Part shown: positions 1 to 64,000 of the stretch, piece by piece
Position numbering within the stretch: position 1 is the stretch's first letter
How the letters are laid out: every line of letters begins with the position of its first letter
Assembly (NCBI GenBank): GCA_051530055.1
Contig: CM121341.1
Coordinates: 14,486,784-14,550,783 of the forward strand
From: Neoechinorhynchus agilis
Lineage: Eukaryota > Animalia > Acanthocephala
DNA length: 64,000 bases
Direction: 5' to 3'
Program-made: the position numbers and the translations under genes
The notes under the pieces: generated by a model
Database searches by the model: none
Seen by the model: only the letters and a program-made list of their open reading frames with translations
What the model was told of the DNA's origin: nothing

Positions 1-6
1 AAATGA

Positions 7-432
7 GCGGGAGCGCTCGGCCCCGATAAAAAAGCCTTAATTGGCGAGAGCAACTTCGGGCAAATTCTCACATGCAAACGAACAGGAACCAACCGCAACC
101 TTGCAGTTAAGATATTAAACAACGAAATGGATCATAAAGAACTACCTAACATCGCAGTTCCCCTTCAAATGTTCAAATACTATGATCATCAATGCACTAT
201 TCTTGAGCATGTAAAAATGGATTGTTTGTTTTCCTTGGGGCAGCAAATGTTGATGGCATTAGAGAAACTCAAATATTTAAACAATGTTCATGGAGATATG
301 AAATCAGGCAACGTTGTGTTCGTCAATTGTTCGACAAAGATGTGTTTGAATTTTCAAGCGACAGCGTTTCCGACGAAGATTTTTACACCAGACGGATTTT
401 TTGAAGAATCTTCCAATGAAGATCAACATTAA
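7..432 (+). pseudogene. HIPK/DYRK-like kinase remnant (N-lobe to catalytic loop only)
   Basis: Frame open from nt 7: IGESNFGQILTCKRTGTNRNLAVKILN (Gly-loop and VAIK-like), then QQMLMALEKLKYLNNVHGDMKSGN, resembling HIPK [24 protein letters not shown]. No DFG, large internal deletion, stop at 430-432. Confidence 0.65.
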
Positions 433-3254
433 GTTTGTCTTGAATCAACATTGCTGTTTGCTTAAATTTTTAAAACTTGTAAAAGTTCCAGTAATTTTTT
501 TATTACTACAAAAGTCACATACAAACATTTAACACTTAATTAATAATCACCATTGGTTATTCTACAAATGATACTTTACGCCTTGTAGTTAGCTCATCAA
601 GGCAAAATGGTAAGACTGCGCGTCCAATTGATCTAAAATCCCTTAGTCTATCCCTCCTGCCATTCTGCACAAATAGATTTGAATTGAGTATTACCATAAT
701 TTTTACAATGTTTTTGTAATTGAGTCGTCCAAATAAAACAGCCTCTACTCGATAACTTTCTCGTGAATACATTGAATTAATCCTGTGCCGAAGTGTATGA
801 AAATTGAATTAATCGTACTCCGCTTAAAAAAATCTATTACTATCCATCAAAATAAAGATAGTCCATATTATTGAAATTCTTTGCTGATAGCATTCTCTGA
901 ATGATGCAGCCTACATTTACATACTTACAGAAGCTATAACGGGGATTAAAAAATCATATTTTTGTTGGCTCCCAAAAACTACGATTAGTTAAACTAGAAT
1001 CAAGGGCAATTTTGTGCAGCTAACAAACTTTAATTGAATAAAAGGAACCTACATATTAGGAAATGTATTCATCGAAATCTCAAATATTAACCGAGAAGTA
1101 CATTATGATTTGCAAACCTTAACACTTTTATAACGTACTTTAAGTCGTCATTGACTTTTATGGATTCCAATTTAATATTGCTTTTTTGGGCATTAAAGAG
1201 CTGCGTTCTTAAAACCATCATGCCTATTTTTAAATTGAACATCTGCTTGTAAAAGCAAAGATATTATTGAAAAAAGCCGCTGTAACGACTAACAATTGAC
1301 TTATAAATTCAAAACAACATTATTTCTTATTTAGATTTGTAACCCAGCTTAAAAACCCAATATATGAATGGTTCCGTGGTATTGAAGGGCAAATAATGAA
1401 GTGCATATACGAGGAGTTTTTCATTTATGGCAAAGGAACAATCTCCTGAAAATATTGCAAGTCCAAGGACATTTCAGATGCTCTCGAGGCATTAAACGTT
1501 GGGAAGCCCATATTGGGAATCTTATTGTTGATCCCTGAAAATTAATCAGGCTAAAAATCTCGCGAATGGCCTCCAATCCACGAGAAAAACTTTTTTGCCC
1601 ATGTTAAAGCAACAGGAAATGTTTCGGAGATAGGGGAAATCCTGCTTGGCAGTGCTTTTAAGCAAACGCACCTCGTGTATTCTGTCATTTGCTTGAGTGT
1701 TGGTGCAGTTTTAGCGGGTGATGCAGAGCACATCGGTTTGATGTGAGCGCCACGCAAGTATACACCTATACTCATTTTTGCATTCTGAAGAATAATAAAC
1801 CTTACAGTTTCATCTCTGACAAATAGTCATGTTAAAGTCATACCCGGAGTTCCGAAAGAGTAACCTAGTAAGATGTTATTCCTCTGCCCGAGCCACAGAT
1901 GGATTCCGCGATATTAAGAATCTCAGAGCACAAAATGCCTTATGGTTTTGGGAGTTAGTACGAGCAAAATATTTAATTTGTTGGAACCCATATTCGTAGG
2001 AGATGTAAAAATCTTCCTCGGTAAGCTCCAGCATAGTATTGAACACGCGGAACGCCAATCATAAAGCATTTTAATGAACAAGTTCTTTCCCTGTAATCAA
2101 AAAACACAAAGATCATTGCCAGTTTTGTTTAAAAGAACTTTTATGTTATTATAAGGATTTTCAACCTTACCTTTGAGAATAAAGTTTTTGGAAATTAGCA
2201 TCTTTGCACGCTCCCTCGGGAATTTTGACAATGTAATTTTCGTTCCTTTTGGTTGAGCAACTGGGCACTAATACTCAGACTTTCACACCCGCCCAGAAGA
2301 GGAGAAACATTCTAACTTACCTGAAGACCTCCGGACCTATCGGGGGGTTTTAGAAGGTCTGAAATCATCATTCATAGTTTTTCCATAACACTGATGCACG
2401 CAGTTCGAAGTACGAAGACCGAATTGTGTATGTGGCTTTTGTAATATGAATGCCAAATTGTTATAAATTCAATAATTGAAGCGTTGAGTTCTTCTCAAAA
2501 ATCTTATGATAGCATGTTGACAAACGCAAGACGACAATCATCTGCCTCATGTAGAGAATGGTGACTTTTACAAAAAAGCAATCAGACAACGCTAAGTGAG
2601 CTTTTATTAACTCTGATTAAATCTTAGCATTGGAGGAATAGATCGCTGTTTTATATTCTTATCGTGAAAAAATACTAATACTCTTCACAGCGATAAAACT
2701 CAATTACTTTAAACGTAAAGTTTACAAAATTGTGTCAGAACGGAAGCTAAAAATCGTAAGGAATTGAAACGCTTTCGAATGGATCCACAACCAAATCGAT
2801 TCCCTGACTTCATGACCTGTGACATCTTTTTGTTCATCACAGATCACGGTCTCAGGGCATTGATACTGGTTTTGGTAACTGGAAATCAAGTTGCTGATTC
2901 CTCGAGAAGTGCATCGCCAATCTTGCCACTACGAGCTCCATAAGCTTTGCTCTATTTATACGATTATTTTTAGCGTGGTTTCTACGATGGCGCATTCCGC
3001 AACGTGAGTATTGATCAAGCCAGTAACGCAGCTCAATGTGCTTCCGCCGAGAAGAGTGAAGCAAATTAGTCGCGAGACCCGGTACACCAAGGCGACGATT
3101 CCTACTTTGAGTGCGAATTTATGAGCACGGCAAGTCTCAGTGAGTGCGTAAACAAGCGATAGATCTGCGAGACGCATTAAAGTGCACCGTGGAATACTGT
3201 CGCTTGCATGAGATGCTAATAGAAACAGCGGAAGCGGAAAGGCATTTCAGTGAT

Positions 3255-6200
3255 CAATACCCAGAATACGAGGGAACTCCGAATGTAAACGAAAAGTGCA
3301 ATTTTCGGCGTAAAATGTATGGGATTTTCGACGCTGGATGAACGATTCAGCCATTCTAAACATTAATAACTTGAAATCGGTTAAAGCTTTCAGTCGGAAG
3401 CACGTGTACCTCGATGACTTTTAAGAATTAAAGCAGAATTATTCTCAGGAAAATTCCTTGCAAATGAAGATTACTTAAATTAAATCGTGATCAAAACTGG
3501 TTTTTAACTGTCATCAATGCCAAGAATATGAGGGAACTCCGAATGTAAACGAAAAGTGCAATTTTCCGCGTAAAATGTATGGGATTTTCGACGCTGAACG
3601 AATGCTTTTGCCATTCTAAACATTAATATCTTAGAATCGGCTTAAGCTTTAATTTAGAAGCACGTGTATCTCGATGACTTTTAAGAGTTAAAAAAGAGTT
3701 ATTCTCACGAAATTTCATTGAAAATGAAGATGACTTAAACTTAATGTTGATTAAAGCTGGTTTTTAACTGTCATCAATACCAAGAATATGATGGTACTCC
3801 GAATGTAAACGAAAAGTGCAATTTTTGGCGTAAAATGTATGGGATTTTCGACGCTGGACGAATTATTTTACCATTCTAAACATTAATAACTTGAAATCGG
3901 TTAAAGCTTTCAGTCGGAAGAACGTGTACCTCGATGATTTTTAAGAATTAAGAAAGAGTTATTCTCAGAAAAATTCCTTGCAATTGAAGATGGCTCAAAC
4001 AGAACGATGACTAAAACTGGTTTTTAACTGTCATCAATACCCAGAATATGAGGGAACGCCGAATGTAAACGAAGAGTGCAATTTTCGGTGTAAAATGTTT
4101 GGGATTTTCGACGCTGGATGCACGATTTTGCCATTCTAAACATTAATAGCTTCAAATAGGTTAAATCCTTCAGTTGAAAGGACGTGTACCTCGATGACTT
4201 TTAAGAATTAAAAAGAGAGTTTGTCAAGAAAATTCCATGCAAATGAAGATGGCTCAAACAGAATGGTGAATGAAATTGGTTTTTAACTGTCATCAATACC
4301 AAGAATATGATGGTACTCCGATTATAAACGCAAAGTGCAATTTTCGGCGTAAAATGTTTGGGATTTTCGACGCTGGACGAATGATTTTGCCATTCTAAAC
4401 AATAACATCTTAAAATCAGTTAAAGCTTTCAGCTGCAAGCACGTGTATCTCGATGACTTTTACGAATTAAAAAGAGAGTTTGTCAAGAAAATTCCATGCA
4501 AATGAAGATGGCTCAAACAGAATGGTGAATGAAATTGGTTTTTAACTGTCATAAATAGCAAGAATATGAGGGAACTCCGATTATAAACGCAAAGTTCAAT
4601 TTTCGGCGTAAAATGTTTAGGATTTTCGACGCTGGACGAATGATTTTGCCATTCTAAACAATAACATCTTAAAATCGGTTAAAGCTTTCAGTCGGAAGTA
4701 CGTGTATCTCGATGACTTTTAAGAATTAAAGCAGAGTTATTCTCAGGAAAATTCCTTGTAAATGAAGATGACTAAACCAGAATGGATATTAAAACTGGTT
4801 TTTAACCGTCATCGATACCCAGAATATGAGGGAACGCCGAATGTAAACGAAGAGTGCAATTTTCGGTGTAAAATGTTTGGGATTTTCGACGCTGAACGAA
4901 TGCTTTTGCCATTCTAAACATTAATATCTTAGAATCGGCTTAAGCTTTAATTTAGAAGCACGTGTATCTCGATGACTTTTAAGAGTTAAAAAAGAGTTAT
5001 TCTCACGAAATTTCATTGAAAATGAAGATGACTTAAACTTAATGTTGATTAAAGCTGGTTTTTAACTGTCATCAATACCAAGAATATGATGGTACTCCGA
5101 ATGTAAACGAAAAGTGCAATTTTTGGCGTAAAATGTATGGGATTTTCGACGCTGGACGAATTATTTTACCATTCTAAACATTAATAACTTGAAATCGGTT
5201 AAAGCTTTCAGTCGGAAGAACGTGTACCTCGATGATTTTTAAGAATTAAGAAAGAGTTATTCTCAGAAAAATTCCTTGCAATTGAAGATGGCTCAAACAG
5301 AACGATGACTAAAACTGGTTTTTAACTGTCATCAATACCCAGAATATGAGGGAACGCCGAATGTAAACGAAGAGTGCAATTTTCGGCGTAAAATGTTTGG
5401 GATTTTCGACGCTGGACGAATGATTTTGCCATTCTAAACAATAACATCTTAAAATCAGTTAAAGCTTTCAGCTGCAAGCACGTGTATCTCGATGACTTTT
5501 ACGAATTAAAAAGAGAGTTTGTCAAGAAAATTCCATGCAAATGAAGATGACTAAAACAGAATGGTGAATGAAATTGGTTTTTAACTGTCATAAATAGCAA
5601 GAATATGAGGGAACTCCGATTATAAACGCAAAGTTCAATTTTCGGCGTAAAATGTTTAGGATTTTCGACGCTGGACGAATGATTTTGCCATTCTAAACAA
5701 TAACATCTTAAAATCGGTTAAAGCTTTCAGTCGGAAGTACGTGTATCTCGATGACTTTTAAGAATTAAAACAGAGTTATTCTCAGGAAAATTCCTTGTAA
5801 ATGAAGATGACTAAACCAGAATGGATATTAAAACTGGTTTTTAACCGTCATCGATACCCAGAATATGAGGGAACGCCGAATGTAAACGAAGAGTGCAATT
5901 TTCGGGCGTAAAATGTTTGGGATTTTCGACGCTGGACGAACGATTTTGCCATTCTAAACATAACTTCAAATAGGTTAAAGCCTTCAGTTGGAAGCACGTG
6001 TATCTCGATGACTTTTAAGAATTAAAAAGAGAGTTTGTCAAGAAAATTCCATGCAAATGAAGATGACTAAAACAGAATGGTGAATGAAATTGGTTTTTAA
6101 CTGTCATAAATAGCAAGAATATGAGGGAACTCCGATTATAAACGCAAAGTGCAATTTTCGGCGTAAAATGTTTGGGATTTTCGACGCTGGACGAATGATT

Positions 6201-7741
6201 TTGCCATTCTAAACAATAACATCTTAAAATCGGTTAAAGCTTTCAGTTGGAAGCACGTGTATCTCGATGACTTTTAAGAATTAAAAAGAGAGTTTGTCAA
6301 GAAAATTCCATGCAAATGAAGATGGCTCAAACAGAATGGTGAATGAAACTGGTTTTTTGCTGTCATAAATAGCAAGAATATGAGGGAATTCCGATTATAA
6401 ACGCAAAGTGCAATTTTCGGCGTAAAATGTTTGGGATTTTCGACGCTGGACGAACGATTTTGCGATTCTAAACAATAACGTCTTAAAATCGGTTAAAGCT
6501 TTCAGTCGGAAGTATGTGTATCTCGATGACTTTTAAGAATTAAAACAGAGTTATTCTCAGGAAAATTCCTTGTAAATGAAGATGACTAAACCAGAATGGA
6601 TGTTAAAACTGGTTTTTAACCGTCATCAATACCCAGAATATGAGGGAACGCCGAATGTAAACGAAGAGTGCAATTTTCGGTGTAAAATGTTTGGGATTTT
6701 CGACGCTGGATGCACGATTTTGCCATTCTAAACATTAATAACTTCAAATAGGTTAAATCCTTCAGTTGGAAGCACGTGTATCTCGATGACTTTTAAGAAT
6801 TAAAAAGGGAGTTTGTCAAGAAAATTCCATGCAAATGAAGATGACTAAAACAAAATGGTGAATGAAATTGGTTTTTAACTGTCATAAATAGCAAGAATAT
6901 GAGGGAACTCCGATTATAAACGCAAAGTGCAATTTTCGGCGTAAAATGTTTGGGATTTTCGACGCTGGACGAACGATTTTGCGATTCTAAACAATAACGT
7001 CTTAAAATCGGTTAAAGCTTTCAATCGGAAGTACGTGTATCTCGATGACTTTTAAGAATTAAAACAGAGTTATTCTCAGGAAAATTCCTTGTAAATGAAG
7101 ATGACTAAACCAGAATGGATGTTAAAACTGGTTTTTAACCGTCATCAATACCCAGAATATGAGGGAACGCCGAATGTAAACGAAGAGTGCAATTTTCGGT
7201 GTAAAATGTTTGGGATTTTCGACGCTGGATGCACGATTTTGCCATTCTAAACATTAATAAGTTCAAATAGGTTAAATCCTTCAGTTGAAAGGACGTGTAC
7301 CTCGATGACTTTTAAGAATTAAAAAGAGAGTTTGTCAAGAAAATTCCATGCAAATGAAGATGGCTCAAACAGAATGGTGAATGAAACTGGTTTTTTGCTG
7401 TCATAAATAGCAAGAATATGAGGGAATTCCGATTATAAACGCAAAGTGCAATTTTCGGCGTAAAATGTTTGGGATTTTCGACGCTGGACGAACGATTTTG
7501 CGATTCTAAACAATAACGTCTTAAAATCGGTTAAAGCTTTCAGTCGGAAGTATGTGTATCTCGATGACTTTTAAGAATTAAAACAGAGTTATTCTCAGGA
7601 AAATTCCTTGTAAATGAAGATGACTAAAACAGAATGGATGTTAAAACTGGTTTTTAACCGTCATCAATACCCAGAATATGAGGGAACGCCGAATGTAAAC
7701 GAAGAGTGCAATTTTCGGTGTAAAATGTTTGGGATTTTCGA
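3255..7741. repeat. Tandem satellite, about 260-bp unit, about 17 copies
   Basis: Motif gaatgtaaac/gattataaac recurs at 3281, 3541, 3801, 4061, 4320, 4579, 4839, 5099 and on to about 7690. Whole units repeat, with no unique spacers. Confidence 0.97.
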
Positions 7742-8425
7742 CCGTGATTAAAGTAAATCACTGTTGATGACGAGCTTTTTTTAAGGATCTTCAGGATGCT
7801 TTCTCTAAGAGTCAATTGGTACCGTTTGCTAGGTTTCGCGAATAAAATAAATCACCGTATGACTTCCTTAAGGATTTTCGCTTTAAGATCAATTGGTAGC
7901 TTTTGCTAAGTTTCGTAATTAAAATGAATCGCCGTATAACTTTCTCAAGGATTTGCGCTTTTAGATCAATTGGCATTTTTTGCTAGGTTTCGTGCATTAA
8001 ATAAATCACCTTTGAAGATTGACTTCTTTATGGATATTGAGGATTTTCGCTTTAAGATTAATTGGTAGCTTTTGCTAATTTTCGTGCCTTAAATTAATTA
8101 CCGTTGATGAGTATGACTTTTTTTTTATTGATTTTCAGGATTTTCGCTTTAAGAGTCAATTGGTAGCTTTTACTGGGTTTAATGACTAAAATAAAAGTCC
8201 GTATTACCTTCTTAAGGATTTTCGCTTTAAGATCAATTGGTAGCTTTTTCTAGGTTTCGTGACCAGAATAAATCACCGTTGAAGACTGACTTTTTTTAAG
8301 AATCTTTAGGATTTTCGCTTTAAGATCAATTGGTATCTTTTGCTGGGTTTCGTGCCTATATTAAATCACTGTATGACTTTTAGGGATTTTTGCTTTAAGA
8401 GTCAATTGATGGCTTTTTCTAGTTT
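7742..8425. repeat. Degenerate tandem repeat, about 75-90-bp unit, about 8 copies
   Basis: Recurring ggattttcgctttaagatcaattggtagcttttgctaggtttcgtg...aaataaatcaccg directly after the 260-bp array. Confidence 0.85.
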
Positions 8426-9660
8426 TCGTGCCTCAGAATGTTTGTTGTTGAATATTTGTGTATTGGAAGGCGAACATCATAAATGAGCAGTGATTAGTTT
8501 CGTTTGTATTGTTGATCTGAAAAAACCCGCATATCGACGACCGCTTAAAACCGAGCAAGAGAAACATCCCTTTTAGCGGTTTAATTTGCATCTTCCCCTT
8601 CTTCTCCTCCTCCAGTGACCATCAGGTGACGGTCTCCACATACATAGAAGAGTTCCTCTTCCACGCGTCCTCCTCCTCCTCATAGCCACATATATACGGT
8701 GGTCGTGTGTACGGCGGCCCGAGAGAGAGAATTCTCTTAAGAGTGAAAACAACGAGAAGTAGCCGACAACATCCTTGCAGCATAGCCAAACACACACACA
8801 ACAGCAAATCAAGATCGCGTATGAAGTCGTCCAGATGAGCTACGAGAACGTCATGCGATGTTTGACGATGCTGGATATGGACGACGATGATGACCGCCGG
8901 CTCATTTACGGAACGCAGGTGAGTTGTCACGAGTCTTCAAAGTCACGTACGGTTAGACGTGTCGGTCTCGAGTATAAATGAAGACTCTTCAAGAGTTGGT
9001 CATTTGGCTCATAGTTTTGGGGAACAATAGACTGAAATTGCTGCCTCCTCCTCCCATGTTGTCGAGTACCGAAGCGAGAATCGTATGTCGCTTCCGTCTT
9101 GCATTGCTAGAATCTTTAACAGTATTGCGTGTGGTGGTGGCCCTGACATGAAGATGCTCTTGTCAAAGGTTTCCTTCCTTTGTACACATCCTCCTCCTCC
9201 TTTCATCACAGGTAACAAAACAGCCGACCGCGCCTCTTCTCACTGCCTTCCTCCCAAACCAGCAGACATTTCTTATGTCACTGATTCAAGGGGTAGCGCA
9301 AAACGAGGGAAAAGAGACTGCGGCTACGCGCCATACATGACTCCAGCGTCTACCGACCACCACCATTAGTCTATTTACCATCATCATCTATCGGTCAACG
9401 TTGAGGGAAACCTTAGTTGCACCCAGTCGTTAATCGCATCAGACCGCTCCTATCGGCAAAAACAACAACGCAAAAAGACAATTACGTAATTTCGACGGAA
9501 TATTGTACAGTAGCCTCCTCCCCCTCGCTCCCACCGTCTTCTCGGTACGCGTGCCAAAAAATAGTCCTGTCTTTTCTCGTCATCACTTGTCGCTTTTTCG
9601 CGAAGACCGACATGAGTCTCTTATCGTCGACTCGCCCTTTTGCTCTAATCAAATCATTAG

Positions 9661-10777
9661 ATGATCCCACTTCAACCGTTACACTCCAATCAACGAATGA
9701 ACTGCTCAAGTCCAACCACTCTAAATGGGTCATCAAACATTCACCGAACTCCACCCCCACCAATCACTGCCAATGAACTAGCAAAAACAAGCAACTCTTC
9801 ACCAACCAGTTCCGTAGATGAAGAAGTCAGAACCCTGTTCGTCAGTGGACTTCCCATGGACACAAAACCAAGAGAACTTAATCTACTGTTCAGAGGCTTT
9901 AAGGACTATGAAGGGTCCATGCTTAAGGTCAACACTAAAAATGGAAAAAACCTTTCGGTTAATTTTAAACCTCTTTTTTCTGTTGTTCATACTTACACCT
10001 CTAATATCTTACAGCCTGTTGGATTTGTGACCTTCGCAACTCGAGCAAGTGCCGAGATGGCGAAAATTGAGCTAACTGGATTCCGTTTTGATCCTGAGAT
10101 GCATCAAACATTGCGTTTGGAATTCGCAAGAAGCAACACCAAAGTCCACCGTCTAAAACAACAACCATATAACTTGCAACAACGTATGAATACTACATCG
10201 TGCAGCGGAGCCGCCGGATACTTTATTCCTTCACTTCGACAACAACAGCAACAACAGCAGCAGCAACAACAACAACAACAACAACAAACCGCCGCTTGTG
10301 CCGCTGCAGCGGTGGCAGCAGCCGCAGCAGCTGCACAACAACGAGCCATAATTCCCGTAGCAGCTCGTGGGTATTTTTATTTTTAGCGTTTCTGACTATT
10401 CTAAACTAGTTGGCATGCTTGAAGATTTGACTGCAAATGGCACAATGGGTGGTAGTGGATGCAATTCGCTTTCATCAGGATCAAGTCACGGATCCTATAT
10501 GCACGATGCTGCGTGGCACCATACTCTTCCAATGGAGCTGCAAGCCATCCATCCAACCTTGGTTCAAACTATTCACGCAGCTCCACATGTACAGGTTACC
10601 AACGATGTTTTATGCCATTTTTAGGCACTCCTAATCAGCATTTAGGCACTTGGCTCTCTAACATCAACGACCGGACCCCAAGCACGGCTGAACTACTTGC
10701 CCAATACATCATGGACTGGAGTTAACGGACAACCAGCTAATCATTCAAATTTATTCGCAACTGGATACGGACAGTGA
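9661..10777 (+). CDS. cpo: Couch potato/RBPMS/MEC-8 family RRM protein
   Basis: [33 protein letters not shown]...PVGFVTF...[20 protein letters not shown] is the RBPMS/cpo RRM, followed by polyQ/polyA. Inferred introns 9958-10014, 10367-10409 and 10595-10645 (alternative acceptor 10624). Start (9661 or 9696) and last exon uncertain. Confidence 0.9.
10240..10287 (+). repeat. CAA/CAG trinucleotide tract encoding 16 Gln in the cpo-like gene
   Basis: Read directly; followed by an Ala-rich GCN tract. Confidence 0.95.
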
Positions 10778-11663
10778 GGGGAGAATTATTCTCACATAAA
10801 ACCACCAAATTGTGAAAAACAGACTTTTTAAAAAATCGTTGTCTTTGATTGAACATCCAACGGGTAAAAAATAATGCGTATCAATTATCTAGAATCCGGA
10901 TTTATTCGCTTAAAGGGCAATCGAACGATAAAGTTATATATAAAAAAAGAATTAATATACCACCATGCCTGAGTGCTGTCTATAACGAGGACATAATGTG
11001 CTATTCTTATAAATTTATGGTGCTATTAATCTTTAATGAAATGAAACGTACCGTGGATTTGCGGGATTCTAATGAGACCTAAACTAGAGATTAACATTTG
11101 GTTAAATTACTGAAAAAATGGGCAATTCTTTTCGTTTTAAATGCCGATTTTCTCGATCGAAACTCATGGATTCGCTGGGTTATATGAAGAAGAGTTAATT
11201 TTAAGGTGCAGATTGAACCGAAAGGTCTAGACCGAAAATCAGTTCAACTCAAAAATAATACATGAAGTTCATCGGTTAAAAACAAAATTAAAAATTTGAG
11301 AATAAAAAACGATTCTTCGTCCTTTTTTATTGTCGGTCCCCACTGCCGATTAGAGCAGAAATCTAAGATTTTTTAGGCCTCGTCACACAATGTTCTTCCG
11401 TGTTGTCGTCCACCCACAGCATGACGTCATCTGCGGAGAGGAAGGAATATCTGCGCTCGCCTTATGATGAAATCCACCAAGTCATTATGTCATTGGATTT
11501 TTTAGTACTAAATACTAACCAAAGATACACAACTCCAATCCCACGCCATTTGGCGCCATTAGCATTTACATGCAATGACATTAGACGAAAGTTTGCGCGC
11601 ATTTCATAGGCCGCTCGCTTTCGCACTAATAAACGAGCTTTTGACATTTTAAACGAAAAAACA

Positions 11664-14131
11664 ATGGATCCGCTGCCTACGAAGCATTTAAAACGTCATA
11701 ATCGGTACCAGCCTATTATTGAACAAAAGGACGCAGGGAATTCAAATTTAGGTGGTCCGAGGATATTTGGACTTGCAGTGAGCAAGAGCGAAGATAAAAA
11801 ATTCGAAGTTGACTCCGACGATTCTATGGCATCCCAATGGAACCGTAGCCTTTATAGGCAATTTTTTAAAAAATTTCAAGTTTCCCCTGTTTAAATTTGT
11901 TGTGCCTTGTATTTTTTTAAGTTTTAAGCTCTTTAACAGTCGATTAAAAAATGAAGTTTTCATTTCGAGATAGTTTCGGAAAAAAGTTTCTTTAAATAGG
12001 TTTCATTAGGCTGCCTTTAAGGATTCGACTATTTTCAATGATTTTGATTCAACGGACGAGGTTGTCCATGAGCTCATGAGCGAATTACTGAAAGCAGTGG
12101 TCGGAGGAGCGAAGCATGAATATTCTTCGGAGAAAGCGTCTCAAGAAACCATTCCAGTCGCACCGATAACTGCTTTCCGAAGAGGTATTGTATCAGTATC
12201 CGACATATCCAGGCAAATGTGGTGCGAACAACAGCTTTCTTATTCTTTTATATATCCCTATATTGAAGATGAAGAGGGTAATATTGTGCGTGTGCATGAT
12301 TGTGAAGGAGAGCAAAGGGTTTTATTTATTATATAGGCCATCAAGAAATTTGCCTCCAAACTTAGTCCCTGTTCACAAACGTCCATAATCCGATGATTTT
12401 TATTCCTATACTAAAATAGATGGCTTATACGGCATTTCAATCGACCATCTTTCAATTTAAGGCCTAAAATGTTTCGCCATAAGGGTAAACCCATTTATTT
12501 TGAAGCCAATATACCTAACATTCACGAAACTTGGCCCCAAAGCAGGAAGCCGTTTAAGGAATCAGTTACACCCTTACATCGGCGTATAGACACGTTTTCG
12601 ATTTACTGCAAAAAAAATTTTCGCCGTAGCGGCAAAATCCTTGATTTCGAAGTGCAACTTTTTTATCATCTTAAGATTGAAATAATTTTACATTTTTTAA
12701 GATTCGATAGCAAAAACATTAATTTGATGTGAATGGACCTGAATGTAGCATACACGCTTACAAACTGTTATATGCCTAGCCGTCCTCGTCCTCAATTGTC
12801 GCCTAAATGCTTGCAGTGTTGCCTCTCAACACGGCCAAGTCTGATATTTCGAACCAGGTCAATACCTGGTTCCTTGCATCGCCGGTTATAACCTGAAGGC
12901 GTCGCTTCAGATCCCTCAGGAGTTGAAGAGCATCGCTACCAAGAGATCCGTAGGTCTCAGCCCCAAAAGGTGCAAACACATCGGCCCGGGCTTTTTAAAT
13001 TAAATAAAACGATAATATGCATTTTGAAATATGAACCTTGTTACATCTTTGACAAATTTGGAACCGATTCCATGACATTTATATTAATTTGTATCAGAAT
13101 ATTTTCGTTTTGCGGCCAAATTTCGTTGAACATAAGTGAGGTACGAATATATCGATCAAAAGCTATATTATATCATATAATTATCTGGTTTGGTAATTGT
13201 GAAGAAAATGACGTTATCCTCAAGATTTGAAAAATTCCGTTTTACTTTAAACGATCTCTCCTACTCATATCGAATAGATGACCAAGCTCATATGCGGGTA
13301 GGCACTGATCTTCATGAACAACGAGAGCTGGAGGTTCATGAAATAGTTGAACTCAGATGTCAAAACCGAACGCAATCCTACGCCGTTCGCCTCTTTAATA
13401 TGATTATTGGATTTGATCGTCTTTATGAGTTGATTCAGACGCACAAAGCTGGTGTAGTAAGAGAAGTCCCAATCTTCGGTCGTCCATTCGAAGGTGTGAA
13501 TCTGTATTTTCGCGGAATAATTGACGAGATCGGGTATGATCCAAAAGTTGGAAATGGTTTGAGTGTTGTCGAATTTAAAACAAGATCTAGACCTGGTCTA
13601 CCTTCGAATTCTCAAATGCTGACTCATAAGATACAGGTGAATATCTATAGGCAATTATTAAATCGTTTGATATTGGCTAAGGATATTCAAAGTCTGAAAG
13701 CAGAATATTTTCTGAAATTCGAGTTGGAACCAATGGAAGATCTCGTAGATGATAATTGTGACCCACAATTGCGTACGCTTCTCATCAGATACAAATGCTC
13801 AAATCTCTCTGATTTGTTTGATTTGGTCTTAACAAAGATCAAGCGATTGCCTGTTGTCCGGTATGGTTGGATTGAGTACATGTATCAAACGGACGAGAAG
13901 AAGGAACTAAACAAATCCAGTTTTATCGAATTCGACGCTAAGAATTTGCGCCTGATGTTAGTAGAGTACGAGAACTATTGGCTTGGCCAACGTGAATGCA
14001 ATGGTGTTGAAATTGAAGAAATATGGAAGTGCAATCGATGCGCTTACATTGACATTTGTGAGTGGCGCAGGAAAAAATCACGAGAAAAGACTGCGGAAAG
14101 TAGAAAGAGGAAAGCCAAACATACTTTGTGA
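11664..14131 (+). CDS. EXO5: Exonuclease V (4Fe-4S PD-(D/E)XK nuclease)
   Basis: SVSDISRQMWCEQQ, GTDLH, REVPIFG, GIIDEI, VVEFKTR, QVNIY and C-terminal CNRCAYIDICEW. Intron 12278-13277 joins GAG G/AT GAC in frame. The exon from about 12022 has an AG acceptor; using ORF 11664 as first exon is a guess. Confidence 0.88.
12790..12985 (-). mobile_element. 3' fragment of a CRE-like RLE non-LTR retrotransposon inside the EXO5 intron
   Basis: Minus strand reads PFGAETYGSLGSDALQLLRDLKRRLQVITGDAR...LAVLRGNTASI*AT, matching the C-termini of the elements at 58.7 kb and 60.4 kb (QRISLAIQRGNA). Confidence 0.75.
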
Positions 14132-14265
14132 GCGCTTATAGCGCAAAATTTAGCTTCAAACGTAGTCTATAGAGTTCACATCGAATTTCAATAAATAAAA
14201 ACAGCTATTAATTTGAGCAACACGAGCGCTGTTTGCAAAAAATTCTCCAAAAGCGTTTCAGATCC

Positions 14266-14553
14266 ATGTCAAACAGTATTGATAAAGTTATTGAAAGCCT
14301 TTCCGAACTCGACGACTTGGTTATGAATTTAAGAATAAGAATTCGAAACATCGATCGCCAGATTGATCTTCAAAAGTTAGATCTGTGCGCACGCTCAATC
14401 GCTGTACTGGACAGCAGATTTGGTTTTTTGAGTTGCTGAACATCAGATCGGCTTGTAAATCAGAACGAGCATATGTACGATTGGTGCGAAGAGAGCGAGA
14501 ATATCTTAAAAAGAATAGCAAATCTTATCCACGATATTGAACGACGGGACTAA
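14266..14553 (+). CDS. Putative small coiled-coil protein (two exons)
   Basis: MSNSIDKVIESLSELDDLVMNLRIRIRNIDRQIDLQK plus downstream NEHMYDWCEESENILKRIANLIHDIERRD*, both amphipathic. TTTCAG precedes the ATG by 4 nt. Intron position uncertain; family not recognised. Confidence 0.35.
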
Positions 14554-14987
14554 GGTTAAAGAAATCGAATGCATCTGAGTTTGTCGAAAGAAGCACTCGA
14601 TGTATCGTGAAGGGGCTATGACTTATAACGAGCAAATACGCGTTTCGAACCTAAAACAAGTAGGTTTCTATTTCGAAATCTATATCAATCAATATTGAAG
14701 ATGTATTTCCTATCTTACGTGGACATTGATCGTGATTTGTTTAAGGCGATTTTTGCCTTGCGCTGTAGGACGCACACATACACTTCACAGCTGGCTCTCA
14801 CATGACGGCCTCGAGGGTTTGAGACTTGCAAGTTTGAAACCAAGATATGCCAAGTCCGCACTGCGTCACGTTTTTCATCAGCCGCAGAAATCAATGGACT
14901 TCATTTTTTTAGGCTTGACATTTTAACGGTTACCTATTTTCTGAATATCAAATGTTTTCTACGGATGGATTTATTTGACAATTTTGT

Positions 14988-16799
14988 TCACAAACGAAAT
15001 CTTATCAGATTTTCAATTTGACTTTTTTCTACTCCTTGTTGTAAAAGTGCTAGTGTCGCTCGACTAGAAAACAAATAATCATTATCGACGTCGATACCGT
15101 ATTGTTTGGCGAATCGAATTATTCGATCTACCTCAGCGTTGGAATTGATAATAGGATAGAAGTAATGAGCCTTTAGACGGTATCCCTGTTGATTGTGTAG
15201 CCATTCCATCACACGTAAAGAAGCATCCACGTTGTTCCTTTTCAAGGTTGCGTAAAGAGGACAATGACTAGCCCAAAATCGGTATGGTTCTACGGTCTCA
15301 TTTCCCACTACTGTCATCAGTCTTATTGGATCAACGTTCAGTTGAACACAATGATCCGCATAGCAGTTTAGAAACGATATCCAGCATTCAAAGTCGGGGT
15401 TGTGTGGGAGTGCCGCCACGAGTTTGGCTGCATCTTCACTTCTACCGTCCATAATTAGGTTCATTGCGTCGATATTGCATTGAAGAGAGATGGGAAGGAT
15501 AGGAAAACCATGTTGTCGTATAAAGTCAACACAAAGGTCGAACATCTCGCTTTTGGAATATCTAAGAATAATACTTCGAAACTGATTGTCCGACAGAAAA
15601 CAAAATGAATTGTCGAATTTCGTTCGTTTGTCCAAGTCGTATTTAACGATGGCATCTTGTTCGTTCAATTTGTTTTGGAGAACCGCCAGTACCGCTTTGA
15701 GCGCAATATGCGATTTATCAAATTTTCTTCGATTTCCACGACCAATATCATCTTGATCAAAATCAATTTCATCATTTGAAAACTCATCTAGAAGCTGCTG
15801 GGCTTCACTGTAGTTATTCATTCTAATATGACCTTCGACTAAGCATCGAAGAACTTTATCGACACGAATATTTACTCGCTTAAGAACATAAGCAGCTTTT
15901 TCAAGGTCACCGTCGAGGCAGTACCATTCGAGCATTAGAAGGTAACTCAGCTCGTTTAGACGGATCCGATTTAAGCTGGCATGAGCACGTTAATCTCAAT
16001 ATTCGCCCCAAAGAGAAAAATCACCAATTTTGCATATTTAAAATAGAAATTTGTATAAAAACGATGATGAACCAAATCTTTAAATTTGTTTTATATAGTA
16101 CACCATCTTCAAATTGTGAACGAGAATTCGCTGGATCTTTTCTTAAAAGTCAAATTTTGCCACCTTGCTCTAGGGAAAAACGAGTCTTAGTGCTCACACT
16201 AAAAAGCGAATTGTCATCCATCTTTCAGTATTTATTCAACATCCTAGTTTCGGGGTATATACAGAGATAGTATTGTAATAACATTTATAGTCATTGCAGT
16301 CAATAAAATTAATATTACGTTTTAAGGCTGATAATAAAATTGCAGTGATGCTATTGAGAATCACGTAAAATTACTCGTTAAAAAGATGATCAGGCGATAA
16401 AATTGTATCCGAAGGACGACGATTTTCAAGACCGATTTTCACAAAAGAGTTCAAATGAGATAGTTGGAACGGCTCAGGCAATAAATGTCTGAATTCTTTA
16501 AACATTTGTTCGGCTAAACGTTGTCTTGTTGATGGAATTTCGTCGATCAATACATTTCCAGTGCATCTTATTAACATTAAAGCATGTAGACTATCCAATG
16601 AGTCATTGGAAGTTACAGCGTTAAGCGCCCTTTCAACTTCAGTTATTAAAAGTTTTCCTTTTATCCTCACACTTCGATCCAGTTTTTCCATTAAAATACT
16701 TGGATTGTCGGTCCGAGTATAGACATGACGGCAGAGAATAGATCTTAACAACATCCGCTTAGCATTTAACATCTTAAACATTAAAGGACTAAAACTCAT
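14988..16799 (-). CDS. LRPPRC: LRPPRC/bsf-like mitochondrial pentatricopeptide-repeat protein (apparently short)
   Basis: N-terminal LDRSVRIKGK...HALMLIRCTGNVLIDEIPSTRQRLAEQMF...SHLNSFVKIGLEN resembles the LRPPRC/bsf N-terminus, preceded by a basic presequence-like leader. Helical-repeat ORF 14988-15935. 3' end may extend further. Confidence 0.7.
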
Positions 16800-16821
16800 T
16801 TCTGTGGTTAAAAAGACATGT

Positions 16822-18738
16822 TTTATAAGTACTCTATGCCAAATCCAAAATGAAATCCACTCTTAAACCTTTCGTTTTCCCCTACCAATAACGGCAACAC
16901 GTAGTTGAGTTCAATCCTTGCTTGTCTGAAAAAAGTGTATCTTATACCACATCCATAGGTTATTCTTGAGGACAAAGGACCTAATTCACGATAGAATGTT
17001 ATTGATTTACAGAATAAAGAAGCGCAGGTTTATTAAGTGCGCTCAAAATTCTGATTATGCAACTAGTGATAATTTTTTGAGTCAATAAAACCCAACGGCG
17101 TAATTTTTCCTTACCAATTTACGCCCTATGCCGAATGACTAATAATTCTCAATGAGTAAAAGTAGAACCGGCGACTGTGTCAGATTTTTCAACTCAAAAC
17201 GGTCATAAATTCAATTAGGAGTTGTTCTTAGAGCCCAGACAAGAGATCTTACTTTAACAAATCGATCATGACTTTACCTTCCGTTTTCACAGTTGAAGGA
17301 TACAATGTACCAACGTTAACAAATCCGTATATCTGAGCATCCCTTCTCAGTCTAGAACCATGCGTTTCAATATGAGACAGCCAAATTGAAATGCATTTGT
17401 TTTCCCTTTGAGAAAGGCAAGGGATGCACGAGTGTGCCACCAATGGCACAATATCGAGTTCCTCCTTCAAACTCGGAACCCGATAACTTTCCACCGCAGG
17501 TTCGTAAGTCGTACCCACGTATATTGTGAGGACCACCAAGAAAATATCGGTAGTACAACGGAGGAGAGATCGCTTGTGGTGACAAATTAACGATTGCTCC
17601 AGCTTGAGCACTTATATTAAATGTCTATCAAAGAATTGAGGATTGAAATTCGATTACGTGAGTCATCTTACAATGTCAGAATAAGGGAATTTAACGGGTT
17701 TAGACCAGAATTTGAAATCGGTCTTTAAAAAGGGTTGAGTGAGATCGAATGTGGATATTTCCCAGTTACAATTCAGTCTGATGTGATCTTCATCCAACAG
17801 ATTATTCGATCTAAACCTGATCTAAATTTGTATGCGAGAAATAAGAACGCTTAGCATGTAAAATACCAACTCCGTTCGTAATCCGCTTAAATTTCTGGAG
17901 CTCGGTCGATTGTCGAATTATTCGGTCCACAACTACATCGAATGTATAATCTAGTTCAAAATTATTTCTTAATTCCTAAATAAACGATAACTTTAGAAAA
18001 ATTAATATCTGTCATACATAGATTGAGTATTTAGCACCGATACCGTTTTGAGAATAATTAAAATCATTAGGTTTCATGTCGGCAATCGTTTTATGCCCGA
18101 AAACGGTAACTCTATGATTGACCCTCGATGGATTTGGAATTGAAGAATATCCAATCAAGTACTGACTACCACTTGTCTCCAACAATTGGCGTTCGTATTG
18201 AACATGAACCCCGTCACATCTTCCACTTACATTCGGAAACAGCATTGATAAGTTCTAAACAAGTGTCGTTGAAAACGAAATCGAATATTGAATTTCCGTT
18301 TTACCGAACTGGTCTGATTATTTTCCATATTAACCATTGCACTAGCATCTATGCGATTTTTTTCTCTGACCAGAATTTCTACCTTAAAAGACGCATCTTC
18401 GTCATCTAAACAATTTTCCTCGATAAAAGAGAAATGACCAATGTATTTAATTATAAATATACCGATTGTGTCCACCATAATGTGAACATCGTCAAAGGAT
18501 TCAGTTTGCCTTAAACGATCGTAGATTCCACTTAATGTGGACAGGAAAATGCTCAGAGTTTGTTGAGTGTTCCTTACTTCTTTCCCAACCAATCGATCCA
18601 GATACGATTTTTTTGTACGATTATATCCAACTATGTTTACCTCCTTCACATTTACCTGTTCAAAATCAAATGACAGGCTTTAAGCGTAGACTCGATCAGA
18701 ATAACCAATTGATCATGATTAAAAGATTGATGGTGCAT
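16822..18738 (-). CDS. SAMM50: Sorting and assembly machinery 50 (Omp85/BamA family)
   Basis: POTRA-like VNVKEVNIVGYNRTKKSY, barrel motif FLGGPHNIRGY, GFVNVGTL, and C-terminal ELNYVLPL...GFHFGFGIEYL* (stop 16822-16824). Several short introns. Start ATG 18738 inferred. Confidence 0.9.
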
Positions 18739-18999
18739 TATCTGAAATGATACAGAAGGATTATGATATAAACGGCGTGATTAGCTCTGACAAAATATGT
18801 TGTAGAAATGTTGAATTCTACCTGGAGGAGTGCAAAAATTCGCAACCGAACCTCGGTCTATCGCTTTGCACGTCTTCAATTTCGATGAATCGAAGGGAAT
18901 GTTTCATAACGATCTTTCTAAGTCGTTGAACACGATACACAGGGTGGAACATTTGTTCCAGAGAAGCTGAAAGCGACTATTGACTTTATTGCTTGCTAA

Positions 19000-20357
19000 T
19001 TAACTTGCAATGTCCCTGATATTGACGTTCGGTTTTTGTCTTCTGGCAACTTTCACTTTATGCGCTGGCAACTTCCATCCAATCGCATTGGTCAGTGTTC
19101 TCCCAATCTAGACACAAACATTCAAGAGAGAACAGACGACATAAGCGACTCTATAGGTCAGAGGAAGGCCTAAATTTCCATCAACCTCGACCTGGAACTT
19201 TTGCTTATAAATCCTTTCCGCCTCTTTTATAACATCTCTTCGTAACGATAAAGGGCGCTCAAGAGAACAATTAGTTTCCGCTCGTTGCTTTAAATCCCTA
19301 AATATTGATTTCAAATCCGGATACATCATCACGATACTGTCCATATCGACGGTTATCAAGACAAAGCCGGATGATTCCAAAAGTCCGATGAGACTCACAG
19401 GAGACAATTGTGGAGGGATATGAGAAGATATTGATCCTATTAAAGACATTTCAGCCAATTGGAGGGACAAACGTAATTCGAATAGTGAATCTTCGGTAAA
19501 CATGGACAATAGGAATGCACCACCTTCTTCTCCAGTTGGCAAGCAATCATAAACTCTTTTAAAGAATCCCGGCAAGTCGTTTATCCAATGTGATGTTAAA
19601 TTCGAACACACGAGATCAGGATTTAGCCCAGAAAGGTCCAAAGAATTCTCATCTATACTCACTCGTCCTTGAACTTCATAAGCTCCAACAAAATCATCTA
19701 TACCCAGTTCGGCGTCTTCATTTCGACGAGCTTCCAGTTGAGTGACGTAAGAGCTTTTAAAAGACGAACATATCGATTTTATCGAAATCAACGTACAATA
19801 ATTTAAAAAAATTCTAAAAGGATACAATCGCTCATTTCATTATTGATCAATGCGTTGTGTAAATAATGCCAGAACCAATTCAATGTACAAATCGGTGAAA
19901 TCAAGAACGACATCCGTTCGTTTATTTTGCAAGTGTGCGAAATAATTTTGAAAATTCGATTCAAATGATTTTATCGGCAAGGGGCTATTCAGAATATTGT
20001 TAAGGAGGGCATTAGAAGTTAAATTGGAAGAAAATCGATAAATCGACTGATAGATATATCGATGAAACGTTGATCAATATCAAAAAGGGCCAAATTTGCC
20101 GTATTTGGAAGATGACTAGTTAAGTACCCTTTATCGCAAAAGAATTCAACAATCTGATTGAACTTCTGCTTCTTAATGTCCAAAATACTTTCCGCCATCC
20201 TTGTACCAACGCATGACTTGACTACATCCTGGCAAGAAGGATAAAAGGATGCGATTCTTTGATAGGCCTTCAACTTAGAATCGAAAATGGCGTTCAATTT
20301 GTTAGATGCGATGAACCTGTGAAACTGGACACCAACATGCTTGGAAATCCGTTTCAT
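19000..20357 (-). CDS. NDUFAF5: Complex I assembly factor NDUFAF5 (methyltransferase fold)
   Basis: IFDSKLKAYQR, DLVCSNLTSHWINDLPG, SMFTEDSLFELRLSLQLAE, GFVLITVDMD, MYPDLKSIFRDLK, last exon IGWK. AATAAA on minus strand at 18985-18990. Confidence 0.9.
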
Positions 20358-20554
20358 TTACAATCCGGAATTGCCTTAGTCTTAAATTTAATGAAGATGT
20401 GGTACAGAAGAATGCTTTTGGGTTCAGATCCGACGTTTTTGTCGAAGTATTGGCCAATGATTTCGACAACGGATGCTTTAAAATCTAGTATTGGAAATGA
20501 CTGGTTTTAAGTATGTTGATCTGTAGCAGTTAAGAACATCACTTACGAATTTGT

Positions 20555-23500
20555 AGATCCCCGTCCAGATTCTCAAATACCTCCCGAGGAAGATGGACTC
20601 ATCAATGAGATTTTTCCTCCCTTCAGCGGCATCCCCTTTGGTTATGAGCCATTGCGAATAAATTGAACCACATCCATAAACAGGTTCGGCTCAAGTCCCT
20701 GACCACCGAATTTCGATGTAAACTGCCATGTGCTGGGGCGTTTGAATTATTTATCTTGGGTACGGTAAGAGTTTGTATTCCGTAGTTCTCAGATACCTCC
20801 GGGGATGACTATCAATGAGATTTTCCTCCCTTAGGCATCCTTGGTTATGAGCCATGGAGGATGGACTCATCAATGAGATTTTTCCTCCCTTCAGCGGCAT
20901 CCCCTTCGGTTATGAGCCATTGGCGATGATAAATTATGAACCATTTTGCCATCCATAAACAGGGATTCGGCTCTTAAGTCCACTAGACCACCTTGAAACT
21001 ATTCCGCAGTGTACAAACTCCGCCATTTTGTGCTTGAAGCAAGTATTGAATTATTTTATCTTATGTTTGGATAGACGGTAAAGAGTTTTGTATATTCCGT
21101 CCAGATTCTCAGAAAACTCCCGGGGAGAATGGACTCATCAATGAGATTTTTCCTCCCTTTAGCGGCATCCCCTTTGGTTATGAGCCATTGGCGATGATAA
21201 ATTATGAACCCTTTTACCATCCATAAACAGGGATTCGGCTCTTAAGTCCACTAGACCACCTTGAAACAATTCCGGAATGTACAAACTCTGCCATTTTGTG
21301 CCTGGGGCAAGTATTGAATTATTTTATCTTATGTTTGGATAGACGGTAAATAGTTTTTTATATTCCGTCCAGATTCTCAGAAAACTCCCGGGGAGGATGG
21401 ACTCATCAATGAGATTTTTCCTCCCTTTAGCGGCATCCCCTTTGGTTATGAGCCATTGGCGATGATAAATTGTGAACCATTTTGTCATCCATAAACAGGG
21501 ATTCGGCTCTTAAGTCCACTAGACCACCCTGAAACTATTCCGGAATGTACAAACTCTGCCATTTTGTGACTGGGGCAAGTATTGAATTATTTTATCTTAT
21601 GTTTGGATAGACGGTAAAGAGTTTTGTATATTCCGTCCAGGTTCTCAGATACCACCCGGGGAAGATGGACTCATCAATGAGATTTTTCCTCCCTTTAGCG
21701 GCATCCCCTTTGGTTATGAGCCATTGACGATGATAAATTATGAACCCTTTTGCCATCCATAAACAGGGATTCGGCTCTTAAGTCCACTAGACCACCTTGA
21801 AACTATTCCGGAATGTACAAACTCTGCCATTTTGTGCCTGGGGCAAGTATTGAATTATTTTATCTTATGTTTGGATAGACGGTAAAGAGTTTTGTATATT
21901 CCGTCCAGATTCTCAGATACCTCCCGGGGAGGATGGACTCATCAAATAGAGATTTTTCCTCCCTTTAGCGGCATCCCCTTTGGTTATGAGCCATTGGCGA
22001 TTATAAATTATGAACCCTTTTACCATCCATAAACAGGGATTCGGCTCTTAAGTCCACTAGACCACCTTGAAACAATTCCGGAATGTACAAACTCTGCCAT
22101 TTTGTGCCTGGGGCAAGTATTGAATTATTTTATCTTATGTTTGGATAGACGGTAAAGAGTTTTGTATATTCCGTCCAGATTCTCAGATACCTCCCGGGGA
22201 AGATGGACTCATCAATGAGATTTTTCCTCCCTTCAGCGGCATCCCCTTTGGTTATGAGCCACTGGCGATGATAAATTATGAACCATTTTGCCATCCATAA
22301 ACAGGGATTCGGCTCTTAAGTCCACTAGACCACCTTGAAACTATTCCGCAGTGTACAAACTCCGCCATTTTGTGCTTGAAGCAAGTATTGAATTATTTTA
22401 TCTTATGTTTGGATAGACGGTAAATAGTTTTGTATATTCCGTCCAGATTCTCAGAAAACTCCCGGGGAGGATGGACTCATCAATGAGATTTTTCCTCCCT
22501 TTAGCGGCATCCCCTTTGGTTATGAGCCATTGGCGATGATAAATTATGAACCCTTTTACCATCCATAAACAGGGATTCGGCTCTCCACAAGTCCACTAGA
22601 CCACGTTGAAACTATTCCGAAATGTACAAACTCCTGCCATTTTGTGCCTGGGACGAGTATTGAATAATTTTATCCTATGCTTGGATAGACGGTAAAGAGT
22701 TTTGTATATTCCGTCCAGGTTCTCAGATACCTCCCGGGGAAGATGGACTCATCAATGAGATTTTTCCTCCCTTTAGCGGCATCCCCTTTGGTTATGAGCC
22801 ATTGACGATGATAAATTATGAACCCTTTTGCCATCCATAAACAGGGATTCGGCTCTTAAGTCCACTAGACCACCTTGAAACTATTCCGGAATGTACAAAC
22901 TCTGCCATTTTGTGCCTGGGGCAAGTATTGAATTATTTTATCTTATGTTTGGATAGACGGTAAAGAGTTTTGTATATTCCGTCCAGATTCTCAGATACCT
23001 CCCGGGGAAGATGGACTCATCAATGAGATTTTTCCTCCCTTCAGCGGCATCCCCTTTCGTTATGAGCCACTTGCGATGATAAATTATGAACCATTTTGCC
23101 ATCCATAAACAGGGATTCGGCTCTTAAGTCCACTAGACCACCTTGAAACTATTGACGCAGTGTACAAACTCCGCCATTTTGTGCTTGGGGCAAGTATTGA
23201 ATTATTTTATCTTATGTTTGGATAGACGGTAAAGAGTTTTGTATATTCCGTCCAGGTTCTCAGATACCTCCCGGGGAAGATGGACTCATCAATGAGATTT
23301 TTCTTCCCTTCAGTTGCATCCCTTTGGTTATGAGCCACTGGCGATGATAAATTATGAACCATTTTGCCATCCATAAACAGGGATTCGGCTCTTAAGTCCA
23401 CTAGACCACCTTGAAACTATTCCGCAGTGTACAAACTCCGCCATTTTGTGCTTGGGGCAAGTATTGAATTATTTTATCTGATGTTTGGATAGACGGTAAA

Positions 23501-26500
23501 GAGTTTTGTATATTCCGTCCAGGTTCTCAGATACCTCCCGGGGAAGATGGACTCATCAATGAGATTTTTCCTCCCTTCAGCGGCATCCGCTTTGGTTATG
23601 AGCCACTGGCGATAATAAATTATGAACCCTTTTACCATCCATAAACAGAGATTCGGCTCTCAAGTCCACTAGACCACCTTGAAACAATTCCTAAATGTAC
23701 AAACTGCCATTTTGTGCCTGGGGCAAGTATTGAATTATTTTATCTTATGTTTGGATAGACGGTAAAGAGTTTTGTATATTCCGTTAAGATTCTCAGATAC
23801 CTCCCGGGGAAGATGGACTCAATGAGATTTTTCCTCCCTTCAGCGGCATCCCCTTCGGTTATGAGCCATTGGCGATGATAAATTATGAACCCTTTTACCA
23901 TCCATAAACAGGGATTCGGCTCTCAAGTCCACTAGACCACGTTGAATTTATTCCGAAATGTACAAACTCTGCCATTTTGTGCCTTGGGCAAGTATTGAAT
24001 TATTTTATCTTATGTTTGGATAGACGGTAAAGAGTTTTGTATATTCCGTCCAGATTCTCAGATGCCTCCCGGGGAAGATGGACTCAATGAGATTTTTCCA
24101 CCCTTCAGCCGCATCCCCTTCGGTTATGAGCCATTGGCGATGATAAATTAAGAACCCTTTTACCATCCACATAAACTGGGATTCGGCTCTCAAGTCCACT
24201 AGACCACGTTGAAACTATTCCGAAATGTACAAACTCTGCCATTTTGTGCCTGGGGCAAGTATTGAATTATTTTATCTTATGTTTGGATAGACGGTAAAGA
24301 GTTTTGTATATTCCGTCCAGATTCTCAGATACTTCCCGGGGAGGATGGACTCATCAATGAGATTTTTCCTCCCTTTAGCGGCATCCCCTTTGGTTATGAG
24401 CCATTGGCGATGATAAATTCTGAACCCTTTTGTCATCCATAAACAGGGATTCGGCTCTTAAGTCCACTAGACCACCTTGAAACTATTCCGCAGTGTACAA
24501 ACTCAACCATTTTGTGCTTGGGGCAAGTATTGAATTATTTTATCTTGTGTTTGGATAGACGGTAAAGAGTTTTGTATATTCCGTCCAGATTCTCAGATGC
24601 CTCCCGGGGAAGATGGACTCAATGAGATTTTTCCTCCCTTCAGCGGCATCCCCTTCGGTTATGAGCCATTGGCGATGATAAATTATGAACCCTTTTACCA
24701 TCCATAAACAGGGATCTGGCTCTCAAGTCCACTAGACCACGTTGAATTTATTCCGAAATGTACAAACTCTGCCATTTTGTGCCTGGGGCAAGTATTGAAT
24801 TATTTTATCTTATGTTTGGATAGACGGTAAAGAGTTTTGTATATTCCGTCCAGATTCTCAGATGCCTCCCGGGGAAGATGGACTCAATGAGATTTTTCCT
24901 CCTTCAGCGGCATCCCCTTTGGTTATGAGCCATTGACGATGATAAATTATGAACCCTTTTGCCATCCATAAACAGGGATTCGGCTCTTAAGTCCACTAGA
25001 CCACCTTTGAAACTATTCCGGAATGTACAAACTCTGCCATTTTGTGCCTGGGGCAAGTATTGAATTATTTTATCTTATGTTTGGATAGACGGTAAAGAGT
25101 TTTGTATATTCCGTCCAGGTTCTCAGATACCTCCCGGGGAAGATGGACTCATCAATGAGATTTTTCCTCCCTTCAGCGGCATCCCCTTTGGTTATGAGCC
25201 ATTGACGATGATAAATTATGAACCCTTTTACCATCCATAAACAGGGATTCGGCTCTCAAGTCCACTAGACCACGTTGAAACTATTCCGAAATGTACAAAC
25301 TCTGCCATTTTGTGCCTGGGGCAAGTATTGAATTATTTTATCTTATGTTTGGATAGACGGTAAAGAGTTTTGTATATTCCGTCCAGGTTCTCAGATACCA
25401 CCCGGGGAAGATGGACTCATCAATGAGATTTTTCCTCCCTTTAGCGGCATCCCCTTTGGTTATGAGCCATTGACGATGATAAATTATGAACCCTTTTGCC
25501 ATCCATAAACAGGGATTCGGCTCTTAAGTCCACTAGACCACCTTGAAACTATTCCGCAGTGTACAAACTCCGCCATTTTGTGCTTGGGGCAAGTATTGAA
25601 TTATTTTATCTTATGTTTGGATAGACGGTAAAGAGTTTTGTATATTCCGTCCAGGTTCTCAGATACCTCCCGGGGAAGATGGACTCATCAATGAGATTTT
25701 TCTTCCCTTCAGCGGCATCCCCTTTGGTTATGAGCCATTGGCGATAATAAATTATGAACCCTTTTACCATCCATAAACAGAGATTCGGCTCTCAAGTCCA
25801 CTAGACCACCTTGAAACAATTCCTAAATGTACAAACTATGCCATTTTGTGCCTGGGGCAAGTATTGAATTATTTTATCTTATGTTTGGATAGACGGTAAA
25901 GAGTTTTGTATATTCCGTTAAGATTCTCAGATACCTCCCGGGGAAGATGGACTCATCAATGAGATTTTTCCACCCTTCAGCCGCATCCCCTTTGGTTATG
26001 AGCCACTGGCGATGAGAAATTATGAACCATTTTGCCATCCATAAACAGGGATTCGGCTCTTAAGTCCACTAGACCACCTTGAAACTATTCCGCAGTGTAC
26101 AAACTCCGCCATTTTGTGCTTGGGGCAAGTATTGGAATTATTTTATCCTATGTTTGGATAGACGGTAAAGAGTTTTGTATATTCCGTCCAGATTCTCAGA
26201 TACCTCCCGGGGAAGATGGACTCAATGAGATTTTTCCTCCCTTCAGCGGCATCCCCTTCGGTTATGAGCCATTGGCGATGATAAATTATGAACCATCCAT
26301 AAACTGGGATTCGGCTCTCAAGTCCACTAGACCACGTTGAAACTATTCCGAAATGTACAAACTCTGCCATTTTGTGCCTGGGGCAAGTATTGAATTATTT
26401 TATCTTATGTTTGGATAGACGGTAAAGAGTTTTGTATATTCCGTCCAGATTCTCAGATACTTCCCGGGGAGGATGGACTCATCAATGAGATTTTTCCTCC

Positions 26501-29500
26501 CTTTAGCGGCATCCCCTTTGGTTATGAGCCATTGGCGATGATAAATTATGAACCCTTTTGTCATCCATAAACAGGGATTCGGCTCTTAAGTCCACTAGAC
26601 CACCTTGAAACTATTCCGCAGTGTACAAACTCTGCCATTTTGTGCCTGGGGCTTAGTATTGAATTATTTTATCCTATGCTTGGATAGACGGTAAAGAGTT
26701 TTGTATATTCCGTCCAGGTTCTCAGATACCTCCCTGGGAAGATGGACTCATCAATGAGATTTTTCCTCCCTTCAGCGGCATCCCCTTCGGTTATGAGCCA
26801 TTGGCGATGATAAATTATGAACCCTTTTACCATCCATAAACAGAGATTCGGCTCTCAAGTCCACTAGACCACCTTGAAACAATTCCTAAATGTACAAACT
26901 ATGCCATTTCTTGCCTGGGGCAAGTATTGAATTATTTTATCTTATGTTTGGATAGACGGTAAAGAGTTTTGTATATTCCGTTAAGATTCTCAGATACCTC
27001 CCGGGGAAGATGGACTCATCAATGAGATTTTTCCACCCTTCAGCCGCATCCCCTTTGGTTATGAGCCACTTGCGATGATAAATTATGAACCATTTTGCCA
27101 TCCATAAACAGGGATTCGGCTCTTAAGTCCACTAGACCACCTTGAAACTATTCCGCAGTGTACAAACTCCGCCATTTTGTGCTTGGGGCAAGTATTGAAT
27201 TATTTTATCTTATGTTTGGATAGACGGTAAAGAGTTTTGTATATTCCGTCCAGATTCCCAGATACTTCCCGGGGAGGATGGACTCATCAATGAGATTTTT
27301 CCTCCCTTTAGCGGCATCCCCTTTGGTTATGAGCCATTGGCGATGATAAATTCTGAACCCTTTTGTCATCCATAAACAGGGATTCGGCTCTTAAGTCCAC
27401 TAGACCACCTTGAAACTATTCCGCAGTGTACAAACTCCGCCATTTTGTCTTGGGGCAAGTATTGAATTATTTTTAGACGGTAAAGAGTTTTGTATATTCC
27501 GTCCAGGTTCTCAGATACCTCCCGGGGAAGATGGACTCATCAATGAGATTTTTCCTCCCTTCAGCGGCATCCCCTTTGGTTATGAGCCATTGGCGATGAT
27601 AAATTATGAACCCTTTTACCATCCATAAACAGGGATTCGGCTCTCAAGTCCACTAGACCACCTTGAAACAATTCCGAAATGTACAAACTGCCATTTTGTG
27701 CCTGGGGCAAGTATTGAATTATTTTATCTTATGTTTGGATAGACGGTAAAGAGTTTTGTATATTCCGTCAAGATTCTCAGATACCTCCCGGGGAAGATGG
27801 ACTCATCAATGAGATTTTTCCTCCCTTCAGCCGCATCCCCTTTGGTTATGAGCCACTGGCGATGATAAATTATGAACCATTTTGCCATCCATAAACAGGG
27901 ATTCGGCTCTTAAGTCCACTAGACCACCTTGAAACTATTCCGCAGTGTACAAACTCCGCCATTTTGTGCTTGGGGCAAGTATTGAATTATTTTATCTTAT
28001 GTTTGGATAGACGGTAAAGAGTTTTGTATATTCCGTCCAGATTCTCAGATACCTCCCGGGGAAGATGGACTCAATGAGATTTTTCCTCCCTTCAGCGGCA
28101 TCCCCTTCGGTTATGAGCCATTGGCGATGATAAATTATGAACCCTTTTACCATCCATAAACAGGGATTCGGCTCTCAAGTCCACTAGACCACGTTGAAAC
28201 TATTCCGAAATGTACAAACTCTGCCATTTTGTGCCTGGGGCAAGTATTGAATTATTTTATCTTATGTTTGGATAGACGGTAAAGAGTTTTGTATATTCCG
28301 TCCAGATTCTCAGATACCTCCCGGGGAAGATGGACTCATCAATGAGATTTTTCCTCCCTTCAGCGGCATCCCCTTTGGTTATGAGCCATTGGCGATGATA
28401 AATTATGAACCCTTTTGCCATCCATAAACAGGGATTCGGCTCTTAAGTCCACTAGACCACCTTGAAACTATTCCGGAATGTACAAACTCTGCCATTTTGT
28501 GCCTGGGGCAAGTATTGAATTATTTTATCCTATGCTTGGATAGACGGTAAAGAGTTTTGTATATTCCGTCCAGGTTCTCAGATACCTCCCGGGGAAGATG
28601 GACTCATCAATGAGATTTTTCCTCCCTTCAGCGGCATCCCCTTCGGTTATGAGCCATTGGCGATGATAAATTATGAACCATTTTGCCATCCATAAACAGA
28701 GATTCGGCTCTCAAGTCCACTAGACCACCTTGAAACAATTCCTAAATGTACAAACTATGCCATTTTGTGCCTGGGGCAAGTATTGAATTATTTTATCTTA
28801 TGTTTGGATAGACGGTAAAGAGTTTTGTATATTCCGTTAAGATTCTCAGATACCTCCCGGGAAGATGGACTCATCAATGAGATTTTTCCTCCCTTCAGCG
28901 GCATCCCCTTTGGTTATGAGCCACTGGCGATGATAAATTATGAACCATTTTGCCATCCATAAACAGGGATTCGGCTCTTAAGTCCACTAGACCACCTTGA
29001 AACAATTCCTAAATGTACAAACTATGCCATTTTGTGCCTGGGGCAAGTATTGAATTATTTTATCTTATGTTTGGATAGACGGTAAAGAGTTTTGTATATT
29101 CCGTCCAGATTCTCAGATACCTCCCGGGGAAGATGGACTCATCAATGAGATTTTTCCTCCCTTCAGCGGCATCCCCTTTGGTTATGAGCCATTGGCGATG
29201 ATAAATTATGAACCCTTTTACCATCCATAAACAGGGATTCGGCTCTTAAGTCCACTAGACCACCTTGAAACTATTCCGGAATGTACAAACTCTGCCATTT
29301 TGTGCCTGGGGCAAGTATTGAATTATTTTATCTTATGTTTGGATAGACGGTAAAGAGTTTTGTATATTCCGTCCAGGTTCTCAGATACCTCCCGGGGAAG
29401 ATGGACTCATCAATGAGATTTTTCCTCCCTTCAGCGGCATCCCCTTCGGTTATGAGCCATTGGCGATGATAAATTATGAACCCTTTTACCATCCATAAAC

Positions 29501-31800
29501 AGAGATTCGGCTCTCAAGTCCACTAGACCACCTTGAAACAATTCCTAAATGTACAAACTATGCCATTTTGTGCCTGGGGCAAGTATTGAATTATTTTATC
29601 TTATGTTTGGATAGACGGTAAAGAGTTTTGTATATTCCGTTAAGATTCTCAGATACCTCCCGGGGAAGATGGACTCATCAATGAGATTTTTCCTCCCTTC
29701 AGCCGCATCCCCTTTGGTTATGAGCCACTGGCGATGATAAATTATGAACCATTTTGCCATCCATAAACAGGGATTCGGCTCTTAAGTCCACTAGACCACC
29801 TTGAAACTATTCCGCAGTGTACAAACTCCGCCATTTTGTGCTTGGGGCAAGTATTGAATTATTTTATCTTATGTTTGGATAGACGGTAAAGAGTTTTGTA
29901 TATTCCGTCCAGATTCTCAGATACCTCCCGGGGAAGATGGACTCAATGAGATTTTTCCTCCCTTCAGCGGCATCCCCTTCGGTTATGAGCCATTGGCGAT
30001 GATAAATTATGAACCCTTTTACCATCCATAAACAGGGATTCGGCTCTCAAGTCCACTAGACCACGTTGAAACTATTCCGAAATGTACAAACTCTGCCATT
30101 TTGTGCCTGGGGCAAGTATTGAATTATTTTATCTTATGTTTGGATAGACGGTAAAGAGTTTTGTATATTCCGTCCAGATTCTCAGATACCTCCCGGGGAA
30201 GATGGACTCAATGAGATTTTTCCTCCCTTCAGCGGCATCCCCTTCGGTTATGAGCCATTGGCGATGATAAATTATGAACCCTTTTACCATCCATAAACAG
30301 GGATTCGGCTCTCAAGTCCACTAGACCACGTTGAAACTATTCCGAAATGTACAAACTCTGCCATTTTGTGCCTGGGGCAAGTATTGAATTATTTTATCTT
30401 ATGTTTGGATAGACGGTAAAGAGTTTTGTATATTCCGTCCAGATTCTCAGATACTTCCCGGGGAGGATGGACTCATCAATGTGATTTTTCCTCTATTTAG
30501 CGGCATCCCCTTTGGTTATGAGCCATTGGCGATGATAAATTATGAACCCTTTTGTCATCCATAAACAGGGATTCGGCTCTTAAGTCCACTAGACCACCTT
30601 GAAACTATTCCGCAGTGTACAAACTCCGCCATTTTGTGCTTGGGGCAAGTATTGAATTATTTTATCGTATGTTTGGATAGACGGTAAAGAGTTTTGTATA
30701 TTCCGTCCAGATTCTCAGATACCTCCCGGGGAAGATGGACTCATCAATGAGATTTTTCCTCCCTTCAGCGGCATCCCCTTTGGTTATGAGCCACTGGCGA
30801 TGATAAATTATGAACCATTTTGCCATCCATAAACAGGGATTCGGCTCTTAAGTCCACTAGACCACCTTGAAACTATTCCGCAGTGTACAAACTCCGCCAT
30901 TTTGTGCTTGGGGCAAGTATTGAATTATTTTATCTTATGTTTGGATAGACGGTCAGGTTTTTTCTATATCACCGTATATCCACGTCCAGATTCTCAGATA
31001 CCTCCCGAGGAGGATCGACTCATCAATGAGTTGTTTCCTCCCTTTAGCGGCATCCCCTTTGGTTATGAGCCATTGGCGTTTGTAGATTTTGAACCCCGTT
31101 TACCATCCATAAACAGGGATTTGGCTCTCAAGTCCACTAGACAATCTTGAAACATTCCCGCAATGTATATACTCTTCCAGTTTGTTCTTGGGGCAAGTAT
31201 TGAATTATTTTATCTTATCTTTTGGTAGACGGTAAAGAATTTTATATCGTCGTCCGAATTCTCCGATTAATCCCGAGGAATCGGGACTCATCAGTGAGTT
31301 TCCTTCTCTATTTCCACGGTATTTTATCCCTTTGGTTGTGAACCATCGGGGTTTTTTTATTTTGAACTCTTTTACACGCAGAAACAGGGATTTGGCTCTC
31401 AAGTCGTTTGTGCTTGTTGGGGCAAGTATTGAATTATTTTATCTTATGTTTTGATTGCCAATTACATTTTATTATCTTAGTGCTGTATACATCCCCCTTA
31501 CACGGCTTATAATTTTCCTTGGGCAAACGGCCTACCAATTCGGTCATGGAAACGCTGATCATCGCTAAAGATCCTGAACCACACGGTTATGAGTTTTGTA
31601 CATCCCTCAGAATCCGCAGATACCTTCCGAGGAGGAGGAACTCATCATTGAGTATATTTTAGCGATATTTCGTTTTGTTTGGTTATGAACCATCGGCGAT
31701 GATGTATTTCAAACCCTTTTACCAGTCAGAAACAAGGATTCGGCTCTCAAGTCCGCTAGACCATCTCGAAACAATTCCGCAATGTAGAAACTCTGCCACT
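20555..31800. repeat. Tandem satellite, about 268-bp unit, about 42 copies; homogeneous core, diverged edges
   Basis: gagatttttc at 21411, 21679 and so on. Units nearly identical over about 20.9-30.9 kb, progressively diverged at 30.9-31.8 kb, deleted or degenerate at 20.55-20.9 kb. Confidence 0.98.
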
Positions 31801-32144
31801 TTTACTTGTTTTCAGCTTTCGATAGCAGTGTCCCGTGACCAAAATCGGTGAGTGGTTTGCCCTAATTCAACCGTATATTATAAACTTTATTTACAATGAT
31901 AAATATGACCAGTTGAGCCACTCATAAGCTATAAGAACATTGCCTAATTTTCTATTTTACACTTTCACCATTTAGACGAATCTCTCCGCTTTTTAGGCTT
32001 TCATAACGTCCATTTTCACTGTGGCATATTTTCTGGGAACTTCCATTCTCGACTATTTAGGTCAAAATAACATTTTTCTTGATTTCCCACTTCGCTCTGC
32101 ATAGAGAACGGCATCCCGATTATGATTTTTCCGTCTGAAAAAAG

Positions 32145-32930
32145 ATTTTAATATTTCAAGCACTTATAACCAACACTTACCACGATAATTTATGGACTCG
32201 TCAGAGATTTCGATTGGAATCGTAGTTATTTTGAGCCATCTATTCCTTAGCTCGTCATATTGTTGGATATCGTTTAAAGCGCCCAATTTGCCATTCTCAA
32301 CGGATAATCCTCCAACGGCGTAAATCGTATTTTCGTGTACTAAAAGTTTGCATCTCGTTCGAGGGCTTATCCCTTTTAATTTCGTCCATCTATTTTCGGA
32401 TAAGCCATAAGATCATCGATTATTCCTCAATTGATTCGCTCACTAACCGTTCATCGTTGCCACTAAAAACACTAAAATCGCCGGAGAAGCAAGTTTCTCC
32501 GCATATTATATCAAATCCGCCAAGAACGAAAATATCTTTTTGCCTACACAATAAGCCCGGAGCAATCACGTTTGTTATGAAATTCGGTCGTCTATACCAA
32601 GTATCGTTGTCCATTCTATAGGATAGAAACTGATTGCTCGATCTAAATAGGACACTATATAGGGAAAAAAATTGGTTCTTTACTTATTGGACAAAGTCTG
32701 CCCTCCAATAAAGTGAATCCATACATCATCGGTTGCAACGCCATTGTGTATGCCTGCACCTGGGATGGGTAAAATATTGATAATCTCGTCGTCTTTGCAT
32801 CTTAAATCATTCGAAGGAATTTCCCTACGACGTTGATCTTCAAAATACAAGTATCCTCCTAAAATGTTCTCTACGTTAATCACTTTTGCTCTGAACGTAT
32901 ATTTAAAATGAAAGCGGTTACTACTCAAGT
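32145..32930 (-). CDS. Kelch-repeat protein (3' exons; 5' exons probably extend to about 33.85 kb)
   Basis: Minus-strand translations WIHFIGGQ, TWYRRPN...IFVLGGFD, ENRWTKLKGISPRTRCKLLVHENTIYAVGG...QQYDELRNRW show the kelch GG/Y/W pattern. Confidence 0.72.
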
Positions 32931-35039
32931 CAATCGACGAAAAGTTGGTTAAAAATTAGCGATTCTAATCATGATATCGGTTCTAATAAAATTGTGCAAT
33001 ATTTTTTGAGTGCTCTTCTAAACACTATTTTGGAAACGCTTCCGCTTTAGTTTTCATAAATGCATTTCAATATGAGCAGCAGGTTTGCTGATCAAAAGCA
33101 ACTCTAATCGTTTTCTTTGTTATTAATGCAGAAAGAACTTCAGCTCAATAACATTGAATGGTCGATTTTATTTTCCATGTAACCTTTGTAGTTTCTTTCC
33201 CAATTACAAGCAACAACGAGACGCTATGGGAAACGAGAATCAATGAATTATTAGGTTTACTCGTGGGATACAATCTTGAGTTTAGATTGAAGGAAAATAG
33301 GATTTAAACCATTACCGATAGCATATGTTCCATACTTGGTCAGGACCAGAGAATACGTTTTTCGTGGCTGTTCGGATTGCACGAGATATATCGCCTTTGT
33401 TTGCTCATTTGCAATCTTTTCTGATGCTTCAAAAAATTAAAAGCTTGGTTGTTCATCGCGATAACAAGTAGAACCTACAGAACAAAAGATCATTTGCCGC
33501 GATCGCAAATGCGCAATGATATCCCTCGTTCTTCTCCATAGTTATAGGCCTCATTTGCCCCATCTAAAATTTATTGAAAAAGCTCGAAAATATACAAAGG
33601 GCACGATTGCTGAAAGACAGTACCCTAATTATTGGACGTTCGCGTGTTTTATCGATCGATTTACGACACTGCATCAATTGCAAATCTATTACTTGCCGGC
33701 CTTTGTTTTGTCTTGATCTTAATTTCGATCCACTTCTTCTTTGACCAGCATTACCCATTGGGTCCCCATCTGAAGAATGAGTATTGCCTGGACGGTTATT
33801 TGGTTTTGAATTTCTCATTAATTGTGTAATAGTTGACGAGTTCATGTTCTTGTTTCCATAACGATAAAGCGAAAATATTTTGTGTCGTTAATTAATGCAA
33901 ATTGGCATTTCTCACTTAAATCCACGACATTCTGGAACTTATGCGATTCAAGTATTTTCCATAAACTCATACTTTAAACTAATAGTTTCTTATTTGAAAA
34001 CGTTCACATGGAACTCCCAAAGTCAATTCGTTCTACATTAAAAAAATACCGACTTGGAATGATTAATTCAAACCTTTTAGTATGGTCTGTGAAATATAGG
34101 CAAAATCGATTTAATAATCTAAATTGAGCCTTATACTATTCTGTTAAGTGATTCAACGACAATAAAATGTTTGCTTTGCCTCTTGCCACAATTCGATTGG
34201 GCCTGTATTCCACCGAACATACAAAAAATTAAACGTCCTAAGTCAGTATATGGAAATGAATTTTTTAACATAAAACGAAATTAGCTTGAAAAAAATAAGA
34301 CGATATTCATTTTGGTTCGACCAACAAATTTGGGCACCTATCAATATTTGTTTACGGCGGACAAACATGAACAATTCAATCTTCAAACACACTTATGAAT
34401 GCCACAGCATTTCAATTTTTTGAACGCTAATTGAAATTGATCTTTTCCGTTGTGTAATTTGTTGCCTTTGGATGTCGGATGAGTGAGAAACGTTAGAAAC
34501 GAATGATGATGAATTAATAAATCATACCATATTATCTTTTATTTTGCTACGTCAATATGTTTTCTCGTAAATAACTTGCAAATGATATCATATAACAAAT
34601 GGAATATTGACAAACACGTGTTCGCTTACATTCTCGCTGAAAATAAAGAATTCGATCGCAATTCTATTAAATGTGGGCCGTATACAAATTTTGCTTATCA
34701 TTAATGACTTTTTTATCATGTCATAAAAATTGTTCTTTAAACATTTATGTAGTTATATCAAGAAGATCCTTCGGAATGGTCAGAATTATAACTTTCACTT
34801 TTATCTCGAAACAATTTACAATGACTGATGAGACGAGGTTTCTCGCGAAATATTTCCTAATAATAAAGGAATCTTTAACCGGGATTATGTTTAAAAACCA
34901 TTCAATATTTATGTAATTAACAAACATCACATTTTTAGGAAAAAACCTTCTGTTAAGGTAACCACTTCACCGTTGTCGCGACCTTAAATTTATTTTATTT
35001 ATTTATCCTTACAGTCAGAAATACGCATGGTTATGTTCT

Positions 35040-35330
35040 TCAGATTGGGTTGATTGGTCTTTTTGACATCTTCTTTTTGGCCTCTCGGCTATATTCCTTT
35101 GGGAGCTTTTCGCCTGACTTGCACACATCTGAGGCGCTCAGCCGCACTCGAAGGAGCAGGGCCAACCCTCTTTTTTTGGGGCCGATGGGCGATCTCAAAA
35201 CCTGACCCCACCCCTTCCAGCAGCCTAGCACACCCGTGGAACCCAGCGACCGGTGGCGTTGAACCATCGACATATCGAGCGCATTATGAACGCGCACACC
35301 ACACGGCCACCTTAAAATGTGCGCGTTTGG
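35040..35330. other. Isolated GC-rich island of unknown nature
   Basis: Visibly GC-rich compared with AT-rich flanks, with local stems and a T-run near 35170. No RNA or protein family recognised. Confidence 0.3.
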
Positions 35331-37275
35331 CATTGTTTTGTGTTATAACTTTTAGTATAGTTTGCAAAAAGTGTCAGTTTAACTTATCAAATTGTGAATG
35401 AGAATTGTCAAGCTGTCAATGATAAGTTCATAAAGACGTGAAAGTAATTGAAAGCATCTACTCAAAGTGTTACCTTGCAATAGATCTCATTTCAATCACT
35501 TGATAGTTGGTAGTCACATTTTTATATGACAATTTTTACAGCAGCATTTGTAAGATATCGCAAGGCTTGATCATCATCTCATGCTTAAAAGAATACCTAA
35601 ATAAAAGAACGAAAGCAAGAATGTTTTAAGCGTAAGAATTAAAAGAATTTATTAGATCCGATATTTCGGCAAAATATTGTGTATTTATCTAGGTAAACGA
35701 AAAACAAGAATGCAATACTAGCACCACTCCAATATTTCGCGCCTTTTACCTAACATCCATTTTCCACGGTTGTCAATAAATACAAAGAACAGTTAATTTT
35801 TGCTTTGTATTGTGTATGTGGGGAAAAATTGTGTATCAAAGAATCACTTTAATTGAAATATTTCGTCCAATCACGCTGGACTTCTTCAGTCAATTATTGT
35901 TTGTAAGTTTTTTCAACTGTGAATGCGTTTGTGTGCAAATGGTTCACTTTTTTATAAAAAGAAGAAGCGAGTAACTGTAGCGAGGTCACCGTCAAAAAAG
36001 CACTATAGAGACATCAATCTCATAAATTCGTTAGATTGAACAAACGAAGCGCATAAAATTTCTTCTTCTCTTTTTAAAAAAAGCGTGTATTTGCCTTTAT
36101 GAATTCATGGGATGGACTATATGTATAATAAGCCAATCAGAAATCCTGGAATTTGCGTGCGTTCTGGCTGAACTCTGATTGGTTAAGAATAATCGTGCGC
36201 GCGCACACTATTTGTCCTAGGTAATTTACTCCCCCCCAAAAGCATTAATAGAGCACGTTAGCGTGAACATATTAAACCACGAAAGCGGTCAAATTCAAAA
36301 TAGTACCTTTAGGTGAGTCGTTCTATACGCATACAAAACCACCGTCATTTTACACTATTTTCGTAAAGGACATAACGTCCTAACAATTCCTTAAAGCGTT
36401 CGGTTATTCGTAGATGTTATATACAAAAAACCTCTTACATGGTTCTGCTGAATATAGAGTCATGCTGCACTCATAATGCACTGACGAAAAGCCAGTGGGT
36501 GATGATTAGACTCGTTACTGCCTTTACGTCCTCATTACACAACACAACTACCGTTTACTTCAAGAAGACATGCGTACCTTTGCTCATGCTCACTCGTATA
36601 CCCAGTACTCGAGCAAAATCTTTGCCGTGCAGGAAATATGTCAAAGGGCGAGAACATGTCGGTGTGGCTCCGCGTGACAGCTCAAAAGAAAGTGAGCAAT
36701 CATTTTGCGAAATCGGAACTATATTTTGAAGCACCTAATATATTTTGATTATCAACTTTGATAAGTCCAATGGTGTGTTATGTTCCATAATTCGTCTTCT
36801 AATTGCACTTAAAGTGACCAGTTTTGAGAATTTCTGCAAATGTGAATTAAAGTTTTTCTTGATTTTTTTCTTAAAATTACAAATGACCGCAATTTTTTTC
36901 TAAACGCGTTAAAAAATAGGTCGATTGAAAATGGCAGTTTCCAAGTACCAAGACGCAAAAAGCTTGCTGTTTTTCTATTCCCTTAGGAGGAGATGATCTA
37001 CACGAAAACACAATCCCGTCAAAAACACTTCACTTCAAGCTATGTTAGCCTTTGTTCATGTAATCGATAATAGCCGTATTTGTGTGTGTGTTTCCTCTTT
37101 CTACATCAACACCACTAAATAATTGAGTAGTTGAACACCTCGCTCCCGCGTTACTCATGCTCTCCTCGTGAGCTCGTGTATCTCACTTACACTATACGAA
37201 CTTCTCTTTCTACACTAAATCCTTCGCGCTTTTCTTCGGCCTAACTGTACCCTCGCGCAATTATAGAGCTAACAA

Positions 37276-40200
37276 ATGCAACAGCAGCCAAACGTTCGTA
37301 TATGCCGCTTGAAGCGTTGGAACAACTATCCTGGGTTCGGAGTTCATCTGCTTCGAACGGCGGATGATCATGGAATCCAAATTGGAGACGTTGAACCGAG
37401 TTCGCCGGCAGCGTCATGTGGACTTATTTCGGGTGATAAAATAATTGAAATCAACAGACGAAATGTTGAGAATGAACAGTTCATAAACATTTTACAACTG
37501 TTGCAAGGCGAACTAGCCAAGGATACAATCGAATTCATGGTTGTAGACCGAGATAATGCCAATTCTCGAATTGACAGGACTTTTCCGAACATCCAACAAA
37601 AGGAGACTCCTTCTTCAAGTGATCAGGGTTTCATGGGAACACAACCCGACGATGCCGTTGTTATGGCCTCTTTAGTTGGTCGTGGGGAAGGTAAGAGCAA
37701 AACTCGAGGGCAGGTTGCACGAAGGTGTTCATTTACATGAGCAGTGGTTTCCACGCCGTTTTATTTAGGAGAAACCTGGGATAAGGTTATGAAGAATGTG
37801 ATGGATCATCTACCTACAATTAAGCCACAAAATGCGGATGAACGTGTTGTCACTCCTTCTCAGCTCGATGAAGAATTTAAGAATGCTCTGGAGACTAAGA
37901 TGGCTGGAGGATCCGACGCAGATGAATGGTATAGAGGAGATGAAGAACTTGAAAGAGTGATGGATTCCGCTCAAAATCGTAAGTAATTGAAAATATTTTA
38001 GGCTACCTCTGCTCATGACTGTTCACAATATATTGAAGTCATGTGTTTTCATGAGCGCTTAATTGAAAATTTATAGGTACATATCGAGCCCGGACTGTAA
38101 CACTGGAAAAAAGAGGCGACTTTAATGGATTCGGTTTGACGATTTCATCGGACTCTGATGTCGGTCATGTCATAACCGAGGTTGCACCCAATTCACCGGC
38201 TGCAAGGGCTGAAGTTAAACGGGGTGATTGCGTTCTTCAGATTGGTATGAGTAATTCTGCTTAAATCAAATCGCATTAAAAATTTGATAGGAGAAGACGT
38301 TGTTTTACAATTACCCTACAAGGAACTAGCTCAAAGGCTTCAGAGGTCTCCGGCAAGGATAAATATTTCAATTGCACCTAAAGACGTCATATTAAAATGT
38401 GCAATTGAACACGTCCCGATTTTAACTCAGTACGACAGAGGTGCTCCCAAAGGCGTACGAGATTCGCAGTACTACTCTTCTGCTGAGAATTTTCAACCGA
38501 GACCTGTATTTCGGCCACAACAACCAGAAGTCAGGCCAATCAGTGATGCGACAGTATTCCCACAGAGACCTGCATCTCGGCCACCACCACTACAACAACC
38601 AGAAATCGGCGATGCGACAGTATTCCCAGCAAGACCTGCATATCGGCCACCACCGCAACAACCAGAAATCAGGCCAACCAGTGATTCGACAGTATTCCAA
38701 CCAAGACCGAATATTGACAATGCACCCCGATATTCCACGAGGGACAGTATACCCATAAATAAACAACCAGAAATCAGGCCAACCAGTGATGCGACAGTAT
38801 TCCAACCAAGACCGAATATTGACACCGCACCCCGATATTCCACGAGGGACAGTGTGCCCACAAATAAACCAGCAATGCCCCCAAGCTCCGCCTATGTTCC
38901 AACAGCCATGATTCAGCAACCAAAAACTCAACCTACAGCGCCCTACCCACCCGGATTCGTACCTATGCCAGAAAATAGGACGTCCATAAGTGCACCTGGA
39001 GGAATGGCACCACCGGTGAGTAGACCAGTGTCGGTCAGTACCTCTGGCTACGAAAAGCCGGCGCAAGACATAGTACAGCATCAAGTTGGAGATGTTCAAA
39101 AACGACCGTCCTTAATTGAGCAACCAATAACCCGGCCTGTGCGGGAATCCGGTAAGATATTATCTCAAATGTGTGTGTATCGATATAAGAACAGCATTTT
39201 CGTATTCATCCAAGTACACGTCGAATCCAATATAGTGTACTATTTGTTTCACTGCTTTCTTTGTTAGACTAGGCTGAGAGAAGGATGAAGAAATTATACA
39301 CAGGGGGTGCATCGAGCCCATTACTAGCAAATTTCTCAAATTTTCGCACTATGGTGATGTGTTGTTCTTATTAATCGATTATACACAAAAAGCGAACTCT
39401 GCATTAACTATAATGTGCCAAAAATAAATAGAAATTCAAAGACAAAACAGGCAGACTGATTCTTGGTACGAACCACTATCACGGCCTGTTTCTCAAATGG
39501 AAACGGATGTGAGACAGTCCATCCCGCCTCAGCGGCAACCCTCAATTGGAGTGACTGCTGAATTAGGTAAGTGTCTTTGTGTGGATATTTTGGGCTGAAG
39601 GAGGCTGATTAAGTCAGTGAAATTCAATAAGATCCCATCTTTACTAAGAACTAGACGATCGCGACACAAAACTCATTATCATAGACAGCAAAAGCTATGA
39701 TGGTACAAATGGGTTCAGGGTTTCCCCCACCAGTTTCGGCAACCACATTGTTGGACCGGTTAGTAGTCGGGGTTTCCCATGTTGCGGATTACCGTAATTT
39801 AATTCGTAGGTCGATTCTGAATCGCCAGCTTATGAAGCAGGTCTCAGGACGGGCGATCAGATTCTCGAGGTTAACGGAATTGACTGTTCTACTTGCGATC
39901 ATAATGAGCTAAAAATCAAAATAGAAAGGGCATTTCGAAATGGTTCTTTGCAGCTAATCGTCGTTAAACCCATTGATAGGAAAAACCATGCTCAAGGTAT
40001 TAAGTGAAAATTCGGATCATTCTAACCTTAAATTGCTCGGTGTTCCGTTTCAAAATCCTTCAATTGAACTGCTCGTTTAGCAACATCTCAGCTAGGCGCT
40101 GGTTCTACAAGAAAAGTGTTCGTACGAAAAGGCGACAAACCAACACTTGGATTCGAATTGAAGACTTTGTTTGTTGAAGAGAAGCAGGAGAGAATTCATG

Positions 40201-42138
40201 CGTTTGGGAATGTCCAGAAAAACTTGCCTGCTTACGATGCCGGGGTTCGTGATGGTGATGTTTTAGAAGCAGTTAATGGAATATCGGTTGATGGATTAGA
40301 GCATCAGGAAGTAGGTTTATCTGTTTTTTCTTTGTAGTGTTAGTTCTTGTCGTCGCTTACAGGTATTACGAATCCTCCGTGAAAACGTTAAAAATCTTAA
40401 CCTGGAGTTAAGGCGTGATCCTTACGTAGAGAACATTTTTCGGCAACAAGCAGAACAATCCCGACAAGCTCAGGTAGAAGAGGAACATAAGGCAAAGCGC
40501 TCATCAGTACTGCCTGATAAGGATGTTCTTCAAACACGAATTAATGTGTCACCCACTTCGGAATCCCTAGGTCTCCGTGTAACTCCTGAACTAGTAATCC
40601 ACCATGTAACCCCTGGATCTCCGGCAGATAATGCTGGACTCAGGGTCAATGATCTAATAGTACAGCTGGATAACCAACCGGTGTATCCTGCAAATTATAC
40701 TGATGCATTCGCGATGCTAAAAAACGGATTCATGAAGAAGGGAATAGATGTAGCTGTTCGGAGACCTTCAGGGCAAAGTAGACTATCGGCAGAACCTGAG
40801 CTACCAATTCCAATCATACGAGAACCAACATTCGCACACAGTGAACCAAGCAACATGAAGAGCATAGCTAGTGAAGATTCTTACCATGAACCGAATTTAA
40901 ATGAATCCGGAGAGATATTGCCAGGTACACGACGGTTTTCTTAAAGTTATCGCCTTACCAAAGAAATTCAGGGTCGCGAAGATGTACCATTGCCAATTTG
41001 GTAAAGTCGAAACCAATTGGCTTGACCTTGAAAGAGAATCACAACAAACCTCATGAGATATCAAAGATCGTTCAAGGATCACCTGCTGAAGCGGCAGGTC
41101 TACAGGTTCACGATTTAGTGCTTCAAGTAAACGGTGAAAATGTAGCATCGGCGACATTTTCCGACGTGAGATCAAAGATCGCCAGTAGCATTCCTACCGG
41201 ACAGGTAGAACTTGAAGTTATTTCTGAAGAGCTATATCCAGAACAAGGTGAAGATTGAAACATTCTTTTATAATCCATTTTGTTACTATTCTTTTTACAA
41301 AAAAACAATTTTCACTTATTATTGCGAGGAAATAAAGAAATGGGTGGTGCTTAGTACATTCGCTGCTTTTCTAACATTTCTAATTAGCTCTTAACTTTTA
41401 AAAAATATCATTGATCGATTCCGATTTTACGTGTGTTTTATTTAGACGAGATGGAAAGACCGGATACTTCAGGAATCGTAGAAGATTATCATTCCGAAAA
41501 GAGTGAGACTGGTGAGGCGTTATCAAATAAAATGCTTTTTAACCTAAAATATTTAGAATCACACCAAGATCCGCCAACATCTCGGCGGACTTCCATTAGT
41601 GAGGTTACTGAATCAGAAAGGAATGAGAAGGCAGGACAAAAATCTAACAAATTCGCTCAACTAACAAGAAAGTTAAGTATGGCAGCAAAAGGCAAAGGAT
41701 ACAAGAGATGTATAATGCCAAGTGTATCGTCATCGTCGTCTCTTGGATTCACGCTATTCGGTTCGAGTTCCTTGGAAGGGATATTCTATACTCTAAACAT
41801 CAAACCGGACCAACAAGCAGCAATGTCGGGTGTGGAGGAAGGTGATTTGTTAGTGGATGTCAACGGGCATCCGGTCAAATCATTGAAATTTTCCGAAGTA
41901 ATTGACCTATTAAAAAAGGAAACAAAAGACGATTCACTTACTTTGGGACTTATCAACAACAAAGATCTATCCGATGACAATAAACTGTCTGCGGAAATCG
42001 CATCAGGATCAATGAAGAAGAAACACGTCAAAAGAACCAGTTTCAAAACACTTGGTAAGTTCAGCAATAGTTCGCGTGAAAAAATGAATATTTACTCTTA
42101 ATTTAGCCAGTCGATTTGACTTGAGCAAAGACGTATAG
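37276..42138 (+). CDS. Multi-PDZ scaffold, NHERF/PDZK1-like, about 7 PDZ domains
   Basis: PDZ1 RICRLKRWNNYPGFGVHL...VEPSSPAASCGL is NHERF-like. Further PDZ cores near 38.1-38.4, 39.7-39.96, 40.1-40.4, 40.53-40.77, 40.99-41.23 and 41.7-41.96 kb (SPAxxAGL, GDxIxxVNG). Last intron 42055-42106, stop 42136-42138. Confidence 0.85.
38500..38870 (+). repeat. Coding tandem repeats in the PDZ gene (QQPEIRPTSDATVFQPRP, about 5 imperfect units; NIDxAPRYSTRDS twice)
   Basis: Seen in ORF 38284..39267 and at DNA level (caaccagaaatcaggccaaccagtgat). Confidence 0.85.
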
Positions 42139-43092
42139 AAAACTCAAATCCGTAGATTAAAACGTAGCAATGGTCTTGTATGTGTGTGGGCGGAGTCGTG
42201 ACAATATAGTTGTCAAAAATCTAAGTCGAACACCTTATCTACCGTGCGAATGTTAAAAGTCTGCCGCTAACCATCAACCAATATTTGCCCTTTTAATTTG
42301 AAAAAATTAATCTCCTTTCTTGGAAGCCAAACAACTTTTCAATACGAGTCTCAATTAACTACCGAGAAAAATTGAAATTTTACCTTAAAGAAGAATGCGG
42401 TCTATTTAAACTATAACCAAAGAATAATTCTGAAAATAATACCTCGTGGTTATACTGGTGGATGTTGCACAGTTTCCACGAAAATACTTTTTATAATCAA
42501 TTTTTTGTATTTACGAATCCTCACAATATACATCGTCGGAATATATTTTTATAAAGTTTGATGCATTTAAAAAGTAAATCTTAAAGCAACAATCACCTTT
42601 TCTGTTTCCTAAAATAATCTGGGTTCCGGATATGCATTTTTTTCTAAAAAGTGCAAAAATCGCTTAACTTGAAAATTCAACAAAAGCAAACTTGATTGAG
42701 CAAATTAACGGTAAAATTACATCTGAAGTAACTTTGTTCTTCTAACAATGATTTCTTTTACGTCGAAAACTATAAACGATGAATCAAGATCTGAAGCATC
42801 ATTCTTAATGATTTCAACGACCATTTAATTCTACAAATGCACTTCATGTAAAGATTGCAATTTATACAAAAAAATCTGAACATTTCGTTCAATATGAAAA
42901 AATTAATTTGAATTATTCATCAAAATACAAGTTGCTGCATAATTTACGATTGCGAATGCAGCGAATTCAAAGTCTCTAAATAATTAAATGAACTACAAGA
43001 CGTGCTTGTTCAATAGGTATTTGAAATTGAACCACATGACAGCATCGAATTCACGTACCCATGAAGACGGCTTTCTATTTTCTCAAGAAATA

Positions 43093-44004
43093 TCATACTC
43101 CGCTATTCCAGGCTTGATTAGCAAACGACTTTGGACATCGATTCGCGTAATGACCTTTTGTTGAGCACTTGAAGCAAGTAATTTCATGAAGGGGAGTTGA
43201 ATAGGGTACAGGCTGTCCCATTTGCGCTGGTTGTCCATACCGTCGAATACTTGCGTACTTCATACGTTCCTCAGGACTCAATTTGAAGCAATTGCTGGCC
43301 TTGTGACCAGTTTCTTTGCAATAATCGCAAACGAATGCAATCTTTCGAATTCCAGTGCTAGATCCCGATTGAATGTCTGCATTTTGAACTGTTGGCAACT
43401 CGAACCTCGCATGCATGTCTTCACATTCTTTTCCTTTTGGACAGAATCCAGCCAGATAATTTATACAAAGTTTGCGGCGTACATGTCTATTTTTACAATT
43501 CGGCCCATGGCGACAGAAACCTCGGTCATACCAAGGGCAATCCTTCATTTTCGTCTGTGGATCCAAGTGAAGAAACAAACATTCCTTATTCATGCATTGT
43601 CCGAATTTGGAATAAAAGTAACACTCGGGCATTTTGCTCATGTCGTATTCGTGCAAAAACTCACAGTCGTCTCCCTTCTTACAAAGTCCTCGGAGCCAAT
43701 GTTTGCATACGACCGTGCGGTCGCCTTTAACATGCCGAAATGGGCACATATCCCCCCGTGGACAACCTGTAACATCTATTCCATGCCTACGAAATCGATC
43801 AGCGATAGGCGCAAGGTTGCCAACAAGTTGACCAGTACTAAGGAGATAATACTCACAAATGGCGGCACCAGCTTTGTCCATGTTGGGAAAGTCGAGGGGT
43901 TTTGCACCCAATTGCCTATCTACGGCTTCTTCAATGTCGAAATATTGGTCGGAAGGAATGGGCGCAATTATCTCTGACATTAGCTGGGAATCAGTTGATG
44001 GCAT
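43093..44004 (-). CDS. CPSF4: Cleavage and polyadenylation specificity factor 30 kDa (Clipper-like: 5 CCCH fingers, 2 zinc knuckles)
   Basis: [51 protein letters not shown], knuckles [14 protein letters not shown] and [14 protein letters not shown]. An inferred 66-nt in-frame intron at 43767-43832 restores ZF1 spacing. Confidence 0.96.
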
Positions 44005-44265
44005 TTCTATTAGGTTTTATCTGAAAATTTAGATCAAAAGTAACATAAAATGAGGGTAAAACTTGTCGAAACAATCGAAATTGTCCAAGAGACTGAGACA
44101 AATCACTGACGAGCTGAGGGCAAGAGAATTAATCCTGCAAAATATAGCAAACGGCCAGGGAACGCTGCATCCGCCCTTTCGACCAGGACCGAAGCTGGGT
44201 GATCCAGAGCGGTGGTGTGGATGCTTTTTGAATTTTTCTAGCTATTGTAAAGATGTTGATCATTT

Positions 44266-44444
44266 ACTTTTTTATAGCGAATTATAATAGTTGATTTATT
44301 TGATAATTTTCGACCTTCGCGTAGGCCTTCTTCGGTCTATTGTTTCGCATGTTTTTAATTATGTGAGCAATAGACCGGAGAAGGCCTACGCGAAGGTCGA
44401 AAATTATCAAATAAATCAATTATTATAATTCGCTATAAAAAAGT
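44266..44444. repeat. Near-perfect inverted repeat, arms about 77 bp (fold-back hairpin)
   Basis: ttttttatagcgaattataat...ttcggtctattg (44268-44342) is complementary to caatagaccgga...attcgctataaaaaa (44368-44442), with few mismatches. Confidence 0.95.
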
Positions 44445-44534
44445 CTTCTTGCTATAAAAGGTAAATTAAGAAAATAAAAAGTTTTCCCTGACCACATAAA
44501 ATTACGTAATTATTAAAAAAATTACTGACAGGCC

Positions 44535-44788
44535 CAGATTTTTAGAACATCCCTTTCTCAGCTTTTTAGCTTTCCTTCTTGGCATGAAGTCAAACCGATA
44601 TTTTGCATCAGAGAAGTGATTGAATCACTTAAACCAATGGAACCTACGGTAAAAAGTTCTTTAAATCCCCGCTCAGATACCTCCCGAGGAGGCGGGGATT
44701 CAATCACGTCTCTAAAGTAAGAAATCGGTCCGGCTTCATGCCAAGAAGGAAAGCTAAAAAGGCGAGAAAGGGATGACCTAAAAATCTG
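44535..44788. mobile_element. MITE-like element with 55-bp inverted arms and a satellite-related core
   Basis: 44535-44589 pairs with 44734-44788. Palindrome aattacgtaatt lies on both outer sides. Core 44645-44700 shares acggtaaa..agtt and ctcagatacctcccgaggagg with the 268-bp satellite. Confidence 0.65.
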
Positions 44789-44976
44789 AAAATTACGTAA
44801 TTTGGTTTGGCAGATTGCTTCTTCCGTACTTTTAGTGAATAAATACCAAAATTAAAGCAGTTTTAGATTCCTATATATCGTCGGATTTTTCCGGCATTTG
44901 AACGCCCGACAATTAATCATCGAGAGAAAATCATTTGGTGATCATAATCTTGTCAGAATAGAACGTCTTATCCGAC

Positions 44977-45283
44977 CCATACAAAACAACCAAAACCTTT
45001 TTAGACTACTCAGGAGGCTTCCGCTTTCTAGATATCACTCAATAAAATATGTTTTTTATTCGGGGGGGGGGCAGGATCATGATCACCAAAATTTCATTTA
45101 TTTATTTTTGGTCATAAACGAAAACATTTAAAATTGAGTGATATTTCGAAAGATAAAGCCTGACTTTCTGAGTCATCTCAAAAAGTTTTAGTTGTTTTGT
45201 ATAGCTAAATTACGCGAATCCTGAGGAATGGCTATCCTGCATTCTCGAGCCATACAAAACAACTAAAACCTTTTGAGATGACT
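44977..45283. repeat. Nested inverted/direct repeats (MITE-like remnant)
   Basis: ccatacaaaacaaccaaaacctttt at 44977, its inverse at about 45180-45203 and a direct copy at about 45250; gatatcactcaat/attgagtgatat pair at 45031 and 45133. Confidence 0.7.
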
Positions 45284-45414
45284 TGACAATTAATCCTTTG
45301 CAAAGCATATTTTGGTCATCCTACTGGCATCACGACCTTTTTCTAATACTAGCTTTGTAAGATTTTCTTCGTCGTAAGAGGTTTTGGGTGCTTACATTTT
45401 TCTGATTAAAGTAA

Positions 45415-47294
45415 ATGCTTCAGAAAATGAAAGTTCAATCGGGTCAATCAGAACTGAGGCAAAAAGTCTACGATGTTTTGGACAAAATGGAGGAAGATTT
45501 GGATGGTCGTGAAATATGCTCCGTATACAAAAACCTCGTTTGTCTTCTAAAACAGATTCAACCGATTATATATGACATGGAAATGGTTAATGAACTATTG
45601 AAAGTTTCATTTAGGAATTATTTAGAGTATCCTGACGAATCTTGTAAATTGATACACGCTATGTTCGACACCTATTCTACCATAACTCTAATTCGACCAA
45701 TTTACATATTTAATTATATTGTACCGGTGTTGAATACAAGCGACAGAACAGTTTGTTATTTTATATCGAATTTTTCATTGGTTCGTAAATTTTAGTTATT
45801 TTTTCCAATAATGGTGAGATTGCCTGAACTATCAAAGAATGACCACGAAGCTTATGATTTAATTTGGATGAAGATATTTATGTTTTGTACAAACCGATTG
45901 AGGGATGCGATTGAAATCATTAAACTGGAACCAACACGAGAATGGCATTTGAATTTAATCGAATCTTTTGTTTCTCATATGTTTGAAACTATCTCTTTAT
46001 CCGCCGCATCGTTTTTAATCTCTAATGTTTCAAAAATCGCATATCGCAATCTCATTCTTTAAAGGAGAGAAACAAACTTATTCGAACAAAGCAATGGTTC
46101 TGGGCAACAATAACGTTACTCAGCCAACCAACCATTTACTCAGTGCCATTCGAACCAATCAATCAACTTTTAACTGAAATCATAATGAATCTTCGAACGC
46201 CTCCAAAAGTCACATTGGACAAATTTGTTCACAAATACTCACTAGCATTTCTATGTTCATTCACGTCGACGTGCAGATCACTACTGGTTCGTCACAGCGA
46301 ATCAATTCATTCTATGATTCATGATTCAATATTAGCGATGGATCATACTGGTGAACCGGCCAAGAATGTCTTAATTCGATTCTTAATTGAATACATACAA
46401 AACATGAGAATGTTGAGCTCTTTAGACGATACTCGATTCGGTTCAAATACACTTTTGTCCTTAATTATTTCATTTTCAATTAAACTTTTGAAGGACGAAG
46501 AAACTAGAGATGAGTTAGTCTGCCGTCTTCTAACTGAAATAATTGATGTCTATGGTCAACGAATCGAGGCGAATTTATCAGGGTGATTATCGACATAGAA
46601 TGTGGGGAGGGGTCCGTTTTCTCGATATTGCTCATTATACCGAGAGCTTCTTGAGACCGTTTACGCAAAACAGTTGCTTAATAATGTTTCAGGAAAATCG
46701 TGGAGTCTTTTGGTCAGTACCGTTCACTTTGTACCACGCCCCATGAATTCGCCGTTCGCATTGGATTTTCGTCCAGAATTGATGTTTTCAGGTACATGGA
46801 GAACGTGTGCAACGCTCAGCGATCGACTAAACTCAAACGGATCGTTGGTTCCACTAAATATAAGAGAGTTTACGGCTCAAAATGAAACTAGGAATGATGA
46901 TTACGCGACCGTCGATATTATAATATTGAGCAGTGATGAGAGTACGGGCGATGTTAAAGAAGTGGTCATGACTGATGGGCCAAACGAAGAGGTACAGAAC
47001 AGCGAATCTTTGTCTTCAATCTCTGTAGACAGCATTCAAAGGAGCCCGGAAGAGAACAGTGCAAACGAAAACACGGAAAGGGAGATAGAAATACCAAATA
47101 TAGAATGTGGGAAGTGTGGGAGTACGGTTATGTCTGAAACGGACATTAGTGTTCTAAAGAAGGACGAACTATCGCTTGAAGAAGGTGAAATAAAGACTGA
47201 CGATGATGAAGAACCCAGTGAAACGAAAAGGAGGAAACTGGAAGCCGAACGTCAGAAGGAAGTAGAAGATATTGTTCAACAGATAATTGAATAA
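45415..47294 (+). CDS. Uncharacterised multi-exon protein: helical (HEAT/ARM-like) N-part, acidic/basic C-terminal tail
   Basis: Consecutive plus-strand ORFs 45415-45795, 45811-46062, 46143-46586 and 46602-47294 with short intron-like gaps. Tail has LEEGEI and KRRK. Family not recognised. Confidence 0.6.
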
Positions 47295-47599
47295 AGCTTC
47301 TAGAGAAGAGCAAAAGGTGTATAAAAAGCAAGCTAAAAAGATTTATTTTTCCATGAATTGATGGATATAGCCATTCGAAAATTAAGATGGACGGTTGAAT
47401 TCCATTTTTAGTTGCTAAAAAGCAGTCGTGTGTGAGATACTCGTGAATTGCTAAGAACATGAAAGCTTTGATTAGGTTCTCGATATCCATGAAGACGAGT
47501 TTGCAATTAAGTATTCTTTAGGGACTTTCAAAGGCAAAAATATTCAGAAACGATTTTAGAAAAATCTCGACTGATTTCAATTCTGAAAACGGATGCAGG

Positions 47600-50040
47600 C
47601 GTCCATATTTTTATCCAAATTTGGATTGCTTATGGACAAGCAGCCCTATACCATCAAGAAGGCTCAGGACGATCTCAGCATCGGATAGGTTTTGCCGAAA
47701 TTCCAAATTACGTCACAATGTGTTCAAATCGCCTACAATCGACGCTGCTGACGCAGATAATTTGAACGCGCCACTCATCGATCATGATCAACCTGAGAAG
47801 ACCAACGCTGCCGGGCTCTCACGCGTCTCTACTGGTTTGTGTCCGGTTTGCGGTAAGTCTTTTAAATTAACCAATCTGGGGGTTTTGTTTGTCCATGGTC
47901 CCCAGGATCTCCGCTGTAGTGGGTCTGGTTCTCCACCACAATTAACCGAACCTTTCGTGCCTGAGACCCCTCAGATCACCACTGATTCTATTTCTATACC
48001 TGATATCGTGCGGTTTCTGCCCAAAAACGTCCTGAAACGGATCCTTAAAGGCGCGCGATATCTGGTCGCCAAAGCATTTACGGGATTGGTCAACGGTTGC
48101 CTTCAAACGAACTGTGCGCCATCATGGGCACGGCTCTTCGCTTTCCCGCGCTTAGTCCTCTGCACCAGCGGTGATTCTGGGGTGTCTTTGACATCAACAA
48201 TCAAGGAAAGGTTAGCCTCCTTTGAACAAATATTTAACGATTTTGAAAGGAATCTCCGCGAGGTTCGTAAGGGACGCACGAAGGAAGAGTTTCTCTGCTG
48301 TTTTTCAAAGCGATCACTGACTGAACGTGTCTCTTCGAAGCTTGCGGACGGAGATGTTTGGGGGCTGTTCGGTTATTGTCACCCTCCGACAGTTTCGCAA
48401 AAGGAGACAGCGAGACGCTACAAATACTCCGGTCGAAGCACCCATGTAGTAGCGGAAGTTTTGAAATTCCATCTCCTCCCATACAAGACAGGACGCCCAC
48501 TCAAATTTCAGAGTTACAAAAGGCCATCTCATCTTTTGCAAATGGTTCGGGTCACGGGCTTGACGGACTAAGGCCTCAGCACCTAAAGGACATGATGTCC
48601 TTTTCAACTGGTAAAGCACCTCTCTCTCTCTAGGAAGTGCGCTTTCTCAAATAGTCGACCGCCTGACTGGAGAGGACCTGAACCCCGTTGCAAAGGACCT
48701 ATTTTTCGGAGCCTCATTGTGTGCGCTCACAAAAAAAGAAGGTGGGATCCGTCCCATCGCCGTATCTTCGACGATGCGCCGACTCACAGGAAAAATTCTC
48801 TGCAAACGTATTACAGAGAAAACCGGGCAGCAACTTCATTCAGTCCAACTGGGCTGCTGCACATCCTGCGGGGCGGAAGCTATTGTCCACTCGCTCCGAA
48901 ACTTTGCTACGAGAAGCTCAGAGCCGTGCGTGATTTTTAAGTGTGATTTTTGGAATGCCTTTAACTCTCTCAATAGAGAAACCATGTTCCGCGCAATTAG
49001 GGATCATGCCCCAGAAGCCTTCCAGTGTTTTCTCAATGCTTACGGGACACCTCATTTGGTCCGAAAGAGGAGTGCAGCAAGGAGATCCCCTCGGTCCGAA
49101 TGCATTCTCTTTAACAGTAAATCCAATAGCGCATTCTCTTCTTTTCCAGCTTCAATTCTTGGTACTTGGATGACGCTACAATCGGAGGTGATCCCTACGT
49201 TGTACTGCGCGATTTGGAGACGCTGATGAGGGAGACTGCGAGATTGGGCGTTGAGCTTAATGCTGGAAAGTGTGAGCTTCTAGTATTAAATATCGAAGAC
49301 GCCACCAAAGTCAAAGAACTAATGGCTGGGTTCGAGGCCGTAGCTCCAGGTCTGAAAATCGTGACTCGGGAGCAACTCAGCCTCCTGGACAGTTGCGTCT
49401 TCGATTCAAATGTAAAAGATGAGATCGGTCATATCATACCGAAACTTTCGTTGCTGTGCGATAGGGTGAGCGCTCTCTCGGCGCATGAAGCCTTGTTTCT
49501 CATAAAGAACGCGCTCTTCATCCCCAAATTATTGTACAAGGTTCGCACAGCAACATTTTTCAAACATAAGGAAGGATTGGCTAAGCTCGACGGCAAGGTG
49601 AGGACTTGTCCCGAGCGTAATTTAAATGTTCAGCTCTCAGATGAGGCGTGGCGCCAAATTTGTTTGCCTGTGTCATCTGGGGGATTGGGGATTCGGGCAC
49701 TAGTGGACCTTGCTTTGCCGGCCTTTCTTGGATCGTTTGAGGGGAGCCTACCAGTATCGAAGAAAATTTTGAAGGAAAGTTCTGTCTTGACCGGGATTTC
49801 GTGGTGGCGGTTGAGGAATGGTGCCAGCAGACAGGCGCTAACCATGTTCCCATGAATGGCCTCAGACAGTCGATCTGGGACAGACCTCTTGTCGCGAGAG
49901 CTCACAGCTCTCTACTTTCAGGTTCTCGCGATGGGGTCGTCCAAGCTAGACTATTGGCAGTTTCAACACGAGAATCTGGGGCGTGGTTGGAGGCTGTTCC
50001 TCTGGCATCAGTGGGAACTCTTCACGGGGCAATGCTGCCA
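47600..50040 (+). mobile_element. Decayed CRE-like non-LTR retrotransposon A (N-terminal Zn-finger plus RT, truncated before the RLE)
   Basis: CPVCGKSFKLTNLGVLFVHGPQDLRCSGS, GIRPIAV, CDFWNAFNS, GVQQGDPLGP, WYLDDATIGG, GGLGIR, SGAWLEAVP. Several frameshifts and stops. Confidence 0.92.
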
Positions 50041-50243
50041 GCGTGATGGCGACGGTAGAGGAAGGACAAAAGCTGGAATTTGGCGGGAGGTGGTGAGTGT
50101 GCTTCAAACAGATTGTTTGAATTGTTAAAAATATATTATGTTTTTTAAAAATAGAGCAGTAGTTTAAAAAAAAGAAAAAAAGATTGATTAAAGCAATGAA
50201 ACAATTTATTGTCTTCGGGAGAAAATAGGCTTAGTCTTATTGT

Positions 50244-50603
50244 TTAGAAGTATTCACCCGGTAAATGGTTTTTTAATAAATTCGTTCTGCGAACCTCGTC
50301 GAGTTCATCATCAGTTTGTTAGCGTCTTTTAGTAGCTAACAAAATGATGATGAACCCTAGGAGGTCCGCAGAACAACAACAACAACTTTCTTCATACTTT
50401 TCCCTTCTCGGGGTCGCATAAAAACTTGCAGTACTAAGACTTCAAACACCCCTCCGCACCGTTTCTCTCTCAAACGTCGGTCCTCAGCCACACAATCTTT
50501 CCATCGTTTTCTCGACCTTCCGCGCTCCCTTCGATATCTATTTGCTCAACAGGAGGTTCGCAGAACGTCTTTAATAAATGCTTTACCGGGTGAAGGCTTC
50601 TAA
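50244..50603. mobile_element. MITE-like element with imperfect TIRs of about 50 bp
   Basis: ttcacccggtaaa (50253) / tttaccgggtgaa (50582); cgttctgcgaacctc (50283) / gaggttcgcagaacg (50553); ttagaag / cttctaa. Confidence 0.65.
50375..50550 (-). mobile_element. RTE-like LINE 3' end with (GTT)n tail and 16-bp target-site duplication
   Basis: Minus strand reads RGRSRKRWKDCVAED (RTE-type C-terminus). Flanked by aggaggtccgcagaac (50359-50374) and aggaggttcgcagaac (50551-50566). Confidence 0.75.
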
Positions 50604-51273
50604 GTAATAATTCAAATCATCACCGGTTTTAAATTGACTAATTTATTTTCGATACACAATGATAAAACGTTCATAATGTCTGAATTATCCGAAGAAATAT
50701 CGATTCAAAAAAAATCCAAATCCGGGATTTTATAAAAACCAAAAAAGGAAAGACTATTTTCGCAAAACACGTGACAAAATTCCGATGATTAGCCAAAAAA
50801 TTTCCTTCCACGTGTAAGACCCGTGACGAAATTAGCCTAAAGATATTCTCCACGAGATAGTTTATACACTCAAATCTTACGAATTCCCATATTGTGATTT
50901 AAAATTAAACCCGAAATTGATTACTCTTTGGCGCAAACGTCATTGGGACGATTGTATAAATTCTTCCGTATATCTGCCTAACGTTTTAAAGCAGAGTTTT
51001 TTGTATTCGCGCTGCGATCAAATGGTCGTTGGCGCACGCCACTTACTTTTGACGTCGCTGAGCAGTGCAGAAAATCTAATACGAAAGAAACATATAATGA
51101 GATGACACTTTCTTATGTCGTCGTACGAGTAGCCATGAGCGTGTGCTAAGCTCTCTTTGTTGTAGTTGTTAATCGGTATTTTCGTCATATGACAATTTCG
51201 ACTGAAGACTGGATTTCTTCAGTGAGGAGGTCGAAATTCGCCGTGATTTCGCCATTGGTTTTTGCATTTCAGA

Positions 51274-52131
51274 ATGTCAAACTTGGACATTGCTCTCGAT
51301 GACCTTATTAGTCGGCATCAACAAGGTCGCCCATCATCGTCCAGGCGGCGTATAAGCAGTCGGCAGTTCCGTGACTGGGACAGGCCGGATCCAGGATTCA
51401 ATCGTCCGCCGACTTCACGCGTTCGAAGACGGTCGCCAATCTACCACCATCCACTCAATCGTAACTATGGTAATTAGTTCATTAATAGAACAAAATAACC
51501 TCTAGGTCACTCTGTATACTAAGATTATGATAGACCAATGGATAATACAACCAGAACCTTTCAGGCCTTTCGGACGTCACAAAGAGAAAGAAGATGGGTT
51601 CATGATCTCTACGAACGAAGACCCGATCGATACACGGCATCGAGGAGACACAGATCTCGTTCCCCTCTACGTAGCCAGTCGGAACGGACGCGACATTCAA
51701 GACAGTCGATCATTGTTTCCAATCTCCACCACCGAGTTTCGGAAGACGATCTTAGGGATTTGTTTAGTGAGTTTGGAGTCATTGGTCCAGTTCGAATGAG
51801 CACTGATTCCGCTGGTCGATCATTGGGAAGTGCTGTTATAACATTCGAACATCGGAGAGACGCTCTACAGGCGCTAGCTGAGTATCGAGGTGCTGTCTTG
51901 GACGGACGACCCCTTCATGTCATTATGGATGACGCCGACGATGGACGTCGAAGGATACACCCACCCGCTAGAGGTCCGCGCTTCTCTGAACGGACTACTA
52001 GATCTACTGCTTATCGAAAGAGAATGACAGCTGAAGAACTTGATCGACAATTAGACGAATATATGGCAAGACGAGCTGAAAATCGAAGAGGACAGACAGC
52101 CTCAATGGCGACAGTTGGTAGAAACGGGTAG
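51274..52131 (+). CDS. ALYREF: Aly/REF mRNA export adaptor (THOC4-like)
   Basis: N-terminal MSNLDIALDDLI, RRM IIVSNLHHRVSEDDLRDLFSEFG...GRSLGSAVITF...AEYRGAVLDGRP, C-terminal TAEELDRQLDEYM. Intron 51470-51523. Confidence 0.9.
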
Positions 52132-52463
52132 TTACGTGTGATTGAGTTACGAAAAAGTCATGATCGCTAAATTTAAGATTGGGAGAAAGTTTTGAAGCTA
52201 ATATGAAGCTTGATTCTCGTAAGAGTTGTAGCATAGTGGCGATTACTACTTTTTAATTGAAAAATGACATGACTTGTTGCGCTTAGATGTTATACATTGC
52301 TTTTGGTCCATAAAGCCGAGAAAATCTCAGACTCAATGCTATAGAAAGTACGAGCGTATCTACTTAAGCCAAATTGACGATAGATGAAAAAATGTGTCTA
52401 TATGACTCTTTAAGAATTGAAATCTACTTGAAATCAAAAACTATCTTATATTCTATAAGTTTT

Positions 52464-52511
52464 GCGATCCGGTCACTTGTAATCGTCGGCGATTACAAGT
52501 GACCGAATCGC
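52464..52511. repeat. Palindrome (16-bp perfect arms, 4-nt loop) followed by a partial duplicate
   Basis: cggtcacttgtaatcg-tcgg-cgattacaagtgaccg at 52470-52505; cttgtaatcgtcggcga repeats at 52511. Confidence 0.9.
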
Positions 52512-52559
52512 TTGTAATCGTCGGCGACGGAAATATTTCATGGCGTATTAAAAACTTAA

Positions 52560-52830
52560 ACAACGCTAAGACCAAGATCAAAACGATATACGGGACTCGG
52601 TCAAATATTCTACTCTTATTGATGTTGCACTGAAGAAGTGCTTTGAACGAGTTGCTGAAACTCTAAAGAGTACATTAATTGAAGCGATAAGCACAGTTAG
52701 GGATATATTAACGGAGGCTATTCAGTGCGAAATGGAAGCTCTTAAAAGTGAACAGTTGATCGAAGTCAAAAAGTGCAAAGGGAAGAAAGCTGACGGTTCA
52801 AGGAAGCAGACAAAGGTTTCAAACGGTTCC
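52560..52830 (+). pseudogene. ORF fragment with an inverted paralog at about 54.96-55.15 kb
   Basis: SVKYSTLIDVALKKCFERVAETLK...KKCKGKKADGSRKQTKVS; near-identical DNA lies inverted at 54960-55095. Confidence 0.6.
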
Positions 52831-52859
52831 GGTCAGGAGGGAAAGTTGGTGTTTACTGG

Positions 52860-53310
52860 TGTAGGAGCGTTTGTTAGGTTGGTCTTTCTTCAGGTTCATA
52901 TCGGGTGATGATATCCGAAAAGATTGAGCAGTGTGGAAAAAGAAGCGGAGGAAGAGATAGGTTCGGAGGTACAATAAGATGAAATGAATTGGGATTGCGA
53001 GTGTTGTGCTCATGTGAAAAGGAGAATAAAATGTGGTTGAAATCGTGATAGCAGGGTTGAGAGGCGTTTTGATTTTATGAAAATAGTATCAAGGCATTTG
53101 GCGAGCAAGCTCTTCTATGAAACGTTTCAAAGGCGACGGATTCGTGATCGGGAAAGGTTGCAAAAGACGTGATAGCCACAGGAGATGGAGGGTAAAATAA
53201 TGTTGTAGTAAAAATTTGGAGATCGGGTGAAGGGACTCCTAAATAGCGGAGGCGTTTGAGTAGGTAATTTTTAAAGGTGATGCGTTTGAGGGAAAGGAGT
53301 TCCATTTCAG
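52860..53310 (-). mobile_element. L2/CR1-like LINE 3' fragment
   Basis: LRYLGV..., HEHNTRN, LIVP, SAFFHTAQ..: C-terminal motifs typical of CR1/L2-group ORF2, degenerate. Confidence 0.5.
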
Positions 53311-53345
53311 ATTTGTTCTATCCAATTGTTCCTTGATGTGTATTC

Positions 53346-53454
53346 TCAATGGCGAATTGTAACACACTAGAGCTTTATTAAACACTTTAACAATGCTTGA
53401 AAATTCGCAAGGTTGACTTCAATAAAGCTTGAGTGTGCTACAATTCGCCATTGA
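53346..53454. repeat. Inverted repeat (34-bp imperfect arms) between two oppositely oriented LINE pieces
   Basis: tcaatggcgaattgtaacacactagagctttatt / aataaagcttgagtgtgctacaattcgccattga. Confidence 0.85.
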
Positions 53455-53599
53455 TAATTTCAGATTTGATTGAAATTGGAAGGGCCCACGAAGCAGAATG
53501 CACCACCCGTCTTAGCAATCCTGATCCCTTCCCAAATTTGTCCTATCAATCAGAACATCTGCCATAAAGCAAATTACAATCATTGCTCCTATCACTCCC

Positions 53600-54055
53600 A
53601 CAATTATCACTTATGTCAACTGTCTAATACTTCAATTAGTTTCGTCATATAAAATCCTCCAACATCTCAAGAAATTACCTCGAACCCACATTATAAACCA
53701 CAGCTTTTTATATGGCATCTACACCCTCATGCCTGAAAACTCCTAAAGTTATTATTCTTCCCCGAAAAGGACATCGAATTTCCACCGAATCATTCCGTCC
53801 AATATCCATTTTACCCGCTCTTTAAAAAACCATCGAAAAATATTTTAAATCTCGCCTTCTTCAACTTCTCAACAACAAATTATCGCCCCTAAAATTCGGC
53901 TTTCGACCCAAATTTTCTGCAACCGATGCCCTACTTTGCATTTATGACACGCTCCCGCGTAACTTGACAATAATCTCTCCCACGTCACCCGTCTCATTCA
54001 GCTTGATTTATCGAAAGCATTCGACTCCGTGGAACACTCACTACTCCAGGCTTGC
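53600..54055 (+). mobile_element. L2/CR1-like reverse transcriptase fragment (decayed)
   Basis: FRPISILPAL, KFGFRPKFSATDALL, LDLSKAFDSVEH, with stops and frameshifts. Confidence 0.85.
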
Positions 54056-54387
54056 TCTGATTTCGGTCAAAACGCGTTGCTGATCCATTGGCTGACCTCT
54101 TATGATTTTTCGGTCGGCGGTAGAGGTGCGCATACCCAAAGAAGTTGGAGAGTCGTTTAAAGTGCTCGTTAAAATCGAAGGTTTATGCTGTTAATATGAT
54201 GTTGGGGATGAGGATAGATTGACGGTTGCAACATTCGATAATGGTACCGATATTTTTTGGATCGTACGGGTTTGAATGATTTTTATAGATTTTATATGGT
54301 AGATTCGAAAAGGAAGTTGATAAGTAAGGAGCTTGTATCTCCTGTTAATGAAGATCGACGCAATGAGTGATGAGTTAGAAGTAACTT

Positions 54388-55150
54388 TTAAATTACGCAG
54401 GTGCGGGTAAGAGGGATTTTTGGAGAAAATACGCAGGTGGGATTTATATCTTCGAGGGAGGAGTGCATGATATGACGGGTCGAATACAGAACGGCGAGGA
54501 ATGATGGGCGAGGTGGAGAAGGCGTATCATTACAGAAATGAATCGGAGGGTTGATTAATTTTGATGGTGTTAAGGTCGACTTCATATTCTTATAGTTCAT
54601 TGTTCCTCCTTTTGCTCTTGTTCCTACTCGTTCAAATTTTTCTTCGATCTTTTGGTCAATCGTAGCTTTTTTAGCAGTTACTTCAACTGAATCGCTTTCG
54701 CTTTTCCTGTCGTTACCTTTTATCACAGTCACAATATCATACTCCACAGTAATTTTAGAATCATGAAGTACTATAGGCTGTACCAAGTCCCCAGGAATTG
54801 CCGAAATATTCGCAGTCTTTAGAAAACCAATCGTTTCCAACGAATCTTCGTTTGAATTTGGCATATTGATGACATCTACCTAAACCGTATTCTTCTTTGT
54901 GGAAGCTTCACTAGTCGATTTCAGTAAACCTTTAGTCTGTTTCTTAGAATTCACCCTTGAAACCTTTGTCTGCCTACTTGAACCGTCAGCTTTTTTCTCT
55001 TTGCACTTTTTAATGAACCCTTTAGAGTTTCGGTAACTCGTTGAAAGCACTTCTTTAGTATAACATCAATAAGAGTAGAATATTTGACCGATTCGCGTTC
55101 AATGTTTATTGATTTGATTGTAAATTTTTACGGTATGATCTTATTTGTCG
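54388..55150 (-). pseudogene. Disrupted ORF paralogous to the 52560-52830 fragment
   Basis: SVKYSTLIDVILKKCFQRVTETLK, then an internal deletion relative to the other copy, a frameshift and a stop, continuing into ORF 54388..54864. Confidence 0.5.
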
Positions 55151-55763
55151 TTTTGATCATTGTTTCAGCGTTCAATATGCGATGAAGAGTTTTTGACATC
55201 AAGATTGTTCGATTGTTCACGAAGACTCAGATACATGGTTCCTCTACTTTCAACATTAACATGGGTTTATTATTTTGATCTCTAATTTTTAACATTCCAT
55301 CTTATGATAGAGATGAGAAAAACTGTTCGAAGTGCTTCTCCTTCGCAATCGGGAGCGCTTTACGAATTCGCGAGTTTCCTCGGTGCAAACGAGGGCTTCT
55401 TAAGGATCAAAAACATCTCGGTGATAAAGTTTCACAGAAAAAACCGAGAGATGATCAAGCGGTGAAGCTAGTAATTTTAAACTAAAGGTGTTCCCAGCGA
55501 CCTAAGGAATTATTAATAAACGAATTCCCGTTCTTCGAAATATATGTTCAATGGTATCAGAGAAAGGCAGTTCAACACTCGCATTTAGATGTCCCCTGCG
55601 CAGGTCTCATCATGTACTAATATAGTAATGTTGAAGTTCATAAAACTTTCCCAAGTCCAGCATGTAAATTTTAGATTTATTCAATTCTGCTCGTACTCAA
55701 AAAGTTCATCCACTAAATCAAGAAAAGGTGAAAGTGGCAATATAAAAGGAATTTTAGTTATCT

Positions 55764-56014
55764 TTACACAATAATATTATTGATTGGAATATGTACGAGC
55801 TTAACTATGTAACCAATAGCTCCCATAATCGCAAATCCAATCGCAGTAGCAATCACAATCTTCTGATACTCTAATTTTAATGAAATTAAAATTTAAGAAC
55901 GGAAAAAAGCGACAAATTACCTTTTTTGTCCGGTTTAGTGCATTTCCTAACAAGCCGCGCAGAATCACGCGCAAATGTTTTCACAGGAACAAGAGAACTC
56001 AAAATCTGATCCAT
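55764..56014 (-). CDS. SEC61G: Sec61 translocon gamma subunit
   Basis: [31 protein letters not shown] / [35 protein letters not shown]; intron 55871-55920. A tiny further 3' exon is not excluded. Confidence 0.96.
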
Positions 56015-56182
56015 TTGAGCAGGTCGCCAAGACTTTGAACTTAATCGCTTATATAATCGTACATTGTTCTTTCGGGCACATAGCGCACAGCTAAACAATA
56101 TTACGTCACACGTTGAGAAACGCGACTTTTTATTCGCGTGTTGTGTTCACGTTGCAACTATGTGCCACGTGCGTGCTTTCTG

Positions 56183-56216
<34 letters not shown>
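56183..56216. repeat. (ATT)n microsatellite, about 11 units
   Basis: Read directly. Confidence 0.95.
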
Positions 56217-56217
<1 letters not shown>

Positions 56218-56779
56218 GTCACCACGATGAGAAAATGGTTCTTGCGGATTCGAGGATACGTCACGAGTAAGTGAAAAATTCCTCATTTTTATTTGAAGGC
56301 TTTTACGAGATAAAATACTTTATTTGCGTTGTTAGTCCAATCTCTTCCTTTAATTAGCGTTAGATCATTCACACCACCGCTCTGTATCACTCAGCTGCCG
56401 TCCTGGTGTAACGGTCGAAAGGACGGATGCATTCCCTCGTTGCAGGGACAGACTTATGTTTTATATTAGGAATGCTCTGGAGATTCAATCACATGGTTTA
56501 TGGCAGAACTAAAAGTTGAGACAATGGTATGAGAATTGACGGTTGTAGCAGTCGCCGGAGTCCCTCCGCTGATTCTTGGAAAAGTACCTATTTGCCTTCT
56601 AATTTTCAGGGCCGGCATAACTCTGTTACGTAGTTCCCTCCATTGGATTTCTATCGATTATTTGCATCGTGGTACGTCATCTCTTAGACGCAACAAATCT
56701 TTTTCTGAGTTCACATCAGTCATTGCGCACTGTTAGATTGACAAATTGAGACATGACAAAGTCCAATTATCCACAAAAC

Positions 56780-56922
56780 CGTACCATTCAAGTGGTGGGA
56801 CGAAATGCCGCTCAAGATAGAGGAAACTCACTGATGAGTTACGCCTTTTCCGGAGGTATATGAGGATCCGGACGGGGTTGTACCGCTCAATTTCTTTCCC
56901 TCTGCTCAATCCTCCAAATGTG
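56780..56922 (+). repeat. Dispersed, diverged relative of the 268-bp satellite unit (inverted relative to the array)
   Basis: Its reverse complement shares actcatcagtgagtttcct with the edge copy near 31285, plus agcggcat and ccgtcc.gat.ctca.atacctcc with the core units. Confidence 0.75.
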
Positions 56923-58830
56923 AATTGATTCGGAGGAAAAAACGATATATCCGGCCGATAGCTGTGGGCTGCACTCTAAGACGGTTGGCAGGGAGGATAT
57001 TGTGCAAGCGAATGAGCGAAAGGGTGGGTGAGCAACTCCGACCTTTTCAGTTGGGTTGCTGTACTTCATGCGGAGCGGAAGCGATAGTTCACTCCACACG
57101 TACCTACATCGACGCTTGTGTCACCCCAGTGATTATCCTTAAAGTCGATTTTTCGAACGCCTTTAATACAGTCGATCGAACAGCCTTGCTAAGTACCATT
57201 GCTCGAGAATTACCTGAAGCCTATGAATACTTTGTGAAGGCGTATGGTTCTAAGACACCTCTACATTTCAACGAACATACCATTTGGTCTGAAACAGGTC
57301 TGCAACAAGGGGATCCCCTCGGTCCCATTGGATTCTCGCTAACAACCAACGGAATATCCCGCATGCTCAAGGCAAGTTTGAACGTGTAGTACCTGGATGA
57401 TGCGACATTGGGCGGTGACCCAAAGACGGTCCTAGAAGACCTGCAGTCTTTGCTCTTCTTTGCGGCTGAGTTGGGCTTACGTGTCAACCCCGTGAAATGT
57501 GAGTTATTACCGCTGAATATACCACTTTCTCACATGGCGGAAATTATCCAGTCTTTCGAATCAATTGCCCCAGAAATTCGATTAATCAACCGAGATAGCT
57601 TTAATCTTCTCGGCCGTTGCGTACTGGATGAGAACATAGATCGCGAAATCGAAGAAGAGCTACTTAAGCTAGATCTATTGTGCTCACGTGTTCAAGAACT
57701 GAACACACACGAAGCTCTCTTCTTGGTGAAGAACTGTCTATATATTCCGAAGCTGATGTTCAAGATGATTTCCAGCACACCAAACGCCTCCTTGAATTAG
57801 ATAAGTTGTTGGAAAAACATCTTGAAAAAATCACAAACTGCGCCATCACGGATGAAGCATGGTAGCAAGCTACCCTCAAGATCAATTACGGAGAATTGGG
57901 CCTCCGAGGTGTGGCTGATTTGGCTCTCCCGGCATTCATATCCTCGATGCACAAGACTAGGGATTTGCAGGGGAAAATTATTGCGGACAATAGGTCAAAG
58001 CCATGCAAACTATTGAAACAGGGAGTCACATCATGGCTCTCGCAGACCGGTCTGCAACAAGCTCCAACCAACGCGCACGAACAATCTGCTTGGGATAAAC
58101 CCTTAATCCTGACGGCTCACAACAAACTAAAAGGCCAGATGGACGAGATGTCTCAAGCTAGACTTGTGGCCAGTTCCTCGAAGGAGTCAGACGCATGGTT
58201 GAACGTTTTGCCAATTGGTACTTTGGGAACTTTGCTGGACGACGAGACAGTTCGAATAGCCGTCGCTCTACTTTTAGGACTTCCAACCTGTGCCCCACAC
58301 CAATGCCAATGTGGTTCAGAAGTCGACGAGCTCGGAAGACATGGACTCTTCTGCAAGAGGTCGACTGGTCATTTTGCGAGGCACGCGGAGCTCAACGCGA
58401 TTATTAGCAGCGCTCTGAAATCGATACACATCCCCAGCGTCTTGGAGCCAAATCATCTACGTCGCTCGGATGGTAAGCGCCCGACGGTATCACCGTTTTC
58501 CCTTGGAAAGAAGGGAAAAGTCTAATTTGGGATGCAACGTGTATCGACTCACTTGCCCCGTCAAACCGACAAGAGGCCCTAACTGAGACGGGAGGAGCGG
58601 CGAGTGCGGCCGAAAGGAGGAAAGTAGATAAATACAAAGAGCTACGACTCCTTTCGGCGTGGAAACGCAAGGGGCACAAGGATCGTCAGCACAAAACTTC
58701 TGCGCTGAACCCGGACGGCGGCTCACATCCTGCACAGGAGAGCGGCGCGAGAGGACTTTCCTAATCCAAAGGATTAGCCTCGCAATCCAACGAGGAAATG
58801 CCGTCAGCGTCCGAGGCACAATCCCAGCTT
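56923..58830 (+). mobile_element. 5'-truncated CRE-like non-LTR retrotransposon B (RT plus RLE), decayed
   Basis: IRPIAVGCTLRRL, KVDFSNAFN, GLQQGDPLGP, *YLDDATLGG, CQCG...HGLFC...RHAELN, RSDGKRP, LIWDATCIDSLAPS, QRISLAIQRGNA. In-frame stops. Confidence 0.94.
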
Positions 58831-59036
58831 AAAATAAAACACTTCTGAAAAGAAAAGAAAATTTTTCAAAATAAAAGATTGTTCATGAAAAATCGGATAG
58901 AAATTCATTTAGACAGTCGCCCGAAATTGCAGAATAATTCAAACTCGCACTTGTTTCCATAGTTACCTTGTATAGACTAGACCGTGTTAAGTTTAAATAA
59001 AAAAACCCAAAGATCGTAATCCTAAACCCCTAATCG

Positions 59037-60284
59037 ATGTCGAGATTCCTTGAATCAAAAATCATACAAATTCAATTGGGAGGCTGCGGCAACCGCCTAG
59101 GTTGTGCATACTGGAATCTTGTGATGAACGAGCACTCGATAAGTACAAAAAACGGCGATTATTTAGGAAAGGACGCCGGAAGTGATCTGGATTTGGCTAA
59201 AAGTATCTTTTACGAAGTGAATACAGTTGGTTTAGAAGCTATTCGATTCCGTCCAGCATGTATTTGTGTAGGTACCGACCAGAGTGATAACGTGACGGAA
59301 GCACTGGCTGACTATGACATCGATTGTGTTTCGAGAGATCAGATTGTTCAATTGTCCGGCAATAATGGAGACTGTAGCGATGTGGACGTAAATCCCAGTC
59401 AAATTGTGGACGCGATTCGACTCGATATTGAACGCGCCGACCACGTTGGAGGCTTTGAGTTGTTACACTCGGTTACAGGGAAATTCACAACGAATTGCAC
59501 AACGAACCTGATGACTTCTCTTAAAGACAATTATCCAAAAAAGCTCATGGTGAATGGATGCGTATTTCCGTCTTCTTCTAGACCTAGTCGAGGTCTTAAA
59601 AAAATTGGAAGTTTATCACTTCTAAAATCGCTAATTGAGCATTCAGATGGATGCTTTTTATATGACAATGAAACACTTGAGAATGTGTGGACAAGATCTC
59701 TGATGATCGATAACGTTGATCTTCAAGATCTTAATCAACTGATTGCATTTCATCTTTCCGGAATTTCGGCATCGTATCGATTGAAAGGTTCATTGAACAA
59801 ATCCTTATATAGCCTAGTAAAGAACGCCTGTCCAATTGAACAAATGCACTTCTTTCTCCCATCAATCGCGCCAATTCTAAGCCAAGAAAGTCGATTATAT
59901 GCCCGAGGAGACATTTTGGAACTGACTCGAAATTTATTTGATCGACGAAATGCACTTTTTTGCCCTAATTCGTCAAAAAGAGTCAAATATTTCGGGATGA
60001 GTGGAGTTTATAGAGGATACGCTGCAAGTCCATGGGACATTAGACGAGAAATGTATAATCTTAAAGAAAGAAGGAACTTAGTGTTTTCCAATTCAAACTT
60101 TTTATATGAACACGCTGTTGTATCGTCAACGAATCTTCCTTGCGATATCCCCATAACCGCCGCGGTTGCGTGGTCTTCAAGTGCGATTACGTCAATATTC
60201 AAGAATAGCGAATCACAGTCTGAGGACAACAATGAAGAATTGATTAAAATGCAGGAATTGTACGAACAGTGCGAAATGTTCTAA
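59037..60284 (+). CDS. Highly divergent intronless tubulin (mostly beta-like, some gamma-like residues)
   Basis: 415-aa intact ORF: IIQIQLGGCGNRLG..YW..EHSIS, GFELLHS, YPKKLM, DNETL, DLNQLI, GSLN, MHFFLPSIAP, ELTRNLFD, YRG, SSAITSIFK. Confidence 0.9.
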   Translation: MSRFLESKIIQIQLGGCGNRLGCAYWNLVMNEHSISTKNGDYLGKDAGSDLDLAKSIFYEVNTVGLEAIRFRPACICVGTDQSDNVTEALADYDIDCVSRDQIVQLSGNNGDCSDVDVNPSQIVDAIRLDIERADHVGGFELLHSVTGKFTTNCTTNLMTSLKDNYPKKLMVNGCVFPSSSRPSRGLKKIGSLSLLKSLIEHSDGCFLYDNETLENVWTRSLMIDNVDLQDLNQLIAFHLSGISASYRLKGSLNKSLYSLVKNACPIEQMHFFLPSIAPILSQESRLYARGDILELTRNLFDRRNALFCPNSSKRVKYFGMSGVYRGYAASPWDIRREMYNLKERRNLVFSNSNFLYEHAVVSSTNLPCDIPITAAVAWSSSAITSIFKNSESQSEDNNEELIKMQELYEQCEMF

Positions 60285-60379
60285 CGGATTTTTAACTAGA
60301 TTTAACAGAATAACGTCCTCTAAAATAAACATTTGAGCGAAAATAATAAACACTGATTATTAAGTGGTCTCAAATTCCT

Positions 60380-62437
60380 CCTTTTCGTCCAATTCTGCAA
60401 CTGTCGTCATGATTGTTCGGCAGCTTCCTTGATGGCCGCGGCATTGCCGCGTTAATGTGCTACATCAGGAAGCTGCTGGAGCACATGTCGCCGGTGGCAT
60501 ATTTCAGCATCTTTTAAGTCGGGAAAGGAAATAATCGGCTTCTTTTCCGAGGCATCCCAGCGCTTCCACCGCAATCGGGATGAATATATATTGATGCCCA
60601 TCGAGCGAGGAGTACTTATGCCGCTTCTTTTCCTCGCTGAAGCTGGCGACTGCTCCCGCTTTTGAGGTGGCATCCCGTAAGTGGGATGCTGCGAGCGTGT
60701 TGAGGCAAGTAAAATCCCAAACCAGTATTTTCCCAGAGCACCATGGGAGGAGAGTCGCTCCATCAGGGCGTTTACCGTCGTTCCGGGAGAGTCCGACTGG
60801 TTCGAGTCGAGCAGGAAGACCGGCCGTTGAGACGGCTTCCTTAATTATGCGGTTGACTGCTGTGTGCCGTGCGTGGCGAGCATTTGAGCGCTTGCAGTCA
60901 AGGCCGTGAATTCCCGACGTGTTCACTGTCTCACCTCACGGACATGTATATGAGCCTGAGAAATCGATGCCCAACGGAAGTCCCACAGCGACGGCGATGG
61001 CTTGGTCATTCAGCTTCGTGCCAAGAGCCGTGATCGGAAAAGCCTTCAAGAAGTCGCTGGGTGTGTAGCTGAGACTGCCGGGAGACGAGCTCTATCGGTG
61101 GGAGATGAGCATGAGTTGAGAAGCTACTGATAGGACGCAGTGTGGAGCGAGGCAGTTTAACGTTTTTGGAAGTTTGTTTCCGTTGGAACGACCTGCCCGA
61201 ACACTGATGTCCATTGAGCGTGCGCTTCAATCAGTTTAGGTGGTGGATGCGACTCTAGTCGAGTGTGTGGTGGGATGATTCCCAGCACCAGGTCTGAAGA
61301 GACCAAAATCGATGACGAAAAGGCAGGAATTTCTACTTCGGTGGCACTTTGGATGCCAAGACCGCCGAATCGAATGGGAACAATCGCATGTTTCCATGCT
61401 GTGTCGGACAGTCGTAGGTTAAGGACTTCTGACAGGGTTTATCGAACGTAGTTGTCGAAATCCCTTGTGAGCACTGACTTGAAGCATGGAGAAGTCCTCA
61501 GAAGGTAAGCGATCTTCGGTAGTGACAGACATCGTCCTAGGATGAACAGAGCGTCGTGTCGCGCGATCGATGGCTTTTGAAAGGAACGTTTCCAGGTTAA
61601 ACAGGTTACCGATTGGAGACCCGAGAATGTCAGCCCAGTCGGTTGCAGTTGTCTTTGCTCCGGGCAGTACGGTGAGCAGTCTCGATGCATCCTCTTGGTC
61701 GTTCGAAATTATTTCGCATTTGTCCGTTCTCAGGAATAGTCCGATATCGGCACCCATTTCGGAGATGTTTTTGATGTCGCGAATGAGCTGGTCGATCTCC
61801 CCTCCAATGCAATAGTCGTCGAGGTACCAGATCGATAAATCCGACGAAGAGCTGTGGGCGAGATGATTGATCGTCAATGCGAACAGCAGAGGACCTAGAG
61901 GATCACCCTGTTGAACACCCTCTGCTGATTCGACCTGGAACTCGCCAAACAGCAGCATGCTGGACTGGTCGTAGCACAAGGACACATACTGGTAGATTTC
62001 TGGTATGTGCTGGTGGACAACCTCCGTCATCTCGGTGCGGCATATTGAATTGAACGCGTTCTCCATGTCAAGCTTGACCATAGCCGTTCCCTAATTGATA
62101 CCATTTCGACTATACGCTCGTGCTGAGTGTACGACCGCCTCGGCTCCAGCAGGAACTCCGACTCCTAATTGAACCGGCAAGAGTTGATCGATCAATCGAT
62201 TGGTGGCGAACTGACATGTGACTTTGGATGCCAATCGACGGAAGGTACAACCCTTGGTGAAAGCGATCAGCTTGGTACCGCAGAGTAGACGAGCGACTGG
62301 AGGGGGTACGCGACCGCGAATGATTACGCGTGTGAGCTCGGTGATTGCGTTCAGCAATCGCGTACCTTGATCTCCAGAAGAGAGGCAGGTCAAATCCCGT
62401 AAGTGTCGAGGACTCAAACCATCATGCCCTCCAGCTG
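60380..62437 (-). mobile_element. Decayed CRE-like non-LTR retrotransposon C (RT plus RLE)
   Basis: GHDGLSPRHLRDL, QLGVGVPAGAE, KLDMENAFNS, GVQQGDPLGP, WYLDD, HGLDC...RHTAVN, RNDGKRPDG, LVWDFTCLNTLAASH. The GIRPIAV segment is deleted. Confidence 0.94.
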
Positions 62438-63212
62438 TGAAATACTATTTGATTTTTCAGCCGCATGATCAAGTTTGCCAAAATGAACACTTAGGAGAGG
62501 GCTGCTGTAATGACAAAGAAAATTCTTTATATTCGGTCTCTGGTCATCTCACTGCTTCTTCGGGGAAATTGCATGTGACGGTTACTTTTTATGCGCTTAA
62601 TCAGCAGGAACACAAAATTGTTGTATGCGTTTCTTTCGTCTTTGTGACGTAATGAATTATTACTCATTATGACGACAAAGCGTTCATTCACTCTTTTCGA
62701 TGCATTTTAATACTGGTCCTCGGTTTCAGAAACAATATCCCACTAATTGAGTGCTTTTTAAAATATATCGATTTTCAATCGATCTTATTGGATATTTCCT
62801 TAGCTACATAAAACCCCGACATTTCACATCTTATAATCCTTTTATTCGGGCTCCGACTTGAAATATTGGTAATCAATAAGTCGATTTAAATCCGGCGAGG
62901 ACGTTCTTATAGAATGCATGTTTTCCCCAGAAGATAATAATATAAGACTTAATAGATATATAGTCCTTCTGAAGGGATGAAAATAATGTTGTCAAATATG
63001 GGCACTAAAATCTCTATGTTCGTATTTCCTAAGTGTATTTTTACGATTGTTTTATCTTATCTACAATGAAATCCGTAGATAAGCAAATCTTTGTTTTTTC
63101 GATAAAATTGAGGATAGTCAATGGTTAAAGAAAAAAGTCCGAGGCCTACAAAACCATAGCCGAAATTCTAGGACCAATAAATTTCTTCAATTCACTTAAT
63201 CTCACCTTCCAG

Positions 63213-64000
63213 ATTACTAATGAAATGGTTTCCTGCAGTGAACGACGATGAACTCTCGACTGACGCCAACGATCTTGTTGGCAACGTTCATATGACACAG
63301 CGTGAGAAAATAGAAAATAAAGTGATTGTAACGATATCTGAAGCTAAAGAGTGTTTACCGGACGAACGTATATCTATTCTAACAAAATTGTTCATCAATT
63401 TTCCAACGCAATGTGACGACCAAAATCCGGGCGACCCATTGTTAAGGTTAAAGGTAGAGTGCATCTCTGATTTGTTGTCTGCGATGCTGGGAACTTGTAT
63501 CTTAACACCAACAATTCCTTTAGATGGAACCAGTGATTGCCTAGATTTACAAGCTGCGATTTCGATTAGCCTTTATAGACATTATGAACGAATTAGTCAA
63601 ATGATGGAATATATGGGCCCTAATCTATCAAGAAATCAAATATGTCAACTATCGAAATTATGCTATAATTTCGGCTGCGGTGATGTGTTGTTAAGATTAT
63701 TCAATCGTGATTTTATACCTTTGGAGCATTATTTATATACAAACATGCTTGAATACGTTTTGCCTTTCTTTGTCCACGCAAAAAGAATCGATAAATGTTT
63801 CAGCTTAAGTGAGAATTTTCTTCGTAATACTCGAAGATCAAGTCGTATAGTGAGTTTGTACAACCGGGCTTACAATCCATCAATTATTGATTTGGATGCT
63901 AAAAAACAATGCTGGCTAATTTGTCAGGAAGTTGGAAAACGTTTGAAAGTGTACAGATGCGATTTTAAAACCGTTACACTCATTTGGACTGTGAGTGAAA
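63213..64000 (+). CDS. Uncharacterised protein, long exon running off the window end
   Basis: Stop-free frame of about 260 codons after the acceptor ttccag (63211-63212), read by hand. Absent from the ORF track, presumably because no stop falls inside the window. Confidence 0.65.

What the first reader, a model, noticed from the sequence alone, without database searches (positions are those of the whole stretch)
14988..20357. Operon-like cluster of three mitochondrial genes: NDUFAF5 > SAMM50 > LRPPRC
Three unrelated but all mitochondrial genes are co-oriented. The SAMM50 stop (16822-24) is 22 nt from the first in-frame LRPPRC ATG (16799), and later Mets add under 70 nt. That gap is TTTTAACCACAG-AA-ATG, an acceptor with no room for a promoter. 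NDUFAF5 stop to SAMM50 ATG is about 260 nt with AATAAA then TTTCAG-ATA-ATG. Polycistronic transcription resolved by SL trans-splicing is established in nematodes, tunicates and flatworms, and C. elegans operons are enriched in mitochondrial genes; applying this here is inference. The converging EXO5 is mitochondrial in yeast.
Basis: partly seen in the sequence, partly recalled or inferred. Interest (0 to 1): 0.82.

Follow-up and report, generated by a model that had tools for sequence, protein, structure and literature searches.

The report
Trans-spliced three-gene mitochondrial operon candidate

Summary

**The genes.** Three minus-strand genes lie head to tail: NDUFAF5 (20357-19000), SAMM50 (18741-16823) and a short LRPPRC-like PPR protein (16772-14988). 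From stop codon to the next gene's 5' splice acceptor is 258 nt, then 50 nt.

**The leader.** RNA contigs from four runs carry the leader ...CGAATATTTAAAAACTTACAAGCA.
- It is absent from the 64-kb window.
- It shares the core AACTTAC(C)AAG with the bdelloid rotifer leader.

**Read-through.** Contigs run unbroken across both gaps. Depth is zero beyond the third gene's poly(A) site.

**Limits.** Trans-splicing is shown. Co-transcription from one promoter is probable (about 0.6) but not proven: no TSS data, contigs not single molecules.

**Corrections and context.**
- Gene 3 matches only the N-terminal third of LRPPRC (464 aa).
- The cluster is not conserved in Pomphorhynchus laevis.
- One run shows a second, unrelated leader at 16772.
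- Four hairpin-ended non-GT-AG introns in these genes break the NCBI models.

Earlier scan notes on other DNA of this genome had suspected trans-splicing. One reported a leader on another gene.

The parts
19000..20357 (-). Gene 1, NDUFAF5 (336 aa). Exons 20357-20051, 19757-19140 and 19085-19000. Stop TAA 19002-19000; AATAAA at 18990-18985.
   Evidence: RNA joints; model and stop codon; 37-42% identity to named NDUFAF5 proteins; alignment restores the conserved IGWK C-terminus.
18742..18999 (-). Intercistronic spacer 1 (258 nt), ending in the trans-splice acceptor TTTCAG (AG at 18743-18742).
   Evidence: Sequence. An X4 contig runs unbroken over 18704-19085. My back-calculation from the binned depths gives roughly 0-12 for the spacer in X1-X3, similar to retained introns.
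16823..18741 (-). Gene 2, SAMM50 (424 aa, 9 exons). The leader is joined at 18741, the ATG is at 18738 and the stop is TAA 16825-16823.
   Evidence: Leader loose ends at 18741 in X1, X2 and X3, and eight introns defined by joints; model; Pfam Omp85 and POTRA; Sam50/TamA chains in PDB.
16773..16822 (-). Intercistronic spacer 2 (50 nt), ending in the acceptor TTTAAG (AG at 16774-16773). It holds no AATAAA; a TATAAA overlaps the SAMM50 stop codon (16827-16822).
   Evidence: Sequence. Contigs X1 record 3 and X3 record 13 run unbroken over 16372-16982.
14988..16772 (-). Gene 3, a short LRPPRC-like PPR protein (464 aa). Exons 16772-16372 and 15981-14988. The leader is joined directly to the ATG at 16772. 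AATAAA at 14975-14970; transcripts end at about 14955-14968.
   Evidence: Leader at 16772 in X4 and a different leader in X2; model; intronless 462-aa ortholog in P. laevis; homology to the LRPPRC N-terminal region.
15982..16371 (-). Non-GT-AG intron (390 nt) with pairing ends, in gene 3.
   Evidence: Joint seen in all 4 runs and an unspliced form at low depth; intron ends; end pairing of -15.8 kcal/mol; the P. laevis ortholog is uninterrupted across this point.
17353..17401 (-). Non-GT-AG intron (49 nt) in SAMM50.
   Evidence: Joint in 4 runs; (-13.3 kcal/mol).
19086..19139 (-). Non-GT-AG intron (54 nt) in NDUFAF5.
   Evidence: Joint in 4 runs; (-15.9 kcal/mol); its removal restores the conserved IGWK motif.
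19758..20050 (-). Non-GT-AG intron (293 nt) in NDUFAF5.
   Evidence: Joint in 4 runs and an unspliced form at depth 3.6-6; (-13.5 kcal/mol).
20856..31298 (.). Satellite array (268-bp unit, 39 copies) that bounds the cluster upstream. No gene is annotated for 10 kb upstream of NDUFAF5.
   Evidence: Tandem Repeats Finder; NCBI gene list.
13208..14131 (+). Convergent EXO5 gene that bounds the cluster downstream.
   Evidence: Pfam Exo5 2.4e-36; NCBI model.

Best explanation
NDUFAF5, SAMM50 and a short LRPPRC-like gene of Neoechinorhynchus agilis form a spliced-leader-resolved operon, or at least a dicistronic SAMM50/LRPPRC-like unit.

Inferred: transcription starts upstream of NDUFAF5, in the roughly 200-500 nt between the satellite array and the ATG, and runs through all three genes.

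Inferred: each upstream mRNA is cleaved and polyadenylated a few tens of nucleotides past its stop codon. The signals would be AATAAA for NDUFAF5 and probably the TATAAA that overlaps the stop codon of SAMM50.

Shown: the downstream mRNAs receive their 5' ends by trans-splicing of a leader, at least 24 nt long, made elsewhere in the genome. It is joined at TTTCAG|A (18741) and at TTTAAG|ATG (16772). The 5' UTR of gene 3 therefore consists of the leader alone.

Suggestive: the leader is a diverged relative of the bdelloid rotifer leader. If so, the machinery would predate the split between bdelloids and acanthocephalans.
For: -: the same loose-end sequence (mRNA sense CGAATATTTAAAAACTTACAAGCA) sits at 18741 in runs X1, X2 and X3 and at 16772 in X4, each time immediately after an AG.
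- neither leader occurs in the 64-kb window with up to 3 mismatches.
- a 2362-nt contig in X4 joins spliced SAMM50 to spliced NDUFAF5 through the whole 258-nt spacer. Contigs in X1 and X3 run over 16372-16982, across the 50-nt spacer.
- by my back-calculation from the binned depths, the spacer is covered at roughly 0-12 in X1-X3, about the same as retained introns (3.6-15.5). Depth is 0 in all four runs just past the poly(A) site of gene 3, so leaky transcription or DNA contamination is unlikely.
- the gaps are 258 and 50 nt. Observed 3' UTRs are about 30 nt, so 50 nt can hold a 3' end but hardly a promoter.
- the leader aligns with the bdelloid leader GGCTTATTACAACTTACCAAGAG (PMC3795323, Table 1). 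Only about 2% of shuffled versions score as well.
- Inference: the loose ends stop at 22-25 nt. That is what a k=31 assembly graph would give if many transcripts share the leader.
- PMC7986045: distance cut-offs of 60-84 bp, and under 100 bp as the sole criterion, have been used to call operons in Oikopleura and Ciona, which also use a single leader.
Against: - The reads were available only as assembled contigs. A contig across two genes does not prove a single molecule.
- In X3 my back-calculated spacer depth is about 0.
- There is no TSS, CAGE or long-read evidence.
- The 5' end of NDUFAF5 is undefined. No leader was seen on it, and the one contig that reaches upstream merges with a plus-strand spliced transcript.
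- No poly(A) ends were seen for NDUFAF5 or SAMM50.
- In other animals a spliced leader is also added to genes that are not in operons.
- The 258-nt spacer, or the unusually long 297-nt last intron of SAMM50, could hold an internal promoter.
- In P. laevis the gene 3 ortholog stands alone: no SAMM50 or NDUFAF5 within 10 kb on either side.
- The leader on gene 3 rests on one run. Another run shows a different leader at the same site.
Confidence: 0.62

Rival explanations
1. These are three separately transcribed, closely packed genes. Each downstream gene has its own promoter: in the 258-nt spacer for SAMM50, and inside the SAMM50 gene body (for instance its 297-nt last intron) for gene 3. Trans-splicing only trims each gene's own outron. 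The bridging RNA would then be outron or long 3' UTR sequence.
For: In other animals a spliced leader is added to monocistronic genes as well (PMC7986045). Spacer 1 is long enough for a compact promoter. The last intron of SAMM50 is six times longer than its other canonical introns. The cluster is not conserved in P. laevis. Contigs cannot prove single molecules.
Against: With only 50 nt from the SAMM50 stop to the gene 3 acceptor, a gene 3 promoter would have to lie inside SAMM50. An X4 contig links spliced NDUFAF5 to spliced SAMM50 through the whole spacer. Coverage stops cleanly after gene 3, yet not between the genes.
Confidence: 0.3
2. The leader is a normal cis-spliced non-coding first exon of a distant shared promoter, joined alternatively to the SAMM50 or the gene 3 acceptor. 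It would not be a trans-spliced SL RNA.
For: The SL RNA gene itself was not found; the rest of the genome could not be searched with these tools.
Against: The leader is absent from the window, which reaches 43 kb upstream and 14 kb downstream. The cis introns here are 42-390 nt. A 10-kb satellite lies directly upstream. The leader resembles the bdelloid leader. The loose ends stop at 22-24 nt, as expected for a sequence shared by many transcripts. An earlier scan note (s1-038096) reports a non-local leader on a gene on another piece of the genome; I did not check it.
Confidence: 0.04
3. The loose ends are technical: adapter, template-switch oligo or assembly chimeras.
For: Several other loose ends in the same table are Illumina adapter sequence.
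Against: The leader differs from the adapter sequences seen in the same table. It recurs in four separately assembled runs, at two genes, each time exactly after an AG acceptor.
Confidence: 0.02

Closest known systems
Single-leader operons of tunicates (Ciona, Oikopleura) and the rare SL1-type operons of C. elegans
   Same: Co-oriented genes with tiny or no intercistronic space. One leader appears to serve both operon resolution and ordinary 5' end formation. The acceptor lies at or next to the start codon. Operons there have been called with cut-offs of 60-84 bp, or under 100 bp (PMC7986045).
   Different: This is a different phylum with an unrelated leader sequence. Spacer 1 (258 nt) is longer than the tunicate cut-offs. 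Polycistronic RNA is not shown as single molecules. A second leader seen once at gene 3 might mean more than one leader class.
Bdelloid rotifer spliced leader (Pouchkina-Stantcheva and Tunnacliffe 2005; sequence as given in PMC3795323, Table 1)
   Same: The host is in the same larger clade (Syndermata). The leader is short and A-rich, and it shares the colinear core TATT..A.AACTTAC(C)AAG (about 2% of shuffles score as well).
   Different: It is not identical: about 15 of the 19 aligned columns match, with gaps, and it ends in ...AAGCA rather than ...AAGAG. At least 24 nt were seen, against 23. The SL RNA gene, Sm site and cap were not examined. I found no description of operons for rotifers in the papers I could search; one paper lists rotifers among lineages with trans-splicing and operonic transcription (PMC12460157).
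C. elegans SL1/SL2 operons
   Same: Polycistronic units resolved by trans-splicing. Operon genes there are enriched for mitochondrial and RNA-handling functions (PMC1657053).
   Different: No SL2-type specialisation is shown here. The same leader is seen on both downstream genes. The single sighting of a second leader at the tightly spaced gene is only a hint.
Human LRPPRC (PDB 8ANY, chain A5)
   Same: Gene 3 and its P. laevis ortholog align colinearly with LRPPRC residues 77-448 (E=6.8e-18). LRPPRC is the best structural match. The N-terminus looks like a mitochondrial presequence (inference).
   Different: 464 aa against 1394 aa: the C-terminal two thirds are missing in both acanthocephalans. 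Pfam PPR hits are below threshold.

Membership tests
Spliced-leader-resolved metazoan operon | Adjacent genes on one strand with short intercistronic distance | tested here: met
   258 nt and 50 nt from stop codon to trans-splice acceptor. The neighbouring gaps are in the kilobase range, and a 10-kb satellite lies upstream.
Spliced-leader-resolved metazoan operon | Downstream genes carry a common leader joined at a 3' splice acceptor | tested here: met
   The same 22-24 nt are joined at 18741 (3 runs) and at 16772 (1 run), each directly after an AG.
Spliced-leader-resolved metazoan operon | The leader comes from a separate SL RNA gene (trans origin) | tested here: inconclusive
   The leader is absent from the 64-kb window at up to 3 mismatches. 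No Rfam SL family hits the window. The SL RNA gene could not be sought in the rest of the genome.
Spliced-leader-resolved metazoan operon | A polycistronic precursor spans the gene junctions | tested here: inconclusive
   Assembled contigs cross both junctions, and spacer depth is like intron depth. Contigs are composites, however, and no single-molecule evidence exists.
Spliced-leader-resolved metazoan operon | One promoter, with no internal transcription start | not testable with these tools
   No CAGE, 5' RACE or long reads were available. The 5' end of NDUFAF5 is unresolved.
Spliced-leader-resolved metazoan operon | The upstream mRNA is polyadenylated ahead of the downstream acceptor | not tested
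   No poly(A) loose ends were reported. AATAAA follows the NDUFAF5 stop; only a TATAAA overlapping the stop is available for SAMM50.
Bdelloid-type rotifer spliced leader | The 23-nt leader GGCTTATTACAACTTACCAAGAG | tested here: not met
   The sequences are related but not identical. The local alignment covers TATT..A.AACTTAC(C)AAG, and about 2% of shuffles score as well. I treat it as a diverged homolog, not the same leader.
LRPPRC | Sequence homology to LRPPRC rather than to PPR proteins in general | tested here: met
   The profile matches human LRPPRC at E=6.8e-18 over residues 77-448; the next hits are designed PPR proteins at about 1e-8. Vertebrate LRPPRC tops both Foldseek searches.
LRPPRC | Full-length architecture of about 1400 aa | tested here: not met
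   464 aa from an RNA-defined start, stop and poly(A) region. The P. laevis ortholog has 462 aa.
SAMM50 / Sam50 | A eukaryotic Omp85 beta-barrel with an N-terminal POTRA domain | tested here: met
   Omp85 scores above the Pfam cut-off on a single exon. POTRA is weak (E=0.03). Sam50 and TamA chains are hit in PDB. The full-length protein was not scanned because it has no reference.
NDUFAF5 | Orthology to the NDUFAF5 methyltransferase-fold proteins | tested here: met
   37-42% identity to proteins named NDUFAF5 in Hydra and Plectus. The WINDLP, LFELR..LQLAE and IGWK blocks are conserved. The glycine-rich motif I is degenerate.

The most novel reading that the evidence does not exclude
Acanthocephalans may use two classes of spliced leader. 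The major one is related to the bdelloid leader. The second, unrelated one (TTTATTATTTCTCACTACTTTAACA) was seen here only on the gene that follows its neighbour by 50 nt. If so, this would be an SL2-like specialisation for tightly spaced downstream operon genes, evolved independently of nematodes.
Probability: 0.1. Interest if true: 0.8.

Novelty: new member of a known kind. Interest (0 to 1): 0.62.

Why it matters
**Where trans-splicing was known.** In the searchable literature, spliced-leader trans-splicing within Syndermata is reported only for bdelloid rotifers. It was reported absent from a monogonont (PMC1925144). I found no report of it, or of operons, for acanthocephalans.

**What this locus adds.** A leader sequence read directly from RNA, related to the bdelloid one, makes it testable whether the machinery predates the split between bdelloids and acanthocephalans. 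It also gives the probe sequence needed for a genome-wide survey of trans-splicing and operons in this parasite.

**Practical consequence.** Trans-splicing and the non-GT-AG introns together explain why four NCBI gene models in this 5-kb stretch are truncated or split. Re-annotation that allows for both would change the gene catalogue used for drug-target and comparative work on these fish parasites.

Tried and rejected
- Rfam at gathering thresholds over the whole window: no hit, so no known SL RNA family. tRNA scan: none.
- Both leaders searched in the window with up to 3 mismatches: none.
- The main leader searched in JGI metagenome contigs: none.
- I tried to reach RNA contigs of other genes through the look-up of encoding contigs, to test how general the leader is. 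Only the NCBI genome record holds these proteins, so generality could not be tested.
- Synteny test in Pomphorhynchus laevis: the gene 3 ortholog has no SAMM50 or NDUFAF5 within 10 kb. Conservation therefore cannot be used as support.
- Word-based homolog search for gene 3 found only the protein itself. The exhaustive HMMER search found one relative.
- The second leader shows no significant similarity to the first or to the bdelloid leader. It stays unexplained.
- I rejected reading gene 3 as PTCD2 or MRPS27, which the language-model neighbours hinted at, because LRPPRC is the clear best hit by profile and by fold.
- Full-length SAMM50 and full-length gene 3 were not sent to any search tool, because a spliced protein has no reference. 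Exons were searched separately.


Full report
**Organism and setting.** The window is part of chromosome CM121341.1 of the Neoechinorhynchus agilis assembly GCA_051530055.1. N. agilis is an acanthocephalan, a thorny-headed worm. Earlier scan notes gave the organism as a lead, and the NCBI protein names confirm it. The finding concerns three minus-strand genes between 20357 and 14988. Upstream, the cluster is bounded by a 10.4-kb satellite (268-bp unit, 39 copies, 20856-31298), and no gene is annotated for 10 kb. Downstream it is bounded by a convergent EXO5 gene (13208-14131, Pfam Exo5 2.4e-36).

**RNA evidence.** Four RNA runs of this species hold 72-73% of the sampled words of the stretch. 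I laid their contigs on 14750-20700. They identify themselves as RNA because eleven introns are removed. Three results matter.

- Leader. Contigs of SAMM50 end at 18741 in a sequence that does not match the locus. In mRNA sense it reads CGAATATTTAAAAACTTACAAGCA (24, 23 and 16 nt in X1, X2 and X3; in X3 it runs into adapter). The same 22 nt are joined at 16772 on the gene 3 contig of X4. Both junctions lie directly after an AG: TTTCAG|ATAATG and TTTAAG|ATG. The leader is absent from the whole 64-kb window at up to 3 mismatches.
- Read-through. A 2362-nt contig in X4 links spliced SAMM50 to spliced NDUFAF5 through the entire spacer (18704-19085 is unbroken). Contigs in X1 and X3 run unbroken over 16372-16982, across the SAMM50 stop and the gene 3 start.
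- Depth. Depth just past the poly(A) region of gene 3 (14750-14948) is 0 in all four runs. By my back-calculation from the binned depths, the first spacer is covered at roughly 0-12, about the same as retained introns (3.6-15.5). This argues against DNA contamination and against general leaky transcription.

**Gene models.** The joints give the following models.

- NDUFAF5: 336 aa, exons 20357-20051, 19757-19140 and 19085-19000.
- SAMM50: 424 aa in nine exons, ATG at 18738, stop at 16825-16823.
- Gene 3: 464 aa, exons 16772-16372 and 15981-14988.

The stop-to-acceptor gaps are 258 nt and 50 nt. AATAAA follows the stops of NDUFAF5 (18990-18985) and of gene 3 (14975-14970). Gene 3 transcripts end 5-20 nt after that signal, so 3' UTRs here are about 30 nt. 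SAMM50 has no AATAAA in its 50-nt gap; a TATAAA overlaps its stop codon. That this is its poly(A) signal is an inference.

**Gene identities.**

- NDUFAF5: 37-42% identity to proteins named NDUFAF5. The RNA-based model restores the conserved C-terminal IGWK block, which the NCBI model lacks.
- SAMM50: Omp85 scores above the Pfam cut-off on a single exon, POTRA is weak, and Sam50 and TamA chains are hit in PDB.
- Gene 3: its only detectable relative among 1.8 billion representative proteins is a 462-aa intronless protein of Pomphorhynchus laevis. A profile of the two matches human LRPPRC residues 77-448 at E=6.8e-18, and LRPPRC tops both Foldseek searches of the model (model pLDDT 69). It is therefore an LRPPRC homolog, but only one third of the length.

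**Comparison with known systems.** The bdelloid rotifer leader is GGCTTATTACAACTTACCAAGAG (PMC3795323, Table 1). The leader found here aligns with it over TATT..A.AACTTAC(C)AAG, colinearly and near the 3' end in both. About 2% of shuffled versions score as well. This is suggestive of homology but not conclusive.

I found no report of spliced leaders, trans-splicing or operons in acanthocephalans. Two full-text searches gave nothing relevant. The N. agilis genome and transcriptome paper and a comparative Syndermata paper contain none of the terms. A 2007 EST study found no leader in the monogonont Brachionus.

Operons in Ciona and Oikopleura, which use a single leader, have been called with distance cut-offs of 60-84 bp, or under 100 bp as the sole criterion (PMC7986045). 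The 50-nt gap falls inside these cut-offs and the 258-nt gap does not. [quoted passage not shown]

**What is shown and what is inferred.**

- Shown: the three genes and their spacing, the leader at two acceptors, the absence of the leader from the locus, and RNA covering both gaps.
- Inferred: that a single promoter drives all three genes, where the upstream mRNAs are cleaved, and that the leader is shared genome-wide.

The last point rests on three things: the leader appears on two genes, the loose ends stop at 22-25 nt (as a k=31 assembly graph would produce for a shared sequence), and an earlier scan note (s1-038096) reports a non-local leader on a gene elsewhere. I did not check that note. 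I put trans-splicing at about 0.93 and co-transcription of at least SAMM50 with gene 3 at about 0.6.

**Points against the operon.**

- Contigs are composites.
- One run has no coverage in spacer 1.
- The 5' end of NDUFAF5 is unresolved. The only contig that reaches upstream merges with a plus-strand transcript, which has a GT-AG intron at 20511-20556.
- The 297-nt last intron of SAMM50 could hold an internal promoter.
- The P. laevis ortholog of gene 3 stands alone, with no SAMM50 or NDUFAF5 within 10 kb.
- By my own rough estimate, a run of three adjacent mitochondrial genes is expected by chance a few times in a genome of this size. The shared function is therefore not evidence on its own.

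**Unexplained.** In run X2 the major gene 3 contig carries a different 25-nt leader at the same acceptor: TTTATTATTTCTCACTACTTTAACA. It too is absent from the window and is unrelated to the first leader or to the bdelloid one. It may belong to a second leader class; it is a single sighting.

**Side result.** Four of the eleven introns lack GT-AG: 15982-16371, 17353-17401, 19086-19139 and 19758-20050. All four runs show them removed exactly, and for the two long ones (15982-16371, 19758-20050) unspliced forms are present at low depth. Their ends pair at -13 to -16 kcal/mol, against -4 to -9.5 for the short canonical introns. The scan has described this intron class many times in this genome.

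At this locus these introns explain the NCBI annotation:

- NDUFAF5 is truncated to 291 aa.
- SAMM50 is truncated to 307 aa.
- Gene 3 is split into a 142-aa gene and a 330-aa gene.

Noticed in passing
window 15982-16371, 17353-17401, 19086-19139, 19758-20050 (minus strand): Four non-GT-AG introns with base-pairing ends (-13 to -16 kcal/mol) are removed exactly from the RNA in all four runs. The two long ones are also seen unspliced at low depth. They are further RNA-confirmed examples of the hairpin-ended intron class that this scan has already noted many times in this genome.
   Followed up: partly
window 14988-20357; L003 10001-15370: The NCBI gene models are broken at these introns and at the trans-splice site. 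NDUFAF5 is 291 aa and lacks the conserved C-terminus. SAMM50 is 307 aa and is cut at both ends. Gene 3 is split into a 142-aa gene (starting at 16799, 9 codons too early) and a 330-aa gene.
   Followed up: yes
window 16772 (run X2): A second 25-nt leader, TTTATTATTTCTCACTACTTTAACA, is joined at the same acceptor as the main leader. It is absent from the window and unrelated to the main leader or the bdelloid leader. It was seen once.
   Followed up: partly
window 20856-31298, with partial copies from about 20560: A 10.4-kb satellite (268-bp unit, 39 copies, 93% matches) lies directly upstream of NDUFAF5. It is transcribed: loose ends at 20651 and 20654 are variant copies. A plus-strand GT-AG intron at 20511-20556 links the NDUFAF5 5' region to the satellite in one run.
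   Followed up: no
window about 20150-20130 (NDUFAF5 exon 1): The glycine-rich SAM-binding motif I of NDUFAF5 (LD.G.G.G in the homologs) reads VEFFCDKG here, so cofactor binding may be altered. An extra 17-residue insert follows it.
   Followed up: no
L001 10001-11389 (Pomphorhynchus laevis): The LRPPRC-like protein is short (462 aa) and intronless in P. laevis as well. The truncation to the N-terminal third is therefore shared by two acanthocephalan classes, whereas the 390-nt intron is specific to N. agilis.
   Followed up: partly
window 16981-17277: The only long canonical GT-AG intron of SAMM50 (297 nt) also has pairing ends (-12 kcal/mol). It may derive from the same kind of inserted element, or it may hold an internal promoter.
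   Followed up: no

Follow-up and report, generated by a model that had tools for sequence, protein, structure and literature searches.

Can an animal tubulin be maintained after the signature that binds GTP has been rewritten? This question is raised by a gene of Neoechinorhynchus agilis, a thorny-headed worm parasitic in fish, located in a window of 64,000 nucleotides of contig CM121341.1 (the window is the whole stretch of DNA that was analyzed, and all positions below refer to it).

The locus and its transcripts

Positions 59037..60284 of the plus strand are occupied by a single open reading frame of 415 codons, running from ATG to TAA, which encodes, without introns, a beta-like tubulin of 415 amino acids (P0001). 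Its membership in the tubulin superfamily is indicated by matches to the Pfam domains Tubulin (residues 8-217, 83.2 bits at a cut-off of 33) and Tubulin_C (residues 269-355, 37.3 bits at a cut-off of 26.6), and residues 8-393 can be aligned with solved beta-tubulins at an E-value of about 3e-40. The coding sequence is further supported by an AlphaFold2 model and by a joint-free colinear contig in each of the sequencing runs considered below. Chance does not account for the open frame, since the longest stop-free runs in the flanking DNA correspond to 219 and 273 amino acids and simulated neutral decay rapidly breaks it (see below).

The gene lies within approximately 1.5 kb of unique sequence between the ends of two decayed non-LTR retroelements, both remnants being outside the gene. 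The upstream one occupies 56925..58525 on the plus strand (RVT_1 at E 3.6e-12 on 56925-57386) and the downstream one 60371..62081 on the minus strand (RVT_1 at E 5e-13 on 61422-62081, boundary at 60371); they are convergently oriented and their frames are broken. A 63-nt skip in the downstream element forms no clean hairpin. The first-pass annotation had described an unbroken, intronless tubulin frame between decayed transposable elements, a picture with which the Pfam matches, the colinear contigs and the reverse-transcriptase fragments on either side agree.

Four sequencing runs of one 2025 study (X1-X4) contain this stretch and were compared over 58000-61300. Each of them provides one colinear contig without joints across the whole frame: 58757-60400 in X1 (depth 76), 59014-60400 in both X2 and X3 (depth 329 in each) and 58965-60374 in X4 (depth 24), while in X2 and X4 the depth drops to zero in the neighboring intergenic bins. 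As the contigs of each run add up to 15-23 Mb, compared with a genome of 46 Mb, and the sole public RNA set described for N. agilis consists of poly-A directional mRNA-seq libraries from 74 worms of both sexes, sequenced singly, we infer that these are RNA runs. The gene is transcribed and unspliced: no intron was seen in the contigs of the four runs, and the silent gene that would have spoken against the initial proposal is not what is found, the RNA-like contigs of all four runs spanning the frame.

The probable 5' end of the transcript, deduced from contig starts, is at 59014/59015, which leaves an untranslated leader at 59014..59036 (plus strand). In X3, 24 nt of the Illumina read-2 adapter stand immediately before 59014, so many fragments should end exactly there; if the library is of the dUTP-directional type, this would correspond to a plus-strand RNA with its 5' end 23 nt ahead of the ATG. 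No spliced leader was seen in the contigs at this end. The 3' untranslated region, as far as the contigs delimit it (60285..60400, plus strand), contains AATAAA at 60324-60329 and at 60345-60350 and from 60371 enters the terminal part of the downstream repeat. The contigs end at 60400 in three of the four runs and at 60374 in the fourth, and loose ends coming from other copies of the repeat begin at 60371 in all four. The frame is identical in X1-X3; in X4 it carries A>G at 59410, a nonsynonymous change (D125G) and the sole polymorphism seen. Between worms the depth varies 14-fold, as would fit a bias by sex or size, but contig depth is a poor measure, and the contigs give neither strand nor expression level.

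The gene family and its nucleotide pocket

An exhaustive phmmer search of 1.84 billion representative proteins returned 2390 tubulin-like matches to P0001, among which only two stand out, namely P0003 (KAL7675248.1; 466 aa, 37% identity to P0001, E 2e-65) and P0004 (KAL7674611.1; 592 aa, 38% identity, E 1e-64); the next matches are ordinary beta-tubulins (E 5e-39, about 28% identity). Like P0001, both belong to N. agilis and map to its chromosome CM121341.1 (19.4 Mb, assembly GCA_051530055.1); they are deposited as 'hypothetical proteins', are single-exon and have ordinary host neighbors, e.g., vinculin and histone H2A. Hereinafter these genes and P0001 are referred to as the trio. A profile of the trio, searched against 5.8 billion proteins, yielded zero further members, and word-based homologue searches with P0001 and with this profile retrieved only the trio and one springtail beta-tubulin; the subfamily is found so far only in N. 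agilis. These paralogues had been missed at the first reading, and P0001 is one of three genes with a rewritten signature.

Structure prediction bears out the statement of the first-pass annotation that the tubulin fold is recognizable from end to end: the AlphaFold2 model of P0001, built from a 57-sequence alignment, has the full two-domain tubulin topology (mean pLDDT 88.1, pTM 0.91), and its best 50 Foldseek matches in the PDB are exclusively beta chains (TM 0.80-0.87). The confidence is uneven along the chain, the T4 loop being predicted as ordered (pLDDT 95-98), and T3 (about 70), T5 (62) and the M-loop (67) as soft.

Tubulin is considered to depend on GTP binding for its folding, for the stability of its dimers and for dynamic instability. 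In canonical tubulins T4 grips the phosphates, which are held by the backbone of its conserved glycine, T3 senses the gamma-phosphate, T2 holds Mg2+ and T5 the ribose; the residues at the positions of N211 and N233 contact the guanine, and the T7 core of beta extends to the nucleotide site of the next subunit down. In alignments of P0001 with beta-tubulins, four of the six nucleotide loops (T2, T3, T4 and T5) are altered together, and the three replacements that the first-pass annotation had read from the sequence are all recovered.

The most conspicuous of them concerns T4 (residues 144-153, 59466..59495; this and the other features of the protein are on the plus strand), where HSLGGGTGSG has become HSVTGKFTTN, that is, the signature GGGTGSG is replaced by TGKFTTN and the superfamily motif [SAG]-G-G-T-G-[SAT]-G is lost. 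The glycine-rich T4 is retained in 53 of the 54 other tubulins of our panel, which are often very divergent and include many aberrant protist ones. T151 of P0001, equivalent to position 144 of beta, is glycine in all 54, and F150 is replaced in them by threonine or serine; one glycine and several hydroxyl residues are kept in the P0001 loop. Reading 'TGKFTT' as a Walker A motif was considered and rejected, P0003 and P0004 having no lysine there. In T3, GAGNNWAKG is reduced to SGNN..G (residues 107-112), about six residues short of the canonical length; the remnant as a whole, delimited by alignment and model, covers residues 107-117 (59355..59387) and reads SGNNGD followed by C-x-D-x-D. P0003 and P0004 have lost GNN entirely; C113, D115 and D117 do not vary among the three proteins. 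In S2/T2, (P)RAILVDLEP is RPACICVGTD (residues 72-81), so that the acidic residues of T2 are gone, and T5 is degenerate.

Other features are kept. T1 (residues 13-22, QLGGCGNRLG with its GGCGN core, 59073..59102) is 90% invariant in the trio, and the 57 aligned tubulins all agree in G15 and G18, as well as in D210, N211 and N233. T7 (residues 248-254, RLKGSLN, 59778..59798) keeps its G..LN core, and R248 and N254 are invariant in the trio; the positions of beta D249 and K252 bear no acidic or basic residue. The M-loop region (residues 275-291, 59859..59909) is of beta-like length.

The C-terminal surface, which in canonical tubulins (the H11/H11-H12 face together with the acidic tail) serves motors, MAPs and tail-modifying enzymes, is reduced. 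Some 25 residues are missing from P0001, where beta-tubulin has the distal half of H11 and the loop between H11 and H12. Its model continues after S10 with an 11-residue helix (residues 382-392, 60180..60212), a short loop and H12 (residues 400-414, 60234..60278), directly after which the protein terminates, without an acidic tail. Of the initial claim that the helix FRRKAFLHWY is deleted and the tail absent, the second part stands; H11 is truncated, a part of it being retained. The net charge is -9 and the pI 5.4, as compared to -25.6 and 4.75 in canonical beta. Altogether, P0001 does not show the canonical exchangeable-GTP-site loops T2-T5, the full H11-H12 and the acidic tail expected of the beta class. 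The model of P0003 (pLDDT 87.7) contains a full H11 (377-393), an H11'-like helix (395-403) and a long H12, followed by one more helix and a disordered tail; as the models have it, therefore, it is only in the P0001 copy that the outer H11 surface has been lost.

The trio has 107 invariant positions. F150, T151, C75, C154 and Trp218 are among them and are absent, or nearly so, from the 54-sequence panel; R336 and R337 in H10 are also invariant and correspond to mostly acidic residues in other tubulins. The paralogues are similar to P0001 in being intronless and located on the same chromosome and in the T4 pattern HS-x-[ST]-G-x-F-T; they differ from it in overall sequence (36-38% identity), in a full H11 and H11', in long tails of mixed charge and in a T3 that is still more degenerate. 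Judging from the alignment, the rewriting of T4 is older than the split of the trio genes and has been retained, since it is common to paralogues whose identity has fallen to about 37%.

Tubulin class and evolutionary constraint

By phmmer, P0001 scores 144 bits with beta-, 99-104 with gamma-, 91 with alpha- and 87 with epsilon-tubulins, and its scores with class HMMs are 233 for beta, 156 for gamma, 170 for alpha and 109 for epsilon. The same holds for the whole trio, both with single sequences (119-144 bits for beta vs. 51-104 for alpha, gamma and epsilon) and with class profiles (193-233 vs. 60-170). A best match to beta is only moderately informative, as far as sequence scores go: members of alpha, gamma and epsilon, too, are closest to beta once their own class is set aside (ratios 1.10-1.56), and the best-class ratios of the trio (1.39-1.52) lie below those of true divergent beta-like proteins (1.61-1.91). 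The trio has neither the alpha inserts at H1-S2 and S9-S10, nor the epsilon inserts, nor the gamma inserts in the M-loop (three residues), S9-S10 and H11-H12; the M-loop region of P0001 is 35% identical to beta. The only insertion common to the trio and gamma is a single residue near beta position 307. Features of a protein atlas do not discriminate here, the gamma, epsilon, beta and delta clusters all scoring 0.91.

The superfamily phylogeny that had been proposed as a check was fruitful in one respect only. In an LG+C20 maximum-likelihood tree the trio forms a clade with 100/100 support and falls on the beta side of a branch supported at 96/94, with alpha, gamma and epsilon across it; as to its placement among the classes, AU tests reject neither its grouping with gamma (p 0.40, delta lnL 1.9) nor that with alpha (p 0.46). 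The tree thus establishes the clade and is not used as evidence for a beta origin. The class references were those of alpha, beta, gamma and epsilon, and none of the best 150 matches could be labeled as delta or zeta. Membership in the Misato/DML1 family was rejected: its Pfam domains Misat_Tub_SegII and Tubulin_3 have no match in P0001 at E<=1, and plain Tubulin and Tubulin_C match instead. Taken together, the sequence comparisons suggest that the trio is beta-like and probably beta-derived.

This bears on the suggestion, made in the first-pass annotation from the words QLG, EHSIS, YPKKL and KERR, that P0001 is an extremely diverged gamma-tubulin or, going further, the worm's replacement for it, acting in nucleation. 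Besides the shared residue near position 307, one could adduce that the AU test tolerates a grouping with gamma; however, alpha is rejected by that test just as little, so that it carries no positive weight. On the other hand, gamma is 40-80 bits behind beta for each gene of the trio, the gamma-specific insertions are missing, the best tree separates the trio from gamma by the 96/94 branch, and all of the best 50 structural matches are beta. The words carry no weight against this, and we consider a gamma identity very improbable.

As to the age of the gene and the selection acting on it, synonymous divergence is saturated in all pairwise comparisons of the trio. P0003 and P0004 differ at dN = 0.28 with omega of about 0.14 (LWL85), and P0001 differs from either paralogue at dN of about 0.70, saturation making it impossible to isolate the branch of P0001 itself. 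In the maximum-likelihood tree this branch is the shortest of the trio (0.65 vs. 1.09 plus 0.25-0.34). Neutral substitution simulated on the P0001 coding sequence leaves the frame open in 52% of the trials at 1% divergence, in 4% at 5% and in 0.1% at 10%; when indels are added at one tenth of the substitution rate, only 0.04% of the frames are open at 5%. Since few frames survive neutral decay to about 5% divergence, while synonymous sites are saturated, we infer from these sequence data that the gene has been under purifying selection over nearly all of its history, in agreement with the original argument from the unbroken frame. If it has been released from selection at all, this might have happened only very recently.

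Such a release is the essence of the explanation by which P0001 is a recently inactivated or functionless retrocopy, transcribed owing to its retroelement setting and with a frame that is open by luck. The surroundings lend it some color: the gene is intronless and is placed between two reverse-transcriptase remnants, and the X1 contig begins within the end of the upstream element. It would also accommodate the private deletion of 25 residues in H11, the nonsynonymous polymorphism D125G and the absence of orthologue evidence. As for the marks of retroposition, all three genes of the trio are intronless, no A-run that could be a poly(A) remnant was seen at the locus after the 3' untranslated region (though at such divergence its disappearance is expected anyway), and no target-site duplication is visible around the gene. 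The rarity of open frames in the simulation, set against saturated divergence from the nearest paralogue, the shortest branch in the trio, a fold predicted with high confidence, a discrete 5' end 23 nt ahead of the ATG, with depth up to 329, and the lack of a poly(A) remnant all speak against a dead copy, which seems to us quite improbable.

Proposed function of the rewritten tubulin and its known counterparts

The explanation that we prefer, with a probability of about 0.6, is that P0001 is a transcribed and long-maintained beta-like pseudo-GTPase tubulin, one of a subfamily of three genes, which acts as a nucleotide-independent subunit, cap or regulator. The candidate non-GTPase pseudo-tubulin of the first-pass annotation is thus retained as the best reading of a degenerate signature in a constrained, intact frame. 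If the gene is functional, GTP is rather likely no longer bound and hydrolyzed in the canonical way, its pocket being filled, at least in part, by the protein itself, as the changes affect four of the six loops at once and place bulky invariant residues at the phosphate positions. The protein's own side chains, such as those of the invariant Phe150 and Thr151, would occupy part of the pocket, while tubulin-type contacts would still be made, given that P0001 retains the fold, T1, both asparagines that contact the base, the core of T7 and an M-loop of beta length. Such a protein would be a static lattice element, an end cap or a binder of tubulin or its chaperones, and not a building block of dynamic microtubules. 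Without the H11/H11-H12 surface and the tail, any assembly that it enters would be 'blind' to motors, MAPs and tail-modifying enzymes. The reversed charge of R336/R337 in H10 suggests that the surface facing the longitudinal partner has changed as well, so that pairing between paralogues is conceivable.

Since T1, Asn211 and Asn233 are conserved, the pocket may still accept a nucleotide or another ligand. Taken further, this leads to a compensated pocket that binds GTP, GDP or another ligand, P0001 polymerizing as an unusual beta isotype. The invariance of T1 and of D210, N211 and N233, the remaining glycine and hydroxyl residues of T4 together with its new Thr, Ser and Lys side chains, and the ordered state predicted for this region would all be in line with such a pocket. 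On the other hand, the glycine at beta position 144, invariant in the 54 other tubulins, is Thr in P0001 and Thr143 is Phe, and compensation would have to extend to T3, T5 and the acidic residues of T2, which are lost too. In FtsZ, single substitutions within the signature motif are enough to cripple GTP binding. A protein that still binds nucleotide in this manner is therefore unlikely, if worth keeping in mind.

A bolder extension of the pseudo-GTPase reading regards the trio as a new, acanthocephalan-private lineage of the rank of a tubulin class that builds a nucleotide-free assembly of its own, a possibility to which we give little credence. P0001 might, for example, form heterodimers with P0003 or P0004, giving rise to a static polymer or cap that resembles tubulin, perhaps in sperm flagella. 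In favor of heterodimers, the trio falls into two ancient sub-lineages, and all of its members have retained the T7 loop and reversed the charge of H10.

Concerning the site of action of the pseudo-GTPase tubulin, the male germ line or the sperm flagellum is a plausible prediction. Acanthocephalans retain motile cilia in sperm only. Together with the enrichment of male-biased transcripts of N. agilis in microtubule terms (PMC12690905), this makes sperm no more than a reasonable guess. No tubulin data were found in the supplement of the N. agilis transcriptome paper or in the text of other acanthocephalan papers. In the literature we found neither an animal tubulin devoid of the signature, nor a precedent for a pseudo-GTPase tubulin, nor a description of any of the trio, which is not proof of absence.

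If the preferred explanation is true, the trio is a natural experiment in which three tubulin-fold genes were retained and transcribed with the site rewritten. It could reveal what tubulin may do without nucleotide, be it as a cap, a static lattice element or a regulator binding tubulin or chaperones, and how the fold is stabilized with an empty or self-filled pocket. It would also fit a wider tendency of this 46-Mb genome, in which duplicated core enzymes with dead catalytic sites are seen. Being parasite-specific, in a pest of aquaculture, these genes may also interest those who seek selective targets.

Among the known systems, canonical beta-tubulin (the beta chains of PDB 5iyz and 4tv8) is the closest to P0001. 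The two have in common the complete fold (TM 0.80-0.87, beta being the best-match class), T1 with its Cys, the DN and LN base contacts, the G..LN of T7 and the length of the M-loop and of the S9-S10 loop, and both are without the alpha, gamma and epsilon insertions. They differ in that P0001 is only 23-29% identical, has GGGTGSG, T2, T3 and T5 rewritten, is missing half of H11 and the tail, has a net charge of -9 vs. -26 and has two acidic residues of H10 reversed to Arg. Gamma-tubulin shares the fold with P0001, for which a role outside the lattice is conceivable, and a grouping with it is tolerated by the AU test, whereas its score is lower and its insertions and signature motif are absent from P0001.

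Type 2 beta-tubulin of foraminiferans offers another parallel, being likewise lineage-specific, beta-like and strongly diverged and linked to non-standard assemblies (PMC4990898). Even the most aberrant tubulins of the panel preserve the signature, apart from one, P0036 of the foraminiferan Nonionella stella, the sole other member of the panel with degenerate T4 and T3. Unlike P0001, it belongs to a protist and is much closer to beta (411 bits vs. 144), and no relationship is implied. Misato/DML1 is a eukaryotic relative within the tubulin superfamily that also has degenerate GTP motifs, whereas P0001 lacks its Pfam domains and carries plain Tubulin and Tubulin_C. The mechanism proposed here may find its nearest conceptual counterpart, although in an unrelated fold and as a likeness of mechanism only, in the septin pseudoGTPases, members of a cytoskeletal GTPase family that no longer bind or no longer hydrolyze the nucleotide and still serve as structural subunits of the assembly (PMC10731463).

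Genomic setting and ends of the transcript

The gene of the beta-like tubulin P0001 (415 residues, intronless, 59037-60284, + strand) lies between two decayed non-LTR retroelement remnants, an upstream one at 56925-58525 on the + strand and a downstream one at 60371-62081 on the - strand. The remnants are convergent, so that the 3' ends of both face the tubulin gene, and the unique DNA between them amounts to only about 1.5 kb. Their C-terminal ORFs (57896-58525, +, and 60504-60926, -) have a Cys/His-rich motif in common, and no Pfam match was found for either of these ORFs.

In each of four runs of one study (X1-X4), which we take to be RNA, one colinear contig spans the ORF. These contigs end at 60400 in three of the four runs and at 60374 in X4, having passed both AATAAA signals (60324 and 60345). 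Other copies of the downstream repeat diverge at its boundary, 60371; the stop at 60400 is about 30 nt inside the repeat, and the tubulin mRNA therefore continues into that end of the downstream retroelement, in antisense orientation. On the 5' side, the X1 contig reaches 257 nt further upstream (58757-59013), entering the upstream retroelement at its end, with three differences along this extension (at 58816, 58820 and 59013); some individuals may have an alternative start, or one by read-through, here.

Variation in the ORF and in the downstream element

The sole difference within the ORF among the four individuals is A>G at 59410, found in X4 only, which replaces Asp125 in helix H3 with Gly. 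Inside the downstream element, one X2 contig skips 63 nt (60454-60516, with ends AA..TA). This piece folds into no more than a partial stem (z -1.9) and looks like a difference among repeat copies rather than a hairpin mini-insert. In one X1 contig, GGA stands in place of 49 nt (60735-60783).

Conserved residues, placement and tails of the three paralogues

P0001 and its two N. agilis paralogues, P0003 and P0004, share five invariant cysteines (Cys17, 75, 113, 154 and 206 of P0001; 59085-59654), two of which, Cys75 and Cys154, are rare or absent among other tubulins, and in all three the nucleotide-pocket loop T3 is replaced by a conserved C-x-D-x-D (residues 113-117). These residues are situated at the ends of the strands forming the former nucleotide pocket, and, judging from the sequences, a candidate metal or redox site is conceivable here. 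All three genes are located on one chromosome-scale contig, CM121341.1 (19.4 Mb), at about 4.35, 6.58 and 14.5 Mb, a hint that they arose by duplication within the chromosome and not by random retroposition.

In contrast to canonical tubulin with its acidic tail, P0003 (L001:4001-5401) and P0004 (L002:4001-5779) carry long, non-acidic tails of mixed charge, the former with an additional helix (430-441) followed by a disordered tail, the latter with about 150 Lys/Glu/Ser-rich residues. Outside the trio, degenerate T4 and T3 occur together in only one of the 54 full-length representatives compared, namely P0036, a foraminiferan beta-like tubulin from a Nonionella stella transcript, whose T4 reads AGYVGNFSG and whose T3 is degenerate, as in the trio.
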